In this document: piece by piece, positions 1 through 17,689 of the stretch | Layout of the letters: each line of letters opens with the position of its first letter | How positions within the stretch are numbered: the stretch's first letter is position 1 | IMG/VR virus record: IMGVR_UViG_2526164690_000042 | Strand: one strand, 5' to 3' | Length of the DNA: 17,689 nucleotides | Origin: a virus | Taxonomy: Duplodnaviria > Heunggongvirae > Uroviricota > Caudoviricetes | Notes under the pieces: model-generated | Databases searched by the model: none | What the model was told of the DNA's origin: nothing | The model's input: only the letters and a program-made list of their open reading frames with translations | Position numbers and translations under genes: made by a program

Positions 1-1119
1 TCAAACAACCAATTTAACCCATTCCTGACCACGAGTATCGTTATAACGATCGGTGGTTGCTTGGACTTTATGTCCCAGTAATGTTTTTGTATCAATACCC
101 TGCGCGCGGTACAGTCGTTCTGACAGGGAGCGTTGTTCATGAAATGTTGGCGGAGTTTTTCCTGCTGGTGGAGTTATCCCAGCCAGATCCCGTGCTTTGG
201 CAAAGTAGTCGCTCAGGTTGTCTTTACTCATCGGCTTTGGTTGTTTCTGGTGCCGACTATGGATTAGATATGGACTTAATATTCTGTCTCGGCACCCATC
301 AATAACTTCTTTTAACGTTATCCCAATGGCATCACAGCGTAGTGTAAGCGGTAACGCCAGACGCATTCCGGTTTTTCCCTGGGTGATATGCAAGTGTTCG
401 TTCCACACATCTGAAAAACGCATGTGGCAAATGTCATCACGGCGCTGACCAGTAACAATCGCAAGAAGCATTGCGTTACGGATAAAGTGTTTTTCAGGCG
501 TTGCGTTGTAAATTTTTTGCCAGTCTTCTAGGGTGAGCCTGGCTCTAGTTACTTTAGGGATCGGTTTACGGGTAGCCTCCGGAGGATTCCATCCAGGAGG
601 AACTTCCCCTGCATGCTGTGCTTCTTTATAAATATCAACCCATAATCCACGATTTACTCTCGCTGTGCTGACCATGTCTTTATCCAGCCACTCATCCAGT
701 ATTAATGCAAAGTCTCTTACTTCCAGTTCTTTCAATGGGTGGTTTCCCAGACGGGAAACCAGGTATGCAGCCATTCGGGCTTTTTCTTTGTGAGTTGTAG
801 CTGCAATATCTCCATTTTTCAGTCGCGTGTCCTGTATTTTCAGATATCGATCAACCCATGCCTTTAATCTGATACCCCGACGCTTTGTTGCTGACGGACT
901 TTCATCAATTTTGCGCATGAAATATTCAGCCTCTGCTGCAGCTATTCGCTGATTGGCTGTGGAAGCGATTTTTTCTGCCTTACCTTTGTCTGTTCCGAGC
1001 CCGTGAAATTTTCCAGTCACAGGGTTTTTATACTGGTAGTAAACTCTGCCAGTTCTGCGATCAAATTTTTCGTAAAGTCCGGCTACGTCAGTGCTGTTTT
1101 TTCGTGGCCTCGGTGACAT
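1..1119 (-). CDS. int: Lambda-type tyrosine integrase (site-specific recombinase)
   Basis: 372-aa ORF whose C-terminal half resembles lambda Int as I recall it (…VTGQRRDDICHMRFSDV…, …PPTFHEQRSLSERLY…, …GHKVQATTDRYNDTRGQEW…), with conserved R, H-x-x-R and catalytic Tyr positions. It overlaps the upstream excisionase-like ORF by about 30 nt, as in lambda. The stop codon sits at the window edge. Confidence 0.9.
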   Translation of the reverse strand: MSPRPRKNSTDVAGLYEKFDRRTGRVYYQYKNPVTGKFHGLGTDKGKAEKIASTANQRIAAAEAEYFMRKIDESPSATKRRGIRLKAWVDRYLKIQDTRLKNGDIAATTHKEKARMAAYLVSRLGNHPLKELEVRDFALILDEWLDKDMVSTARVNRGLWVDIYKEAQHAGEVPPGWNPPEATRKPIPKVTRARLTLEDWQKIYNATPEKHFIRNAMLLAIVTGQRRDDICHMRFSDVWNEHLHITQGKTGMRLALPLTLRCDAIGITLKEVIDGCRDRILSPYLIHSRHQKQPKPMSKDNLSDYFAKARDLAGITPPAGKTPPTFHEQRSLSERLYRAQGIDTKTLLGHKVQATTDRYNDTRGQEWVKLVV

Positions 1120-1366
1120 GAGTTAAAATCTCCTTCAGTGCATCATCATCGCCAGTATGAATTTCCGGCGCAATTCCTGTTTCACCAGGTCCAACAAATA
1201 CTGCTCGGCGATCTATCAGCCAACGCCCACGAATTTTTTGTGGTCTTGGAACGATGTATCCTAGTTTTCCGTATTTCACCAGGGTAGTGTTTGTTATTGG
1301 GAGACTGAACCGTTTTGGCTTCCACTCATCGAGCGTTATCAGGTACTGTTCGCTCATGGCTATCAC
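1088..1366 (-). CDS. xis: Excisionase-like small DNA-binding protein (Xis)
   Basis: 92-aa ORF immediately upstream of and overlapping int on the same strand, with a basic C-terminal half. Position and size fit a directionality factor. The start could be an internal Met (MSEQYL…). Confidence 0.65.
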   Translation of the reverse strand: MIAMSEQYLITLDEWKPKRFSLPITNTTLVKYGKLGYIVPRPQKIRGRWLIDRRAVFVGPGETGIAPEIHTGDDDALKEILTHVTEATKKQH

Positions 1367-1418
1367 TCCGGAACGCGCCAGTTGCAGAATACCAACGACA
1401 ACTGGCGACGGTTGAACA

Positions 1419-2759
1419 TTAAAAATCAGCCTGACTCGGGATCAGTTTTTGCCAGATAACTGAAACGTATTTTGCCTGATAACGGGCGTCATCAAGTGCA
1501 TTATGGCGCTCACCTTCGAATGGAATAGCCGTTCTGGCATCGAAGTCTATGGCTTTCCCCAGCTCAACGATTGTGCGTACATCGCGATCGTTGTAGTAAC
1601 GCCACGGGCAGGGGATCCCCTGCCGTTCGTATGAACGGCGCAAAATCGTGTTATCGAAGTTGGCTCCATTTCCCCAGACCTGAACAAAAAATTCACCGGA
1701 GTTTTCGTCGATAAATTCCCGCAATTGTAACAGTGCATCATCTAACGGGATTTCATCGGTCATAATGGCAGATTGCGCTTCGCGTGATTGCTTAAGCCAC
1801 CATTTAATGGTGTCCCGATCAATGACTCCGCCAGCAGTTTCCAGATCGATAGTCTTACTAAATTCCGGTCCCATATCTCCGGTTTGCGGATCGAAAAATA
1901 TTGCACCTATTGAGATGATCGGGGCATCAGGATTTTTTCCCATGGTTTCAAGGTCGATCATTAGATGGTCACACGTCCTGCTGGTGGATGTGATTTCGTG
2001 ATGACCGTTCACCTTAATTGAGTGATCTGCCGTCTCGCCAGTTTCATTATCGCTATCGTGATGCTGATTGCCGCCAGTGTTCTCCTTGTGTGGATGTTCA
2101 GCGCCTTCCATTTTCTCCGGATCATCTTCCTGAACTTCAACCTGATACTCTTCATCGAATGTTTCCTGGTATGTTGCGTCGCCCATCACCGCGCCACAAT
2201 CAGGGCAGTTGCCGCCGCCGGTCTGACCGCAGGCGGTGCAGGCTTTTTCCACTTCCTGTTGCGCCACTGGTTCAGGCTGTTTCGTTTCTGGCTCGTTTTG
2301 TAACGCATTTGGGCTGTTTTGTTCCGCTTTTTGGTAGTTCCGTTCCGATTCATGCTGGTTCTGGTTTACAGAATCGCGGGTCTGGATCCCCTTAACCCAT
2401 TTCGGATCATTCGGGTCGCTAATCCCTGCAACAAATTCTCCGCGAGAGGCAGCAAGCAACTTATCGGCGTCAGGCTGGCTGATATTGGCTGCCTGCATAA
2501 TTTTGTTTACTTCGTCAGCGGTAACTTTTACCGGCTCTGGTTGTGCGGTCGTGTCAGATGCACCAGTATTTTGTTGTGAACCTGAGTATGTACTGTTTTT
2601 GCGGGCGAAATATTCTTCTTTCGTGATTTCAGTAGCCCCGGCAGCCAGTGCCTTATCCAGACCAGAAAGTTTGTTTGCGCGACCGTATTTTTCGCCATCC
2701 TTGTCGGTGAAGAGGAAGTAGAACGGCCCCTCACGCTCTACAGATGGTTCGACTTCCAC
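1419..2759 (-). CDS. DEDDh-family (DnaQ-like) 3'-5' exonuclease with N-terminal acidic low-complexity region and Cys4 zinc ribbon
   Basis: The C-terminal ~180 aa carry Exo I (MIDLETMG), Exo II ([13 protein letters not shown]) and Exo III ([13 protein letters not shown]) motifs. The N-terminal ~260 aa are Q/E/N/D-rich and include [16 protein letters not shown]. The start overlaps the stop of the upstream gene by about 22 nt. Confidence 0.8.
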
Positions 2760-3889
2760 TTTGCATTCGGTTTTTCGTTGTCCGGAATTGCCGTTTCCAC
2801 TGCATCAGTTTCTGGTACTGGCGACGAGAGAGTATCAGTTGCGCTCTGATTTGTTCCTTCATCTTCAAACACGCCCTTTGTAGTCAGGTATTCAGTAATG
2901 TATTTGTTCAGTGCCACAGGGTCTTTGTGAATGTCGATCGGACGTTCACGGACAAGGCCAAAAATAGTCTGGCGGTCGTAGCGAAGGGCATCAGGCTGTT
3001 TGCGCATTGATGCCGAGATACGCTTCCAGTCTTCGCGGTCGTTGTCGATAACTTCATTTTTTGCCCAGCGATGGATGCTGCCGTCAATGTTTCCGGCATC
3101 CACATCACCAGGCCAGAGAGCGTAGGCCAGTTCGTCATCCAGTGTTTTCCATGTCTGCTTGTATTCGCGATGAATGGCAGCAATGACCGGGCTGATTTTT
3201 CCTGTTGAATTTTCAGTGTGCTGTTGATTGGTTCTGGCGCGGGCGAGATCAACAACAGACGTGTATTTTCCGGTTTCCTTGCGTTCACCTTCGCGACGTT
3301 TTTTCCAGATGCGCATCTCTGCCTGAATTTCGGGCCATTTGGCACCAGGCTTACATTTATGCTTAACCCACCCGATGGCATGCAGCTTAAGCTCCGGATA
3401 CATGGCGTTAACTTCTGGCATTTTCATCAACGCTTCAACGATATGTCCGTCGAATGTTGCCATGTCTTCCTGCAACAATTCCTGTGCGCTAATAACCATA
3501 TCAACGGTGATGTTTTCACATGTGTCGAACTTAACCATGACAGCGTTCTGTACTTCAGGGGCCAGCTTGTCAAAAGTGACGTTCATCGGATCTGATTCAG
3601 TCTCAACCGGAACAAAGGAAGCAGACTCCTCATCCCAGCGGTTTTCCTGCATATATTCAGCATCCCATGAATCGAGGGCAGGGCGGGGTATGCCAGGTTT
3701 ATCCTCGCAGATAATAAATTTATAAGCGCAGTCCTGAGCAGCCGGATAATGTTCCAGGAATTGCCAGTGAAATTTTGCTCGAGCACGGCGTTCGTCGCCA
3801 GCTTCAATAGCTGTGGCTACAGCCACAGCGCCTTCTTCCCTTGTTGCCAGTTCGTCAGGAATGGCGGCGCAAATAAAGACTTTACTCAT
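2738..3889 (-). CDS. Hypothetical phage early-left protein (383 aa), function unknown
   Basis: Long uninterrupted ORF co-oriented with and translationally coupled to the exonuclease gene. No motif I can confidently assign. It sits where a recombination partner (SSAP) is found in lambdoid phages. Confidence 0.7.
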
Positions 3890-3982
3890 TTTGTTTTAAC
3901 CTCATGACAGATTTAAGGATGAACAAATCCCTGCCATTGCTGGCATATAAGAATGAAACCGGATATTTATTACGGAACTGTT

Positions 3983-4174
3983 TTAAAGACCTGCCGGGAT
4001 TTCGATATTATCCTGGTGAATAACTTTATCTACCGGGTAACAGTTACCGGGAATTTTCTGTTCGGTTGCTGCAGTCATACACTCCTGCATTGTCCTGTGA
4101 ACACTGACTGCAATATCAACTGGCTCTCCGGAAACAAGAAAAACTGTCAGAACAAGTGCAAATGCTGTATTCAT
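3983..4174 (-). CDS. Small secreted or membrane-anchored protein (~63 aa) with N-terminal signal-like hydrophobic segment
   Basis: The 81-aa track ORF 3983..4228 is trimmed to the internal Met at 4174, which has an AGGA Shine-Dalgarno about 8 nt upstream and overlaps the upstream gene stop as ATGA. The product begins MNTAFALVLTVFLVSGEP…. Confidence 0.4.
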   Translation of the reverse strand: MNTAFALVLTVFLVSGEPVDIAVSVHRTMQECMTAATEQKIPGNCYPVDKVIHQDNIEIPAGL

Positions 4175-4359
4175 TGCCAGCATCCTTTTTGTATCGGACG
4201 TAAACGGGCCAACATTGAAAGAATGCATATTTTATTTAATAGCTCCCGTTCGTGTTTTCTCTTGTTAATGGCATCTTCAGTAAATACAGGGTTACTGATA
4301 GTGACACCAATTTCAAAACAACCTTCAGACGTATTAACGTTTGGTAATAACGTTTTCAT
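4171..4359 (-). CDS. Small hypothetical protein (~62 aa), translationally coupled to the downstream small ORF
   Basis: The 97-aa track ORF 4171..4464 starts with GTG. The internal ATG at 4359 is preceded by GAGGG about 7 nt upstream, so it is the more plausible start. The product is basic (…KRKHERELLNK…). Confidence 0.35.
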   Translation of the reverse strand: MKTLLPNVNTSEGCFEIGVTISNPVFTEDAINKRKHERELLNKICILSMLARLRPIQKGCWQ

Positions 4360-4848
4360 TATCGCGCCCTCAACAATGAGTTTTGTGATGCGGTGCCTGG
4401 TGCCTCCAGGTGACGTTAACCAGTTAACAACTAACGCCGGATACAGAGAATCCAACCATAACACTGTTTTTGGTTTTAACTGTTCCGCGTGCGCTTAGCC
4501 GCATTCACCGCATCACAAAATTCACTTTAAAAAGGGCGGCAGAGCAGTCACGGAGTAAAACTGATACCGCCAAACGTCACCAGAAAATTGATAACAGAGG
4601 GCGTTGCAGCGGGGTTGTCACTTAAGCGTATGGTCAACCTGACAACCCGGTGTCCTCAACGGGGGAAGGAATAACCCCGCCATACTTACCGCCGCGCCAT
4701 TTCGCGGATTGCCACAACCAGAAGCGCACGGTCGAAGAAATTTAACGACAAGACTTATATGCAAAGGGATCTCGCCGTGCGCTTTCGTGTTATGCCCTGA
4801 CTTTTCAGGGTAAATTAACCTGTGGAAACCTGTTTTTACTGGCGCTAA

Positions 4849-5088
4849 TCAGTTAGCGTTTCTGGCTAACCAGCGATGCGCGGCAGCTTCGGTTTTAAAC
4901 GTTTTACTTTTGGTATACGTCATCGCGGTAAACGTGCCGTCCTGATTGGGAAACACGCCACATACCAGAGATTCGTTGTTGCCAAGCTCGATAGTATCCA
5001 TGCTGACCTCATTTCCCCTTAACGCTGGGGTAGCGGAACTAAAAACCTGCTGCGCTGTTATACAAAGTGTTCCCGCCGTCATGTTCAT
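4849..5088 (-). CDS. Hypothetical protein (79 aa), first gene downstream of the leftward PL-like promoter
   Basis: ORF begins about 95 bp downstream of the predicted leftward promoter at 5183..5211. The product is not arginine-rich, so it is unlikely to be an N-like antiterminator. Confidence 0.5.
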   Translation of the reverse strand: MNMTAGTLCITAQQVFSSATPALRGNEVSMDTIELGNNESLVCGVFPNQDGTFTAMTYTKSKTFKTEAAAHRWLARNAN

Positions 5089-5182
5089 ACGCCTCGGGCT
5101 GGCTACTTAATCCCTGACCACTGCCGGGTAACTCTAGGTATTGCCCTGTATTGTGTGGGACGGGATGGGTTGGTATGGGAAA

Positions 5183-5225
5183 ACTATAGGAAATGCCTAA
5201 TTTCTTGTCAATAGGCTATGCCTAA
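5183..5225 (-). promoter_or_regulatory. Leftward early promoter (PL-like) with overlapping operator (OL-like)
   Basis: Read on the minus strand: -35 TTGACA (plus 5206..5211), 17-nt spacer, -10 TATAGT (plus 5183..5188). The half-site pair ATAGGC-N3-GCCTAA at 5211..5225 abuts the -35. A 20-mer here (tgtcaataggctatgcctaa, 5206..5225) is the exact reverse complement of 5850..5869 on the other side of the repressor gene. Confidence 0.6.
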
Positions 5226-5319
5226 TGATTTGGGTGCGACCTAATAGGTGATGGTTTGTGGGAGAGGTAGTAGGAGTTAACTAACGGGAACTAGGAATTT
5301 CCCGTCGGACCATATAAGT

Positions 5320-5796
5320 TTAAGTTCCTGTCTTGGTGATGTTCTGGCTTTTCCGTTTTGATTCTTGATTTTTCAGATAGTTAGCTACCTTCATTTCCAT
5401 TGCGGCAATGTAGGCGCGAACGTCATGATCAACCCAACTAGGCTCCGTAGCATTTCCAGATAAGAGGAAAGCCACAATTGCTCTTTTTTCATCAGAGGCG
5501 GCTTGATAAAGGCTGTTTATGTCTAAAAGTTCACTTTTTGTATCTGAAGTGGATGGGGTTGGTATGGGGTATTCGTTAAGCCCCCAATGCTCTGGACCAA
5601 CCACATCAGAAAAGAAACGCCATAGTTCTGGAAGTTTGTCTTTACTTATCGAACCTTTCTTAATCCAGTCATGGATTGATGGTGGTTGGACTTTGAAATG
5701 ACGTGCGATTTCCGCCTTTGATTTGACGGCTCCTGATGCAATTTTTTTGTTAATGGCCTGCTCTATCGCTCGGCCTAAGTCTTTACCACTAAGCAT
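5320..5796 (-). CDS. racR: Prophage repressor, RacR-like (HTH, no LexA-type autocleavage domain apparent)
   Basis: 158-aa ORF transcribed divergently from the rightward early genes and flanked by operator/promoter modules. HTH-like segment KAEIARHFKVQPPSIHDWIKKG. An AGGAGA Shine-Dalgarno lies about 9 nt upstream. The sequence matches what I recall of E. coli Rac RacR, unverified. Confidence 0.75.
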   Translation of the reverse strand: MLSGKDLGRAIEQAINKKIASGAVKSKAEIARHFKVQPPSIHDWIKKGSISKDKLPELWRFFSDVVGPEHWGLNEYPIPTPSTSDTKSELLDINSLYQAASDEKRAIVAFLLSGNATEPSWVDHDVRAYIAAMEMKVANYLKNQESKRKSQNITKTGT

Positions 5797-5849
5797 TGCT
5801 TAATAGTCTCCTATGCGCATCGCGTTAGGCAATCCCTACTCTCGAAGCG

Positions 5850-5893
5850 TTAGGCATAGCCTATTGACAATCGCATTAGGCTAAGCCTAATAT
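5850..5893 (+). promoter_or_regulatory. Rightward early promoter (PR-like) with two palindromic operators (OR-like)
   Basis: -35 TTGACA at 5864..5869 and -10 TAATAT at 5888..5893 with an 18-nt spacer. Operators TTAGGC-ata-GCCTAT (5850..5864) and TTAGGC-taa-GCCTAA (5875..5889). An extra half-site TTAGGC lies at 5825..5830. Confidence 0.6.
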
Positions 5894-5920
5894 TATTGTG
5901 TGTTTTTTGGAGTTCATTCG

Positions 5921-6244
5921 ATGAAAAAAGATAACTATTCATTCAAACGAGCTTGTGCTGTTGTCGGTGGGCAATCAGCAATGGCTAGGCTTTTAGGTGT
6001 ATCTCCTCCAAGCGTAAATCAATGGATCAAAGGTGTACGTCAGTTGCCTGCTGAGAGATGTCCTGCGATTGAACGAGCAACAAAAGGTGGTGTCCTGTGT
6101 GAAGAACTTCGTCCTGATGTTGATTGGACATACTTACGACGCTCGTCATGTTATTCGCAGAATATGTCGATGAAGCAACCAAATGACGAAAACGATCATA
6201 CCCGAAGCATCAAGAGGCAAATGATTCATGAAAATCAAACATGA
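5921..6244 (+). CDS. ydaS: Cro/CI-type HTH regulator, YdaS-like
   Basis: ATG at 5921 has GGAG about 7 nt upstream (the track ORF begins earlier at 5900). HTH segment QSAMARLLGVSPPSVNQWIKG. First rightward gene, divergent from the repressor. Resembles Rac YdaS as recalled. Confidence 0.75.
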   Translation: MKKDNYSFKRACAVVGGQSAMARLLGVSPPSVNQWIKGVRQLPAERCPAIERATKGGVLCEELRPDVDWTYLRRSSCYSQNMSMKQPNDENDHTRSIKRQMIHENQT

Positions 6245-6653
6245 GCACATCCGCATGGCGATGAATGCCTGGGCATATCCTGATGGTGAGAAAGTTCCGG
6301 CAGCTGGAATAACCCAGGCTTATTTTGAGTTGGGTATGACGTTCCCAGAACTGTATGACGACAGCCATCCGGAAGCCCTGGCTCGCAATACCCAGAAAAT
6401 TTTCCGCTGGGTAGAGAAAGACACCCCTGATGCAGTTGAAAAAATTCAGGCGTTGTTACCAGCGATCGAAAAGGCAATGCCACCTTTGCTGGTGGCCAGA
6501 ATGCGCAGCCACAGTTCAGCTTATTTTCGGGAGCTGGTGGAGACGCGGGAGCGACTGGTGAGAGACGCTGATGATTTTGTCGCAGTGGCAATCGCCGGTT
6601 TCAATCAGATGAACCGTGGTGGCCCGGCAGGAAATGCTGTGGCAGTGCATTGA
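6228..6653 (+). CDS. ydaT: YdaT-like protein (reported as a toxin or CII-like regulator in Rac)
   Basis: 141-aa ORF overlapping the end of the YdaS-like gene. N-terminus MKIKHEHIRMAMNAWAYPDGEK… matches my recollection of Rac YdaT. Confidence 0.75.
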   Translation: MKIKHEHIRMAMNAWAYPDGEKVPAAGITQAYFELGMTFPELYDDSHPEALARNTQKIFRWVEKDTPDAVEKIQALLPAIEKAMPPLLVARMRSHSSAYFRELVETRERLVRDADDFVAVAIAGFNQMNRGGPAGNAVAVH

Positions 6654-6718
6654 GTGATAATAGCCATATCGAATCGCTTCCGGCAACTCGTGAGTAAAAA
6701 GATTCGGTATCAGAAGAG

Positions 6719-7795
6719 GTGAGTATGGCTAACGCCTGGCTCAGATTATGGCATGACATGCCAAATGACCCTAAGTGGCGAACAATTGCCAGGGTGTCAG
6801 GGCAGCCAATTGCAACAGTGATGGCAGTGTATATCCACCTCCTGGTGAGCGCGTCACGAAATGTCACGCGAGGTCACATTGATGTCACGACAGAAGATTT
6901 GGCAAGTGCGCTCGACGTGACAGAAGAGGTAATTGATTCAATTTTGCAGACGATGCAGGGGCGGGTACTTGATGGTGATTTAATCACTGGATGGGAAAAA
7001 CGCCAGGTGCTTAAAGAGGACAACGGCAATATTTCGCAAACCGCAAAATCTCCTGCAGAGCGCAAGAGGGCGCAGCGAGAGAGGGAAAGAAAGCGGGAAC
7101 AAAATGGCGATTGTCACGGCGCGTCACGAAATGTCACGCACATGTCACGACGAGTCACGACAGATAAAGATACAGATAAAGATACAGATCAAGAAGATCA
7201 AAACACTATGGTCCATGGCGTAAAAAACGCCACGAACCAGGCAGGGGATGTTCAGACCGTCAACCCTGGTCAGCCAGCAGGCACGACACCGGAAGCCGAT
7301 TCAGCGTATGCGCTGAAAGCCGATTCGGGCGCTGTGCAGCAGGTGATGACCGCAAGGCCGGAGCAATCACACCAACTGCAGCAGCCCGAAGCCGATTCCG
7401 CCATTCAGCGGGAAGCCGATCGGGTAGTCCCGGAAAACACCGGGCAGTCTGTGGGACGAGTGGATTATCCGGATGTGTTCGAACAGGTCTGGCGGGAATA
7501 CCCGTTGCGTGCTGGGGCAAACCCGAAGAAATCCGCTTTCAGTGCCTGGAAGGCCAGATTACGCGAGGGGGTGCCACCAGAGGCCATACTGGATGGTGTG
7601 AGGCGTTACGCAAGATACCTGGCGGCTACCGGGAAAACGGGAACGGAATTTGTTCAGCGAGCGACGACGTTTTTTGGGCCGGACCGGAATTTTGAAAACC
7701 CCTGGTTGCTCCCGGTAAGCGGCACGAACAACCAGCGTTGTGTGAATCATATTTCTGAACCGGATACCGAAATTCCGCCGGGATTCAGGGGGTGA
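6719..7795 (+). CDS. Replication initiator, lambda O-like/DUF1376-type (YdaU-like) with internal origin iterons
   Basis: 358-aa ORF directly upstream of a DnaC-like loader. Two clusters of GTCACG iterons lie inside the coding sequence and are followed by an AT-rich repeat. GTG at 6719; an alternative ATG at 6725 has a better-spaced Shine-Dalgarno. Confidence 0.8.
   Translation: MSMANAWLRLWHDMPNDPKWRTIARVSGQPIATVMAVYIHLLVSASRNVTRGHIDVTTEDLASALDVTEEVIDSILQTMQGRVLDGDLITGWEKRQVLKEDNGNISQTAKSPAERKRAQRERERKREQNGDCHGASRNVTHMSRRVTTDKDTDKDTDQEDQNTMVHGVKNATNQAGDVQTVNPGQPAGTTPEADSAYALKADSGAVQQVMTARPEQSHQLQQPEADSAIQREADRVVPENTGQSVGRVDYPDVFEQVWREYPLRAGANPKKSAFSAWKARLREGVPPEAILDGVRRYARYLAATGKTGTEFVQRATTFFGPDRNFENPWLLPVSGTNNQRCVNHISEPDTEIPPGFRG
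6851..6889. repeat. Iteron cluster 1 (4 GTCACG/GTCACA copies at ~10-bp spacing) inside the initiator gene
   Basis: gcGTCACGaaatGTCACGcgagGTCACAttgatGTCACGa. The 19-bp core gcgtcacgaaatgtcacgc recurs exactly at 7121..7139. Confidence 0.6.
7111..7205. repeat. Iteron cluster 2 plus AT-rich tandem repeat: putative replication origin
   Basis: Five GTCACG copies at 7113, 7123, 7133, 7144 and 7154 (helical phasing), followed by cagataaagatacagataaagatacagatcaagaagatcaaaac. The arrangement parallels the lambda ori inside gene O. Confidence 0.6.
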
Positions 7796-7801
7796 TGTGG
7801 C

Positions 7802-8548
7802 ATGAAAAACATTGCGGCAGCCGGGGTTCTTGAACGTATTCGCAGACTTGCACCACAGGCGTCGGTTCCACCGTACCGGACGGTGGAGGAGTGGCGGGAA
7901 TGGCAACTTGTTGAAGGACGAAAACGCAGCGAGGAGATTAACCGCCAGAATCACCAGTTGCGGGTGGAAAAAATCCTGAATCGTTCGGGCATCCAGCCTC
8001 TGCACAGCAAATGCTCGTTTGCGAATTATCAGGTGCAGAACGACGGGCAAAAATACGCGCTGAGCCAGGCCAAATCCATAGCTGACGAACTGATGACCGG
8101 GTGCACGAATTTTGTGTTCAGCGGTAAAACCGGCACCGGGAAAAATCACCTTGCAGCGGCGATGGGTAACCGGCTGATGGCGAAGGGGCGCAGCGTGATT
8201 ATCGTCACCGTGTCTGATGTCATGAGCGTGTTGCATGACAGCTACGACAACGGCAAATCCGGGGAAAAATTTTTACAGGAGCTTTGCAGTGTTGATTTGC
8301 TGGTCCTGGATGAAATAGGCGTTCAGCGGGAGACGAAAAACGAGCAGGTGGTATTACACCAGATAATTGATCGCCGGACAGCATCACTGTGCAGTGTCGG
8401 GATGTTAACAAACCTGAATCATGCCGCAATGAGTACACTTCTTGGTGAGAGGATTATGGACCGCATGACCATGAACGGTGGTCGATGGGTGACGTTTAAC
8501 TGGGATAGCTGGCGTCCAAATGTCAGCAATATGAGGGTTGTGAAGTAA
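7802..8548 (+). CDS. DnaC-like replicative helicase loader (AAA+ ATPase, IstB/DnaC family)
   Basis: Walker A FSGKTGTGKNHLAAA and Walker B DLLVLDEIG. It follows the initiator gene, as lambda P or a DnaC analogue would. Confidence 0.9.
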   Translation: MKNIAAAGVLERIRRLAPQASVPPYRTVEEWREWQLVEGRKRSEEINRQNHQLRVEKILNRSGIQPLHSKCSFANYQVQNDGQKYALSQAKSIADELMTGCTNFVFSGKTGTGKNHLAAAMGNRLMAKGRSVIIVTVSDVMSVLHDSYDNGKSGEKFLQELCSVDLLVLDEIGVQRETKNEQVVLHQIIDRRTASLCSVGMLTNLNHAAMSTLLGERIMDRMTMNGGRWVTFNWDSWRPNVSNMRVVK

Positions 8549-8569
8549 TTTTGTCCGGAGGAAATTTTA

Positions 8570-9331
8570 ATGGAAACCGTATCTGACGCACTGAAAGCAC
8601 TGAAAAAAGCCTCTTCACATGTGGTGGCAGCTCGCCTTGGAATCAGTCGTGAAGAGGCTGTCAACGAGCTGTGGGAACTCAAAAGAAATGGCGTCGTTGA
8701 TAAAACTGGTCACACCTGGTTTCTGGCTGGCGAAGGTGAATCCCGGGTAACCGAAGAGCGGCCAGTAAAATCTGAAGCACAGGATATGCTGACCGGGGAG
8801 GTCGAACAAAAAGTTACCGCAGACATGATGATTGAGTTTATCGGTCAGGATGGGGCTAAAACGTGTGAGGAACTGGCGGGTAAGTTCGGTGTCAGTACTC
8901 GCAAGGTTGCTTCCACGCTGGCGGTGGTAACCGCAACGGGGCGGCTGGCACGCGTTAATCAGAACGGTAAATTTCGTTACTGCATGCCGGGCGATAATTT
9001 ACCAGCAGAGCCGAAAGCCGCGCTGGTAACGGAAAGTGATGGTAAGGCCTTTCCTCAGCCAGCAGGTGCTGCGTTACCAGTCCGGGAAGCCGCAACACAG
9101 GAAGAAATTAAAACAGAAACTGTGGCGGACATTGTGCAGCCGTTGCCATCGTTTACCGAAACGCAAGCAGATGAGCTGATTTTTCCGTCCCTTCGCAGGG
9201 CAAACCTGGCGCTGCGCAGGGCGAAAAGTGATGTTCAGAAGTGGGAGCGAGTCTGCGCCGCGCTGCGGGAGCTGAACAAGTGCCGGGATATTCTCCGGGA
9301 TATTACCGCCACCAGAGAACAGCAGCGGTGA
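8570..9331 (+). CDS. Hypothetical phage protein with two winged-helix-like repeats (YdaW-like position)
   Basis: 253-aa ORF with GGAGGA Shine-Dalgarno. Internal duplicated segments ARLGISREEAVNELWELKRNGVVDKTGHTWFL and AGKFGVSTRKVASTLAVVTATGRLARVNQNGKFRY suggest tandem DNA-binding domains. Confidence 0.7.
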   Translation: METVSDALKALKKASSHVVAARLGISREEAVNELWELKRNGVVDKTGHTWFLAGEGESRVTEERPVKSEAQDMLTGEVEQKVTADMMIEFIGQDGAKTCEELAGKFGVSTRKVASTLAVVTATGRLARVNQNGKFRYCMPGDNLPAEPKAALVTESDGKAFPQPAGAALPVREAATQEEIKTETVADIVQPLPSFTETQADELIFPSLRRANLALRRAKSDVQKWERVCAALRELNKCRDILRDITATREQQR

Positions 9332-9363
9332 GTGGGTGGAAGACGTGGTGCCGGGCGGAAATC

Positions 9364-9645
9364 ATGATACTCCGGCAGTGTGCGGGAACGATGAAGGTAA
9401 AAAGCGTTGGCGCACTTATCGGACGAACTGAAGCGGCAGTGAGAACGAAGGCACGGGAGCTGGGCATCAGCATGATGTTACGTGGTGATTTTCACCCGTC
9501 GGCAAAATATTCTCAGCGTGATATTGAGCTGGCGCGGCAACTGCATCAGAGAGGCATGCAAAGAAGGGAAATTGCCAGAAAATTAGGCATGCCGCTGCGC
9601 ATAGTGAATAACTACGTTTATTTCGACAGGAGGGTGTCTGCGTGA
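9364..9645 (+). CDS. Small HTH-containing hypothetical protein
   Basis: The track ORF 9241..9645 overlaps the upstream gene; the first ATG past that gene's stop is at 9364. HTH-like segment MQRREIARKLGMPLRIVNNYV. The start is uncertain. Confidence 0.4.
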   Translation: MILRQCAGTMKVKSVGALIGRTEAAVRTKARELGISMMLRGDFHPSAKYSQRDIELARQLHQRGMQRREIARKLGMPLRIVNNYVYFDRRVSA

Positions 9646-9869
9646 AAATCCTGTATCAGGATTACGGCCCGGTGGGGCAGGTGGTTATCAGCAGTACTGT
9701 AATGGAGTTTCGGAAGCATAACCGTGTGGTGGATGCTGTGCTGTTAACCTGTCCGGGGATATCGGCGAGTCGTGCAGGTGTGTTTATTATGAAGACGAAA
9801 TTATATGGCAGTAAGGCGTGGATAAAGAAGGCGTATCGTGTAGCGTTGCAGGAGGTTAACAGTGAGTGA
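9642..9869 (+). CDS. Hypothetical small protein (75 aa)
   Basis: GTG start overlaps the stop of the upstream ORF (coupled). No recognisable motif. Confidence 0.35.
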   Translation: MKILYQDYGPVGQVVISSTVMEFRKHNRVVDAVLLTCPGISASRAGVFIMKTKLYGSKAWIKKAYRVALQEVNSE

Positions 9870-10197
9870 AATTAAAGAAATGCCGGTAGTTCGTGACGGA
9901 TATGGCAACTGGACACATCCTGAATATGAAAAATTCTGTGATGGTCGGGAATATATTTCAACGGAAGAGTTTAACGCCTGGATGGAGGAAAATAATCTTC
10001 AATACGTCCTCTGCTTCAGAGATGAAGGATGTGCTGACCTTGATGCGTGTGATGCTGATATTTCTGCATGGGAACCGGAACGACCAGAGGGCGATGGCTG
10101 GTTTATTGGTTCCATTCATGATACGGAAGATGGCCCGGTTGTGTCTGGTTGCGAAATAAGGCTGAAGCATAAAGGCGATAAACCAACTAACAACTAA
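9862..10197 (+). CDS. Hypothetical acidic phage protein (111 aa)
   Basis: ORF in series with neighbours on the same strand. Acidic and Cys-containing (…CFRDEGCADLDACDADISAWEPERPEGDGW…). Confidence 0.5.
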   Translation: MSEIKEMPVVRDGYGNWTHPEYEKFCDGREYISTEEFNAWMEENNLQYVLCFRDEGCADLDACDADISAWEPERPEGDGWFIGSIHDTEDGPVVSGCEIRLKHKGDKPTNN

Positions 10198-10299
10198 ATA
10201 CTGAAGATTTAAATCAGAAACGATTTTTATTAAATCCTTAACCGGAGGGATTCCTGCACCCTCAGAACATCAGGAGGCCGCCCGAAAGGGCGGTAAGAA

Positions 10300-10518
10300 A
10301 TGAAACATTATTTAGAAAAAAATTACCCACGAAAGAGCAGAGCAACAGAGTTTCTGTTTTTCATTCTGTTTATAGTGTTGATGATACCGATATCCCCGCT
10401 ATTACTGGTCTGGATAATTGGAAGGACATTTGAACCAGTTATTGAGCTATATACCGATGTGACATGGGAATCATTCAGCGCACTGCACAATAAAATTAAT
10501 CCGTATAAGGAAAACTGA
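10300..10518 (+). CDS. Small membrane protein (72 aa, one transmembrane segment)
   Basis: Hydrophobic stretch FLFFILFIVLMIPISPLLLVWIIG. Its stop is 1 nt before the start of the DUF551 gene. Confidence 0.5.
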   Translation: MKHYLEKNYPRKSRATEFLFFILFIVLMIPISPLLLVWIIGRTFEPVIELYTDVTWESFSALHNKINPYKEN

Positions 10519-10519
10519 T

Positions 10520-11077
10520 ATGAGCACTATTACCAGAGAACGCGCGGAGATTAAATCATACATCACAGGCTTCCTGAGCGACTCGGCGCACGATAACAAG
10601 TCTTCAGACAGCCTGCTGGCTAATGTGTTTCGTATCGCGCTGGCATCACTGGAAGCAGAGCCGATAGCAATGGTAGTGCCTGATGAAATGGATTTGCTTA
10701 CCTGCCATCTCGACGGTGTAACTAAAACATATGCTGATGGCTGGAACGCCTGCCGCGTCGCCATGCTTCAGGCCGGAAACTTTCGGGAAAATAAGAATTC
10801 GTCAACCAACAATTTTCGGGAAATCTCGGAAACGTCAACCAGATCTCCGATAACTCTGGATGGCTGGATAAGCTGTACTGAGCGAATGCCTGAAAAGAGC
10901 CAGAACGTGCTTATTTCGATGAATATCGATAGCGAGGCTGGGCCATTAATATATTCCGCACGCTATCTCGGAGGCACGTTCCGGCGCGGAGGTATAGCAG
11001 TTAGTCCGGGTAATGATCTTAGGCAAGCAACCCACTGGATGTCGCTACCAGAACCGCCGCAGGAGGTGAATCAATGA
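10520..11077 (+). CDS. DUF551-domain phage protein
   Basis: C-terminal segment DGWISCTERMPEKSQNVLIS…ATHWMSLPEPP resembles the DUF551 signature as I recall it. Confidence 0.75.
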   Translation: MSTITRERAEIKSYITGFLSDSAHDNKSSDSLLANVFRIALASLEAEPIAMVVPDEMDLLTCHLDGVTKTYADGWNACRVAMLQAGNFRENKNSSTNNFREISETSTRSPITLDGWISCTERMPEKSQNVLISMNIDSEAGPLIYSARYLGGTFRRGGIAVSPGNDLRQATHWMSLPEPPQEVNQ

Positions 11078-11367
11078 CCTGGCCTGAAGCATTCACAACG
11101 GTAGGAATTGCGATGGCGGTGGCGCTGGTGGTGTATTCGATTTGCCACTGGGGATAAAAACGGTTTGCGGGAAAAGGATAGTTAAGTAGAATTGCTGCGG
11201 GTGCTTGAGGCTATCTGCCTCGGGCATGAACACCAACGGCAGATAGAGAAAAGCCCCAGTTAACATTACGCGTCCTGCAAGACGCTTAACATTAATCTGA
11301 GGCTCAATCCATGCTGAACACATGTAGGTTAGCCTCTTACGTGCCGAAAGGCAAGGAGAAGCAGGCT

Positions 11368-11523
11368 ATGAAGCAGCAAAAGGCGATGTTAATCGCCCTG
11401 ATCGTCATCTGTTTAACCGTCATAGTGACGGCACTGGTAACGAGGAAAGACCTCTGCGAGGTGCGAATCCGAACCGGTCAGACGGAGGTCGCTGTCTTCG
11501 TAGACTACGAATCTGAGAAGTAA
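11368..11523 (+). CDS. hok: Hok/Gef-family type I toxin (51 aa membrane peptide)
   Basis: MKQQKAMLIALIVICLTVIVTALVTRKDLCEVRIRTGQTEVAVFVDYESEK parallels Hok (…[37 protein letters not shown]). AAGGAG Shine-Dalgarno upstream. The track ORF starts in frame at 11311, which may be a mok-like leader. Confidence 0.85.
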   Translation: MKQQKAMLIALIVICLTVIVTALVTRKDLCEVRIRTGQTEVAVFVDYESEK

Positions 11524-11642
11524 GAGACCAGGCGGGGGAGTAATCTCCCGCCACCTCTGATGTGTCAGGCATCCTCAACGCACCCGCGCTTTACCATACT
11601 GAAAATGCTGTTTGAATGTTCATCTCTGAAAGAGGACTATGA

Positions 11643-11987
11643 ATGAAAAAGGTATTGATTGCAGCACTTATTTCCGGTGTGTCTTTTGGCGCTTTTGCAC
11701 AGCAGGGTGGTTTCCAGGGGCCAGAAGCAGAGCGTTCAACAGTAGCGCAGGCAAAAGAACTGAAGGATGATGCATGGGTTATCCTTGAAGGGAGCATCGT
11801 TAAAAAAGTGGGTGATGAACGTTATGAGTTTCGTGACAATAGCGGGACAATTGTCACGGATATTGATGACAGCGTATGGGCCGGGCAGAATGTTTCTCCG
11901 AAAGACAAAGTAAGAATTGAGGGTGAAATTGATAAAGACCTGAGCAGTGTTGAAGTTGATGTAAAGGCACTGAAATTATTAAAGTAA
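11643..11987 (+). CDS. Periplasmic OB-fold protein of the YgiW/YdeI (BOF) family
   Basis: Signal peptide MKKVLIAALISGVSFGAFA, then a ~95-aa domain resembling YgiW-family stress proteins. Own Shine-Dalgarno (AGAGGA) and a downstream intrinsic terminator. Confidence 0.8.
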   Translation: MKKVLIAALISGVSFGAFAQQGGFQGPEAERSTVAQAKELKDDAWVILEGSIVKKVGDERYEFRDNSGTIVTDIDDSVWAGQNVSPKDKVRIEGEIDKDLSSVEVDVKALKLLK

Positions 11988-12005
11988 CCGCCCCTGCTTG
12001 TTAAG

Positions 12006-12032
12006 CCCGTCTTACTGACGGGTTTTCTGTTT
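12006..12032 (+). terminator. Rho-independent terminator after the BOF-family gene
   Basis: cccgtc-ttact-gacggg hairpin followed by ttttctgttt. Confidence 0.6.
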
Positions 12033-12059
12033 GTACATTCCGGCGTATTGCCTTACAAT
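12031..12059 (+). promoter_or_regulatory. Candidate sigma70 promoter for the downstream DUF968/RusA/Q genes
   Basis: TTGTAC, ~17-nt spacer, TACAAT (12054..12059), about 50 bp upstream of the next ORF. Confidence 0.35.
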
Positions 12060-12108
12060 TCGCGCAGTCAGCCTGAACAACTGACACCTGCTGTCACCGG
12101 AGAATCCG

Positions 12109-12381
12109 ATGACACAACACATAAAATCCCACAATTCTGAAGCCGACCCGGAAATTAAGCAGGGGAGGCGTTTTCGTGCGCCTCAGTATGGCTGGTTTCA
12201 CTATCTGTTCTGTACGATCGATGAGGCAGATATGCTTCAAGAGGCGTATCTGCGTCGCGGTGTCCGTGTGGAGCGGAGTCTGAACGCTGATCGTCTGACC
12301 TGGACCGTTTCTGTATATCTTCCTGTTCGTGCACATCTGCCACGGACACATGCCTGCTACCGTCAGCGCGTCTGGAGGTAA
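12109..12381 (+). CDS. Hypothetical protein (90 aa) preceding the DUF968 gene
   Basis: ATG with GGAG Shine-Dalgarno about 7 nt upstream. It overlaps the DUF968 ORF start by about 50 nt in a different frame, so it may be a separate small gene or a frameshifted N-terminus. Confidence 0.4.
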   Translation: MTQHIKSHNSEADPEIKQGRRFRAPQYGWFHYLFCTIDEADMLQEAYLRRGVRVERSLNADRLTWTVSVYLPVRAHLPRTHACYRQRVWR

Positions 12382-13432
12382 TGTGCGGGTATTACTTCGA
12401 CCTGTTCTGGTTCCGGAACTCGGGCTGGTGGTCCTTAAGCCCGGTCGTGAATCATTGCCAGTTTTTCATCGCGGCAGGGTGCTGGTGGAGCCGGAACCGA
12501 AAAACATGCGGGCGCTGCCATCTGGAGCGGTTCCTACTGTTCGCCAGCCGCTGGCGGAAGATAAATCACTGCTGCCATTTTTCAGCGATGAGCGGGTGAT
12601 TCGTGCAGCTGGCGGCGCTGGTGCACTGTCTGACTGGTTATTACGTCACGTGAAATCCTGCCAGTGGCCACACGGCGATTATCATCACAGCGAAACCGTT
12701 ATTCACAGTTACGGTGCTGGCGCAATGGTGTTGTGCTGGCACTGCGACAACCAGCTGCGCGACCAGACCTCCGAATCACTTGAGCAACTTACTCAACAAA
12801 ATCTGACAGCCTGGATGATTGACGTCATACGCCATGTAATGAATGGCACGCAGGAGCGGGAATTATCGCTGGCTGAATTATCCTGGTGGGCAGTCTGCAA
12901 TCAGGTGGTGGACGCATTACCTGAGGCAGTATCGCGTCGCTCTCTGGGATTACCGGCGGAAAAAATCCGCTCCGTATACCGTGAAAGCGGCATCATACCG
13001 GGAGAACAGACCGCCACCAGCATACTGAAGCAGCGCACAAAAAATATTGCGCTACCGCCTCACACCCACCAGCAACAGAACCCACCACAGGAAAAGACGG
13101 TGGTCAGCATTGCCGTTGATCCGGAGTCTCCGGAATCCTTCATGAAACGACCTAAACGTCGCCGCTGGGTAAATGAGAAATACACACGCTGGGTAAAGAC
13201 ACAGCCGTGTGCGTGTTGTGGTAAGCCAGCGGACGATCCTCATCATCTGATTGGTCATGGTCAGGGTGGAATGGGAACAAAATCCCACGATATTTTCACG
13301 CTACCGCTGTGTCGGGAGCATCACAACGAGCTTCATGCGGATCCGCTGGCGTTCGAAGAAAAGCATGGTTCCCAGGTTGATTTAATTTTTCGTTTTCTTG
13401 ATCACGCCTTTGCAACCGGCGTGCTCGGGTAA
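12329..13432 (+). CDS. DUF968-family phage protein with C-terminal HNH-like Cys/His motif
   Basis: C-terminus …TQPCACCGKPADDPHHLIGHG…LPLCREHHNELH…. It sits immediately upstream of rusA and Q, as DUF968 genes do in lambdoid nin regions. Start is GTG at 12329 or ATG at 12350. Confidence 0.7.
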   Translation: MHICHGHMPATVSASGGNVRVLLRPVLVPELGLVVLKPGRESLPVFHRGRVLVEPEPKNMRALPSGAVPTVRQPLAEDKSLLPFFSDERVIRAAGGAGALSDWLLRHVKSCQWPHGDYHHSETVIHSYGAGAMVLCWHCDNQLRDQTSESLEQLTQQNLTAWMIDVIRHVMNGTQERELSLAELSWWAVCNQVVDALPEAVSRRSLGLPAEKIRSVYRESGIIPGEQTATSILKQRTKNIALPPHTHQQQNPPQEKTVVSIAVDPESPESFMKRPKRRRWVNEKYTRWVKTQPCACCGKPADDPHHLIGHGQGGMGTKSHDIFTLPLCREHHNELHADPLAFEEKHGSQVDLIFRFLDHAFATGVLG

Positions 13433-13444
13433 AAGAGGTTACTG

Positions 13445-13819
13445 ATGCGTATAGAGTTTGTTTTGCTTTACCCGCCGACGGTGAACACCTACTGGCGACG
13501 TCGTGGCAGCACATATTTTGTATCAAAAGCCGGTGAGCGTTATCGCCGGGCTGTGGCGCTTATTGTTCGCCAGCAGCGGCTGAAATTAAGCCTGTCCGGA
13601 AGGCTGGCGATAAAGATTATTGCCGAGCCACCGGATAAGCGCCGCCGTGACCTGGACAATATTCTGAAAGCGCCGCTGGATGCGCTGACGCATGCGGGGT
13701 TGCTAATGGACGACGAGCAGTTTGATGAAATCAATATCGTTCGTGCTCAGCCAGTATCTGGTGGACGTCTGGGGGTGAAGATTTACCCCATAATGCTTGA
13801 AGGGCAGGTCAAAAAATGA
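13445..13819 (+). CDS. rusA: Holliday junction resolvase RusA
   Basis: 124-aa protein with the RusA-like acidic catalytic region …PPDKRRRDLDNILKAPLDALTHAGLLMDDEQ…, at the canonical nin-region position just before Q. Confidence 0.9.
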   Translation: MRIEFVLLYPPTVNTYWRRRGSTYFVSKAGERYRRAVALIVRQQRLKLSLSGRLAIKIIAEPPDKRRRDLDNILKAPLDALTHAGLLMDDEQFDEINIVRAQPVSGGRLGVKIYPIMLEGQVKK

Positions 13820-14637
13820 AACTGGAAGATTTACCGAAATACTACTCCCCAAAATCCCCCGGCCTGACTGATGCATCGGCCTCAACGTCGAAAGATACGC
13901 TGAGTATCACTGATGTGATGGCCGCGCAGGGCATGACACAGAATTGGGCTGAGATGGGGTTTTCTGCGTTCCTTGGGAAAATGGGCATTAGTATGAATGA
14001 CAGAGAGCGGGCAACAGAATTGTTGACAGAATATGCACTCAGTCGGTGTGATCGCGTGGCGGCGTTAAGAAAACTCCCGGCAGAAATAAAACCGGCAGTG
14101 ATGCGTATTATGGCTTCGTATGCGTTTGAAGATTATGCCCGTAGCGCGGCGAGCAAAAAACAGTGCCCCTGTTGTCACGGAAAAAAATTTATTGAAAGCG
14201 AGGTTTTTACAAACAAGATCCAGTATCCGGATGGTAAGCCGCCAGTGTGGGCAAAGTGCACAAAAGGCGTGTATCCGTCTTACTGGGAGGAATGGAAAAA
14301 AGTCAGGGAGGTGGTAAAAGTTGCCTGTCCGGAGTGTGGAGGGAAGGGGGAGGTTTCCACCGCCTGTAAAGATTGTCGTGGGCGCGGTGTTGCCATTCAT
14401 CGTGAAGAGTCGGTAAAACGTGGTATGCCTGTTATCAGAGACTGCCAGCGTTGTGGTGGTCGTGGCTATGAAAGATTACCTTCAACGGAGGCATTTAATG
14501 CCATATGTAATGTGACCGATGCCATATCTCTTGATACATGGAAAAAAACAGTTAAACGTTTTTACGATACGCTGGTGGTGCAGTTTGATATTGAAGAAGC
14601 ATGGGCAGAACAACAACTGAAAAAGGTGACCAGATAG
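13816..14637 (+). CDS. Q: Late-gene antiterminator Q (zinc-finger type)
   Basis: 273-aa Cys-rich protein (CPCCHGK…CPECGGKG…CKDCRGRG…CQRCGGRG). ATGA overlap with rusA. A PR'/qut-like sequence and terminator follow immediately. Confidence 0.8.
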   Translation: MKLEDLPKYYSPKSPGLTDASASTSKDTLSITDVMAAQGMTQNWAEMGFSAFLGKMGISMNDRERATELLTEYALSRCDRVAALRKLPAEIKPAVMRIMASYAFEDYARSAASKKQCPCCHGKKFIESEVFTNKIQYPDGKPPVWAKCTKGVYPSYWEEWKKVREVVKVACPECGGKGEVSTACKDCRGRGVAIHREESVKRGMPVIRDCQRCGGRGYERLPSTEAFNAICNVTDAISLDTWKKTVKRFYDTLVVQFDIEEAWAEQQLKKVTR

Positions 14638-14642
14638 CTTTG

Positions 14643-14676
14643 TTGATTTTTCCCGAATCTGTGGTAAATTTGCCCT
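14643..14676 (+). promoter_or_regulatory. Late promoter PR' with qut-like initial transcribed region
   Basis: -35 TTGATT (14643..14648), 16-nt spacer, extended -10 TGgTAAATT (14662..14670). The downstream sequence taaatttgccctaacgatgggcg resembles lambda PR' as I recall it (taaatttgactcaacgatgggtt). Confidence 0.55.
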
Positions 14677-14717
14677 AACGATGGGCGTTTTATGCCTGAC
14701 GTTAGAAGAATTTCTGC

Positions 14718-14742
14718 AACCCGCCGCCGAGCGGGTTTTTTA
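14718..14742 (+). terminator. Intrinsic terminator downstream of PR' (tR'-like, target of Q antitermination)
   Basis: aacccgc-cgccga-gcgggtt hairpin followed by tttttta. Confidence 0.65.
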
Positions 14743-14781
14743 TTGTCGGAATTAATTACGGACCGTTATTATCCGGCTCCC

Positions 14782-14857
14782 GGCCCTTTAGCTCAGTGGT
14801 GAGAGCGAGCGACTCATAATCGCCAGGTCGCTGGTTCAAATCCAGCAAGGGCCACCA
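14782..14857 (+). tRNA. tRNA with CAU anticodon; ileX/ileZ-like (tRNA-Ile2, lysidine-type) rather than tRNA-Met
   Basis: Cloverleaf readable by eye: acceptor GGCCCTT/AAGGGCC, D-arm GCTC…GAGC, anticodon loop CTCATAA, T-arm GCTGG-TTCAAAT-CCAGC, 3' ACCA. Overall sequence is close to what I recall of E. coli ileX. Confidence 0.85.
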
Positions 14858-14967
14858 TCACAAACCGCCATTAGCTTATCAGGAAGAGCAGACGACACCA
14901 TAACAGGGTTGTTGGTGCGGGGGCGGGTCCCCGATGGCGGTCCATTATCGGTATTCTGCGTTGTTAG

Positions 14968-15044
14968 CTCAGCCGGACAGAGCAATTGCCTTCTAAGCAA
15001 TCGGTCAGTGGTTCGACTCCACTACAACGCGCCACACTTATTTT
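14968..15044 (+). tRNA. tRNA-Arg (anticodon UCU, reads AGA/AGG)
   Basis: Acceptor GCGTTGT/ACAACGC, D-arm GCTC…GAGC, anticodon stem ATTGC/GCAAT with loop CTTCTAA, T-arm AGTGG-TTCGACT-CCACT, 3' GCCA. Confidence 0.85.
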
Positions 15045-15056
15045 CCAGGCTCGCTT

Positions 15057-15082
15057 CGGCGGGCCTTTTTTGTATCTGCGCA
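15057..15082 (+). terminator. Intrinsic terminator after the tRNA pair
   Basis: aggctcgc-ttcg-gcgggcct stem with one mismatch and a UUCG-type tetraloop, followed by ttttttg. Confidence 0.5.
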
Positions 15083-15204
15083 CGCCCGGCGCATATCAAC
15101 CACAGAGTCCGTTTCGGGGGTGAGCTTACGGAGTGGTCAGTGTGACTTTCTCTGTGGGCAGATCGCTCCCGGGCGTTGGCTCACCCACCCAAAGGAACGT
15201 CACG

Positions 15205-15636
15205 ATGTTTAGAATCTTCAAAAAGAAAACCCGCAGAGCGGCAGCGGAAATTAAAAAGTTTGAGAAACGCGATCTGGCACAGGCGGTGATTAACGCTGCA
15301 TACCTGGTGGCCTATGCAGATGGTGAATGCGAGGCATCCGAGAAAGCGAAGATCGAACAGGTCTTACGTAATCAGCCTGCGTTGTCTGCGTTTACCTCGG
15401 AAATTAATGCGATTAGCGCAACTATTATCGGTCAGCTGGATACCAATTTTAAAATTGGTCGTCGTGCCGCGTTACGCGAGATTGAGGATGTGAAACACGA
15501 TACGCGTGAAGCGGAAGATGTGCTGGATGTGGCGGTGGCCATTGCGGAGGCAGACGGCGAAATTGAGCCGGAAGAGCGCAAGGTGCTGGAAGAGATTGCC
15601 GGTGTTCTGGGTCTTCGTCTGGAGAATCACCTGTGA
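15205..15636 (+). CDS. TerB-like (tellurite-resistance TerB family) protein
   Basis: ATG at 15205 with AAAGGA Shine-Dalgarno (the track ORF begins with GTG at 15133). Acidic helical protein with TerB-like features (…DLAQAVINAAYLVAYADGECEASEKAKIEQVL… and …DVLDVAVAIAEADGEIEPEERKVLEEIAGVLGL…). Confidence 0.75.
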   Translation: MFRIFKKKTRRAAAEIKKFEKRDLAQAVINAAYLVAYADGECEASEKAKIEQVLRNQPALSAFTSEINAISATIIGQLDTNFKIGRRAALREIEDVKHDTREAEDVLDVAVAIAEADGEIEPEERKVLEEIAGVLGLRLENHL

Positions 15637-15884
15637 CGGTAAAACTGCGCCTGGCTGTGGCTGCACTCCTGCTGTTTCTGGTGGTGATGGTGGATTTCAC
15701 CAGCAGAATCATGTCGGTGCTGGCGGATGGGGTGCTGGTCTGCGGCATTGTGGTATTGCTGTGGCCGGTGATAAAAAGAACAGCCTGCATAATGCTTGAT
15801 TTTTTTGTTTACTGTTTATTAAAAATACTACTGCATGGTGAATCCCCCTGTGCGGAGGGGCAATCAGCAACCAGGTATATGTGA
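15633..15884 (+). CDS. Small hydrophobic membrane protein coupled to the TerB-like gene
   Basis: GTG start overlaps the TerB-like stop. Two hydrophobic segments (LAVAALLLFLVVMV and GVLVCGIVVLLWPVI). The C-terminal end and exact start are uncertain. Confidence 0.4.
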   Translation: MTVKLRLAVAALLLFLVVMVDFTSRIMSVLADGVLVCGIVVLLWPVIKRTACIMLDFFVYCLLKILLHGESPCAEGQSATRYM

Positions 15885-15966
15885 TAATCGCGGATTCAGG
15901 TGCTGATACTGAATTCACCGGGAGGCACCCGGCACCATGCAAGAAAAAGAATGTGCATGCAAACAT

Positions 15967-15990
15967 GCCCCTCTCCGGAGGGGCTTTTTT
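15967..15990 (+). terminator. Intrinsic terminator (plus strand) ending the TerB-like/membrane unit
   Basis: gcccctc-tccg-gaggggc hairpin followed by tttttt. Confidence 0.6.
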
Positions 15991-15995
15991 ATGGG

Positions 15996-16021
15996 TAAAA
16001 AATGCCCGAATGGGTTCGGGC
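15996..16021 (-). terminator. Candidate minus-strand intrinsic terminator, convergent with the previous one
   Basis: Plus strand aaaaaat-gcccgaa-tggg-ttcgggc. On the minus strand this is a 7-bp hairpin followed by a T-run. Confidence 0.4.
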
Positions 16022-16117
16022 AATAGCATGAGATACTGATATTGTTGTGTTGTTATCGTGTGGATTTTAACCAGGGTTTATCAGGCTGCGCAACTGCGTG
16101 GCCTTTTTTCATTTCTT

Positions 16118-16162
16118 GGGCTGTAGTCCCCGTGTGTCATTCAGGCTTCCGGACTACAGCCC
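16118..16162. repeat. Perfect 12-bp inverted repeat with 21-nt spacer
   Basis: gggctgtagtcc (16118..16129) and ggactacagccc (16151..16162). Not followed by a T-run on either strand, so it is not a typical terminator. It lies between the converging terminators and the second integrase gene. Confidence 0.5.
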
Positions 16163-16205
16163 ACTCCATATCTGATTTAATACACTATCCCGGCCGGGAG
16201 GAATA

Positions 16206-16460
16206 ATGACATTTAAACATTATGATGTTGTCAGGGCGGCGTCGCCGTCAGACCTTGCGGAAAAGCTGACACACAAACTGAAAGAGGGCTGGCAGCCGTT
16301 TGGTAGACCGAAGAAAACAAATAAAATCAGTGTAATACGTGAAATTGCTGAAAAGTTAATCAAATTTAACACCAAGAAAAATCAAGGTATTAGGAAGTTG
16401 CTCATAGCTAGTATACCAAGTCTTTTTGCCAGAAATTTTTCTGGATTGTCTACTTGCTAA
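16206..16460 (+). CDS. DUF1737-like small phage protein, probably with an altered or chimeric C-terminus
   Basis: The N-terminus MTFKHYDVVRAASPSDLAEKLTHKLKEGWQPFG resembles a small conserved late-region protein of lambdoid phages as I recall it. The remaining ~50 aa are Lys-rich, and the stop overlaps the 3' end of the convergent integrase gene. Confidence 0.4.
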   Translation: MTFKHYDVVRAASPSDLAEKLTHKLKEGWQPFGRPKKTNKISVIREIAEKLIKFNTKKNQGIRKLLIASIPSLFARNFSGLSTC

Positions 16461-17469
16461 CCACGAGCGGCAAATCCAGTGTTGGTGTGATTTTTGTTTT
16501 ACGATCGTAAATCAACACCTGATTTTCTGTTTTATGCCCGCTGAAAATTTGTTTGTCGCGACTGCTGCCTTCGTAATCTGAGATCCCCTTGGCTTTTATG
16601 TCGTGAAAATTGCACCCGAACGGAACGCCAACTTTTTGCTCGGCTGCGCGTTTAGCCTGATTCCACCAGTTATTCAGCGTTTTAGCTATGACTTTCCCGC
16701 CTTTGGTTGTATTGATCACATATTCGCATGTACAGGAAGATACATTTCGGGCTAACTGGATCGCTGTACGTAATCGCGGTGACCATTCCTTGATTTGTTT
16801 GGTGCCGGTTTTGTTTTGCTCAATGTAGATCCCTTTATCCATAATATCCTGCCATTTCAACTCAAGCACATCACCGAGTCTTGCCGCACAGAGATAGGAA
16901 ATCTCCATTGCAATGCGTAACTGTGGAATTGCTTCCGCATATATCGCCGCATACTGTTCATCGGTGATGTAAACAGTGCGGGCTTTAAGAGAGAATTTTC
17001 TGACTCCTTTGCATGGGTTATTCTTCACATACCCACGCTCATATCCCCACCCGTATACTCGACTCAGGCTTGCCAGTTCATGATTTGCCTGGGTCTTGCT
17101 CTCAAGCCCTCGTTTATCCATGAAAATTCTTACCTGCTCAGTTTTGACATTATCAGCAAGCACTTTTCCGAATACCATCAGCAACGCCTTCTGATGTTGT
17201 CGATAATCTTTTTGGGTTCGGGGGGCCAGTTCTGTAAATGCAGGGGAGTCCATAAACATGTGCCATAATTTAGCTACGGTCATTATGTTGTGGAGTTTTG
17301 CTTTTTCCAGTTCATAATTTTGCCAGACTTTAGCTACGCTGGTTTTCCGCACTCTTCCTAGCCCTATACTTCTTGTACTTCCTTCGGGTTTCCACACGTA
17401 ACTGTAACCATTCGATCTAACCCGCGGTGGCAGTACATTATCTTTTTTATTTTTTCTTGGTCTTCCCAT
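16450..17469 (-). CDS. int: Second tyrosine integrase (phage integrase family), unrelated in sequence to the first
   Basis: 339-aa ORF with a C-terminal catalytic region (…RLGDVLELKWQDI…, …FHDIKAKGISDY…, …GHKTENQVLIYDRK…) carrying R, H-x-x-(R/K) and Tyr positions. An excisionase-like ORF overlaps its start. Confidence 0.85.
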   Translation of the reverse strand: MGRPRKNKKDNVLPPRVRSNGYSYVWKPEGSTRSIGLGRVRKTSVAKVWQNYELEKAKLHNIMTVAKLWHMFMDSPAFTELAPRTQKDYRQHQKALLMVFGKVLADNVKTEQVRIFMDKRGLESKTQANHELASLSRVYGWGYERGYVKNNPCKGVRKFSLKARTVYITDEQYAAIYAEAIPQLRIAMEISYLCAARLGDVLELKWQDIMDKGIYIEQNKTGTKQIKEWSPRLRTAIQLARNVSSCTCEYVINTTKGGKVIAKTLNNWWNQAKRAAEQKVGVPFGCNFHDIKAKGISDYEGSSRDKQIFSGHKTENQVLIYDRKTKITPTLDLPLVVSK

Positions 17470-17689
17470 TGTTCAGCGCCTCAAAATCGGGTTCAGCAGA
17501 AACCAGTTCAGATGTTTTTGGCATCGTTGTCAGACCGTGTGGAATATCCCTGCGGAGAACTATGGGTTCGTTTTTAGGGCCGATTACAAATGGGATGCCG
17601 TGCAGTCTTAACTGGTGTTGCTGTTTTGTGTATCGCTCGTATTTCGTGATCTCTTTAATCTCTGCTGGAGATAGAGTTAATTCGTACAT
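17447..17689 (-). CDS. xis: Excisionase-like protein of the second element
   Basis: 80-aa ORF overlapping the start of the second integrase. It begins MYELTLSP…, similar to lambda Xis MYLTLQEW…. The start codon is the last three bases of the window. Confidence 0.6.
   Translation of the reverse strand: MYELTLSPAEIKEITKYERYTKQQHQLRLHGIPFVIGPKNEPIVLRRDIPHGLTTMPKTSELVSAEPDFEALNNGKTKKK

Follow-up and report, generated by a model that had tools for sequence, protein, structure and literature searches.

Does the early-left region of this prophage encode an unusual two-gene recombination module or a single exonuclease gene? The window, by which we mean the whole stretch of 17,689 nucleotides of viral DNA that was analysed, carries two minus-strand open reading frames at 2738-3889 (383 aa) and 1419-2759 (446 aa) that overlap by 22 nt. 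An earlier note, made from the sequence alone, had reported both ORFs at these positions. It read them as two coupled genes, a 383-aa candidate annealing partner and a DnaQ-like exonuclease, with a recombination or an interference function. We find that the region 1419-3889 is one early-left exonuclease gene, that its two-ORF look is most likely artificial and that the finding as such is an ordinary one. The ORFs, the DEDDh domain, the acidic linker with four cysteines and the position of the locus are all real, whereas the division into two genes is not.

One gene or two

PHROG 2082, a profile of 823 aa, spans both ORFs, with its positions 1-379 on the 383-aa ORF and 379-823 on the 446-aa ORF. 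With a single A inserted into the A5 run, the frame opens to an ORF of 823 aa, the product of which is identical to RefSeq WP_000048279.1, annotated as “exonuclease”. The equivalent gene of phage Tritos, TRITO_27, is a single CDS of 2472 nt with 95% nucleotide identity to the window gene. In the nearest complete genomes, one extra base is the sole difference over window positions 1300-4000, and an 823-aa CDS is annotated there. YdfE_C and the DEDDh domain lie within one ORF in 79 of 87 related loci, and in the mapped long relatives from an exhaustive search (at least 450 aa) the region of the 383-aa ORF occupies the N-terminal half.

Hence the supposed coupling of two genes loses its basis, as the overlap of the ORFs is the footprint that a 1-nt homopolymer deletion leaves behind. 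The A5 run in place of A6 would cut the reading frame after K373. The GTG at 2759 is merely the first start codon met by an ORF finder, and inspection of the sequence upstream of it revealed no Shine-Dalgarno motif. Programmed frameshifting and translational coupling were considered and rejected, since the relatives have A6 and a single ORF, with neither a conserved split nor a slippery site, and since the GTG lacks that motif. The intact gene is among the commonest prophage genes of E. coli; of the 5,426 complete genomes of this species that were searched, 4,800 had matches, the median genome at 2 places. The features of the locus are collected in Table 1.

Table 1. Coordinates of the exonuclease gene, its parts and its operon context in the window
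Feature	Position	Strand	Basis or remark
RecE-like prophage exonuclease gene	1419..3889	(-)	PHROG 2082 tiling, Tritos TRITO_27, one-A repair
YdfE_N region, about aa 1-240	3170..3889	(-)	Pfam PF27430, AF2 model, domain map
YdfE_C region, about aa 241-345, helical	2855..3169	(-)	PF27432; pLDDT 80-92
Frameshift site, A5 on gene strand (T5 on plus strand)	2771..2775	(-)	Alignments; wild type A6
Out-of-frame tail of upstream ORF	2738..2770	(-)	10 aberrant codons after K373, then TAG stop
Small conserved folded unit (GPFYF...GRANKL...EEYxARK)	2595..2732	(-)	Intact aa 387-432 = aa 10-55 of 446-aa ORF
Acidic, Q/N-rich linker shared with Rac-type RecE	2028..2471	(-)	Intact aa 474-621
Cys4 knuckle C551-x2-C554-x7-C562-x2-C565	2196..2240	(-)	Kept in Rac-SA53 RecE
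DEDDh 3'-5' exonuclease domain (Rv2179c-like, DexA-like)	1452..1967	(-)	PF16473, 8kel_A, catalytic residues
Excisionase	1088..1366	(-)	Directly downstream of exonuclease; PF07825, phrog_629, RefSeq locus
Lambda-type integrase, end of early-left operon	1..1119	(-)	PF09003, PF00589
Sigma-70-like promoter TTGACA-17-TATAGT	5183..5211	(-)	Consensus scan, 11/12 matches

Origin of the frameshift

The 383-aa product is encoded by only one contig, AIGH01000018.1 of the E. coli DEC8C draft GCA_000249835.2, and 14 of 14 sampled 100-mers of this contig occur in the window without a mismatch, all with the same offset. The prophage host is thus very likely the O111-type E. coli strain DEC8C, with the gene belonging to the early-left region of a lambdoid prophage. 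Relatives show T6 on the plus strand where the window has T5 at 2771-2775, and the run was A6 in all 80 of the 80 related loci in which the site was found. The 61-mer across the junction had no exact match among the 3,218 copies found when 5,426 complete E. coli genomes were searched. In strain 2014C-3050 the same run is A7, and PGAP marks the gene as frameshifted.

All seven single-event indels between the window and the nearest genome are private to the window; four of them are 1-nt losses in A/T runs of at least 3, and one lies in a CC pair. Apart from the A5 run, they are located at 14746, 15080, 15110-11, 15778, 16313 and 16322. Because all seven are private, an assembly error is likelier than a real mutation, and the A5 run is most likely a homopolymer that was assembled one base short in the draft. 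This call is based on the pattern of private indels and not on reads, and real slippage in the run would look identical. The next candidate, considerably less probable and yet to be taken seriously, is a real and recent pseudogene in which A6 slipped to A5 in DEC8C as a strain-private inactivation. Only the 373-aa YdfE_N/YdfE_C fragment with 10 aberrant residues would then be made, comparable to the YdfE remnant of the K-12 Qin prophage, and the exonuclease part would be silent. The A7 allele indicates that the run is length-unstable in some sense, and in about 5% of the related loci (L017, L024, L033 and L083) the gene is broken at some other point. In addition, the PPompW copies carry a 4-nt deletion, and truncated N-terminal fragments recur in complete genomes (e.g. 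P0122, P0333 and P0347). However, seven private indels alongside about 20 substitutions over 17.7 kb are hard to credit as mutations between near-identical prophages but typical of homopolymer miscalls, and the A5 allele is known from one draft assembly only. The preferred explanation of an assembly error carries a general caution: a homopolymer miscalled by 1 nt in a draft assembly can make one ordinary gene resemble an overlapping two-gene operon.

Parts of the intact protein

In our best explanation, the single gene encodes a protein of four parts. It begins with the YdfE_N and YdfE_C modules, continues with a small folded unit and an acidic linker that contains a Cys4 knuckle, and ends in the DEDDh domain. 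We hold this architecture, jointly with the mechanism proposed below, to be highly probable.

The 383-aa ORF had been described as devoid of any recognisable motif. Instead, precomputed Pfam matches to the exact 383-aa product and to its relatives identify YdfE_N (PF27430) and YdfE_C (PF27432), and PHROG 5943 (257 aa) matches aa 1-257. According to the Pfam labels from which the name is taken, YdfE of the K-12 Qin prophage has exactly the two domains of this ORF; we take YdfE to be the Qin remnant of such a gene, truncated by an insertion. In the AF2 model, YdfE_N opens with a small beta-alpha-beta unit (aa 1-85), and a helical domain comes next at aa 103-205. The N-terminal model is moderate (pLDDT 69.9) because the homologue searches returned mostly near-identical E. 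coli fragments. YdfE_C is the most conserved module and is common to RecE-family proteins; in tblastn its region matches the RecE-like genes of Gifsy, HK225 and a Klebsiella phage.

The 264-aa stretch from the junction to the exonuclease domain contains 49 D+E versus 25 K+R as well as the motif CTAC-x7-CPDC. Of the roughly 260-aa disordered region proposed earlier, the acidic linker with its four cysteines stands, but residues 10-55 of the 446-aa ORF are predicted to be folded. They form a hairpin and a helix with a pLDDT of about 75 in an otherwise poor AF2 model (pLDDT 38 for the 446-aa ORF), and the sequence of this unit also occurs in P0126, P0132 and the RecE-type protein of locus L015. 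The linker shares 73% identity with aa 471-611 of Rac-SA53 RecE, and the DNA match to recE is 84.7%.

The DnaQ-like DEDDh domain that had been recognised at the end of the 446-aa ORF is borne out by a near-complete match to the Rv2179c-like family PF16473 (E 9e-68, 227.9 bits versus a cutoff of 27, profile positions 2-177 of 177). The best sequence match in the PDB by phmmer is T4 DexA (8kel_A, E 7e-7), while Rv2179c itself gave no phmmer match at E ≤0.01 in the PDB search. In the alignment with DexA, which also served to check the motifs for degeneration, residues D646, E648, D746, H796 and D801 of the intact protein correspond to D7, E9, D119, H186 and D191. The residues of Exo I (D-x-E), Exo II (D) and Exo III (H-x4-D) are therefore all conserved.

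The exonuclease takes the place of lambda Exo/Bet/Gam or Rac RecE/RecT and adjoins xis and int, as had been noticed before; no recT lies between it and the excisionase gene. The prophages with WP_000048279.1 and WP_000048412.1 and phage Tritos have the same neighbours, with ydfD and dicB upstream and xis and int downstream, and the gene for WP_000048279.1 differs from the window gene by nothing but the missing A. The promoter in Table 1 lies just downstream of a racR-like repressor gene and faces DUF1391, DicF, dicB, ydfD, the exonuclease gene, xis and int in this order. We infer that it drives the exonuclease.

Possible function and comparison with known systems

Lifting of the RacR/DicA-like repressor would allow transcription of the dicB-type operon and thereby production of the exonuclease. 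The DEDDh domain would then use two-metal catalysis to remove nucleotides from free 3' ends, its substrate most likely being DNA, as it is for DexA and the E. coli protein EcD, which are 3'-5' DNA exonucleases (PMC12153337). The RecE-like N-terminal and central modules may act as a scaffold or targeting part. This is a guess, since the fold of the N-terminal module matched nothing in the fold searches. If the exonuclease acts without a dedicated annealase, degradation, interference or trimming of 3' ends would be expected over recombination by an exonuclease-annealase pair. Overall, the intact protein is probably a 3'-5' DNA exonuclease that acts without an annealase. Substrate and role are extrapolated from domains with about 25-30% identity: a role in DNA degradation or interference has a little less than an even chance, processing of ends related to recombination with the help of host factors appears distinctly less likely, and RNA as the substrate would be quite a surprise. 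A search for functional literature on Rv2179c-like prophage exonucleases, on ydfE and on assays of the 823-aa family returned nothing. The location in a repressed operon makes a role in defence of the lysogen less plausible.

Nuclease-based interference, one of the functions put forward in the earlier note, is possible. A more specific version would make the intact protein an HREX-type anti-phage nuclease that degrades T-even DNA of the 5hmC type, with the RecE-like part as an accessory; we regard this as unlikely. It would agree with DexA as the closest sequence in the PDB and with the conserved catalytic residues. EcD protects against T4 and selectively degrades modified (5hmC-type) DNA of T-even phages (PMC12153337). 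Moreover, WP_000048412.1 (823 aa, 99.2% nucleotide identity) is listed in Table S3 among the bacterial DexA homologues (PMC12153337). However, the DexA residues that recognise 5hmC are not clearly conserved: W152 aligns with Y766, a position with W in several family members, and D169 with F783, which is flanked by D782 and D784 in a part where the alignment is uncertain. The tetramer residue D90, which is lost in the EcD-like dimer state, is kept as D718, and S87 of DexA corresponds to P715. Judged from primers, EcD is a short stand-alone protein starting with MIDTET, unlike the 823-aa architecture. PADLOC yielded a generic DEDDh match and no specific defence system, and the gene does not occupy a moron position but belongs to the early-left operon, which is repressed.

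An annealase role of the 383-aa ORF was rejected on the basis of family scans, fold searches and locus L015. No Pfam or PHROG match to the sequence families of single-strand annealing proteins (RecT/Red-beta, Erf and Rad52-like) was found on this ORF, and fold searches of its predicted structure revealed no such fold. A version of YdfE_N/YdfE_C that is 85% identical is part of a true RecE at L015, which has its own adjacent RecT. Red and RecET annealases need 3' tails, whereas a 3'-5' exonuclease leaves 5' overhangs. Accordingly, the earlier model of a 383-aa annealase coupled to a 446-aa exonuclease via the 22-nt overlap or a programmed frameshift retains hardly any credibility: the position does equal that of exo/bet and recE/recT, and in a sister clade these N-terminal modules appear to be joined to a domain that may be Rad52-like, which would suggest a recombination-associated family of modules, but the split exists in this assembly alone and the A5 run does not provide an in-frame slippery heptamer. 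What survives of the original interpretation is an exonuclease with intact motifs in the place of Red or RecET, together with a possible role in interference; the two-gene recombinase does not.

Among known proteins, T4 DexA (PDB 8KEL) shares with the single-gene product the DEDDh fold family and all five catalytic residues. DexA is a stand-alone domain of 227 aa, whereas the window protein has about 640 additional N-terminal residues. Rv2179c of Mycobacterium tuberculosis gives its name to PF16473, the family to which the window protein is a strong full-length match. According to the Pfam family description it is a small bacterial exoribonuclease.

RecE (exodeoxyribonuclease VIII) of Rac, Gifsy-1/2 and HK225 has the same operon position and a comparably large size. 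It shares a YdfE_C-type module with the window protein (27-43% identity) and, in Rac-SA53, the central linker and its Cys4 knuckle; besides the linker, aa 262-336 of the window protein are weakly similar to Rac-SA53 RecE. The true RecE proteins L015, P0128, P0229 and P0230 even carry the same YdfE_N/YdfE_C N-terminus. In contrast, the C-terminal nuclease is of the DEDDh type (3'-5') in the window protein and of the PD-(D/E)XK type (5'-3') in RecE. A PD-(D/E)XK domain (PF12684-like) is present in RecE of Rac-SA53, Gifsy-2 and HK225 and absent from the window protein, which also lacks the N-terminal PF06630 domain of RecE and a recT neighbour. With 283 bits, the match to the RecE equivalog NF007259 of NCBIfam is below the cutoff of 1269 and is confined to aa 246-625 (model positions 271-602). 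RecT was found in the flanks of none of the 83 DEDDh-type loci, while it is adjacent in the sole PD-(D/E)XK-type locus, and recE is followed by recT in Rac, Gifsy-2 and HK225. The link between RecT and nuclease type is thus drawn from 83 loci, one locus and three annotated phages, and the set of related loci, obtained by YdfE_C alignment, consists of close Escherichia and Shigella loci only. No annealase is annotated in the near-identical RefSeq locus, and none was detected in scans of the larger ORFs of the window. Judged by its sequence, the common annotation of the DEDDh gene as “exodeoxyribonuclease VIII” is a misnomer, given the DEDDh nuclease, the lack of PF06630 and recT and a RecE score below the cutoff.

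Conceivably, though less probably than not, the YdfE_N/YdfE_C block together with the zinc-knuckle linker is a portable chassis for interchangeable DNA-acting heads in lambdoid phages. The heads found on it are the PD-(D/E)XK 5'-3' exonuclease of RecE, the DEDDh 3'-5' exonuclease of the window gene, a possible Rad52-like annealase of the type seen in Stenotrophomonas phage BUCT708 and a ParB-like domain (P0324). If this holds true, the variant with the DEDDh head would act independently of RecT, for example by breaking down modified or competing phage DNA upon induction or by processing ends with a polarity opposite to that of RecE. This variant is present in most E. coli genomes. In a 2023 review that deals with recombineering proteins (PMC11611040), the N-terminal part of RecE figures as a domain of unknown function. 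Full-length RecE is reported to stimulate linear-linear recombineering. As its non-catalytic two-thirds are shared with RecE, the DEDDh gene is a natural comparison for the role of the N-terminal part, and the value of this comparison does not depend on the split observed here.

One gene in place of two overlapping ORFs

The earlier note had read the DNA at 1419-3889 as an exonuclease coupled to a separate 383-aa protein. Two ORFs overlapping by 22 nt are indeed present, and the second carries a DEDDh exonuclease domain that matches PF16473 over the entire profile (E 9e-68). Together, however, they are one gene, and the split is no biological feature. Both ORFs tile a single 823-aa PHROG 2082 "exonuclease" profile (positions 1-379 and 379-823, respectively), and phage Tritos, with 95% DNA identity, has a single annotated CDS of 2472 nt compared to 2471 nt in the window. 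Alignment places the missing base in a homopolymer, where the window reads AACG-AAAAACC and its relatives AACGAAAAAACC. With one A added, the two reading frames join into an 823-aa ORF, and the encoded protein is identical to RefSeq WP_000048279.1. The 383-aa ORF is native through K373, followed by 10 aberrant codons and a stop. The GTG at 2759 is only the first start codon past a stop in the native frame, and inspection of its upstream sequence revealed no Shine-Dalgarno motif. In practice, both a programmed frameshift and a design of two coupled genes can be excluded.

The gene is placed after DicF, dicB and ydfD. The antisense RNA DicF belongs to the exonuclease's own leftward operon and has dicB and ydfD downstream of it. 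Of 5,426 complete genomes, 4,800 contain matches to the gene, with a median of two places each. Already known and extremely common in prophages, the gene has its protein in RefSeq and its domains in Pfam and PHROGs.

Features of the window (nucleotides) and of the intact protein (residues)
Feature	Position	Strand	Source or remark
Lambda-type integrase, downstream of exonuclease	1-1119		Profile searches of window ORFs
Excisionase, downstream of 446-aa ORF	1088-1366		Profile searches of window ORFs
Downstream ORF, 446 aa, C-terminal DEDDh domain	1419-2759	-	ORF in window
Upstream ORF, 383 aa	2738-3889	-	ORF in window
Frameshift site, T5 run	2771-2775	+	
DicF antisense sRNA	4534-4585	-	Rfam RF00039, 76.7 bits
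Strong sigma-70-like promoter	5183-5211		Beside racR-like repressor gene, facing DicF/dicB/ydfD/exonuclease string
hok/sok module	11199-11373	+	sok 113.5 bits
Eight clustered substitutions	11310-11324		Versus nearest genome, at start of hok-side ORF
Two tRNA genes	14782-14854, 14958-15031	+	Downstream of Q antiterminator
Six further indel events	14746, 15080, 15110-15111, 15778, 16313, 16322		Absent from all complete E. coli genomes
STnc100 sRNA	15807-15996	+	147.8 bits
AgvB sRNA	15997-16058	-	96.5 bits
Second integrase (339 aa) and DUF4224 gene	16450-17689	-	Right after Q antiterminator/tRNA/TerB region
YdfE_N	residues 1-240		Pfam
YdfE_C	residues 241-345		Pfam
Small conserved unit	residues 387-432		
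RecE-like linker, C551-x2-C554-x7-C562-x2-C565	residues 474-621		73% identity to middle of Rac-SA53 RecE
DEDDh domain	residues 642-813		

Origin of the split allele

Over window 1300-4000, the nearest complete genomes differ from the window by a single additional base, and one CDS is annotated in them. Searching 5,426 complete E. coli genomes with a 61-mer that spans the site gave 3,218 places in 2,003 of them, without a single exact match; all of the best places are 62 nt long. The run is A6 in all 80 related loci in which the site could be located, and in 79 of 87 loci a single ORF holds both YdfE_C and the DEDDh domain. In public data, the exact 383-aa product occurs only as EHW20711.1 of E. 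coli DEC8C, on draft contig AIGH01000018.1, where 14 of 14 100-mers sampled from the locus are found unchanged in the window, always at the same offset. Strain 2014C-3050 (complete genome NZ_CP027472.1, L011:420-2892) has A7 instead, and PGAP called its gene frameshifted. The homopolymer is a recurrent spot for length miscalls or slippage.

Compared to the nearest complete genome, the 17.7 kb of the window show seven indel events and about 20 substitutions. All tested indels are private to the window in a search of complete E. coli genomes; four are 1-nt losses in A/T runs of three or more and one affects a CC pair. The six besides the frameshift site are mostly 1-nt losses in short runs, one falling within the DUF3927 gene (15778) and two within a DUF1737 remnant (16313 and 16322). 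Private short-run indels are the usual product of homopolymer miscalls in draft assemblies, and near-identical prophages do not normally accumulate such a pattern. On this sequence comparison, the A5 run is probably an assembly error, while a real, strain-private frameshift appears rather unlikely. The pattern suggests assembly indel errors across the whole window, and therefore its other short or split ORFs deserve distrust.

The substitution cluster at the hok-side ORF contrasts with the scattered differences in the rest of the window. For the tRNA pair, the near-identical RefSeq locus gives the annotations Ile and Arg; the pair's position downstream of the Q antiterminator is typical of EHEC lambdoid prophages. 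STnc100 and AgvB, the anti-GcvB sRNA of EHEC prophages, lie back to back near the prophage's truncated late end. The placement of the second integrase and DUF4224 gene indicates that a second prophage abuts or interrupts the first. In a near-identical genome (L003:30153-32702), this integrase region is followed by a further exonuclease-family copy, WP_032278809.1.

A shared N-terminal chassis with differing C-termini

The 383-aa region, previously described as lacking a recognisable motif, carries Pfam YdfE_N and YdfE_C. In an AF2 model of the N-terminal part (mean pLDDT 69.9, pTM 0.35), disordered loops connect three elements: a small beta-alpha-beta unit, a helical domain and YdfE_C, which is helical and well predicted. 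The exonuclease motifs proved not to be degenerate: all five catalytic residues are conserved, and the best PDB sequence match of the DEDDh domain is 8kel_A, confirmed as T4 DexA. Although often annotated as RecE, the intact protein is not RecE: the RecE equivalog model gave it 283 bits where the cutoff is 1269, and domain searches found neither the N-terminal PF06630 nor the RecE-type PD-(D/E)XK nuclease.

An exhaustive search of 1.84 billion representatives for relatives of the 383-aa region yielded no more than 171 clusters. The long relatives that were mapped measure roughly 450-1,090 aa and contain this region in their N-terminal half. The domain map indicates free shuffling of YdfE_N or PF06630 at the N-terminus, YdfE_C, an optional Zn-knuckle linker and, C-terminally, DEDDh, PD-(D/E)XK or a third domain. 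The latter is found, for example, in WCS67724.1 of Stenotrophomonas phage BUCT708 (aa about 420-710; L007:3474-5606) and in representatives P0130, P0132, P0140, P0147, P0155 and P0162. PHROGs labels it "exonuclease", and it has no similarity to the RecE nuclease or DEDDh. Its motifs GTSINxxYMxMRATExFGPxGxGW ... KKSLTDAxKKALSxLGF can be aligned to the Rad52 core, and weak matches to PF04098 were obtained for 7 of 10 members (best E 0.0037); hhalign to human RAD52 (residues 55-161) gave a probability of just 1.9%. Tentatively, this domain may be a Rad52-like annealase on a RecE-type chassis. If so, different phages would join one N-terminal chassis to one or the other half of a two-component recombinase. 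P0324, a 555-aa protein of Enterobacter cloacae, combines YdfE_N and YdfE_C with a ParB-like domain (PF17762, precomputed Pfam), a fourth kind of C-terminal head on this chassis.

Likely function

The 383-aa region had been proposed as the annealing partner of the exonuclease. This proposal fails, since Pfam and PHROG scans gave no SSAP family match and a closely related module is paired with a separate RecT elsewhere. In the protein of L015:6259-10290 (MAG contig JAGTSE010000010), the first 373 residues are 85% identical to those of the window, the C-terminus is a RecE PD-(D/E)XK nuclease, and the stop codon is overlapped by recT, which follows immediately. The module thus coexists with a separate annealase rather than replacing one. 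Relative to the window gene, the nuclease domain seems to have been swapped directly. RecT was found in the flanks of none of 83 DEDDh-type loci. The annotation of the near-identical RefSeq locus includes no annealase, and scans of the larger window ORFs detected none. While recE of Rac, Gifsy-2 and HK225 is in each case followed by recT, the window gene is without an annealase partner.

The exonuclease would be expressed only upon derepression and would perform two-metal 3'-5' hydrolysis, most likely on DNA, with the RecE-like parts possibly serving as scaffold or for targeting. Since a 3'-5' nuclease leaves 5' overhangs that cannot be used by a Red- or RecET-type annealase, two-component recombination seems less likely to us than DNA degradation, interference or the trimming of 3' ends. 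The DEDDh variant has its YdfE modules in common with RecE, whose N-terminal part was described as a domain of unknown function in a 2023 review (PMC11611040).

Judged from its sequence, the intact protein could possibly act like the HREX exonucleases. Kang et al. 2025 reported 3'-5' DNA exonuclease activity for T4 DexA and for EcD, a short homologue from E. coli, as well as protection against T4 by EcD; their list of bacterial homologues includes WP_000048412.1 (PMC12153337), an 823-aa allele with 99.2% DNA identity to the window gene. On the other hand, PADLOC gave only a generic DEDDh match for the exonuclease. Residues tied to 5hmC recognition in that study are not clearly conserved in the window protein, whereas the tetramer residue missing from EcD is retained.

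Follow-up and report, generated by a model that had tools for sequence, protein, structure and literature searches.

A prophage dicF locus with a predicted, conserved pseudoknotted RNA domain in the DicF precursor

Introduction

What does a structured segment of 350 nt do in a phage early operon if it encodes no protein? The question is raised by positions 4499-4848 of the DNA analysed here, a stretch of 17,689 nt from a caudoviral record (IMGVR_UViG_2526164690_000042), hereafter called the window. An original prediction had drawn attention to this segment, which lies in a leftward operon and was described as free of open reading frames, with a hairpin resembling the boxB of a lambda nut site, two inverted repeats and a possible minus-strand terminator. 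A factor-independent, put-like antitermination element, a processed leader or an sRNA were offered as its possible functions. The hairpin, both repeats, the terminator and the ORF-free segment were all found where they had been placed. As flagged, the segment is ordinary, being one more copy of the dicF locus, which most E. coli genomes carry. The DicF sRNA and its processing have been under study since 1990. What appears to be new is that the leader is predicted to fold into a conserved pseudoknotted RNA domain.

Results

A dicF locus in a leftward early operon

Almost certainly, segment 4499-4848 belongs to a Qin/Rac-like lambdoid prophage of E. coli, in which it makes up the non-coding core of a leftward early operon of the dicBF type. 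Over 11.3 kb, the window has 99.97% identity with the prophage adjoining potC in E. coli O111:H11 strain 88.0502, and its positions 4815 to 4340 align at ~95-100% identity with the ydfC-dicF-dicB spacer of the K-12 Qin prophage. The sole gross difference in the K-12 alignment is that ydfB and ydfC are absent here, so that ydfA abuts the leader. The region was matched in 4755 of 5426 complete E. coli genomes, at a median of two places per genome, which fits the published multiplication of dicF in EHEC (PMC7873438; PMC5069750).

Along the minus strand, the operon runs from a racR-type repressor gene (5320-5796) through a promoter, DUF1391/ydfA, the ORF-free stretch, dicB, ydfD/DUF1482 and a recE-like exonuclease gene to xis and int. 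The predicted pL-type early promoter (5183-5211, minus strand; TTGACA-17-TATAGT) scored 11/12 in a consensus scan. It is a near-consensus sigma-70 promoter downstream of the racR-like repressor gene, and its position corresponds to that of K-12 dicBp (PMC10448788). The first gene of the operon, a ydfA-like DUF1391 gene (4849-5001, minus strand; Pfam DUF1391, E 3e-28), has a frame that stays open to an ATG at 5088 (79 aa), and PGAP places its start at 5001 in a near-identical genome. The first gene past the DicF terminator is dicB (4171-4359, minus strand), which encodes a cell-division inhibitor of 62 aa (full-length match to Pfam DicB, E 2e-37; also called by PGAP). In the near-identical genome, the interval from dicB to the DUF1391 gene carries no PGAP annotation. 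No credible ORF was found in 4499-4848, where the largest frames encode 31-51 aa, start with TTG or GTG and have no Pfam match. The absence of an N-like protein, as originally predicted, also holds for the whole leftward operon, whose ORFs are all accounted for as DUF1391/ydfA, DicB, DUF1482/ydfD, the exonuclease, xis and int. The functional phage Tritos shares the order cI-ydfABC-DicF-dicB-ydfD-exo-xis-int, likewise without an N gene.

DicF (53 nt) and its terminator are the same as in K-12 Qin, with identity still at 95-100% over ~230 nt on the upstream side and 170 nt on the downstream side. The sRNA also occupies the same position in both prophages, between ydf genes and dicB-ydfD and behind a repressor-controlled pL-like promoter. 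In contrast, the immunity region is of the RacR/YdaS/YdaT type here and of the DicA/DicC type in K-12, and the prophage here adjoins potC and retains exo-xis-int and Q.

The DicF sRNA and its terminator

The reading of the segment as an sRNA with a processed leader proved right, as judged from Rfam, identity with K-12 and the published K-12 processing. The Rfam DicF model (RF00039) matched 4534-4585 on the minus strand over model positions 1-52 of 52, with 76.7 bits against a gathering cutoff of 48. The 53-nt sRNA (4586-4534), followed by a U-tract (4533-4529), is identical to K-12 DicF at 53/53 positions, seed included. What had been seen as a possible terminator with a T-run is DicF's own intrinsic terminator, a GGCGG...CCGCC hairpin followed by TTTTT (U5) that runs from 4572 to 4529 on the minus strand; our simple terminator scan missed it owing to limits on loop size. 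The sRNA thus lies in a prophage dicBF-type operon, upstream of dicB, and ends at an intrinsic terminator. The flagged stretch is the already known DicF sRNA gene together with its processed leader, and no observation speaks against this assignment of DicF. In published work, DicF represses ftsZ, manX, xylR and pykA, and in EHEC it activates pchA.

The segment as a whole is rich in structure. Six perfect inverted repeats of at least 8 bp were observed against 0.31 expected in shuffled sequences, none of 300 shuffles reached six, and the fold z-score was -3.6 for the minus strand and -2.5 for the plus strand. The minimum-free-energy fold of the whole segment pairs DicF with upstream sequence and does not reproduce the Rfam DicF hairpin. 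This fold was not used for the architecture, which single-sequence folding does not settle.

Putative processing sites around DicF

In K-12, DicF is cut from the polycistronic dicBF transcript, its 3' end being formed by intrinsic termination; a 190-nt species owes its 5' end to RNase III, and the 53-nt DicF is generated by RNase E (PMC10448788). A 72-nt form arises from read-through transcripts and has a 3' end generated by RNase III (PMC5069750; PMC9438474). The cuts were placed in the window from the published fragment lengths, to within +-3 nt, the 190-nt length being measured back from the terminator.

A repeat search and an MFE stem of ~23 bp outlined a long stem-loop at 4713-4794 (minus strand), presumed to be the upstream RNase III site. 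Its core is the repeat originally given as gcgcacgg/ccgtgcgc, which extends to 10 bp of perfect pairing (AAGCGCACGG/CCGUGCGCUU, 4784-4775 with 4731-4722). Pairing of CAUAAC with GUUGUG (4794-4789 with 4718-4713) lengthens the stem to ~23 bp. Among relatives, the outer stem is kept and the apex varies, and CAYAAC still pairs with GUUGUG. Cleavage by RNase III within this extended stem, at about 4719, would give the ~190-nt DicF precursor its 5' end. Further downstream, an AU-rich single-stranded linker (GCCCUCUGUUAUCAAU, 4587-4602, minus strand), identical to that of K-12, is the putative RNase E site for the DicF 5' end. The exact cut was placed from that 5' end, and the dependence on RNase E is taken from the K-12 work (PMC10448788).

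Beyond the terminator, the dicF-dicB spacer forms a second structured element (4377-4524, minus strand; fold z-score -5.0), just upstream of the dicB ribosome-binding site. It is closed by a 19-bp stem (4524-4506 with 4395-4377) that was recovered as a 95% complementary repeat. This stem is likely the RNase III site that gives the 3' end of the 72-nt form, with a predicted cut at about 4515, within the 5' arm. At the predicted cut, both predicted stems have the largely unbroken duplex of about 20 bp or more that is expected of an RNase III site. The early leaders of lambda also carry RNase III sites, such as the N-leader site. The spacer resembles the latter in placing a long duplex just upstream of the ribosome-binding site of the next gene, whereas the sequences are unrelated, and the duplex here brackets a spacer with an STnc100-like match that is below the Rfam cutoff (RF02076; 37.6 bits against 47, partial match to model positions 21-154). 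A true STnc100 lies elsewhere in the window, at 15807-15996.

A predicted pseudoknotted domain supported by covariation

Between the presumed upstream RNase III site and the RNase E linker, the 5' part of pre-DicF is predicted, with a covariance model for the nested helices, to form a conserved pseudoknotted domain of ~117 nt (4603-4718, minus strand). Its outermost helix, P0, joins 4718-4712 to 4609-4603 and encloses H1 (4707-4703 with 4696-4692), P2 (4691-4688 with 4651-4648), H2 (4679-4675 with 4664-4660) and H3 (4647-4640 with 4620-4613), and a pseudoknot links 4685-4680 to 4633-4628. Helix H3 is the other inverted repeat of the original prediction, ggttgtca/tgacaacc, which is in fact perfect over 9 bp (4612-4620 with 4640-4648).

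Across 35 pairs in 83 distinct sequences, 95.8% of 2904 cells hold standard pairs; the nested helices behind this figure were aligned to the model and are therefore biased towards pairing, whereas P0 and the pseudoknot lie outside the model. Changes on both sides of a pair were seen in 12 of the 35 pairs, against 4.5+-1.5 in shuffles, none of 500 of which reached the observed number, and at most 5 in slid controls. For instance, H2 position 47/101 occurs as G-C, U-A, C-G and A-U. Helix H3 reads GGGUUGUCA/UGACAACCC in most sequences and GGGUAACCA/UGGUUACCC in Izhakiella, and a U-A pair of the pseudoknot is replaced by C-G in P1. The homologues had been seeded by exact patterns in two conserved stretches, so that apparent conservation is inflated there and the diversity sampled is limited. 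These data suggest that, far from being a passive leader, the 5' part of pre-DicF is a compact, covarying element whose conservation reaches much further than DicF itself.

An Rfam search of 4597-4723 returned nothing at E<=10 besides DicF and noise, and ARAGORN detected no tRNA- or tmRNA-like structure in the domain. The domain is not discussed in the publications consulted here. In the window as a whole, ARAGORN finds only two real tRNAs, at 14.8-15.0 kb.

Distribution of the domain and its downstream terminators

The covariance model, built from 21 sequences, matched 83 distinct copies of the domain, with one match per locus, and one in the whole window. BLAST located the domain in phage cdtI, Stx2c phages, Salmonella phage F1055, P1 and P7. 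Pattern scans and nhmmer added Escherichia albertii, E. ruysiae, Shigella, Citrobacter, Trabulsiella, Erwinia, Izhakiella and many IMG/VR contigs; the pattern scan of genome contigs also gave ~17 chance matches outside Enterobacterales, which were removed by nhmmer. In phage cdtI and the Stx2c phages, the domain lies in an untranslated leader ~285 nt past a pL-like promoter, from which no N gene separates it. The P1 and P7 copies lie downstream of the C1-controlled Pban promoter, and the P1 record labels part of the domain (68791-68892) as a 'dicF-like region'. In non-Qin relatives, a boxA-like motif, UGCUCU(C/U)(A/U), precedes P0 by 2-3 nt.

An automated scan detected a hairpin and T-run downstream of the domain in 82 of the 83 distinct copies, and the remaining locus (L176) ends earlier. 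By eye, most of these hairpins have the form GGCGG...CCGCC with U5-6 behind it. Lineages differ in the linker that joins the domain to the terminator and that represents the DicF seed in copies of the Qin type, and Rfam calls only the Qin-type 3' element DicF. The unit is therefore a conserved domain, a variable seed and a terminator, in effect a family of DicF-like sRNAs that share a 5' domain.

Alternative readings of the segment

Two other readings are very hard to maintain. One is that the region encodes a small protein, namely the 31-aa ORF at 4634-4729 (minus strand), which matches PHROG 8854 with an E value of 1.9e-17 and coincides with a region overlapped by 'hypothetical protein' annotations in several phage records. 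However, the ORF starts with GTG and is short relative to the 59-aa PHROG profile, and a 1-nt indel falls inside it between the window and K-12. The length between the invariant anchors takes all three classes modulo 3 (42, 28 and 13 of the 83 sequences), so that no frame is kept, 76 of the 83 homologues have no open sense-strand frame, and the substitutions in the region are compensatory for RNA helices. A coding gene at the domain was rejected, as there is no Pfam match and the frame is unconserved; the PHROG match most probably reflects ORFs called on conserved DNA that is non-coding. The other is that the CCCUGAAAAGUCAGGG hairpin is a lambda-type nutL boxB recruiting an N-like protein for antitermination. 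The hairpin CCCTGAAAAGTCAGGG was confirmed at 4810 to 4795 on the minus strand, within the leftward early transcript as nutL lies in the pL transcript of lambda, and it shares the 9-nt string CCCUGAAAA with lambda boxB, a 9-mer that occurs only once in the window. Nevertheless, it folds (-9.0 kcal/mol) as CCCUGA-AAAG-UCAGGG, that is, with a 6-bp stem and an AAAG tetraloop in place of the 5-bp stem and GNRA-like pentaloop (GAAAA/GAAGA) of boxB. A GAAAA pentaloop would put the 3' arm out of register, with a U-G pair closing the loop and a C-U mismatch next to it. No boxA (CGCUCUUA-like) was found on the minus strand between 4780 and 4900 at up to one mismatch, the window-wide count of such matches being that expected by chance, and the operon has no N-like gene. 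Such a hairpin is also unremarkable by itself, since 36% of shuffles hold one or more hairpins with a perfect 6-bp stem and a loop of 3-8 nt. In 165 related loci it is intact in 28, has lost two pairs in 35, carries a compensatory CUC/GAG change in 3 and is absent from 89; the commonest variant is the K-12 form, with four of six pairs left. With its fold, boxA, N, frequency and conservation all against it, the nut reading is effectively refuted, and the hairpin at 4795-4810 is probably incidental or a minor stabilising element.

A less remote, though still unlikely, reading is that the domain at 4603-4718 acts in cis as a processive antiterminator, put-like or assisted by Nus factors in the manner of a nut site without N, and allows read-through of the DicF terminator and later terminators into dicB, exo, xis and int. 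In its favour, five genes of this N-less operon (dicB, ydfD, exo, xis and int) are located beyond the DicF terminator. The terminator recurs behind the domain while the linker sequence varies, the cdtI/Stx2c copies sit in N-less pL-type leaders, those of P1 and P7 follow Pban, and the boxA-like motif precedes the domain in non-Qin relatives. A put-like role is retained as a candidate because these operons lack N and every domain copy precedes a terminator. The domain shares with HK022 put the setting of an N-less lambdoid early operon and the nature of a conserved structured RNA before the first terminator, which in cdtI-type relatives is also promoter-proximal. However, the put element itself found no support: the best BLAST match between the segment and HK022 20-32 kb had an E value of 2.7, Rfam gave nothing there at E<=0.1, and the domain covariance model had no match in HK022 20000-32000. 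The put RNA consists of ~70 nt with two stem-loops and a triplex (PMC9378689), and HK022 carries both putL and putR, past pL and pR, whereas the domain has five helices and a pseudoknot in ~117 nt and is present only once per locus, in the leftward operon. Moreover, Qin-type copies have a degenerate boxA-like stretch (UGCGCUUC) that is enclosed within the RNase III stem, and with a U-tract of only five U the DicF terminator may simply be leaky enough. The K-12 read-through transcript, a minor species, was detected only upon inactivation of RNase E (PMC10448788). We therefore consider it improbable that the domain represents a previously undescribed class of cis-acting phage RNA that renders RNA polymerase terminator-resistant, alone or through Nus factors recruited by the boxA-like motif. 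If it did, it would be a third lambdoid solution to early antitermination beside N/nut and put, and would explain how phages without N can produce an sRNA by termination and still express the genes that follow the terminator.

A model for DicF precursor processing

Our working view is instead that the domain may serve as a processing or stability scaffold for the DicF precursor. In the proposed scheme, transcription would start at the repressor-controlled pL-like promoter (~5180) and pass through ydfA into a 320-nt untranslated stretch. The long hairpin (4794-4713) would form first in the nascent RNA and be cut by RNase III near 4719. GUUGUG has two possible partners, the upstream strand of the RNase III stem and the 3' strand of P0, and because of this alternative pairing the cleavage would free GUUGUG to close the domain. 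The locus may accordingly switch between the RNase III stem and P0. The freed 5' end would close P0 of the five-helix pseudoknotted domain (4718-4603), yielding the ~190-nt pre-DicF, and RNase E would then cut the AU-rich linker to release the 53-nt, Hfq-dependent DicF (4586-4534), with its 3' end at its own intrinsic terminator. Polymerases that read through would enter the second structured spacer, where an RNase III cut would give the 72-nt form, and transcription would continue into dicB, ydfD, the exonuclease gene, xis and int. For the two RNase steps and the target genes, this scheme relies on the K-12 literature; the DicF identity, the operon context and the conserved covarying structures come from the present analysis.

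Whether the domain acts as a processing scaffold, a stability element or an antiterminator, its role could explain how sRNA production is balanced against the expression of dicB, the recombination genes and int-xis, and how N-less lambdoid phages pass early terminators. DicF can also be compared with the intra-operonic or 3'UTR-derived Hfq sRNAs SroC, CpxQ and SdhX, which are likewise carved from mRNAs with a 3' end at an intrinsic terminator and a 5' end made by RNase E (PMC9438474). That review describes no such 5' domain for these three sRNAs, whereas DicF has an additional RNase III step and a large conserved structured domain, as predicted here, in the 5' part of its precursor.

DicF-like elements and a boxA-like motif flank the conserved domain

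In several lineages, the conserved pseudoknotted domain of pre-DicF was followed by a terminator hairpin, and the 'seed' linkers upstream of these hairpins differed strongly between lineages. This arrangement was present in phage cdtI (L004, 1617-1675) and in the related loci L005, L026/L042, L046, L049 and L003/L009. Such divergence after a conserved domain suggests that DicF-like sRNAs form a family with diversified targets. Among the downstream elements of these lineages, the Rfam DicF model recognised only the Qin type. On the 5' side, a boxA-like motif, UGCUCU(C/U)(A/U), was conserved 2-3 nt before the closing helix P0 in non-Qin relatives of the domain, including phage cdtI (L004, 1491-1498) and the F1055, Trabulsiella, Erwinia and L079 relatives, while the remaining upstream sequence was unrelated. 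Its counterpart in the window, UGCGCUUC, was located within the predicted RNase III stem.

STnc100 matches occur in the dicF-dicB spacer and downstream of Q

The dicF-dicB spacer (window 4377-4524 (-)) was closed by a 19-bp stem, and its fold was far more stable than those of shuffled sequences (z = -5.0). In the MFE fold of this region, the DicF 3' arm was paired with the dicB Shine-Dalgarno region, so cutting by RNase III might affect how dicB is translated. The spacer also gave a sub-threshold match to the Rfam STnc100 model (37.6 bits; cutoff, 47), and similar sub-threshold matches were located 5' of dicB or kil in K-12, RM9387, Shigella phage 75/02, pPE4 and STEC1589, and upstream of tciA in P1. 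A full-score STnc100 (147.8 bits, + strand) directly adjoined the convergent anti-GcvB sRNA AgvB (96.5 bits, - strand) within window 15807-16058. Upstream of this pair were the Q antiterminator (13816-14637), tRNA-Met, tRNA-Arg and a TerB-like ORF (15133-15636). In the P1 ban operon, too, an STnc100-like element occurs together with tRNAs and a TerB-like gene.

Related records and other prophage genes

The window differed from the prophage of E. coli O111:H11 strain 88.0502 by two mismatches and one gap across 11.3 kb. Its recE-like exonuclease (1419-3889 (-)) was divided between ORFs at 1419-2759 and 2738-3889, which overlap, and the 88.0502 gene was single and intact (2472 nt); a frameshift pseudogene or an error in sequencing probably accounts for the split. 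E. coli prophage DNA near-identical to the region analysed here was also found in MT713136.1 (Aeromonas phage AP1 by name) and PP818812.1 (Actinobacillus phage vB_Apl-pPE4), as well as in MAGs assigned to Bacillota, Veillonella and Collinsella (L034, L035 and L040), probably reflecting contamination, misassembly or mis-binning. The first gene of the operon (4849-5088 (-)) had an open frame of 79 aa, for which PGAP placed the start at 5001 (50 aa). Pfam DUF1391 spanned only residues 31-77, and the true start is uncertain because PHROG 751 matched residues 13-78. K-12 carries ydfB and ydfC, whereas the window prophage lacked both. The prophage also carried a hok/sok toxin-antitoxin locus at 11199-11523 (+), where Rfam matched sok with 113.5 bits and an ORF of 70 aa was of the Hok/Gef type.

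Follow-up and report, generated by a model that had tools for sequence, protein, structure and literature searches.

The region described here lies in a 17,689-nt stretch of viral DNA (the window; IMG/VR record IMGVR_UViG_2526164690_000042), a lambdoid, Rac-like prophage from E. coli of the Shiga-toxin type. At 99.95% identity it matches a prophage that E. coli O111:H11 carries inserted beside potC. The immunity region is lambdoid and of the Rac type (RacR/YdaS/YdaT), and its features are collected in Table 1. The product of racR has the 158 residues that the first-pass annotation gave to the repressor, scores 246.8 bits against the RacR equivalog NF049929 (NCBI curated model, cut-off 200), and is 92% identical to RacR of E. 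coli K-12. Adjacent to racR and divergent from it are ydaS and ydaT, in the gene order found in K-12; the YdaS protein matches the Pfam families YdaS_toxin (3.8e-30) and P22_Cro (1e-8). On the opposite flank all genes occupy the minus strand, running through DUF1391, DicF, dicB, ydfD, an exonuclease, xis and int. The Pfam match to DUF1391 (3.4e-28) covers residues 31–77 of a longer ORF, and DicF scores 76.7 bits against its Rfam model (gathering threshold 48).

Table 1. Genes, operators and promoters of the immunity region, in window coordinates; mismatches are counted against the RacR operator consensus.
Feature	Position	Strand	Basis
DicF small RNA inside leftward operon, followed by dicB and ydfD	4534..4585	-	Rfam RF00039
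DUF1391 (ydaF-like), first gene past leftward promoter	4849..5001	-	Pfam; annotated 50-aa CDS
Leftward early promoter (PL-like), predicted	5183..5211	-	11/12 consensus; conserved -10 columns
OL1, ATAGGA-AAT-GCCTAA	5186..5200		1 mismatch, within one half-site
OL2, ATAGGC-TAT-GCCTAA, fused to leftward -35	5211..5225		0 mismatches
11-bp palindrome ACCTA-A-TAGGT with one half-site-like ATTAGGT	5239..5249		Conserved
racR, 158-aa prophage repressor	5320..5796	-	ORF; NCBIfam equivalog NF049929; annotated in identical E. coli genomes
Lone TTAGGC half-site inside racR	5773..5778	-	Hexamer scan
O4, CTAAGC-ATT-GCTTAA, weak, centred on racR start codon	5789..5803		3 mismatches
O3, TTAGGC-AAT-CCCTAC, imperfect	5825..5839		2 mismatches; alignment
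O2, TTAGGC-ATA-GCCTAT, fused to rightward -35	5850..5864		0 mismatches; aligned to K-12
Rightward early promoter (PR / PydaS)	5864..5893	+	Consensus scan; boxes mapped in K-12
O1, TTAGGC-TAA-GCCTAA, perfect palindrome	5876..5890		0 mismatches
ydaS, Cro-like HTH protein, first gene of rightward operon	5921..6244	+	Pfam; annotation
ydaT, CII-like regulator	6228..6653	+	Pfam YdaT_toxin 7.5e-10; annotation

The repressor gene is flanked by an exact 20-mer, TTAGGCATAGCCTATTGACA, which occurs at 5850–5869 on the plus strand and at 5206–5225 on the minus strand, as had been reported from the letters of the sequence. No further copy was found in the window with up to three mismatches allowed; the 20-mer was absent from 200 shuffles, and none is expected by chance. 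The inverted arms can be extended to 26 nt at 92% identity (5205–5230 and 5845–5870). TTAGGC/GCCTAA hexamers are concentrated here: the window has nine in its 17.7 kb, and positions 5186–5890, 4% of its length, hold seven of them (binomial P = 5e-9). When the published RacR consensus WTAGGC-N3-GCCTAW was used for the scan, all five matches in the window with at most two mismatches were located in the two cassettes, and the operators are spaced 25–26 bp centre to centre. The extra TTAGGC half-sites that the first-pass annotation placed around the 20-mers are present, but they do not stand alone, each forming part of a complete 15-bp operator (5876–5890, 5825–5839 and 5186–5200). Its list of sites also passed over the weak operator at 5789–5803, the lone half-site at 5773–5778 and the conserved half-site-like element at 5239–5249; the sites of the right region number four instead of three. 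A lone half-site matching the one in racR has also been described for the K-12 gene (PMC9638921).

A consensus scan of positions 4700–6300 returned exactly two promoter-like sites, which are the two cassettes, both facing outward from racR. Sites scoring at least 10/12 number three in the whole window, two of them being the cassette promoters; in dinucleotide shuffles of the region, two such sites occurred in 6% and an 11/12 site in 3%. The rightward promoter (10/12) consists of TTGACA at 5864–5869 and TAATAT at 5888–5893 with an 18-bp spacer, and is predicted to start at about 5900. Its leftward counterpart has TTGACA at 5211–5206 and TATAGT at 5188–5183, a 17-bp spacer and a predicted start at about 5176. 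The description of each cassette as an operator fused to an outward-facing TTGACA is borne out, each TTGACA being paired with a good −10 box, and the starts that had been proposed at 5180 and 5900 lie near the predicted ones. The module runs in the order distal operator, TTGACA, linker of 4–5 bp, proximal operator, −10; the distal operator adjoins the −35 box, and the proximal operator covers the spacer, with its outer half-site overlapping the −10. A terminator-like call at 5875–5891 was discarded, as it is the O1 palindrome itself. Another hairpin, at 5283–5306, is a candidate terminator for racR transcripts.

The right cassette aligns base for base with the racR-ydaS region of K-12, so the right half of the finding is already known. 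O1 overlaps the spacer and −10 of the rightward promoter and is the positional homologue of K-12 O1, the first site protected by RacR in DNase I footprints (PMC9638921). O2 sits in the right copy of TTAGGCATAGCCTATTGACA, O3 is the positional homologue of the −35-linked operator in relatives outside E. coli, and O4, whose core is invariant in the alignment, is the counterpart of the K-12 operator over the racR ATG. RacR of K-12 binds the racR-ydaS intergenic DNA in vitro and in vivo, according to EMSA and ChIP, and represses a ydaS GFP reporter (PMC5700373). Primer extension identified one ydaS start in K-12, with −35 TTGACA and −10 TAATAT; mutation of the −10 abolished promoter activity, and DNase I footprints of RacR appeared on the ydaS promoter at the lowest concentrations (PMC9638921). 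The same study gave the operator consensus as (T/A)TAGGC-n3-GCCTA(T/A) and placed one operator over the racR ATG (PMC9638921). The K-12 sites have further been described as four inverted repeats and RacR as octameric (PMC11014345), and PydaST as a promoter with an 18-bp spacer and very high strength (PMC11879457). From near-identity to the K-12 system, we infer that RacR also binds the right sites of the window and represses the promoter there.

On the left, OL2 sits in the other copy of TTAGGCATAGCCTATTGACA and is kept as TTAGGCATAGCCTAT next to racR homologues in several genera, while OL1 overlaps the spacer and −10 of the leftward promoter and lies at a constant 25 bp from OL2 in relatives. 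The palindrome at 5239–5249 is a candidate for a weak third left site; CATCACCTATTAGG is retained between variable flanks at 38 distinct E. coli-type loci. A canonical third left operator was rejected, as the best 15-mer (5230–5244) has three mismatches and only one conserved half-site. K-12 Rac has an equivalent left cassette between racR and ydaG, and the left and right K-12 copies are one base apart, in the operator spacer.

Searches of the literature, including searches by operator sequence strings, found no description of a left operator-promoter of RacR, and nothing relevant on looping or a left operator with this repressor. The RacR regulon, ydaFG operon included, has been stated not to be characterised in detail (PMC11014345). 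Lowering RacR raises ydaF and ydaG about 40-fold and kilR, ydaC and ralA more than 70-fold (PMC6765115), and xisR and intR about 100-fold (PMC11014345). This published leftward derepression fits a RacR-controlled leftward promoter and may be partly indirect. In K-12 (NC_000913.3) the equivalent starts are predicted at about 1,419,619 on the minus strand (leftward) and about 1,420,346 on the plus strand (rightward). The accessible part of a Cappable-seq supplement (PMC4782308) shows no start at the predicted coordinates, under conditions where the promoter is expected to be repressed. Matches to TTAGGC in the Reg-Seq paper were dismissed as operator evidence, being primers only, and the paper on OxyS and kilR does not mention the promoter. 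Sequence, conservation and the published expression data together point to a left promoter with RacR bound at OL1 and OL2. This left half is so far undescribed, as far as the literature was searched, but unsurprising.

Comparison across genomes bears on both cassettes. A scan of genomes with the RacR protein yielded 12 loci, and a pattern scan of viral contigs yielded 120. Homologues of the window RacR were found in E. coli and E. ruysiae (91–92% identity), Achromobacter (77–78%, over the N-terminal domain only), Nitrosomonas (69%), Aeromonas (65%), Mixta (64%), Klebsiella (63%), Proteus (61%) and a proteobacterial MAG (58%). In 72 of the 120 viral contigs, outward-facing pairs lie 643–647 bp apart around a racR of at least 91% identity. 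Distinct modules beside RacR homologues amount to 57 of left type and 72 of right type, with repressor identity ranging from 100% to about 32%. All of them have the form ATTAGGC-N3-GCCTA-TTGACA, a linker of 4–5 bp, and (A)TTAGGC-N3-(G)CCTA, with a −10 overlapping the last half-site; the half-sites, TTGACA and −10 are kept, and the N3 spacers, linkers and flanks vary. In the left modules the proximal operator and −10 are among the most conserved columns, though neither was used in selection. In some lineages intervening DNA puts the left module, unchanged in form, at 0.75–2.3 kb downstream from the repressor gene, which recalls the position of rexAB between lambda cI and OL. The RacR segment that includes residues 38–47, predicted by the authors of the K-12 work to be the DNA-contacting α3 helix (PMC11014345), is nearly invariant across homologues, and in these alignments it appears as the protein-side match of the invariant half-site. 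The conservation on both sides reads as the phylogenetic footprint of a functional operator-promoter.

The same alignments suggest how the two 20-mers came to be identical. Relatives outside E. coli have three sites in the right region, of which the −35-linked one, TTAGGCAATTCCTA, lies 38–40 nt from the racR ATG; the −35-linked site on the left is TTAGGCATAGCCTA or near it in several of these lineages. The right −35 box of the E. coli lineage is 65 nt from the ATG, one 25–26-bp operator unit farther. There the old site persists as O3 (TTAGGCAATCCCTAC), without a −35, and the new −35-linked right site carries left-type sequence. Because the old site has been kept as O3 and the new one is of left type, the exact mirror 20-mer is a derived trait of E. 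coli-type Rac phages. The simplest account would be that an operator unit was gained, for which the left cassette may have been the template. The 20-mers are identical on both sides in 38 of 58 distinct paired regions. Concerted evolution of the two was considered and rejected, as the differences are confined to the N3 spacer; these changes look independent, and there is thus no sign of ongoing conversion.

We therefore regard it as very probable that the two cassettes are the OL/PL-like and OR/PR (PydaS) operator-promoter regions of a Rac-type prophage, under shared repression by RacR. RacR dimers would bind the 15-bp operators WTAGGC-N3-GCCTAW, and occupation of O1 with O2 and of OL1 with OL2 would cover the −35, spacer and −10 of both early promoters and exclude RNA polymerase. 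Given the 25–26-bp distance between site centres, binding is probably cooperative. The rightward operon (ydaS-ydaT and replication genes) would be kept silent in this way, as would the leftward operon of DUF1391, DicF, dicB, ydfD, exonuclease, xis and int. The stretch from O2 to the racR start codon contains O3 and O4, which lie over the racR promoters and would provide autoregulation. The idea that one repressor shuts both early promoters thus finds support in the right-side experiments in K-12, the consensus match on the left, the conservation and the leftward derepression. To call the locus a compact immunity switch, as the first-pass annotation did, is a fair description, but there is nothing special in it, the layout being the standard lambdoid one.

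Three other explanations were weighed for the cassettes. The left cassette could be a real promoter controlled by YdaS, or by YdaS and YdaT, rather than by RacR, with leftward derepression following indirectly through these proteins. There is precedent for this in CP-933P, where a PL-type promoter is repressed both by the repressor and by YdaS (PMC8630535), and K-12 YdaS has been said to compete with RacR for its operators (PMC11014345); the case for RacR binding on the left is, moreover, indirect. With zero and one mismatches, the left sites are nevertheless no poorer fits to the RacR consensus than the footprinted right sites, and left and right sites alike keep one invariant half-site in every lineage, together with the near-invariant segment predicted to bind DNA in RacR. 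Since shared binding of YdaS would be an addition to control by RacR and not a replacement for it, we consider control by YdaS instead of RacR unlikely. It could also be argued that the left cassette is a dead relic, left by duplication or inversion of the right cassette and devoid of any regulatory role. In favour are the 20 nt over which the copies do not differ and, in the E. coli lineage, the resemblance of the extra right operator unit to the left one, from which it follows that sequence has moved or been copied at some time. A relic is nonetheless hard to reconcile with a left module that persists in Mixta, Proteus, Achromobacter and metagenomic phages, beside RacR homologues of as little as about 32% identity, with half-sites and hexamers conserved and spacers free to vary. 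The cassette also has a distinct −10 of its own (TATAGT, with a 17-bp spacer) and faces the string of genes that is derepressed when RacR falls, which makes this explanation very improbable.

The palindromes might, finally, act in RNA, as hairpins of terminators or processing sites, and not as operators bound by protein. Positions 5875–5891 do resemble a terminator, having a 7-bp stem and, after it, a T-rich tail. That hairpin is O1, however, which lies upstream of the ydaS start, both as predicted and as mapped in K-12, and is therefore absent from the rightward RNA. In the K-12 footprint RacR protects O1 DNA (PMC9638921), and the half-sites are invariant rather than covarying. A role as RNA hairpins is accordingly scarcely credible, and we retain shared repression by RacR at two operator-promoter regions as the preferred reading.

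For this arrangement, the centres of OL2 and O2 are 639 bp apart in the window. K-12 RacR is an octamer in solution according to size-exclusion chromatography, and its authors assigned the octamer to the four racR-ydaS sites, not to a loop (PMC11014345). Because K-12 RacR is an octamer, OL and OR could plausibly be bridged, closing a loop of about 640 bp; as a conjecture, one octamer may join OL1–OL2 to O1–O2 and loop out the DNA that bears racR. That the octamer serves as such a lambda-style bridge, and not as four dimers on the right sites, is in our judgement a serious possibility that falls somewhat short of likely. Under the same tentative bridge, repression of both promoters would be coupled with autoregulation of racR, and the OL2-type unit on the right would be an addition of the E. 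coli lineage, perhaps copied from the left. Helical phasing of the OL–OR distance is not conserved across genera, in which the distance is 614–641 bp and, in some, 0.75–2.3 kb.

At the level of the protein, no Pfam family matched the 158-aa repressor (E ≤ 0.01), neither S24 peptidase nor a helix-turn-helix domain, and a sequence search found no relative in the PDB. In the absence of a Pfam S24 domain, induction by lambda-style RecA cleavage cannot be assumed for RacR. A CI-like five-helix N-domain has been reported for RacR from structure prediction, and its C-terminal domain is reported to have a fold other than that of lambda CI (PMC11014345). RacR works like lambda CI at the DNA level and belongs outside the CI/LexA-like protein family.

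The system as a whole is of a known kind, a lambdoid two-operator switch with OL/PL and OR/PR in a Rac-type module. As in lambda, the repressor gene is divergent from a cro-like gene, multipartite operators overlap two outward early promoters that flank the repressor gene, the strongest site is closest to the −10, and the repressor forms octamers. Lambda-type architecture also calls for a second set of operators, over a leftward early promoter beyond the repressor gene, and sequence and conservation indicate such a set here. Operator centres are 25–26 bp apart in the window and 23–24 bp apart in lambda, and unlike those of lambda the RacR operators are 15 bp long and have another sequence. OL and OR are separated by about 640 bp in the window, compared with about 2.3 kb in lambda (2317 bp in PMC2685085). 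YdaS, unlike its lambda counterpart, has been reported not to repress racR (PMC9638921).

A close parallel is the switch of CP-933P (PaaR2, YdaS and YdaT; PR933P, PRM933P and PL933P), likewise a lambdoid region with YdaS/YdaT, in which the same octameric regulator represses both promoters (PMC8630535). Its repressor PaaR2 is unrelated to RacR, its operators are 18-bp palindromes of the GTTTAGTAA type, and, unlike the window, it has a toxin-antitoxin pair separating the repressor gene from PL (PMC8630535). The leftward operon of the window, with DicF, dicB and ydfD, resembles that of Qin; the repressor and operators are of RacR type in the window, while the Qin dicBF operon is under DicA/DicC control (PMC10448788). 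With K-12 Rac the window shares the repressor family, the operator consensus, the TTGACA/TAATAT boxes with their 18-bp spacer, and the four-site right region including the site at the racR ATG; K-12 has the left cassette too, apart from one difference in a spacer. Publications on K-12 Rac describe only the racR-ydaS intergenic sites (PMC5700373, PMC9638921, PMC11014345, PMC11879457). The leftward operons differ, being Qin-like in the window (DUF1391, DicF, dicB, ydfD) and ydaG-ydaF-kilR in K-12 Rac. What may be new is therefore modest: the left operator, a possible OL–OR octamer loop of about 640 bp, and the extra operator unit of the E. coli lineage.

E. coli K-12 has few essential transcription factors, of which RacR is one, and loss of RacR releases toxic prophage genes on both flanks of racR. 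The published explanation covers the right side only (ydaS/ydaT). A defined left operator-promoter would explain directly how division inhibitors of the kilR/dicB type, recombination genes and xis/int come to be derepressed 40–100-fold, and would give a concrete way to ask whether the RacR octamer loops DNA. The general understanding of phage switches is unchanged by the finding. The simple motif could be used to find RacR-type immunity regions in many enterobacterial and other proteobacterial prophages; among complete E. coli genomes, 1085 of 5426 contain the 1.2-kb core at a coverage of at least 80%.

Downstream of the predicted left promoter lies an operon whose members include the DicF small RNA, dicB and ydfD, and this arrangement is putative RacR-type control of a Qin-like dicBF cell-division-inhibitor module. 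The cryptic Rac prophage of E. coli K-12, in contrast, has a ydaG-ydaF-kilR string where the window has the dicBF module. Coordinates of these and other features are summarized in the table.

RNA features, genes and promoter-like site in the window
Feature	Position	Strand	Basis
ydfD	3983-4174	-	
dicB	4171-4359	-	
DicF small RNA	4534-4585	-	Rfam, 76.7 bits
Leader of predicted leftward transcript (~175 nt), up to the DUF1391 gene	5001-5176	-	
Hairpin, 8-bp stem GACGGGAA/UUCCCGUU	5283-5306	-	
sok antitoxin RNA, adjoining hok/gef gene	11199-11373	+	Rfam
Sigma-70 promoter-like site, TTAACA, 18 bp, AATAAT	12004	-	Consensus score
tRNA, 3' of Q-like antiterminator gene	14782-14854	+	Rfam
tRNA, 3' of Q-like antiterminator gene	14958-15031	+	Rfam
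sRNA STnc100	15807-15996	+	Rfam
AgvB, anti-GcvB sRNA	15997-16058	-	Rfam

The leader separating this promoter from its first gene is kept in K-12 Rac. Within its initial 50 nt, C is abundant (19) and G scarce (6), a bias common in Rho-utilisation sites. A small ORF (MNMTAG...) starts at 5088; its K-12 counterpart has the same start and ends after 20 codons.

On the other side of the left promoter, a hairpin stands directly 3' of the racR stop codon. It may terminate racR transcription and thereby shield the left promoter, which points the same way. One compensatory change (G:C to A:T) was found in its stem in K-12. The U tract following the hairpin is weak, and the hairpin region taken as a whole folds no better than its shuffles (z = -1.1).

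Between the hairpin and the left promoter, the sequence CATCACCTATTAGG(T) at 5236-5249 is kept across 38 distinct E. coli-type loci, with flanks that are variable on both sides. It contains the palindrome ACCTA-A-TAGGT together with one RacR-like half-site; we rejected it as a canonical RacR operator, and it could represent a third left site made up of a half-site only, or the site of another protein. The 13-mer GGGTTGGTATGGG is present as two exact direct repeats: one copy lies at the predicted start of the leftward transcript (5167-5179), the other within racR (5556-5568). The two copies are less similar to each other in K-12 than in the window, and the duplication may be due to chance.

Outside the window, the Aeromonas MAG locus L014 carries a right-hand module (2380-2450) adjoining a RacR homologue that is short and 65% identical over 79 aa. 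The TTGACA element is retained, the operators are degenerate (CTAGGCAATTCCGAA and GATCGGCTGGCCTAC), and no left module was seen at this locus; the module may be a decaying copy or reflect shifted specificity.

Elsewhere in the window, the site at 12004 is the sole sigma-70 match of at least 10/12 besides the two cassette promoters. The exonuclease gene (1419-3889, minus strand) is split between reading frames, with one ORF at 1419-2759 and a second at 2738-3889. In the 99.95%-identical E. coli O111:H11 genome it is a single intact CDS of 823 aa, and the split is the result of a frameshift or sequencing indel.

Follow-up and report, generated by a model that had tools for sequence, protein, structure and literature searches.

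Can a stretch of DNA that is translated as part of a replication protein also be the site at which replication starts? The question is raised by positions 6849–7239 of the window, by which we mean the whole 17,689-nt (17.7-kb) stretch of phage DNA analysed here. We consider it likely that this segment is a theta-type origin of a Rac-like lambdoid prophage, lying inside its own initiator gene; we infer the origin activity from the anatomy of the element, the DNA-level selection on its two iteron arrays and the concerted change of both, the modular architecture of the gene, and its genomic context. The second array, an AT-rich repeat and a palindrome look like the core origin; on the predicted structure of the protein, they fall in a disordered linker. 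The first array is probably an auxiliary binding array for the encoded replisome organizer, and the part of the DNA-binding domain that it encodes is a hypervariable surface loop.

The organizer gene and its repeats

The gene at 6725–7795 (+ strand) encodes a replisome organizer (initiator) of 356 aa. The preliminary description had called it a replication initiator gene, and a full-length match to phrog_3729 ('replication initiation protein') together with the NCBI name 'phage replisome organizer' supported this assignment. The protein consists of a winged-helix N-domain (aa 1–95), a helix (aa 110–128), a disordered linker (aa ~134–245), and a helical C-domain (aa 249–317), and its C-terminal tail is DnaT/YdaU-like. 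The N-domain is a DnaD-NTD-like winged helix: DnaD-NTD was the closest structure by rmsd, and winged-helix domains of plasmid Rep and ORC proteins were also matched. Foldseek with the organizer gave no significant match, a profile search against PDB sequences gave none, and no Pfam family was found at E ≤ 0.01; at E ≤ 10, Pfam returned only HTH_Crp_2, Phage_rep_org_N, and PhyR_sigma2. The match to Phage_rep_org_N (PF09681/TIGR01714; SPP1 G38P type) was sub-threshold, at 12.8–16.5 bits versus 23.3 for Pfam. Membership in the lambda O family was rejected, there being no Phage_rep_O match. Some GenBank records of homologues read 'replication protein O', as annotation only.

Array 1 (6849–6889, + strand) comprises four sites, GTCACG at 6853, 6863, and 6884 and GTCACA at 6873, spaced 10, 10, and 11 bp apart. 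Array 2 (7113–7159, + strand), the candidate core initiator-binding site, comprises five, with GTCACG at 7113, 7123, 7133, 7144, and 7154 and spacings of 10, 10, 11, and 10 bp. The hexamer consensus is GTCAC(G/A), and 229 bp separate the last hexamer of array 1 from the first of array 2 (start to start). A single inverted hexamer (6916–6921, − strand; CGTGAC on the + strand) follows the last direct unit of array 1 at a start-to-start distance of 32 bp and encodes D64-V65-T66 in the HTH turn. Counting both strands, the window held 17 copies of GTCACG versus 6.9 ± 2.5 in dinucleotide shuffles, and none of 200 shuffles reached 17; five copies fell within 50 bp, against a maximum of two in 1000 Markov simulations. 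No third, oriR-like GTCACG array was found elsewhere in the 17.7-kb window, and phage Tritos, which has a 98% identical organizer, showed no GTCAC cluster beyond these two arrays in its complete genome. DnaA boxes (TTWTNCACA) were absent between 6000 and 9000.

These positions and spacings bear out the earlier report of GTCACG hexamers at ~10-bp intervals in two clusters. The exact core common to the clusters, given there as 19 bp, measured 21 bp (GCGCGTCACGAAATGTCACGC, at 6849–6869 and 7119–7139). The repeated peptides ASRNVTR (aa 43–49) and ASRNVTH (aa 133–139) and the acidic linker DKDTDKDTD were all found as described, and so was the tandem repeat after the second cluster (ACAGATAAAGAT, 2.9 copies at 7160–7194, 95% matches). 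The hexamers occur in all three codon phases. Array 1 encodes aa 43–56, that is, the end of helix 29–45 and the loop preceding the HTH. Array 2 lies within the predicted disordered linker (aa 130–146), and both it and the AT-rich tract map to linker with a pLDDT below 50 in the predicted structure.

The tandem repeat is part of an AT-rich, purine-skewed tract at 7160–7205 with GATAMA every 6 bp, a candidate DNA unwinding element, which contains GATC sites at 7187 and 7196. Positions 7164–7203 rank third among the least stable 40-mers in the window (top 0.12%). The tract is modest, with ~45 bp at ~35–38% GC, which we counted against the origin reading. Directly to its right lies an imperfect palindrome (7209–7239; TGGTCCATGGCGT-AAAAA-ACGCCACGAACCA), which forms a hairpin when folded as ssDNA (−8.7 kcal/mol, z = −2.85). 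Among 40 homologous loci, a GC-rich palindrome 41–64 nt past the last iteron was enriched, with 47.5% of loci at or above the 90th percentile of the controls (p = 2e-6). The palindrome of phage POCJ13, read by eye, carries a paired T..A to A..T change. As in iteron-type theta origins, the repeats are specific, selected as DNA, and co-vary with their presumed cognate initiator, and they adjoin an element of low stability (7164–7203, GC 0.35–0.38) that is a candidate for unwinding.

The lambda origin has four iterons of ~19 bp, each with internal dyad symmetry and each a binding site for an O dimer, and a palindrome to the right of its AT-rich tract. It is situated in the middle of the initiator gene O, in the part for the interdomain linker, with iterons followed by the AT-rich unwinding tract; the Stx phages 933W and P27 have six-iteron origins, in which the extra iterons add 13 aa to Stx O (PMC7466680). 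The lambda ori architecture that had been proposed for the present locus holds for the layout, since array 2 and then the AT-rich repeat lie within ORF 6725–7795, but not for the initiator, which is not a lambda O homologue. The direct units here are 10–11 bp long with a 6-bp non-palindromic core, in contrast to the ~19-bp iterons of lambda; a second array lies 229 bp upstream, within the segment coding for the DNA-binding domain; and the loader is DnaC-like and not P. On the other hand, extra iterons lengthen the initiator here too (by 7 aa in the E. coli 755 homologue), and in both systems an origin-binding N-module and a loader-binding C-module recombine at the origin.

In the Bacillus phage SPP1, the replisome organizer G38P binds oriL, which consists of AB-box repeats and an AT-rich DUE within gene 38, and both organizer binding to the repeats and origin-dependent replication have been assayed; a second G38P-binding region, oriR, is intergenic, ~13 kb off, and has its own AT-rich tract (PMC6316719, PMC5737612). 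Our locus resembles the SPP1 system (G38P, the G39P loader, and the G40P helicase) in the replisome-organizer class of its initiator and in the embedding of the putative origin in the initiator's own gene, and one homologous locus has a G39P-like gene downstream. It differs in that the sequence relationship to G38P is sub-threshold only and that the second array is 229 bp away in the same gene, without an AT-rich tract. An origin embedded in an initiator gene is already known from lambda ori and SPP1 oriL, and the two-part layout is what is new. The literature searched contained no experimental data on the element (replication assay, footprint) and no earlier account of this layout. The papers searched on the organizer gene gave no origin description, a study of the Eru replication types of Stx phages is silent on origins and DnaC (PMC8044961), and a search on TGTCACG iterons returned unrelated plasmid papers only.

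Two arrays with different distributions among homologues

The preliminary description regarded the origin architecture as duplicated about 260 bp apart. The iteron array is indeed doubled, but the origin is not, as array 1 has neither an AT-rich tract nor a palindrome of its own. When cluster number was compared among relatives, both arrays were present in 52 homologous loci from several phyla, in hosts with GC from 0.40 to 0.67. A recent duplication in this prophage was accordingly rejected, the two-part layout being an old feature of the family. Loci without GTCAC have GTAACG or CGAACG, at both array places. In 80 viral-contig loci that match the N-terminal 125 aa of the query at 100% identity, a set used for layout stability and not for divergence, the 4+5 layout was stable and the number of AT-rich repeats variable; E. 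coli copies have 2 to 5 repeat units. Repeats of (C/A)AGATA follow array 2 in distant homologues too. A conserved helical phase between the arrays was rejected, because their start-to-start distances were 240, 250, 258–260, 278, 281, 309, and 350 bp.

Array 2 occurs in all iteron classes and in homologues without array 1. Array 1 is missing from the most divergent homologues (L121, L136, L113, L116, and L127), which retain array 2 and a purine/AT-rich tract, and it is thus dispensable in these lineages. Where it is present, its copy number ranges from 3 to 6 or more, and insertions of 21 bp give some relatives two further units.

Two separate clusters of one short initiator-binding repeat are known from satellite phage P4 (ori and crr) and from the P1 and F plasmids (incC/incA). 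The crr of P4 is a required enhancer and the incA of P1 a copy-control set, the other cluster being the initiation site. The initiators P4 alpha and P1 RepA are unrelated to the organizer, and these clusters are untranslated, outside or flanking the initiator gene, and kilobases apart in P4.

It is possible, if somewhat unlikely, that the origin comprises array 2, the AT-rich tract, and the palindrome only, and that array 1 is purely regulatory. By binding close to the 5' end of the gene that encodes it, the initiator could block RNA polymerase and autorepress the replication operon, or array 1 could titrate or handcuff the initiator and limit re-initiation, like the control iterons of the P1 and F plasmids. 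Besides the missing tract and palindrome, the absence of array 1 from divergent homologues, and its variable copy number, this proposal gains from the position of array 1, which lies only 129 nt into the organizer gene and downstream of a pR-like promoter. However, binding of the same protein and concerted iteron change are predicted equally by a positive auxiliary role, with which regulation is compatible, and the weakly bound distal iterons in Stx-phage origins are still needed for replication (PMC7466680). In our preferred reading, array 1, with its four direct sites and one inverted site, would be a second array for the organizer and would act together with array 2 through looping or wrapping, and it may also let the organizer throttle transcription of its own operon.

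Module exchange and genomic context

The organizer gene is followed by a DnaC-like helicase-loader gene (7802–8548, + strand, 248 aa), whose product would work with the C-terminal module of the organizer. The loader matched IstB_IS21 (E = 2.9e-19), NF009043 (E = 5e-153), DnaC NF005931 (E = 6e-89), and phrog_50. Thus, as expected for a replisome organizer, a loader or helicase gene adjoins and the repeats are embedded in the organizer gene. Among 43 homologous loci, 11 had a lambda-P-like gene downstream, 5 a DnaC/IstB-like gene, 3 a DnaB helicase gene, and 1 a G39P-like gene. Upstream, a pR-like promoter (TTGACA-18-TAATAT; 5864–5893, + strand) was found by consensus scan only, with 10/12 matches, and is surrounded by operator-like repeated motifs (GCGTTAGGC/GCATTAGGC). 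Its position between a divergent repressor gene (5320–5796, − strand) and the cro-like YdaS gene suggests that the YdaS/YdaT/organizer/loader operon would be transcribed from it, through the origin. Of 5426 complete E. coli genomes, 2509 contained the organizer gene, 1647 of them with at least 80% of its length matched, and it also occurs in viable phages, such as Tritos and Evi. Its relatives are found in Gamma-, Beta-, and Alphaproteobacteria and Acidobacteria.

We compared the window with five distant loci by tblastx. The organizer N-module was the sole common coding segment in four of them, among these L121, which has CGAACG iterons; in the fifth, L103, a DnaC-like loader was common as well. 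The break between the N- and C-modules (query nt 458/476) falls in the AT-rich repeat, and this repeat is the recombination joint where the two modules are exchanged. A joint at this place explains how the origin-binding and loader-recruiting halves are shuffled among prophages.

The Rac prophage of E. coli K-12, for which an active origin, oriJ, has been reported (PMC3945230), offers a close comparison. Its ydaU-ydaV region has the same operon of YdaS, YdaT, organizer, DnaC-like YdaV, and DUF1627/YdaW. Inside ydaU, direct repeats are followed by the AATAAAGATACAGATAAAGATC element with its two GATC sites, as in our organizer gene, and YdaU has the C-terminal IPPGFRG tail in common with our organizer. 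YdaU differs in its unrelated DUF1376 N-domain and in its repeats (AAGCAGATGTTCAA, four copies), and no second array was seen in the part of ydaU coding for the N-domain. The (C/A)AGATA repeats are nevertheless present in ydaU despite the unrelated N-domain. Phage POCJ13 has another unrelated N-module, in which a search for iterons gave no repeated 7-mer other than a (GAACAG)3 linker repeat.

The arrays could be genuine cis-elements that serve a binder other than the organizer, or a role other than initiation (a transcription factor, packaging, or partition). A comparison of homologues lends this some support, because the predicted recognition helix (aa 67–77) does not follow the iteron class and no class-specific residues were evident in it. 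We nevertheless regard it as very unlikely: in the loci compared, only the organizer N-module travels with the arrays (GTCACG in the Pseudomonas phage, Aquitalea, and Entomomonas; CGAACG in Edaphobacter), the neighbouring genes are helicase loaders and helicases, arrays followed by an AT-rich tract and a palindrome form an origin signature, and the scan for DnaA boxes found none.

Under the organizer-dependent origin that we favour, the winged-helix N-domain would bind the 6-bp GTCACG cores, which, occurring once per helical turn, would align the bound proteins on one face of the DNA. Array 2, with its five sites, would form the core and abut the (GATAMA)n AT-rich tract, where the duplex may open, with the palindrome next to it. 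The DnaD/DnaT-like C-terminal module would then recruit the helicase via the adjoining DnaC-like loader; in relatives, its partner may instead be a lambda-P-like loader, a phage DnaB, or a G39P-like loader.

Selection on the iterons as DNA

We examined codon choice in 21 diverged homologues. Codons with their third base in an array-1 hexamer were nearly fixed: GTC in 21/21, ACG in 21/21, GGT in 21/21, and CAC in 20/20. The mean top-codon fraction was 0.956 for these codons versus 0.546 at 42 other conserved residues (p = 1.2e-6), and at R49, in a spacer, all four CGN codons occur among the homologues. In the inverted hexamer, V65 was GTG in 19/19 homologues; this hexamer is invariant in an alignment that includes the Pseudomonas phage, and GTGAC is found at gene position ~193 in most GTCACG-type loci (181 in loci matched only from residue 5 onwards).

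The three iteron classes are interleaved on a tree of the domain scaffold, on which the lineages of each class are polyphyletic. This suggests several independent iteron switches, each of which hit both arrays. Gene conversion between the arrays could mimic such co-selection. Taken together, the comparison of homologues shows that both arrays are selected as DNA and not as peptide, and that the DNA repeats give rise to the repeated peptides as a by-product.

The converse, that the protein's need for a peptide motif (ASRNVT, VT, or SR) produced the repeats and the DNA periodicity is secondary, could draw on the near-invariance of SRNVTRGH..VT in GTCACG-type homologues and of S134, R135, V144, and T145 (invariant) in the linker, but is scarcely credible given that one hexamer is read in three phases as S-R, V-T, and x-H, that synonymous positions are frozen in the hexamers whereas the same amino acids elsewhere use every codon, that a different hexamer in other lineages yields the unrelated NATERGRTQ and CNAVKRGETQC at both places, and that array 2 lies in a predicted disordered linker.

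The loop encoded by array 1 varies in length from 11 to 34 aa among homologues. The array-1 iterons might dictate this surface loop in the domain by which they are themselves recognised, with the loop joining in recognition of the sites or in oligomerisation along the array. We think this unlikely, although it would explain the repeated switching among GTCACG, GTAACG, and CGAACG in both arrays of scaffolds that are ~80% identical and carry differing iteron classes.

The present analysis provides a testable base-pair map of what would be a very common non-lambda origin of lambdoid and Stx-related prophages, and sets a core (array 2, unwinding tract, and palindrome) apart from a probable auxiliary array. 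The iteron classes form a natural series of specificity switches, which is material for studying the co-evolution of initiator and origin where the origin is translated. If the array-1 loop does take part in recognition or oligomerisation, a change of iteron would automatically alter the protein, and prophages would have a built-in route to mutually incompatible replicons.

Genomic setting and the organizer protein

The window is the early region of an E. coli lambdoid prophage, with 100% identity to E. coli O103 RM8385. Integrase and exonuclease genes, a divergent repressor gene, and genes for cro-like YdaS and YdaT precede a 356-aa gene (6725-7795, + strand), which is followed by genes for a DnaC-like loader (7802-8548), DUF1627, DUF968, RusA, and antiterminator Q, and then by two tRNA genes. 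The latter, tRNA-Met(CAT) at 14782-14857 and tRNA-Arg(TCT) at 14958-15034, lie just downstream of the Q gene (13816-14637), a typical layout in Stx-type lambdoid prophages. Two integrase-family genes are present at 1-1119 (-) and 16450-17469 (-); the one at 16450-17469, beyond the Q/tRNA region, may mean that the prophage is mosaic or adjoins another element there. The repressor/cro intergenic region (5797-5900) contains a TTGACA-18-TAATAT promoter surrounded by GCGTTAGGC / GCATTAGGC(TAAGCCTAAT) in three or four copies, which probably serve as operators for this immunity type. CCTAAT is found again at 5196, 5221, and 5240.

The 356-aa protein matched phrog_3729 'replication initiation protein' across its entire length and is named 'phage replisome organizer' in RefSeq, in agreement with the preliminary description, which had placed the repeat clusters inside a replication initiator gene. 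A Pfam search with this organizer gave nothing above threshold; the whole Phage_rep_org_N profile was aligned with a sub-threshold score of 12.8-16.5 bits (cut-off 23.3). Homology to lambda O was rejected, the protein having no above-threshold Pfam match. In an AlphaFold2 model based on 67 homologues, the N-domain (aa 1-95) was confident, its block-mean pLDDT exceeding 90 for the greater part of aa 11-90. It was followed by a helix at aa 110-128, a linker that is disordered at aa ~134-245, and a helical C-domain. At the C terminus is a tail similar to DnaT and Rac YdaU.

Iterons, AT-rich tract, and palindrome

Within the organizer gene, array 1 (6849-6889) carries GTCACG at 6853, 6863, and 6884 and GTCACA at 6873, and array 2 (7113-7159) carries GTCACG at 7113, 7123, 7133, 7144, and 7154, all on the + strand; a single inverted copy is located at 6916-6921. 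The start-to-start spacings are 10, 10, and 11 bp in array 1, 229 bp between the arrays, and 10, 10, 11, and 10 bp in array 2. GTCACG occurs 17 times on both strands of the window, compared with 6.9 +/- 2.5 in dinucleotide-preserving shuffles (0/200 reached 17), and first-order Markov simulations (n=1000) gave at most two copies within 50 bp, where array 2 has five. The clustering at ~10-bp intervals reported in the preliminary description is therefore real, and the peptides quoted there were correct on translation. The exact core shared by both arrays was also present, at 21 bp (GCGCGTCACGAAATGTCACGC, 6849-6869 and 7119-7139) slightly longer than the 19 bp claimed. The hexamers use all three codon phases (S-R, V-T, and x-H). 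In the AlphaFold2 model, array 1 encodes aa 43-56, where helix 29-45 ends and the loop leading to the helix-turn-helix lies, the inverted hexamer encodes the turn of that motif (aa 64-66), and array 2 with the AT-rich repeat encodes aa 130-158 in the disordered linker.

The AT-rich tandem repeat expected after the second cluster was found at 7160-7194 (ACAGATAAAGAT x2.9, 95% matches by Tandem Repeats Finder) and lies among the least stable duplex in the window: by nearest-neighbour stability, 7164-7203 is the third least stable 40-mer in 17.7 kb (top 0.12%). GATC sites are located at 7187 and 7196. Immediately to the right is an imperfect palindrome (7209-7239), which folded as single-stranded DNA at -8.7 kcal/mol (z = -2.85). 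Among 40 loci, a GC-rich palindrome 41-64 nt past the last iteron was enriched (p = 2e-6; 47.5% at or above the control-window 90th percentile), and its sequence varies from locus to locus (CGCGCACGTGCGCG, CCCCCGCCAGCGGGGG, AATATCACCTAACGGTGATATT, and others). Many loci have (C/A)AGATA hexamer repeats, encoding DKDK or DTDT, after array 2; the number of units reaches eight in L127.

Shigella phage POCJ13 (L139, 1317-1546) has only the C-module, the C-terminal half of the organizer, in common; its linker (GAACAG)3 is followed by the palindrome of the window, in which a paired change replaces T..A by A..T. These features hint at a palindrome that moves together with the C-module and is subject to structural selection. 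A 36-nt direct repeat in the disordered linker (CCGGAAGCCGATTCAGCG..., 7289-7324 and 7385-7420, 75% identical), which encodes PEADSA twice, is shared with POCJ13.

Rac ydaU encodes an unrelated N-domain (DUF1376), yet it carries the AATAAAGATACAGATAAAGATC element of the window, again with two GATC sites, after another repeat set. In E. coli K-12 Rac (L005, 3472-3660), four AAGCAGATGTTCAA-like repeats, AATAAAGATACAGATAAAGATC, and a CCCCCCC..CCCCCCCGGGGG palindrome follow one another, a candidate base-pair position for oriJ.

Conservation, iteron classes, and modularity

In the comparison of cluster number proposed in the preliminary description, close E. coli relatives and Pseudomonas phage phita81A (69.5% organizer identity over aa 1-138) retained both arrays, the inverted site, and AGATAAAGATACAGA. 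A 21-bp insertion lengthens array 1 by two units in E. coli 755 and FDAARGOS_1283, and variation in SJC33 and several IMG/VR copies is confined to the AT-rich unit number (2 to 5). Phage Tritos, whose organizer is 98% identical, has no GTCAC cluster besides the two arrays anywhere in its complete genome. Scanning one genome per species with a degenerate pattern yielded 52 loci, which belong to Gamma-, Beta-, and Alphaproteobacteria, Acidobacteria, and others; in about 26, GTCAC arrays occupied gene positions ~129-160 and ~387-420, at a host-region GC of 0.40 to 0.67.

Codon use was compared in 21 gapless GTCACG-type homologues at conserved residues whose third codon base lies inside a hexamer. 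V47 (GTC), T48 (ACG), G50 (GGT), and V54 (GTC) were invariant (21/21 each), as were H51 (CAC, 20/20) and V65 (GTG, 19/19), and S44 was TCA in 20/21. The mean top-codon fraction was 0.956 in 10 in-hexamer columns versus 0.546 in 42 other conserved columns (Mann-Whitney p = 1.2e-6); in the latter, every codon of V, T, G, and S is used. The spacer residue R49 is encoded by any of the four CGN codons. Shared ancestry does not explain the frozen codons, because both column sets come from the same sequences, and the scan does not bias codon choice, because it back-translates degenerately.

More distant homologues lack GTCAC and repeat a different hexamer at both array places: GTAACG (L107, L111, L115, L118, L125, L126) or CGAACG/GAACGC (L114, L117, L119, L120, L122, L123, L124, L128, L130). 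The classes are interleaved on a domain-scaffold tree from which the array-1 loop was left out: the nearest to L107 and L111 (GTAACG) is L110 (GTCACG, 81% identity), the nearest to L118 (GTAACG) is L095 (GTCACG, 80%), and L112 (GTCACG) falls among CGAACG loci. Several independent switches therefore occurred, each altering both arrays. The N-module, the N-terminal half, is the sole coding segment common to the window and the Pseudomonas-phage, Aquitalea, Entomomonas, and Edaphobacter loci. The simplest reading of these sequences is that both arrays are binding sites for the organizer's own N-domain. The array-1-encoded loop is hypervariable in length (11 to 34 aa). Loops of ancestral appearance include E-R-G; GAACG is already part of its codons, GAA CGN, which suggests a route by which an array could have been seeded; there is a small chance that the iterons are self-referentially coupled with the loop they encode. 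In L129 (Serratia MAG) and L135 (Pantoea), the N-domain is fused at gene nt ~320-700 to a GIY-YIG-nuclease-like segment (YVYYV...GISRNPWAR, assigned by eye), and ACTACG repeats stand where the linker and iterons normally are.

Array 1 is missing from the most divergent homologues, which retain array 2 followed by a purine/AT-rich tract, with seven CGAACGC units in L121, five AACGCCAG units in L136, and one or two weak units in the low-GC loci L113, L116, and L127. Since these elements are kept and the downstream palindrome is enriched, the iterons, AT-rich tract, and palindrome make up the conserved core, and array 1, found in all three iteron classes, is an addition.

Megablast matches in E. 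coli genomes are interrupted within the AT-rich repeat, at query nt 458/476 (window 7182/7200). The N-module, which comprises the DNA-binding domain, the two arrays, and the putative unwinding tract, is joined to the window's own C-module and a DnaC-like loader, to a 'DnaT-like' C-module and a lambda-P-like loader, or to the window's C-module without any phage loader gene, as in the viable phage Tritos and SJC33. In Tritos (L138, 32105-33638) and E. coli SJC33 (L004, 501-2052), the organizer has 97-98% DNA identity, the DnaC-like loader gene is absent, and a DUF977 or hypothetical gene comes next; therefore, the phage DnaC paralogue seems optional for this C-module. Among 43 loci, the downstream gene was P-like in 11, DnaC/IstB-like in 5, DnaB helicase in 3, and G39P-like in 1. 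Such variety is expected for an origin-binding module with interchangeable helicase-recruiting modules.

Proposed origin and comparison with known systems

In the proposed mechanism, a pR-like promoter (5864-5893, predicted by consensus scan only) would transcribe the organizer gene, and winged-helix domains of the organizer would fill the once-per-turn GTCACG cores of array 2. The adjoining (GATAMA)n tract would then melt, and the C-module would recruit DnaB via the DnaC-like loader. Array 1 and the inverted site, 229 bp upstream, would bind more organizer. For their role we favour a cooperative loop or wrap between the arrays that would stabilise the complex. Autorepression by roadblock, or titration, through array 1 is a serious alternative, and it is compatible with the loop or wrap. 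P4 ori/crr and P1 incC/incA, also two-cluster systems, offer analogies.

The lambda ori lies mid-gene O with four iterons and an AT-rich tract, and Stx phages have six iterons, adding 13 aa to O (PMC7466680). In SPP1, the replisome organizer G38P binds oriL, which is inside gene 38 (PMC6316719, PMC5737612), and the Rac prophage has an active origin, oriJ (PMC3945230). The preliminary reading as a lambda-type ori was essentially correct: iterons followed by an AT-rich tract inside an initiator gene are a kind known from lambda and SPP1 oriL, and the organizer core has iterons, AT-rich tract, and palindrome in the same order as lambda ori. Three features set the element described here apart: it has a short unit (a 6-bp core every 10-11 bp), the organizer belongs to a different protein family, and its gene has a second, concertedly evolving array within the coding sequence of the DNA-binding domain. 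No published description of an origin in this gene was found in the literature searched. We conclude that this kind of origin is already known and that its two-array form in the organizer gene is a new variation.

Follow-up and report, generated by a model that had tools for sequence, protein, structure and literature searches.

A tciA-tciB cassette at the position of the Shiga toxin genes in a defective lambdoid prophage

The window analyzed here is a stretch of 17,689 nucleotides (IMG/VR record IMGVR_UViG_2526164690_000042; Caudoviricetes) containing a defective prophage that begins with int (1-1119) and ends in a DUF1737 gene truncated at 16310; features lie on the plus strand unless stated otherwise. 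The antiterminator Q gene (13816..14637, 273 aa) contains a DnaJ-like CXXCXGXG zinc-finger region and matches Pfam PF03589 (Antiterm) with an E-value of 4.7e-50, and its homologue in RM8385 is annotated in RefSeq as an antitermination protein. It is followed by a late-promoter leader (14638..14745), in which a terminator scan finds two hairpins (14671-14687 and 14718-14737) that we take as tR' equivalents; phage 24B is annotated with pR', qut, and two terminators at the equivalent place. The late promoter PR' probably lies in this same interval, where we place it from its position only. A promoter scan identified a promoter-like site (14743..14772, TTGTCG-18-TATTAT) that aligns with the "pT putative tRNA promoter" annotated in 24B, and two tRNA genes follow. 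The first has a CAT anticodon (14782..14857) and is called Met by ARAGORN and tRNA-Ile (ileX-like) in its RefSeq homologue; this region is 86% identical to the trnI region of phage P1. The second is a tRNA-Arg (TCT, 14958..15034). Downstream of the tRNAs lies an intrinsic-terminator-like hairpin with a T-run (15047..15076, 8-bp stem with 6 GC pairs), which aligns with the feature annotated in 24B as "terminator upstream of the Stx-genes". The original prediction had placed a two-gene unit 3' of Q, tR', and the tRNAs, and the PF03589 match, the two hairpins, and the two tRNAs confirm that location.

The cargo slot has its left edge at 15081/15082 and opens with a leader (15082..15204) in which AAGGAA (15192-15197) is the Shine-Dalgarno sequence of tciA. 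A search of this leader for an RNA element comparable to the Mn riboswitch found ahead of TerC genes gave no Rfam match at E-values up to 1, and its fold z-score of -1.05 indicates no significant RNA structure. The genes tciA and tciB come next, 3' of Q, the two terminators, and the two tRNAs, and they are followed by an STnc100/AgvB sRNA pair. The last feature of the prophage is a 5' fragment of a DUF1737 (nanS-p type) gene (16206..16310), which matches Pfam DUF1737 (4e-13) over residues 3-38 only and is listed in RefSeq as "incomplete, missing C-terminus". From the blastn end points, homology to intact phages stops at 16310, the end of the defective prophage; beyond ~16310 come int and xis, which belong to a second prophage. 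It is because of this truncation that no lysis genes are found 3' of the cassette.

Stx2 phage 24B aligns with both flanks of the cassette (14741-15081 and 15815-16306, blastn), and its stx2AB region occupies the place of tciAB, so that the cargo of the window corresponds to 15082-15814. On this alignment, tciAB is cargo in exactly the slot that carries stx2AB in Stx phages. The expectation of a moron site was therefore correct as regards the cargo position, where 24B carries stx2AB, but not as regards the neighborhood, as lysis genes do not follow and the DUF1737 gene is cut at ~16310. In the lambdoid prophages of EHEC, Tree et al. (2014) described moron coding sequences after PR' followed by convergent sRNAs (PMC4104026), and in Stx2 phages STnc100 lies 75 nt after stx2B (PMC12370729). 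The window shares with the stx2AB slot the succession of Q, PR'/tR', tRNAs, terminator, cargo coding sequences, convergent sRNAs of the STnc100 type and the AgvB/AsxR anti-sRNA type, and DUF1737/nanS-p. It differs in that the cargo is tciAB and not a toxin; the tciAB products are predicted not to leave the cell but to stay at its inner membrane, and no effect of theirs on the host animal is known.

The first cargo gene lies in an open reading frame at 15133-15636, the real start of which is ATG 15205, with AAGGAA 7 nt 5' of the ATG, giving tciA (15205..15636) a cytoplasmic product of 143 aa. This protein had been called TerB-like from the sequence, and the profile search bears this out: TciA matches Pfam TerB (PF05099) over residues 26-138 with an E-value of 2.9e-16 and 60.2 bits against a cut-off of 24.4, phrog_632 at 6e-69, and, by sequence, the solved TerB structure 2jxu at 4.9e-8, albeit at low identity. 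Structure prediction agrees, as the AlphaFold model (pLDDT 85.8, pTM 0.80) consists of seven helices and is all-helical. The top Foldseek matches of this model are 2h5n (probability 1.0, TM 0.55-0.64) and 2ou3, with E-values of only 0.025-2; despite the probability of 1.0, the likeness of the model to solved TerB-like folds is modest by the Foldseek E-value (0.025). The N-terminus is hydrophobic and then basic. Two acidic ADG...E motifs, YADGECEASE and EADGEIEPEE, make up a predicted metal site, and both align with the corresponding motifs in 2jxu; in alignments of 16 and 37 sequences, E46, D117, G118, and E124 are invariant, with D39 and G40 nearly so. Sub-threshold matches were seen to the TerB-like part of DjlA and to DUF533/YebE. 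Taken together, these data show that TciA is a soluble TerB-fold protein that retains both ADG...E motifs. The "tellurite resistance" label carried by phage tciA-type genes derives from homology alone.

The second gene, tciB (15633..15884), encodes a DUF3927 small membrane protein. Its GTG start at 15633 overlaps the tciA TGA at 15634-15636 (GTGA, -4 nt), and a GGAG sequence lies 8 nt 5' of the GTG. The product matches Pfam DUF3927 (PF13064) with an E-value of 1e-15 and 57.9 bits against a cut-off of 25, as well as phrog_1470 at 1e-27. The overlap is kept in all 80 of the best 80 closely related viral loci and so is not due to chance; the GTGA coupling to a small membrane protein was thus read correctly at the outset. 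In the DUF3927 alignment, the DFTS and LADG motifs are conserved; D21, F22, D32, and G38 are invariant and G33 is nearly so. With dN/dS values of 0.05 for tciA and 0.26 for tciB, purifying selection acts on both. In phages with a TciA of only 31-43% identity, TciB still reaches 54-67%. These observations show tciB to be a conserved, selected coding gene for a hydrophobic protein of ~54 aa.

Two details of TciB had to be revised. The open reading frame in the window is indeed a DUF3927 coding gene, but its length of 83 aa is that of an allele with a one-base deletion, located by alignment in GAAAC near 15779; the usual allele encodes 54-55 aa and stops at 15797-15799. The window protein is therefore outside the stand-alone norm of ~50-55 aa for DUF3927. 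TciB is 51-55 aa long in 67 of 72 close loci and mostly 39-87 aa among representatives, and the exact 83-aa form is on record once, in E. coli DEC8C. As for topology, only hydropathy supports the predicted two-helix hairpin, with two hydrophobic stretches and basic residues at both ends, whereas AlphaFold gives one continuous helix over residues 2-48 (pTM 0.34), with the frameshift tail at low confidence.

Directly 3' of tciB lies the STnc100 sRNA gene (15807..15996; Rfam RF02076, 147.8 bits against a gathering score of 47, E 2e-34), which begins 8 nt past the canonical tciB stop. A candidate sigma-70 promoter for it overlaps that stop, with TTGATT at 15796-15801 and TAAAAT at 15821-15826 separated by a 19-nt spacer. 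STnc100 likewise comes after tciB in 59 of 67 related loci that extend far enough for the comparison. Converging on STnc100 from the minus strand is the gene of the anti-GcvB sRNA AgvB (15997..16058; Rfam RF02702, 96.5 bits against 56), which is identical to the consensus at 62 of 62 positions and the function of which was demonstrated by Tree et al. (2014; PMC4104026). The hairpin at 15967-15984, which had been assigned to the two protein genes as their own terminator, is the 3' end of STnc100 and serves as the sRNA terminator, a point of relevance to annotation. With this terminator and the converging AgvB, the interval that had been described as a two-gene unit comprises three genes, STnc100 included.

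Nor is the pair a previously unrecognized unit. Sequence matches identify it as the already known tciA-tciB, named in phage P1 since its genome annotation and annotated in RefSeq and PHROGs; RefSeq uses the tciA/tciB names in RM8385, and PHROGs labels the two families "tellurite resistance" (TciA) and "TciB-like" (TciB). The P1 genes (AF234172, 70233-70822) carry their names "by homology" only, according to the GenBank notes. In both P1 and the window, a DUF3927 protein of ~54 aa comes directly after a TerB-family protein of 141-143 aa, the tciB start codon touches or overlaps the tciA stop codon (-1 nt in P1, -4 nt here), and tRNA genes surround the pair; the P1 operon is repressed in the lysogen, as the window operon would be as well. 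Identity between the two is 41-42% for TciA and 54% for TciB. The differences are that P1 has a third gene, tciC, of 35 aa, and no tciC-like open reading frame was found 3' of tciB in the window; that the P1 operon is under C1 and Pban, whereas the window operon would be under Q and PR'; and that tciB is frameshifted in the window. CRISPRi knock-down in P1 showed all three tci genes to be nonessential (PMC10695390). Our literature search found no phenotype or expression study of tciA/tciB; the matches concerned the ter operon or replication termini.

The pair is widespread. Among 5426 complete E. coli genomes, 800 (~15%) carry it, at up to 10 places per genome and often in several prophages of one EHEC strain. 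The phages that carry it infect Enterobacterales, Pseudomonas, and Vibrio and include both virulent and temperate ones, and P1, lambdoid, N4-like, and jumbo phages have either tciA-tciB or a TciA paired with a different small membrane protein; among the virulent carriers of tciA-tciB are Erwinia jumbo phages and N4-like Salmonella and Escherichia phages (PMC3728262). We surveyed the partners of TciA in 320 loci falling into 23 TciA clusters, a biased sample in that the best 80 loci per scan were taken. A match to the TciB HMM lies 3' of TciA in 296 of the 320 loci, two of these 296 at a spacing of +70, and 14 of the 23 clusters have a TciB-type open reading frame at -17 to +4 nt. Four further clusters and part of a fifth instead have an unrelated single-pass protein of 67-73 aa (phrog_27356), the start of which mostly overlaps the preceding stop as ATGA; the partner is a 26-aa transmembrane peptide in one cluster and a Na/Ca exchanger (PF01699, 1.4e-27) in another. 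Across unrelated phages, then, a small membrane protein almost always directly follows TciA. Apparent natural TciA-TciB fusions, sought as a sign that the two proteins are partners (P0004; P0065, TerB+DUF3927; and P0286, 176 aa) were rejected as frameshifted or chimeric open reading frame calls. We also considered a functional tie of tciAB to tRNA genes, which are found near it in lambdoid phages, P1, and an Erwinia jumbo phage; since the two adjoin in only 4 of 14 diverse phages inspected, we treat the adjacency as a shared accessory-island location.

With respect to the timing of expression, a simple consensus scan found no sigma-70-like promoter between the post-tRNA terminator and tciA. 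Given this result and the upstream terminators, expression is expected via Q read-through, like that of stx2. The P1 pair lies within the C1-repressed (C1-operator-controlled) ban operon. Against late-only expression we count the finding that STnc100 copies are transcribed in uninduced EDL933 (PMC5331693), which implies some local transcription near tciAB. On balance, the evidence points to a role of tciAB in lytic growth over one in lysogen defense.

We therefore propose, as a reading to which we give about an even chance, that tciAB is an accessory cassette encoding a membrane-tethered TerB module of lytic growth that senses or buffers membrane or ion stress. In this proposal, tciA and tciB would be cotranslated from the Q-antiterminated late transcript, so that their products would appear in lytic growth but be absent from the quiescent lysogen. 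At the inner membrane, on its cytoplasmic side, TciA would be tethered or partnered by TciB or, in other phages, by the analogues of TciB, although TciB has only a few cytoplasmic residues to offer as a contact surface. The TciA-TciB complex would bind a divalent cation and may buffer or sense inner-membrane or ion stress in the infected cell, with plausible pay-offs like those of the ter operon, namely, resistance to pore-forming colicins and to superinfecting phage. In the window itself the module may be crippled, as tciB is frameshifted and the prophage defective. More tentatively, and with appreciably less confidence, TciA and a small membrane partner may constitute a widespread lytic-infection module that senses or resets the state of the inner membrane or of divalent cations, in which the partner could be TciB, the CxWYGYQTER single-pass family, or a cation exchanger. 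One version of that wider reading could be a phage-side counterpart of the TerB "membrane surveillance" immunity of the host, which could act as a counter-defense or lytic-phase exclusion device.

Parallels to such a module are found among the known TerB systems. The TerB of terZABCDEF (Klebsiella, 2jxu) shares with TciA the Pfam family, the all-helical fold, and the duplicated ADG...E motifs, and likewise acts together with a membrane protein, TerC; PMC12054061 summarizes what is known of the TerC-TerB complex and of the phage and colicin phenotypes of ter. In contrast to the ter operon, however, the partner of TciA is a protein of ~54 aa unrelated to TerC, and tciA is phage-borne and not located on a ter island. 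None of the TerC, TerD, TerZ, TerA, and TerE genes was found in the window in open reading frame and Pfam scans. DjlA and YebE (DUF533) have a TerB-like domain at the cytoplasmic face of the inner membrane, where TciA would be tethered as well, but their transmembrane segment is on the same polypeptide, whereas in tciAB it is encoded by a separate, translationally coupled open reading frame; DjlA additionally has a J domain. The tciAB arrangement may thus be a split version of the anchored TerB-like proteins of the DjlA/YebE type, or of the TerB-TerC complex.

The original prediction proposed a module for abortive infection or superinfection exclusion. Put in more specific terms, TciA would survey the membrane with TciB as effector or anchor, and the lysogen would abort or exclude incoming phages. 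TerB-domain proteins do act in validated defense systems, Bunzi and Shango (Millman et al.) and Dionysus, where TerB is described as amphitropic or membrane-associated. As in tciAB, a TerB-like protein is encoded there beside membrane proteins, and TerB has been proposed to survey the membrane; Dionysus in particular joins the TerB-like protein to membrane and pore-forming proteins. In addition, the ter operon and terC reduce phage growth (PMC12054061), the adjoining sRNA genes are expressed in lysogens, and the retention of the cassette in defective prophages, at up to 10 places per EHEC genome, would fit a host-level benefit. We nevertheless found no support for this reading in the locus. 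When searched against PADLOC-DB 2.0, which includes Bunzi, Shango, and TerY-P, TciA matches only PDC-S48 (E 0.0035, over 35 residues) and TciB has no match at E-values up to 1. The third components of Dionysus (DinA/DinB/DinC) are likewise absent: that system has three genes, for a MAEBL/TM protein, a TerB-like protein, and a four-TM pore-forming toxin, and compared with its description, the window has two genes, no four-TM protein, and no MAEBL domain. Moreover, no promoter-like site of its own was found for the cassette, a strong terminator stands directly 5' of it, and the P1 pair is in a repressor-controlled lytic operon. Finally, Bunzi, Shango, and Dionysus are host-encoded and constitutively protective, whereas tciAB also occurs in strictly virulent phage genomes, in which lysogen defense is meaningless. 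We consider lysogen defense unlikely for these reasons.

Unlikely as well is the possibility that the copy in the window is a decaying, functionless remnant and that selection in the region acts on the sRNAs and tRNAs. Lysis and structural genes are gone from the prophage, the 1-nt deletion alters the TciB C-terminus in an allele that is on record once, and decay is seen elsewhere, with truncated tciA pseudogenes in 9 related loci and one phage that has only a tciB fragment. On the other hand, tciA is intact and its product is identical to one found on 70 contigs, the Q gene is intact, and the frameshift spares the conserved TciB residues 1-49 and lies within a short A-run, so that it could be a sequencing error. 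Purifying selection acts on the family as a whole, and this reading is confined to the window copy.

A further reading, and in our view quite an unlikely one, is that a phage TerB homologue and its membrane partner disrupt membrane-based immunity of the host during lytic growth. The targets could be Ter-dependent phage inhibition or membrane-depolarizing abortive-infection effectors, and the pair could act by mimicking host TerB or by stabilizing the membrane. The occurrence of the pair in both virulent and temperate phages across three host groups, a position that implies lytic-phase expression, and the limitation of phage growth by the host ter operon are consistent with this idea, as is the stronger conservation of TciB relative to TciA, which would be expected if TciB contacts a conserved component of the host membrane. 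Against it, in Vibrio phage BUCT194 a TciA-like gene lies directly after TerD, TerB, and TerC genes, which has the look of Ter import and not of blocking, and the P1 tci genes are dispensable on a laboratory host, though one without ter. Least probable of all is a role in lysis timing, with TciB as a holin- or antiholin-like protein that is regulated by TciA and tunes membrane energization and hence the moment of holin triggering: the size and two predicted hydrophobic segments of TciB are typical of small phage membrane proteins and lambdoid tciB is a late-operon gene that precedes S-R-Rz by a few genes, but the pair does not adjoin lysis genes in P1, N4-like, or jumbo phages, lambdoid carriers have a separate holin, and position alone tells little when stx and other genes fill the same slot.

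These findings place a TerB-family protein and a coupled small membrane protein at the exact position that the Shiga toxin genes fill in related phages, at a time when TerB domains are coming to be recognized as membrane-associated components of anti-phage systems. If the wider reading as a widespread lytic-infection module is true, then in EHEC no other alternative to Shiga toxin would be as common as tciAB at this late-operon slot. As a minimal two-gene phage version that is kept from P1 to N4-like and jumbo phages, the cassette would offer a tractable entry point to these TerB systems.

TciA, the first product of the tciAB pair (names taken from phage P1), starts at ATG 15205, with AAGGAA 7 nt upstream, inside a longer open reading frame (15133-15636), and is 143 aa long. 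The original prediction of a TerB-like protein coupled to a small membrane protein holds for both genes. TciA matches Pfam TerB at 60.2 bits (cutoff 24.4, E = 2.9e-16), PHROG 632, "tellurite resistance" (6e-69), and the sequence of the solved Klebsiella TerB structure 2jxu (4.9e-8), and its AlphaFold model, built with 37 homologues as input, is all-helical (pLDDT 85.8, pTM 0.80). With this model, a Foldseek search of the PDB returned the TerB-like 2h5n as best match (probability 1.0, TM 0.55-0.64) as well as 2ou3, with weak E-values. An acidic motif occurs twice (YADGECEASE and EADGEIEPEE), and both copies are kept across the family. The second gene, tciB, starts at GTG 15633, 8 nt after a GGAG, and shares the sequence GTGA with the stop codon of tciA; this overlap is kept in 80/80 close loci (the best 80 matches). 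TciB matches Pfam DUF3927 (57.9 bits against 25) and PHROG 1470, "TciB-like" (1e-27). The DUF3927 family is small, with 61 representatives among 1.84 billion at E up to 0.001; almost all of them are short and stand alone. Between the window and lambdoid phage JLK-2012, dN/dS is 0.05 for tciA and 0.26 for tciB. Compared with the window proteins, the homologues in P1, CharmingMan, FSL SP-076, and Pollock share 54-67% identity for TciB but only 31-43% for TciA, and TciB retains the DFTS and LADG motifs; such conservation is difficult to account for if tciB is not translated.

The pair is a real feature that annotation had already recognized as a cassette, at a cargo site described before, and we regard its identity as tciAB in the stx slot as practically certain. 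RefSeq names the E. coli copies "tellurite resistance TerB family protein" and "DUF3927 family protein"; at ≥80% coverage, tciAB is present in 800 of 5426 complete E. coli genomes, and the 1145 genomes with any match hold a median of 4 and a maximum of 10 matching places each. When phage genomes are searched by tblastn, 130 records contain a TciA homologue. JLK-2012 has the order Q, tRNAs, tciA, tciB, DUF1737/nanS, S, R, Rz, and in P1 the two genes lie among tRNA genes in the ban operon, under control of a C1 operator. CRISPRi in P1 found the tci genes to be non-essential (PMC10695390), which fits any accessory role.

The placement originally proposed, an stx-type cargo site after Q, terminators, and tRNAs, is correct. 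Stx phages have only the flanks of the tciAB region in common with the window: 14741-15081 aligns with the tRNA promoter, tRNAs, and "terminator upstream of the Stx-genes" of Stx2 phage 24B, and 15815-16306 aligns with the 24B segment past stx2B, as far as the DUF1737 gene, while the stx2AB cargo is replaced by 733 bp comprising the leader, tciA, and tciB. Upstream, the Q antiterminator gene is intact (13816-14637; PF03589, 4.7e-50); a DnaJ-like CXXCXGXG zinc-finger segment lies upstream of its Antiterm domain (sub-threshold Pfam DnaJ_CXXCXGXG, E = 4e-7). Two terminator-like hairpins and a promoter-like site preceding the tRNAs lie between Q and tciA, and a strong terminator-like hairpin (15047-15066) comes after the tRNAs. 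The tRNA with a CAT anticodon (14782-14857), called Met by ARAGORN and tRNA-Ile (ileX-like) by RefSeq on a homologue, is 86% identical to P1 trnI, the gene after P1 tciC; the second is a tRNA-Arg(TCT). ARAGORN finds no tRNA in the 100-nt spacer between them (14858-14957), which aligns with the middle tRNA-Arg(TCG) of many related loci and of 24B and looks like a decayed third tRNA. In phage vB_EcoS-813R8 (L005:1861-1977) the slot holds only a tciB fragment right after the tRNA and an opposite-strand gene for an IraM-like anti-adapter, an arrangement that shows cargo turnover.

Directly past tciB lie two convergent sRNA genes, STnc100 (15807-15996, +; Rfam 147.8 bits, gathering score 47) and the anti-GcvB sRNA AgvB (15997-16058, −; 96.5 bits against 56, every position matching the consensus). 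The hairpin at 15967-15984, previously assigned to the gene pair as its own terminator, is that of STnc100. Of the 67 related loci whose sequence extends far enough downstream, 59 have STnc100 after tciB, mostly within a few nucleotides; STnc100 has been located 75 nt after stx2B (PMC12370729), and the layout seen in the window, with a moron coding sequence after PR' and then convergent sRNAs, is known from Sakai prophages (Tree et al. 2014, PMC4104026). A near-consensus promoter-like pair (15796-15826; TTGATT and TAAAAT with a longer than usual 19-nt spacer) overlaps the stop codon of canonical tciB; the best-conserved stretch of STnc100 (from ~15833) comes shortly after it, and the pair could be the reason for STnc100 transcription in uninduced lysogens. 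Between AgvB and the DUF1737 gene, a terminator-like hairpin (16083-16104, +; 9-bp stem and T-run) is conserved in JLK-2012 and gives only a weak OmrA-B-like Rfam match (E = 0.49); it might form the 3' terminus of a further sRNA, possibly one resembling PasA/PasC; TerB is among the genes that, according to a 2026 preprint, are conserved near those sRNAs.

This copy departs from its relatives at 15778-15781 (GAAAC near 15779), where it has one A fewer than E. coli RM8385 and JLK-2012, a difference that may reflect either a true mutation or a sequencing error in a homopolymer. The deletion alters the last six TciB residues and extends the protein from 55 to 83 aa, so that the ORF ends inside STnc100; AlphaFold confidence is low for the added tail. 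The exact 83-aa product is recorded only once, in E. coli DEC8C, and of 80 related viral loci (the best 80 matches), 72 were measured for the length of the tciB ORF, which is 51-55 aa in 67 of them. The prophage itself is defective, running from an integrase gene (1-1119) through replication genes, hok/sok (11199-11373, +, and 11368-11523, +; Rfam sok 113.5 bits, Hok/Gef coding sequence by RM8385 comparison), DUF968, RusA, and Q to a stop inside the DUF1737/nanS-p gene (16206-16310), cut after ~35 codons; a DicF sRNA gene lies at 4534-4585 (−; 76.7 bits). It contains no lysis or structural genes, and because it ends at 16310 the lysis genes that lie beyond this slot in lambdoid phages are absent from the window. 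A second, Qin-like prophage follows (16450-17689), with an integrase gene (16450-17469, minus strand) and a DUF4224-type excisionase gene, and the same junction occurs in RM8385. Given the frameshift and the defective state of the prophage, this tciAB copy could be decaying.

Across phages, TciA recurs beside a membrane protein. We collected 320 TciA-like loci from five viral-contig scans and annotated phages, a sample biased toward the best 80 matches per query, and grouped them into 23 clusters at ~70% TciA identity. A TciB-type ORF is present in 14 of the 23, starting −17 to +4 nt from the tciA stop (two loci at +70). Four clusters, and some loci of a fifth, have in its place an unrelated 67-73-aa protein that spans the membrane once and carries two cysteines and the motif CxWYGYQTER...VGCMV (PHROG 27356; no Pfam match), usually with an ATGA overlap, as in several Pseudomonas-type phages (L087:2432-2653, L093:2943-3146, L250, L290, L296, and L297). 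One cluster has a 26-aa hydrophobic peptide as neighbor, and another holds truncated tciA pseudogenes (9 loci). In Vibrio phage D520 (L089:2999-4081) a Na/Ca exchanger gene lies 69 nt downstream (PF01699, 1.4e-27), and in the N4-like Vibrio phage BUCT194 (L096:1-2926) TerD, TerB, and TerC/Alx genes lie directly upstream. Pseudomonas phage Cygsa01 is the sole case among the 23 clusters in which TciA has no membrane neighbor. Established are the fold and conserved acidic motifs of TciA, the coupling of the two genes, the selection on them, and the repeated presence of a membrane neighbor.

We think it fairly probable that tciAB is expressed during lytic growth, because a scan from the post-tRNA terminator to tciA finds no promoter-like site, the leader shows no significant structure in a fold test, the stx2 genes that occupy this position in Stx phages are known to be transcribed together with the late genes (PMC8065619), the P1 pair is under C1 control, and virulent phages carry the pair (Erwinia jumbo phages, N4-like Salmonella and Escherichia phages, for which see also PMC3728262, and Pseudomonas Zuri). 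The TerB domain would be held at the inner membrane by the hydrophobic-then-basic N-terminus of TciA and its small membrane partner, much as TerC, also a separate partner, is reported to hold TerB there (PMC12054061); DjlA and YebE, to which TciA has sub-threshold matches, instead carry their transmembrane segments in cis. Since the TerC, TerD, and Ca-exchanger neighbors and the ter phenotypes point that way, the output may be handling of divalent cations or membrane stress, with protection from pore-forming colicins or superinfecting phage as a plausible pay-off. We put forward this membrane-stress role tentatively and with some doubt. Counter-defense and lysis timing are both possible roles. 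The abortive-infection or exclusion module first proposed is plausible in kind, as TerB-containing defense systems exist (Bunzi, Shango, Dionysus), but lysogen defense is not favored by a context in which the proteins have no PADLOC match, the pair has no promoter-like site, and virulent phages also carry it. Whatever its role, tciAB is a common non-toxin occupant of the stx slot and a conserved, tractable TerB-plus-membrane-protein module.

Follow-up and report, generated by a model that had tools for sequence, protein, structure and literature searches.

The analysed stretch of viral DNA (IMG/VR record IMGVR_UViG_2526164690_000042; 17,689 nucleotides, hereafter called the window) is, judged from its sequence, the left portion of a compound prophage at the potC-potB site of an STEC of the O103/O111:H11 group. 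The resident prophage A, the first element, sits between potC and potB, and sequence of a second lambdoid element, prophage B, fills the right end of the window. The features around the meeting point of both elements are the following.

15205..15884, + strand: cargo ("moron") genes of prophage A, TerB-family and DUF3927 (Pfam TerB 7.3e-16, DUF3927 1e-15)
15807..15996, + strand: STnc100-family sRNA gene (Rfam RF02076, 147.8 bits, gathering score 47)
15997..16058, − strand: AgvB anti-GcvB sRNA gene (Rfam RF02702, 96.5 bits, gathering score 56)
16083..16163, + strand: leader region of nanS-p, with a terminator-like hairpin (16083-16104) and a perfect inverted repeat
16206..16306, + strand: 5′ remnant of nanS-p (DUF1737 + SASA sialate O-acetylesterase) of prophage A, 33 codons and 2 nt
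16206..16460, + strand: chimeric junction ORF of 84 aa, 33 aa of the NanS-p N-terminus and 51 aa of read-through
16300..16306, no strand: putative overlap (strand-exchange) segment of the secondary att site, TTGGTAG here and TTTCAAG at serT
16307..16449, no strand: P′ arm of the att site of prophage B in the putative left junction attL*, matching the arm next to int at serT
16450-17469, − strand: int2, lambda-family tyrosine integrase of 339 aa (Pfam Phage_integrase 4.4e-08)
17447-17689, − strand: DUF4224 gene, 80 aa (Pfam DUF4224 8.9e-09), overlapping the int2 start by 23 nt

The cargo genes are positioned downstream of Q and two tRNAs of prophage A, and the RefSeq annotation of comparison locus L001 has the same TerB/DUF3927 genes (20205-20800). 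The DUF3927 ORF of the window is longer than its counterpart in L001, as the A-run at 15778 has one base fewer in the window. The two sRNA genes that follow are convergent. The intrinsic terminator of the STnc100-like gene (15967-15984, + strand, plus a T-run) and that of AgvB (16022-16003, − strand, plus a T-run) are the "converging terminators" which a first-pass annotation, made from the sequence alone, had regarded together with a perfect 12-bp inverted repeat as marks of a boundary between two elements. The AgvB RNA includes the GcvB-seed target CACAACA, as read directly in the sequence. Convergent prophage sRNA pairs located between a moron CDS and a conserved downstream ORF, in the moron position downstream of PR′, have been described before (Tree et al., 2014; PMC4104026), and this layout accounts for the converging terminators. 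The order in the window, i.e., moron CDS, convergent STnc100-like and AgvB genes, and nanS-p, matches it exactly and without notable difference, with the copy lying 150-400 bp upstream of the insertion point. A terminator scan yielded five terminator-like hairpins in this 1 kb compared to 1.2 ± 1.0 in shuffled sequences. The inverted repeat does exist and comprises 13 rather than 12 nt (16117-16129 and 16151-16163). It does not, however, mark a boundary, as the intact prophages of O103:H2 12009 and O111:H11 8D have the identical repeat. Likewise, the STnc100-like gene and its terminator are unchanged in uninterrupted prophages (comparison loci L004 and L013). As the terminators and the inverted repeat are found base for base in prophages without any interruption, they are not boundary marks but part of the sRNA and nanS-p leader region that prophage A normally has.

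Downstream of this region the sequence of prophage A ends within a gene. The first-pass annotation had described the 84-aa ORF as having a conserved start and a Lys-rich tail that ends in the 3′ end of the integrase gene, and both parts could be assigned. Up to ...GCCGTTTGGTAG, the remnant does not differ from the beginning of the 616-aa gene of L004 (20568-22418), and residues 3-38 of the ORF match Pfam DUF1737 (4e-13), covering only profile positions 1-36 of 53. At residue 34, where R is found in place of S, the ORF departs from NanS-p. The remaining 51 aa are translated across the P′ arm, form an unrelated Lys-rich sequence and end 11 nt within the 3′ end of int2. The SASA esterase part, and with it the DUF1737 + SASA composition of the complete protein, is absent from the remnant, which RefSeq marks as a pseudogene without C-terminus. 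By this comparison the 84-aa ORF is not a protein conserved at this length but a truncated nanS-p gene, which is full length (616 aa) in related potC-potB prophages. The chimeric product is probably not functional.

On the other side of the junction, both members of the proposed second integrase-excisionase pair are present. Int2 contains the tyrosine-recombinase catalytic domain with a score above the cutoff (PF00589), and its residues 1-319 align to the lambda Int structures 1z1b and 5j0n (E 5.6e-20). The N-terminus, a candidate arm-binding domain, aligns with residues 1-60 of lambda Int, while the Pfam family Arm-DNA-bind_1 was not matched. The catalytic residues R197, K220, H289, H312 and Y321 are present. 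The second catalytic Arg (R311 in lambda) is replaced by Lys within the motif FHDIK, which leaves the R-K-H-R-H-Y set incomplete. As this Lys is conserved in the integrases of ST64B, ZF40 and Evi, it characterizes the clade and is not a defect; an Arg-to-Lys substitution at the second catalytic Arg has also been reported for other integrases (PMC12884075). Evi (97%), ST64B (50%) and ZF40 (45%) harbor the closest homologues of Int2 among isolated phages. Window positions 16305-17689, which include the arm, int2 and the DUF4224 gene, do not exhibit any mismatch to a copy located at serT, whose integrase product is WP_001299351.1. Based on these similarities, Int2 can be assigned to the CP-933M / ST64B type, and its primary site is serT.

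The DUF4224 protein is small and basic with a Lys-rich C-terminus and is encoded immediately upstream of int, the position typical of an excisionase. It matches PHROG 1266, 8896 and 4764, all of which are labelled excisionase (best value 1.9e-23 for PHROG 1266), and the gene in the equivalent position of phage ZF40 is annotated as excisionase. Searches with the protein gave no match to Pfam Exc and no match among PDB sequences, and the hhalign probabilities were <1% for both lambda Xis and the first Xis of the window. A homologue search returned close relatives only (63-94% identity). The AF2 model, which is of low to moderate confidence over two runs (mean pLDDT 66, residues 10-45 at 84-88), displays the topology strand-helix-helix-strand-strand, and the best Foldseek hits in the PDB, BldC and the winged-helix domains of BirA, were not significant (E about 1). 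The gene position and the PHROG matches indicate that the DUF4224 gene probably encodes the excisionase (recombination directionality factor) of prophage B.

The exact point at which prophage A gives way to prophage B was obtained by aligning three sequences, those of the window, of intact nanS-p and of the serT attL. The window follows nanS-p to T16304, the last base found in the target only, and the phage arm from A16307, the first base found in the phage only. The breakpoint (16304-16307) is therefore at the left edge of the interval 16300-16450 in which an attachment junction had been suspected, and only the 2 bp AG are common to both sides. The same point is where phage and tRNA sequence part at serT, beside yccA, which places the breakpoint at the core/arm boundary of the att site of the element, as expected for an insertion at a secondary site. 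At the primary site, TTTCAAG is the anticodon loop of serT, and the position of the breakpoint suggests that this loop is the overlap region. The P′ arm is identical to the serT arm (L002 from 8001) except for two 1-nt differences in A-runs, and the same arm occurs in the natural attP between the tandem prophages of O103:H2 12009. Within the P′ arm, TATACCAAG at 16412-16420 is a candidate arm-type site for the integrase, accompanied by a degenerate copy at 16368-16376. This motif is present on both att arms, with 3-4 copies in the P arm, and occurs once perfectly in the whole window.

The target within nanS-p (codons 31-36) reads GCCG TTTGGTAG TCCGGTG, compared to GCCGG TTTTCAAG ACCGGTG at serT. 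Matches are found at 15/23 positions (12/16), with CCGGTG and GTTT being retained. A likeness of target and core beyond chance was not found, with twelve equally good sites being present in a prophage of 52.6 kb, and the choice of the target is thus not explained by sequence alone. A search for the reciprocal junction attR*, using a query built from the P arm of the serT attR joined to the 3′ part of nanS-p, yielded 0 hits in 5426 complete E. coli genomes. The partner att site which had been predicted to the right of the window was hence not recovered in any of them.

Taken together, it appears highly likely that the window contains attL* of the lambdoid prophage B, inserted at a secondary att site in nanS-p of prophage A, and we infer from the breakpoint position that the insertion was carried out by the integrase of prophage B. 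Illegitimate or microhomology recombination, or a replication error, could have created the junction without any integrase and have met the edge of the att arm by coincidence. Such an origin would fit the mere 2 bp (AG) in common at the breakpoint, the resemblance between target and core being no better than chance, and the lack of a reciprocal product among the 5426 genomes. Yet the break falls within 0-2 bp of the point where phage and tRNA diverge in the canonical attL, at the edge of the anticodon loop; a random break in a phage genome of 40-60 kb would hit such a window with a probability of roughly 1e-4. Furthermore, a complete P′ arm with its candidate arm-type site is kept beside an intact int, and an origin independent of the integrase is accordingly considered unlikely.

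The junction is present in exactly 13 of the 5426 complete E. coli genomes, whereas the backbone of prophage B is found in 437 of them. The flanks are identical in all 13, in agreement with a single event. Since EHEC prophages contain much repeated sequence, and since 1-nt homopolymer indels set the window apart from every complete genome, the junction might be suspected to be an assembly chimera of two similar prophages. The chance of this is practically negligible, as the same junction is found in 13 genomes that were finished independently in several laboratories. A comparison with relatives lacking the second element, as suggested by the first-pass annotation, was informative. Both O103:H2 12009 and O111:H11 8D contain one prophage at potC-potB with an intact nanS-p, and in 8D the flanks show 99.4% identity as far as the junction and 99.97% identity over the cargo and potB. 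With nanS-p cut at an att boundary in the window and intact in relatives, the idea that a second element integrated into the first prophage is borne out. The uninterrupted target in relatives and the distinct primary site are both in line with a secondary-site insertion.

The first-pass annotation had offered a second possibility, namely two prophages in tandem at one chromosomal att site, of which the first has decayed and lost its late genes. The first element is indeed devoid of late genes in the window, and true tandem arrays of the serT type exist, as in O103:H2 12009, where a regenerated attP lies between the prophages. The alignment, however, contradicts this possibility: the sequence left of the junction derives neither from serT nor from the P arm of attP but from nanS-p, whose coding sequence is cut at codon 34. 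In addition, Int1 and Int2 differ in their primary sites (potB/potC and serT, respectively), and the right end of the compound element, with the cargo of prophage A, abuts potB. A tandem arrangement is therefore very improbable. No direct repeat of ≥12 bp marking the att sites of the first integrase was found at potC and potB, and a literature search for papers on potC and serT prophages found none.

The primary site at serT/yccA is occupied in L002, in RM8385 and in further top partial matches starting at the arm. In RM8385, the junction genome examined in full, it holds a full prophage with identical Int and DUF4224 proteins and different immunity genes. Stx phages have been described as turning to secondary sites if the preferred one is taken or absent (PMC8065619). 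Occupancy of serT by a prophage of different immunity that encodes the identical Int, as seen in this one genome, may have favored the secondary site in nanS-p if it preceded the arrival of prophage B.

The lack of late genes in the first prophage, although true for the window, does not reflect a simple loss. One late region only is present, 23 kb further downstream, and it now follows prophage B. The latter has early, replication, Q and lysis genes and is a full-size lambdoid phage and not a satellite. From the att core to the lysozyme region it is colinear with and 99.0% identical to the B-type prophage of 12009; beyond the lysozyme region the late genes are of the type of the potC-potB prophage (A) of 12009. 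This late region is a mosaic, with 99.1% identity to the resident serT prophage but only about 96% to comparison prophages of the A type. From identity profiles against three comparators the second crossover (the deletion) could not be placed, the late region being too mosaic for this. The idea that the compound prophage is tail-defective was rejected, as the 9-kb deletion in the tail region is apparently confined to RM8385. In at least one further junction genome, about 9 kb more are kept between junction and cargo, and most junction genomes do not show the truncated tape-measure gene.

A history in two steps would account for this structure. Int2 normally recombines attP with the anticodon stem-loop of the tRNA-Ser gene serT beside yccA. 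In the first step it would have used the partly similar sequence at codons 31-36 of nanS-p, inserting prophage B at GTTTGGTAG|TCCGG, with the exchange at the 3′ edge of the 7 bp equivalent to the loop. The single late region serving both elements suggests that the reciprocal junction was probably removed by later homologous recombination. In this second step, recombination between similar nanS-p/holin/lysozyme/late regions of prophages B and A, or of other co-resident prophages, would have deleted the right end of prophage B, and attR* (predicted as ...GGTTTTCAAG/TCCGGTGGCC... or ...TTTGGTAG/TCCGG..., with the P arm before it) and the 3′ part of nanS-p of prophage A would have been lost together with it. 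As attR* was found in no genome, the insertion is deduced from a single junction, and the deletion step was added after the fact. The expected product would consist of the left part of prophage A, nanS′ and prophage B from int through the early genes and Q to the lysis genes, followed by the single late region, the effector cargo of prophage A and potB. As a consequence, nanS-p of prophage A would be dead, with the 84-aa ORF as a by-product, and about 23 kb of prophage B would now lie between the late genes and the Q/late promoter of prophage A. As only one of its two junctions remains, prophage B would presumably be unable to excise alone.

It might be asked whether the nested arrangement is more than a fossil. 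Q-modified late transcription from PR′ of prophage A could read through nanS′ into prophage B, antisense to int2 and xis2, and then in sense orientation through the rightward operon of prophage B to the common late genes. That both prophages form one regulatory unit with two immunity switches in this way seems rather improbable. Even less probable is that nanS-p is a regular, selected target, as for helper-embedded satellites, and that the nesting is a functional regulatory design. Integrase clades which repeatedly target late genes of prophages do exist (PMC10111431), and nanS-p is located at the start of the late operon. The integrase is, however, identical to the copy that targets serT, the junction with its identical flanks in only 13/5426 genomes fits one event, prophage B is of full size and no satellite, and the reciprocal junction needed for excision is missing. 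Independent nanS-p insertions of an Int2-type integrase with both junctions intact were not found in other lineages or alleles.

An off-target insertion of prophage B into nanS-p explains an annotation puzzle, namely an EHEC prophage that has one late region for two int-xis pairs and an orphan DUF1737 pseudogene. It would provide a record at base resolution of how co-resident lambdoid prophages fuse by off-target integration and subsequent homologous deletion, one way in which the prophage pools of EHEC get reshuffled and "grounded." The junction also predicts the strand-exchange position of CP-933M / ST64B-type integrases and may be a natural single-base map of strand exchange, at the 3′ edge of the serT anticodon loop, for an integrase clade with Lys in place of the second catalytic Arg.

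Secondary-site integration is a known mechanism, and the junction is a new instance of it which does not reveal a new mechanism. As in the secondary-site integration of lambda and Stx phages, a lambda-family integrase would have recombined attP with a non-canonical site partly resembling the core, in a rare event that disrupted the target gene. In those cases the target is chromosomal, whereas here it belongs to another prophage. Moreover, just one junction is left of the two, and the enzyme is a CP-933M / ST64B-type integrase that has serT as primary site. With tandem or compound prophages of EHEC, such as the serT array of 12009, the element shares two head-to-tail lambdoid prophages, each with int, immunity region and Q, as well as extensive homology between the elements and later recombination. 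In contrast to the regenerated attP of that array, the separator here is a hybrid of nanS-p and P′ arm, and a single common late region is present. Helper-embedded PICI satellites are likewise nested in a late gene of a resident prophage by means of a tyrosine integrase (PMC10111431). These are elements of roughly 11 kb with dedicated integrases targeting late genes, have both junctions intact and can excise, while the second element described here lacks these PICI characteristics, being a full lambdoid prophage at an off-target site in which it now appears to be fixed.

At positions 16304-16307 of the window, the 5′ part of nanS-p of prophage A, the resident element between potC and potB with int1 and xis1, is joined to the P′ arm of prophage B, a second element with int2 and a DUF4224 gene. 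The 339-aa integrase with its overlapping DUF4224 ORF, the 84-aa ORF, the hairpins and the inverted repeat described in the first-pass annotation are all present. The ORFs at the junction are:

16206-16460: 84-aa ORF, DUF1737 match confined to residues 3-38, followed by a Lys-rich read-through
16450-17469, minus strand: int2, 339-aa tyrosine integrase
17447-17689, minus strand: DUF4224 ORF, 80 aa, overlapping the start of int2

For the sequence that precedes the break, 605 genomes give a match with a coverage of at least 80%, and most of the top matches are annotated as full-length 'SASA family carbohydrate esterase'. The counterpart in O103:H2 strain 12009, within its potC-potB prophage, encodes 616 aa. 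Judged by sequence, the interrupted gene is a prophage sialate O-acetylesterase of the NanS-p type with an N-terminal DUF1737 domain; the biology of such esterases has been reviewed (PMC8065619). The proposal that the 84-aa ORF is a chimera across an attachment junction was borne out: it shares 33 identical codons with the 616-aa gene (MTFKHYDVVRAASPSDLAEKLTHKLKEGWQPFG), diverges from there on and reads through to the 3′ end of int2, where its stop lies 11 nt inside the gene, with the break at the edge of the phage arm. RefSeq already flags the nanS-p remnant as a pseudogene. Prophage A nanS-p would be inactivated by this arrangement, and the 84-aa ORF would be a by-product.

From position 16305 on, the window is matched by many genomes, but in a different context. 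Beside yccA, the O111:H11 strain 8D has this arm along with the same integrase (WP_001299351.1) and DUF4224 protein (WP_000273151.1), with a 3′ fragment of the tRNA-Ser gene serT immediately adjoining; between this copy and window positions 16305-17689 there are zero mismatches. At the opposite end of the 8D prophage an intact serT adjoins hyaA. Comparison of both prophage ends shows that about 65 bp from the 3′ half of serT are duplicated on the phage, ending in GGTTTTCAAGACCG and followed by the P′ arm (AAGAAAAAC). Strain 12009 has a tandem pair of serT-type prophages, and the junction between the two is exactly the reconstructed attP (positions 13360-13660 of the array record L009, with the array about 2.3 Mb into the record). 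Its P arm holds three to four copies of TATACCAA(T/G), which is a candidate arm-type integrase site. A note in the ST64B record assigns the integrase to the CP-933M / ST64B type, and both yccA and potC are known insertion loci of STEC phages (PMC8065619). Lambda Int aligns with Int2 over nearly its full length. The catalytic R, K, H, H and Y are present in Int2, and a Lys takes the place of the second Arg (motif FHDIK, residue ~292, lambda R311), whereas the first integrase of the window retains Arg (FHEQR). As this Lys also occurs in the integrases of Evi (97% identical to Int2), ST64B (50%) and ZF40 (45%), it is, on alignment evidence, a clade trait compatible with activity; similar substitutions are on record (PMC12884075). 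The DUF4224 protein would be an excisionase according to PHROGs and its gene position, and a PDB sequence search, a profile comparison, an AF2 model and Foldseek gave no confirmation of an Xis-like fold or homology.

The break can be read at single-base level. The intact nanS-p continues from GGCAGCCGTTTGGTAG into TCCGGTGGCC, while the window continues from the same GGCAGCCGTTTGGTAG into ACCGAAGAAAAC; attL at serT reads GTCGCCGGTTTTCAAG followed by ACCGAAGAAAAAC, and serT itself runs from CAAG into ACCGGTGCC. T16304 is the last base found only in nanS-p and A16307 the first found only in the phage, with AG at 16305-16306 common to both. In serT, TTTCAAG forms the 7-nt anticodon loop within the inverted stem CCGGT/ACCGG. 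An overlap region between two core-type sites is the classic layout for tRNA-targeting tyrosine integrases, and by analogy the serT loop and stem are such a layout. The equivalent of the loop in the window, TTGGTAG (16300-16306), is the version of the target, and phage sequence begins with the next base; the junction would be one daughter of a heteroduplex recombinant with strand exchange at the loop edges. The nanS-p target matches the serT core at 15 of 23 positions, with GTTT, AG and CCGGTG kept. However, such similarity is not rare, with 12 equally good matches in a 52.6-kb prophage, so that it is where the break lies, and not the similarity, that makes the case for the integrase. That 16307-16449 is a real att arm is further supported by the motif TATACCAAG, which occurs three to four times in the P arm and has its only perfect copy in the window at 16412-16420.

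In the chromosome of the STEC O103 strain RM8385, the region colinear with the window (L001 5067-22692, 99.9-100% identity) forms the left part of a compound prophage of about 60 kb between potC and potB. Of 5426 complete E. coli genomes, exactly 13 contain the junction, with the same flanks in all; strains labelled O103 and O111:H11 are among them. In strain 8D the junction is missing: its single potC-potB prophage has an intact nanS-p, and its identity to the compound element is 99.4% between the tRNAs and the breakpoint and 99.97% over the effector cargo on the right (NleG, EspW and others) and potB. Strain 12009 provides another empty-site comparator. One insertion event in a single lineage would account for this distribution. 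At yccA/serT, RM8385 harbors a complete prophage whose Int and DUF4224 proteins are identical to those of B and whose immunity genes differ, and the same serT attR is found in at least three other junction-bearing genomes. Stx-type phages are reported to turn to secondary sites if the preferred one is already taken (PMC8065619). A link between serT occupancy and secondary-site use is at most plausible here.

A simple insertion should leave a reciprocal junction consisting of the P arm, a serT-like segment and the 3′ part of nanS-p. This partner junction (attR*), which the first-pass annotation had advised looking for, was absent from all 5426 genomes when its predicted sequence was searched. 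B is colinear with the B-type prophage of 12009 over 22.9 kb (99.0% identity), from the att core through early genes, Q, tRNAs and a complete nanS-p of its own to holin and lysozyme; this backbone is common (at least 80% covered in 437 genomes). Beyond the lysozyme gene, the 12009 phage continues with lambda-like head genes and the compound element with HNH, TerS, TerL and HK97-like capsid genes of the type of prophage A at potC-potB, ending in A's cargo at potB. The simplest account of these gene orders is homologous recombination between similar late regions, by which the right end of B, attR* and the 3′ part of A's nanS-p would have been lost. The compound late region (45854-59676 of the element, L003) is too much of a mosaic for the exact crossover to be placed. 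It is 99.1% identical to the late region of the serT prophage in the same genome (L006) and only ~96% to the potC prophages of other strains, as gene conversion or exchange among the prophages of one host might produce. Compared with 8D, RM8385 also lacks 9 kb of tail genes: the deletion joins the tape-measure gene to the effector cargo, and the tail-tip and fibre genes are gone (L003 28718-32176, against the 8D prophage L013). As at least one other junction-bearing genome keeps about 9 kb more there, this deletion appears private to RM8385.

Along the window the order is int1, xis1, exo, dicB, DicF, a RacR-type repressor, replication genes, hok/sok, RusA, Q, two tRNAs, a TerB-family gene, a DUF3927 gene and the junction region. 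The int1 product has a lambda-type arm-binding domain, and that of xis1 is an Exc-family excisionase. The RNA genes and putative boundary marks are:

4534-4585, minus strand: DicF antisense sRNA of prophage A, above the Rfam gathering score
11199-11373, plus strand: sok antitoxin RNA of prophage A, above the Rfam gathering score, hok/gef ORF nearby
14782-14857: tRNA, tRNA-Met (CAT) by ARAGORN, tRNA-Ile in RefSeq
15807-15996, plus strand: STnc100-family sRNA, far above the Rfam gathering threshold
15967-15984, plus strand: terminator-like hairpin
15997-16058, minus strand: AgvB anti-GcvB sRNA, far above the Rfam gathering threshold
16022-16003, minus strand: terminator-like hairpin
16083-16104, plus strand: third terminator-like hairpin
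16117-16129 and 16151-16163: perfect inverted repeat, 13 nt

The tRNA is presumably of the lysidine-modified ileX/ileZ type, which is typical of Q-proximal tRNA clusters in Stx-like phages. An indel of 64 bp and a few single-nt differences in homopolymers set the window apart from L001; the count of differing positions is 17 (8 indels, 9 substitutions). As several indels lie in homopolymer runs (2770, 15778, 16317, 16322), some may be sequencing errors. In prophage A, loss of 1 nt from a T-run at 2770, relative to 12009 and RM8385, breaks the exonuclease gene (1419-3889, minus strand) into two ORFs; the RM8385 gene lacks 64 bp instead (window 2389-2452). The STnc100-like gene differs from RM8385 by a cluster of five substitutions in its 5′ part (15811-15882).

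Terminator-like hairpins are frequent in this 1 kb (5 observed, 1.2 expected), and the converging pair, previously taken to mark the boundary, are the ends of the STnc100-family and AgvB genes. The inverted repeat does exist, with 13 rather than 12 nt. However, it and the terminator pair occur base for base in the uninterrupted 12009 and 8D prophages; on this comparison both are features of prophage A and carry no information on the insertion. The AgvB copy carries CACAACA, the GcvB-seed target, as read directly from the sequence. Downstream of PR′, the published layout is a moron CDS, convergent sRNAs and a conserved downstream ORF (PMC4104026), and the window has the same order.

The finding is thus real and the nested-element reading holds: nanS-p of A is cut at codon 34, with the arm and int2 of B adjoining. 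With one junction only, B would be unable to excise alone, and the compound element might still excise via Int1/Xis1. Between Q/PR′ of A and the late genes there would now be about 23 kb, and the late genes would directly follow Q of B. The probable mechanism, off-target integrase insertion and then homologous deletion among co-resident lambdoid prophages, is well known, and this junction is a new and well-resolved instance of it.
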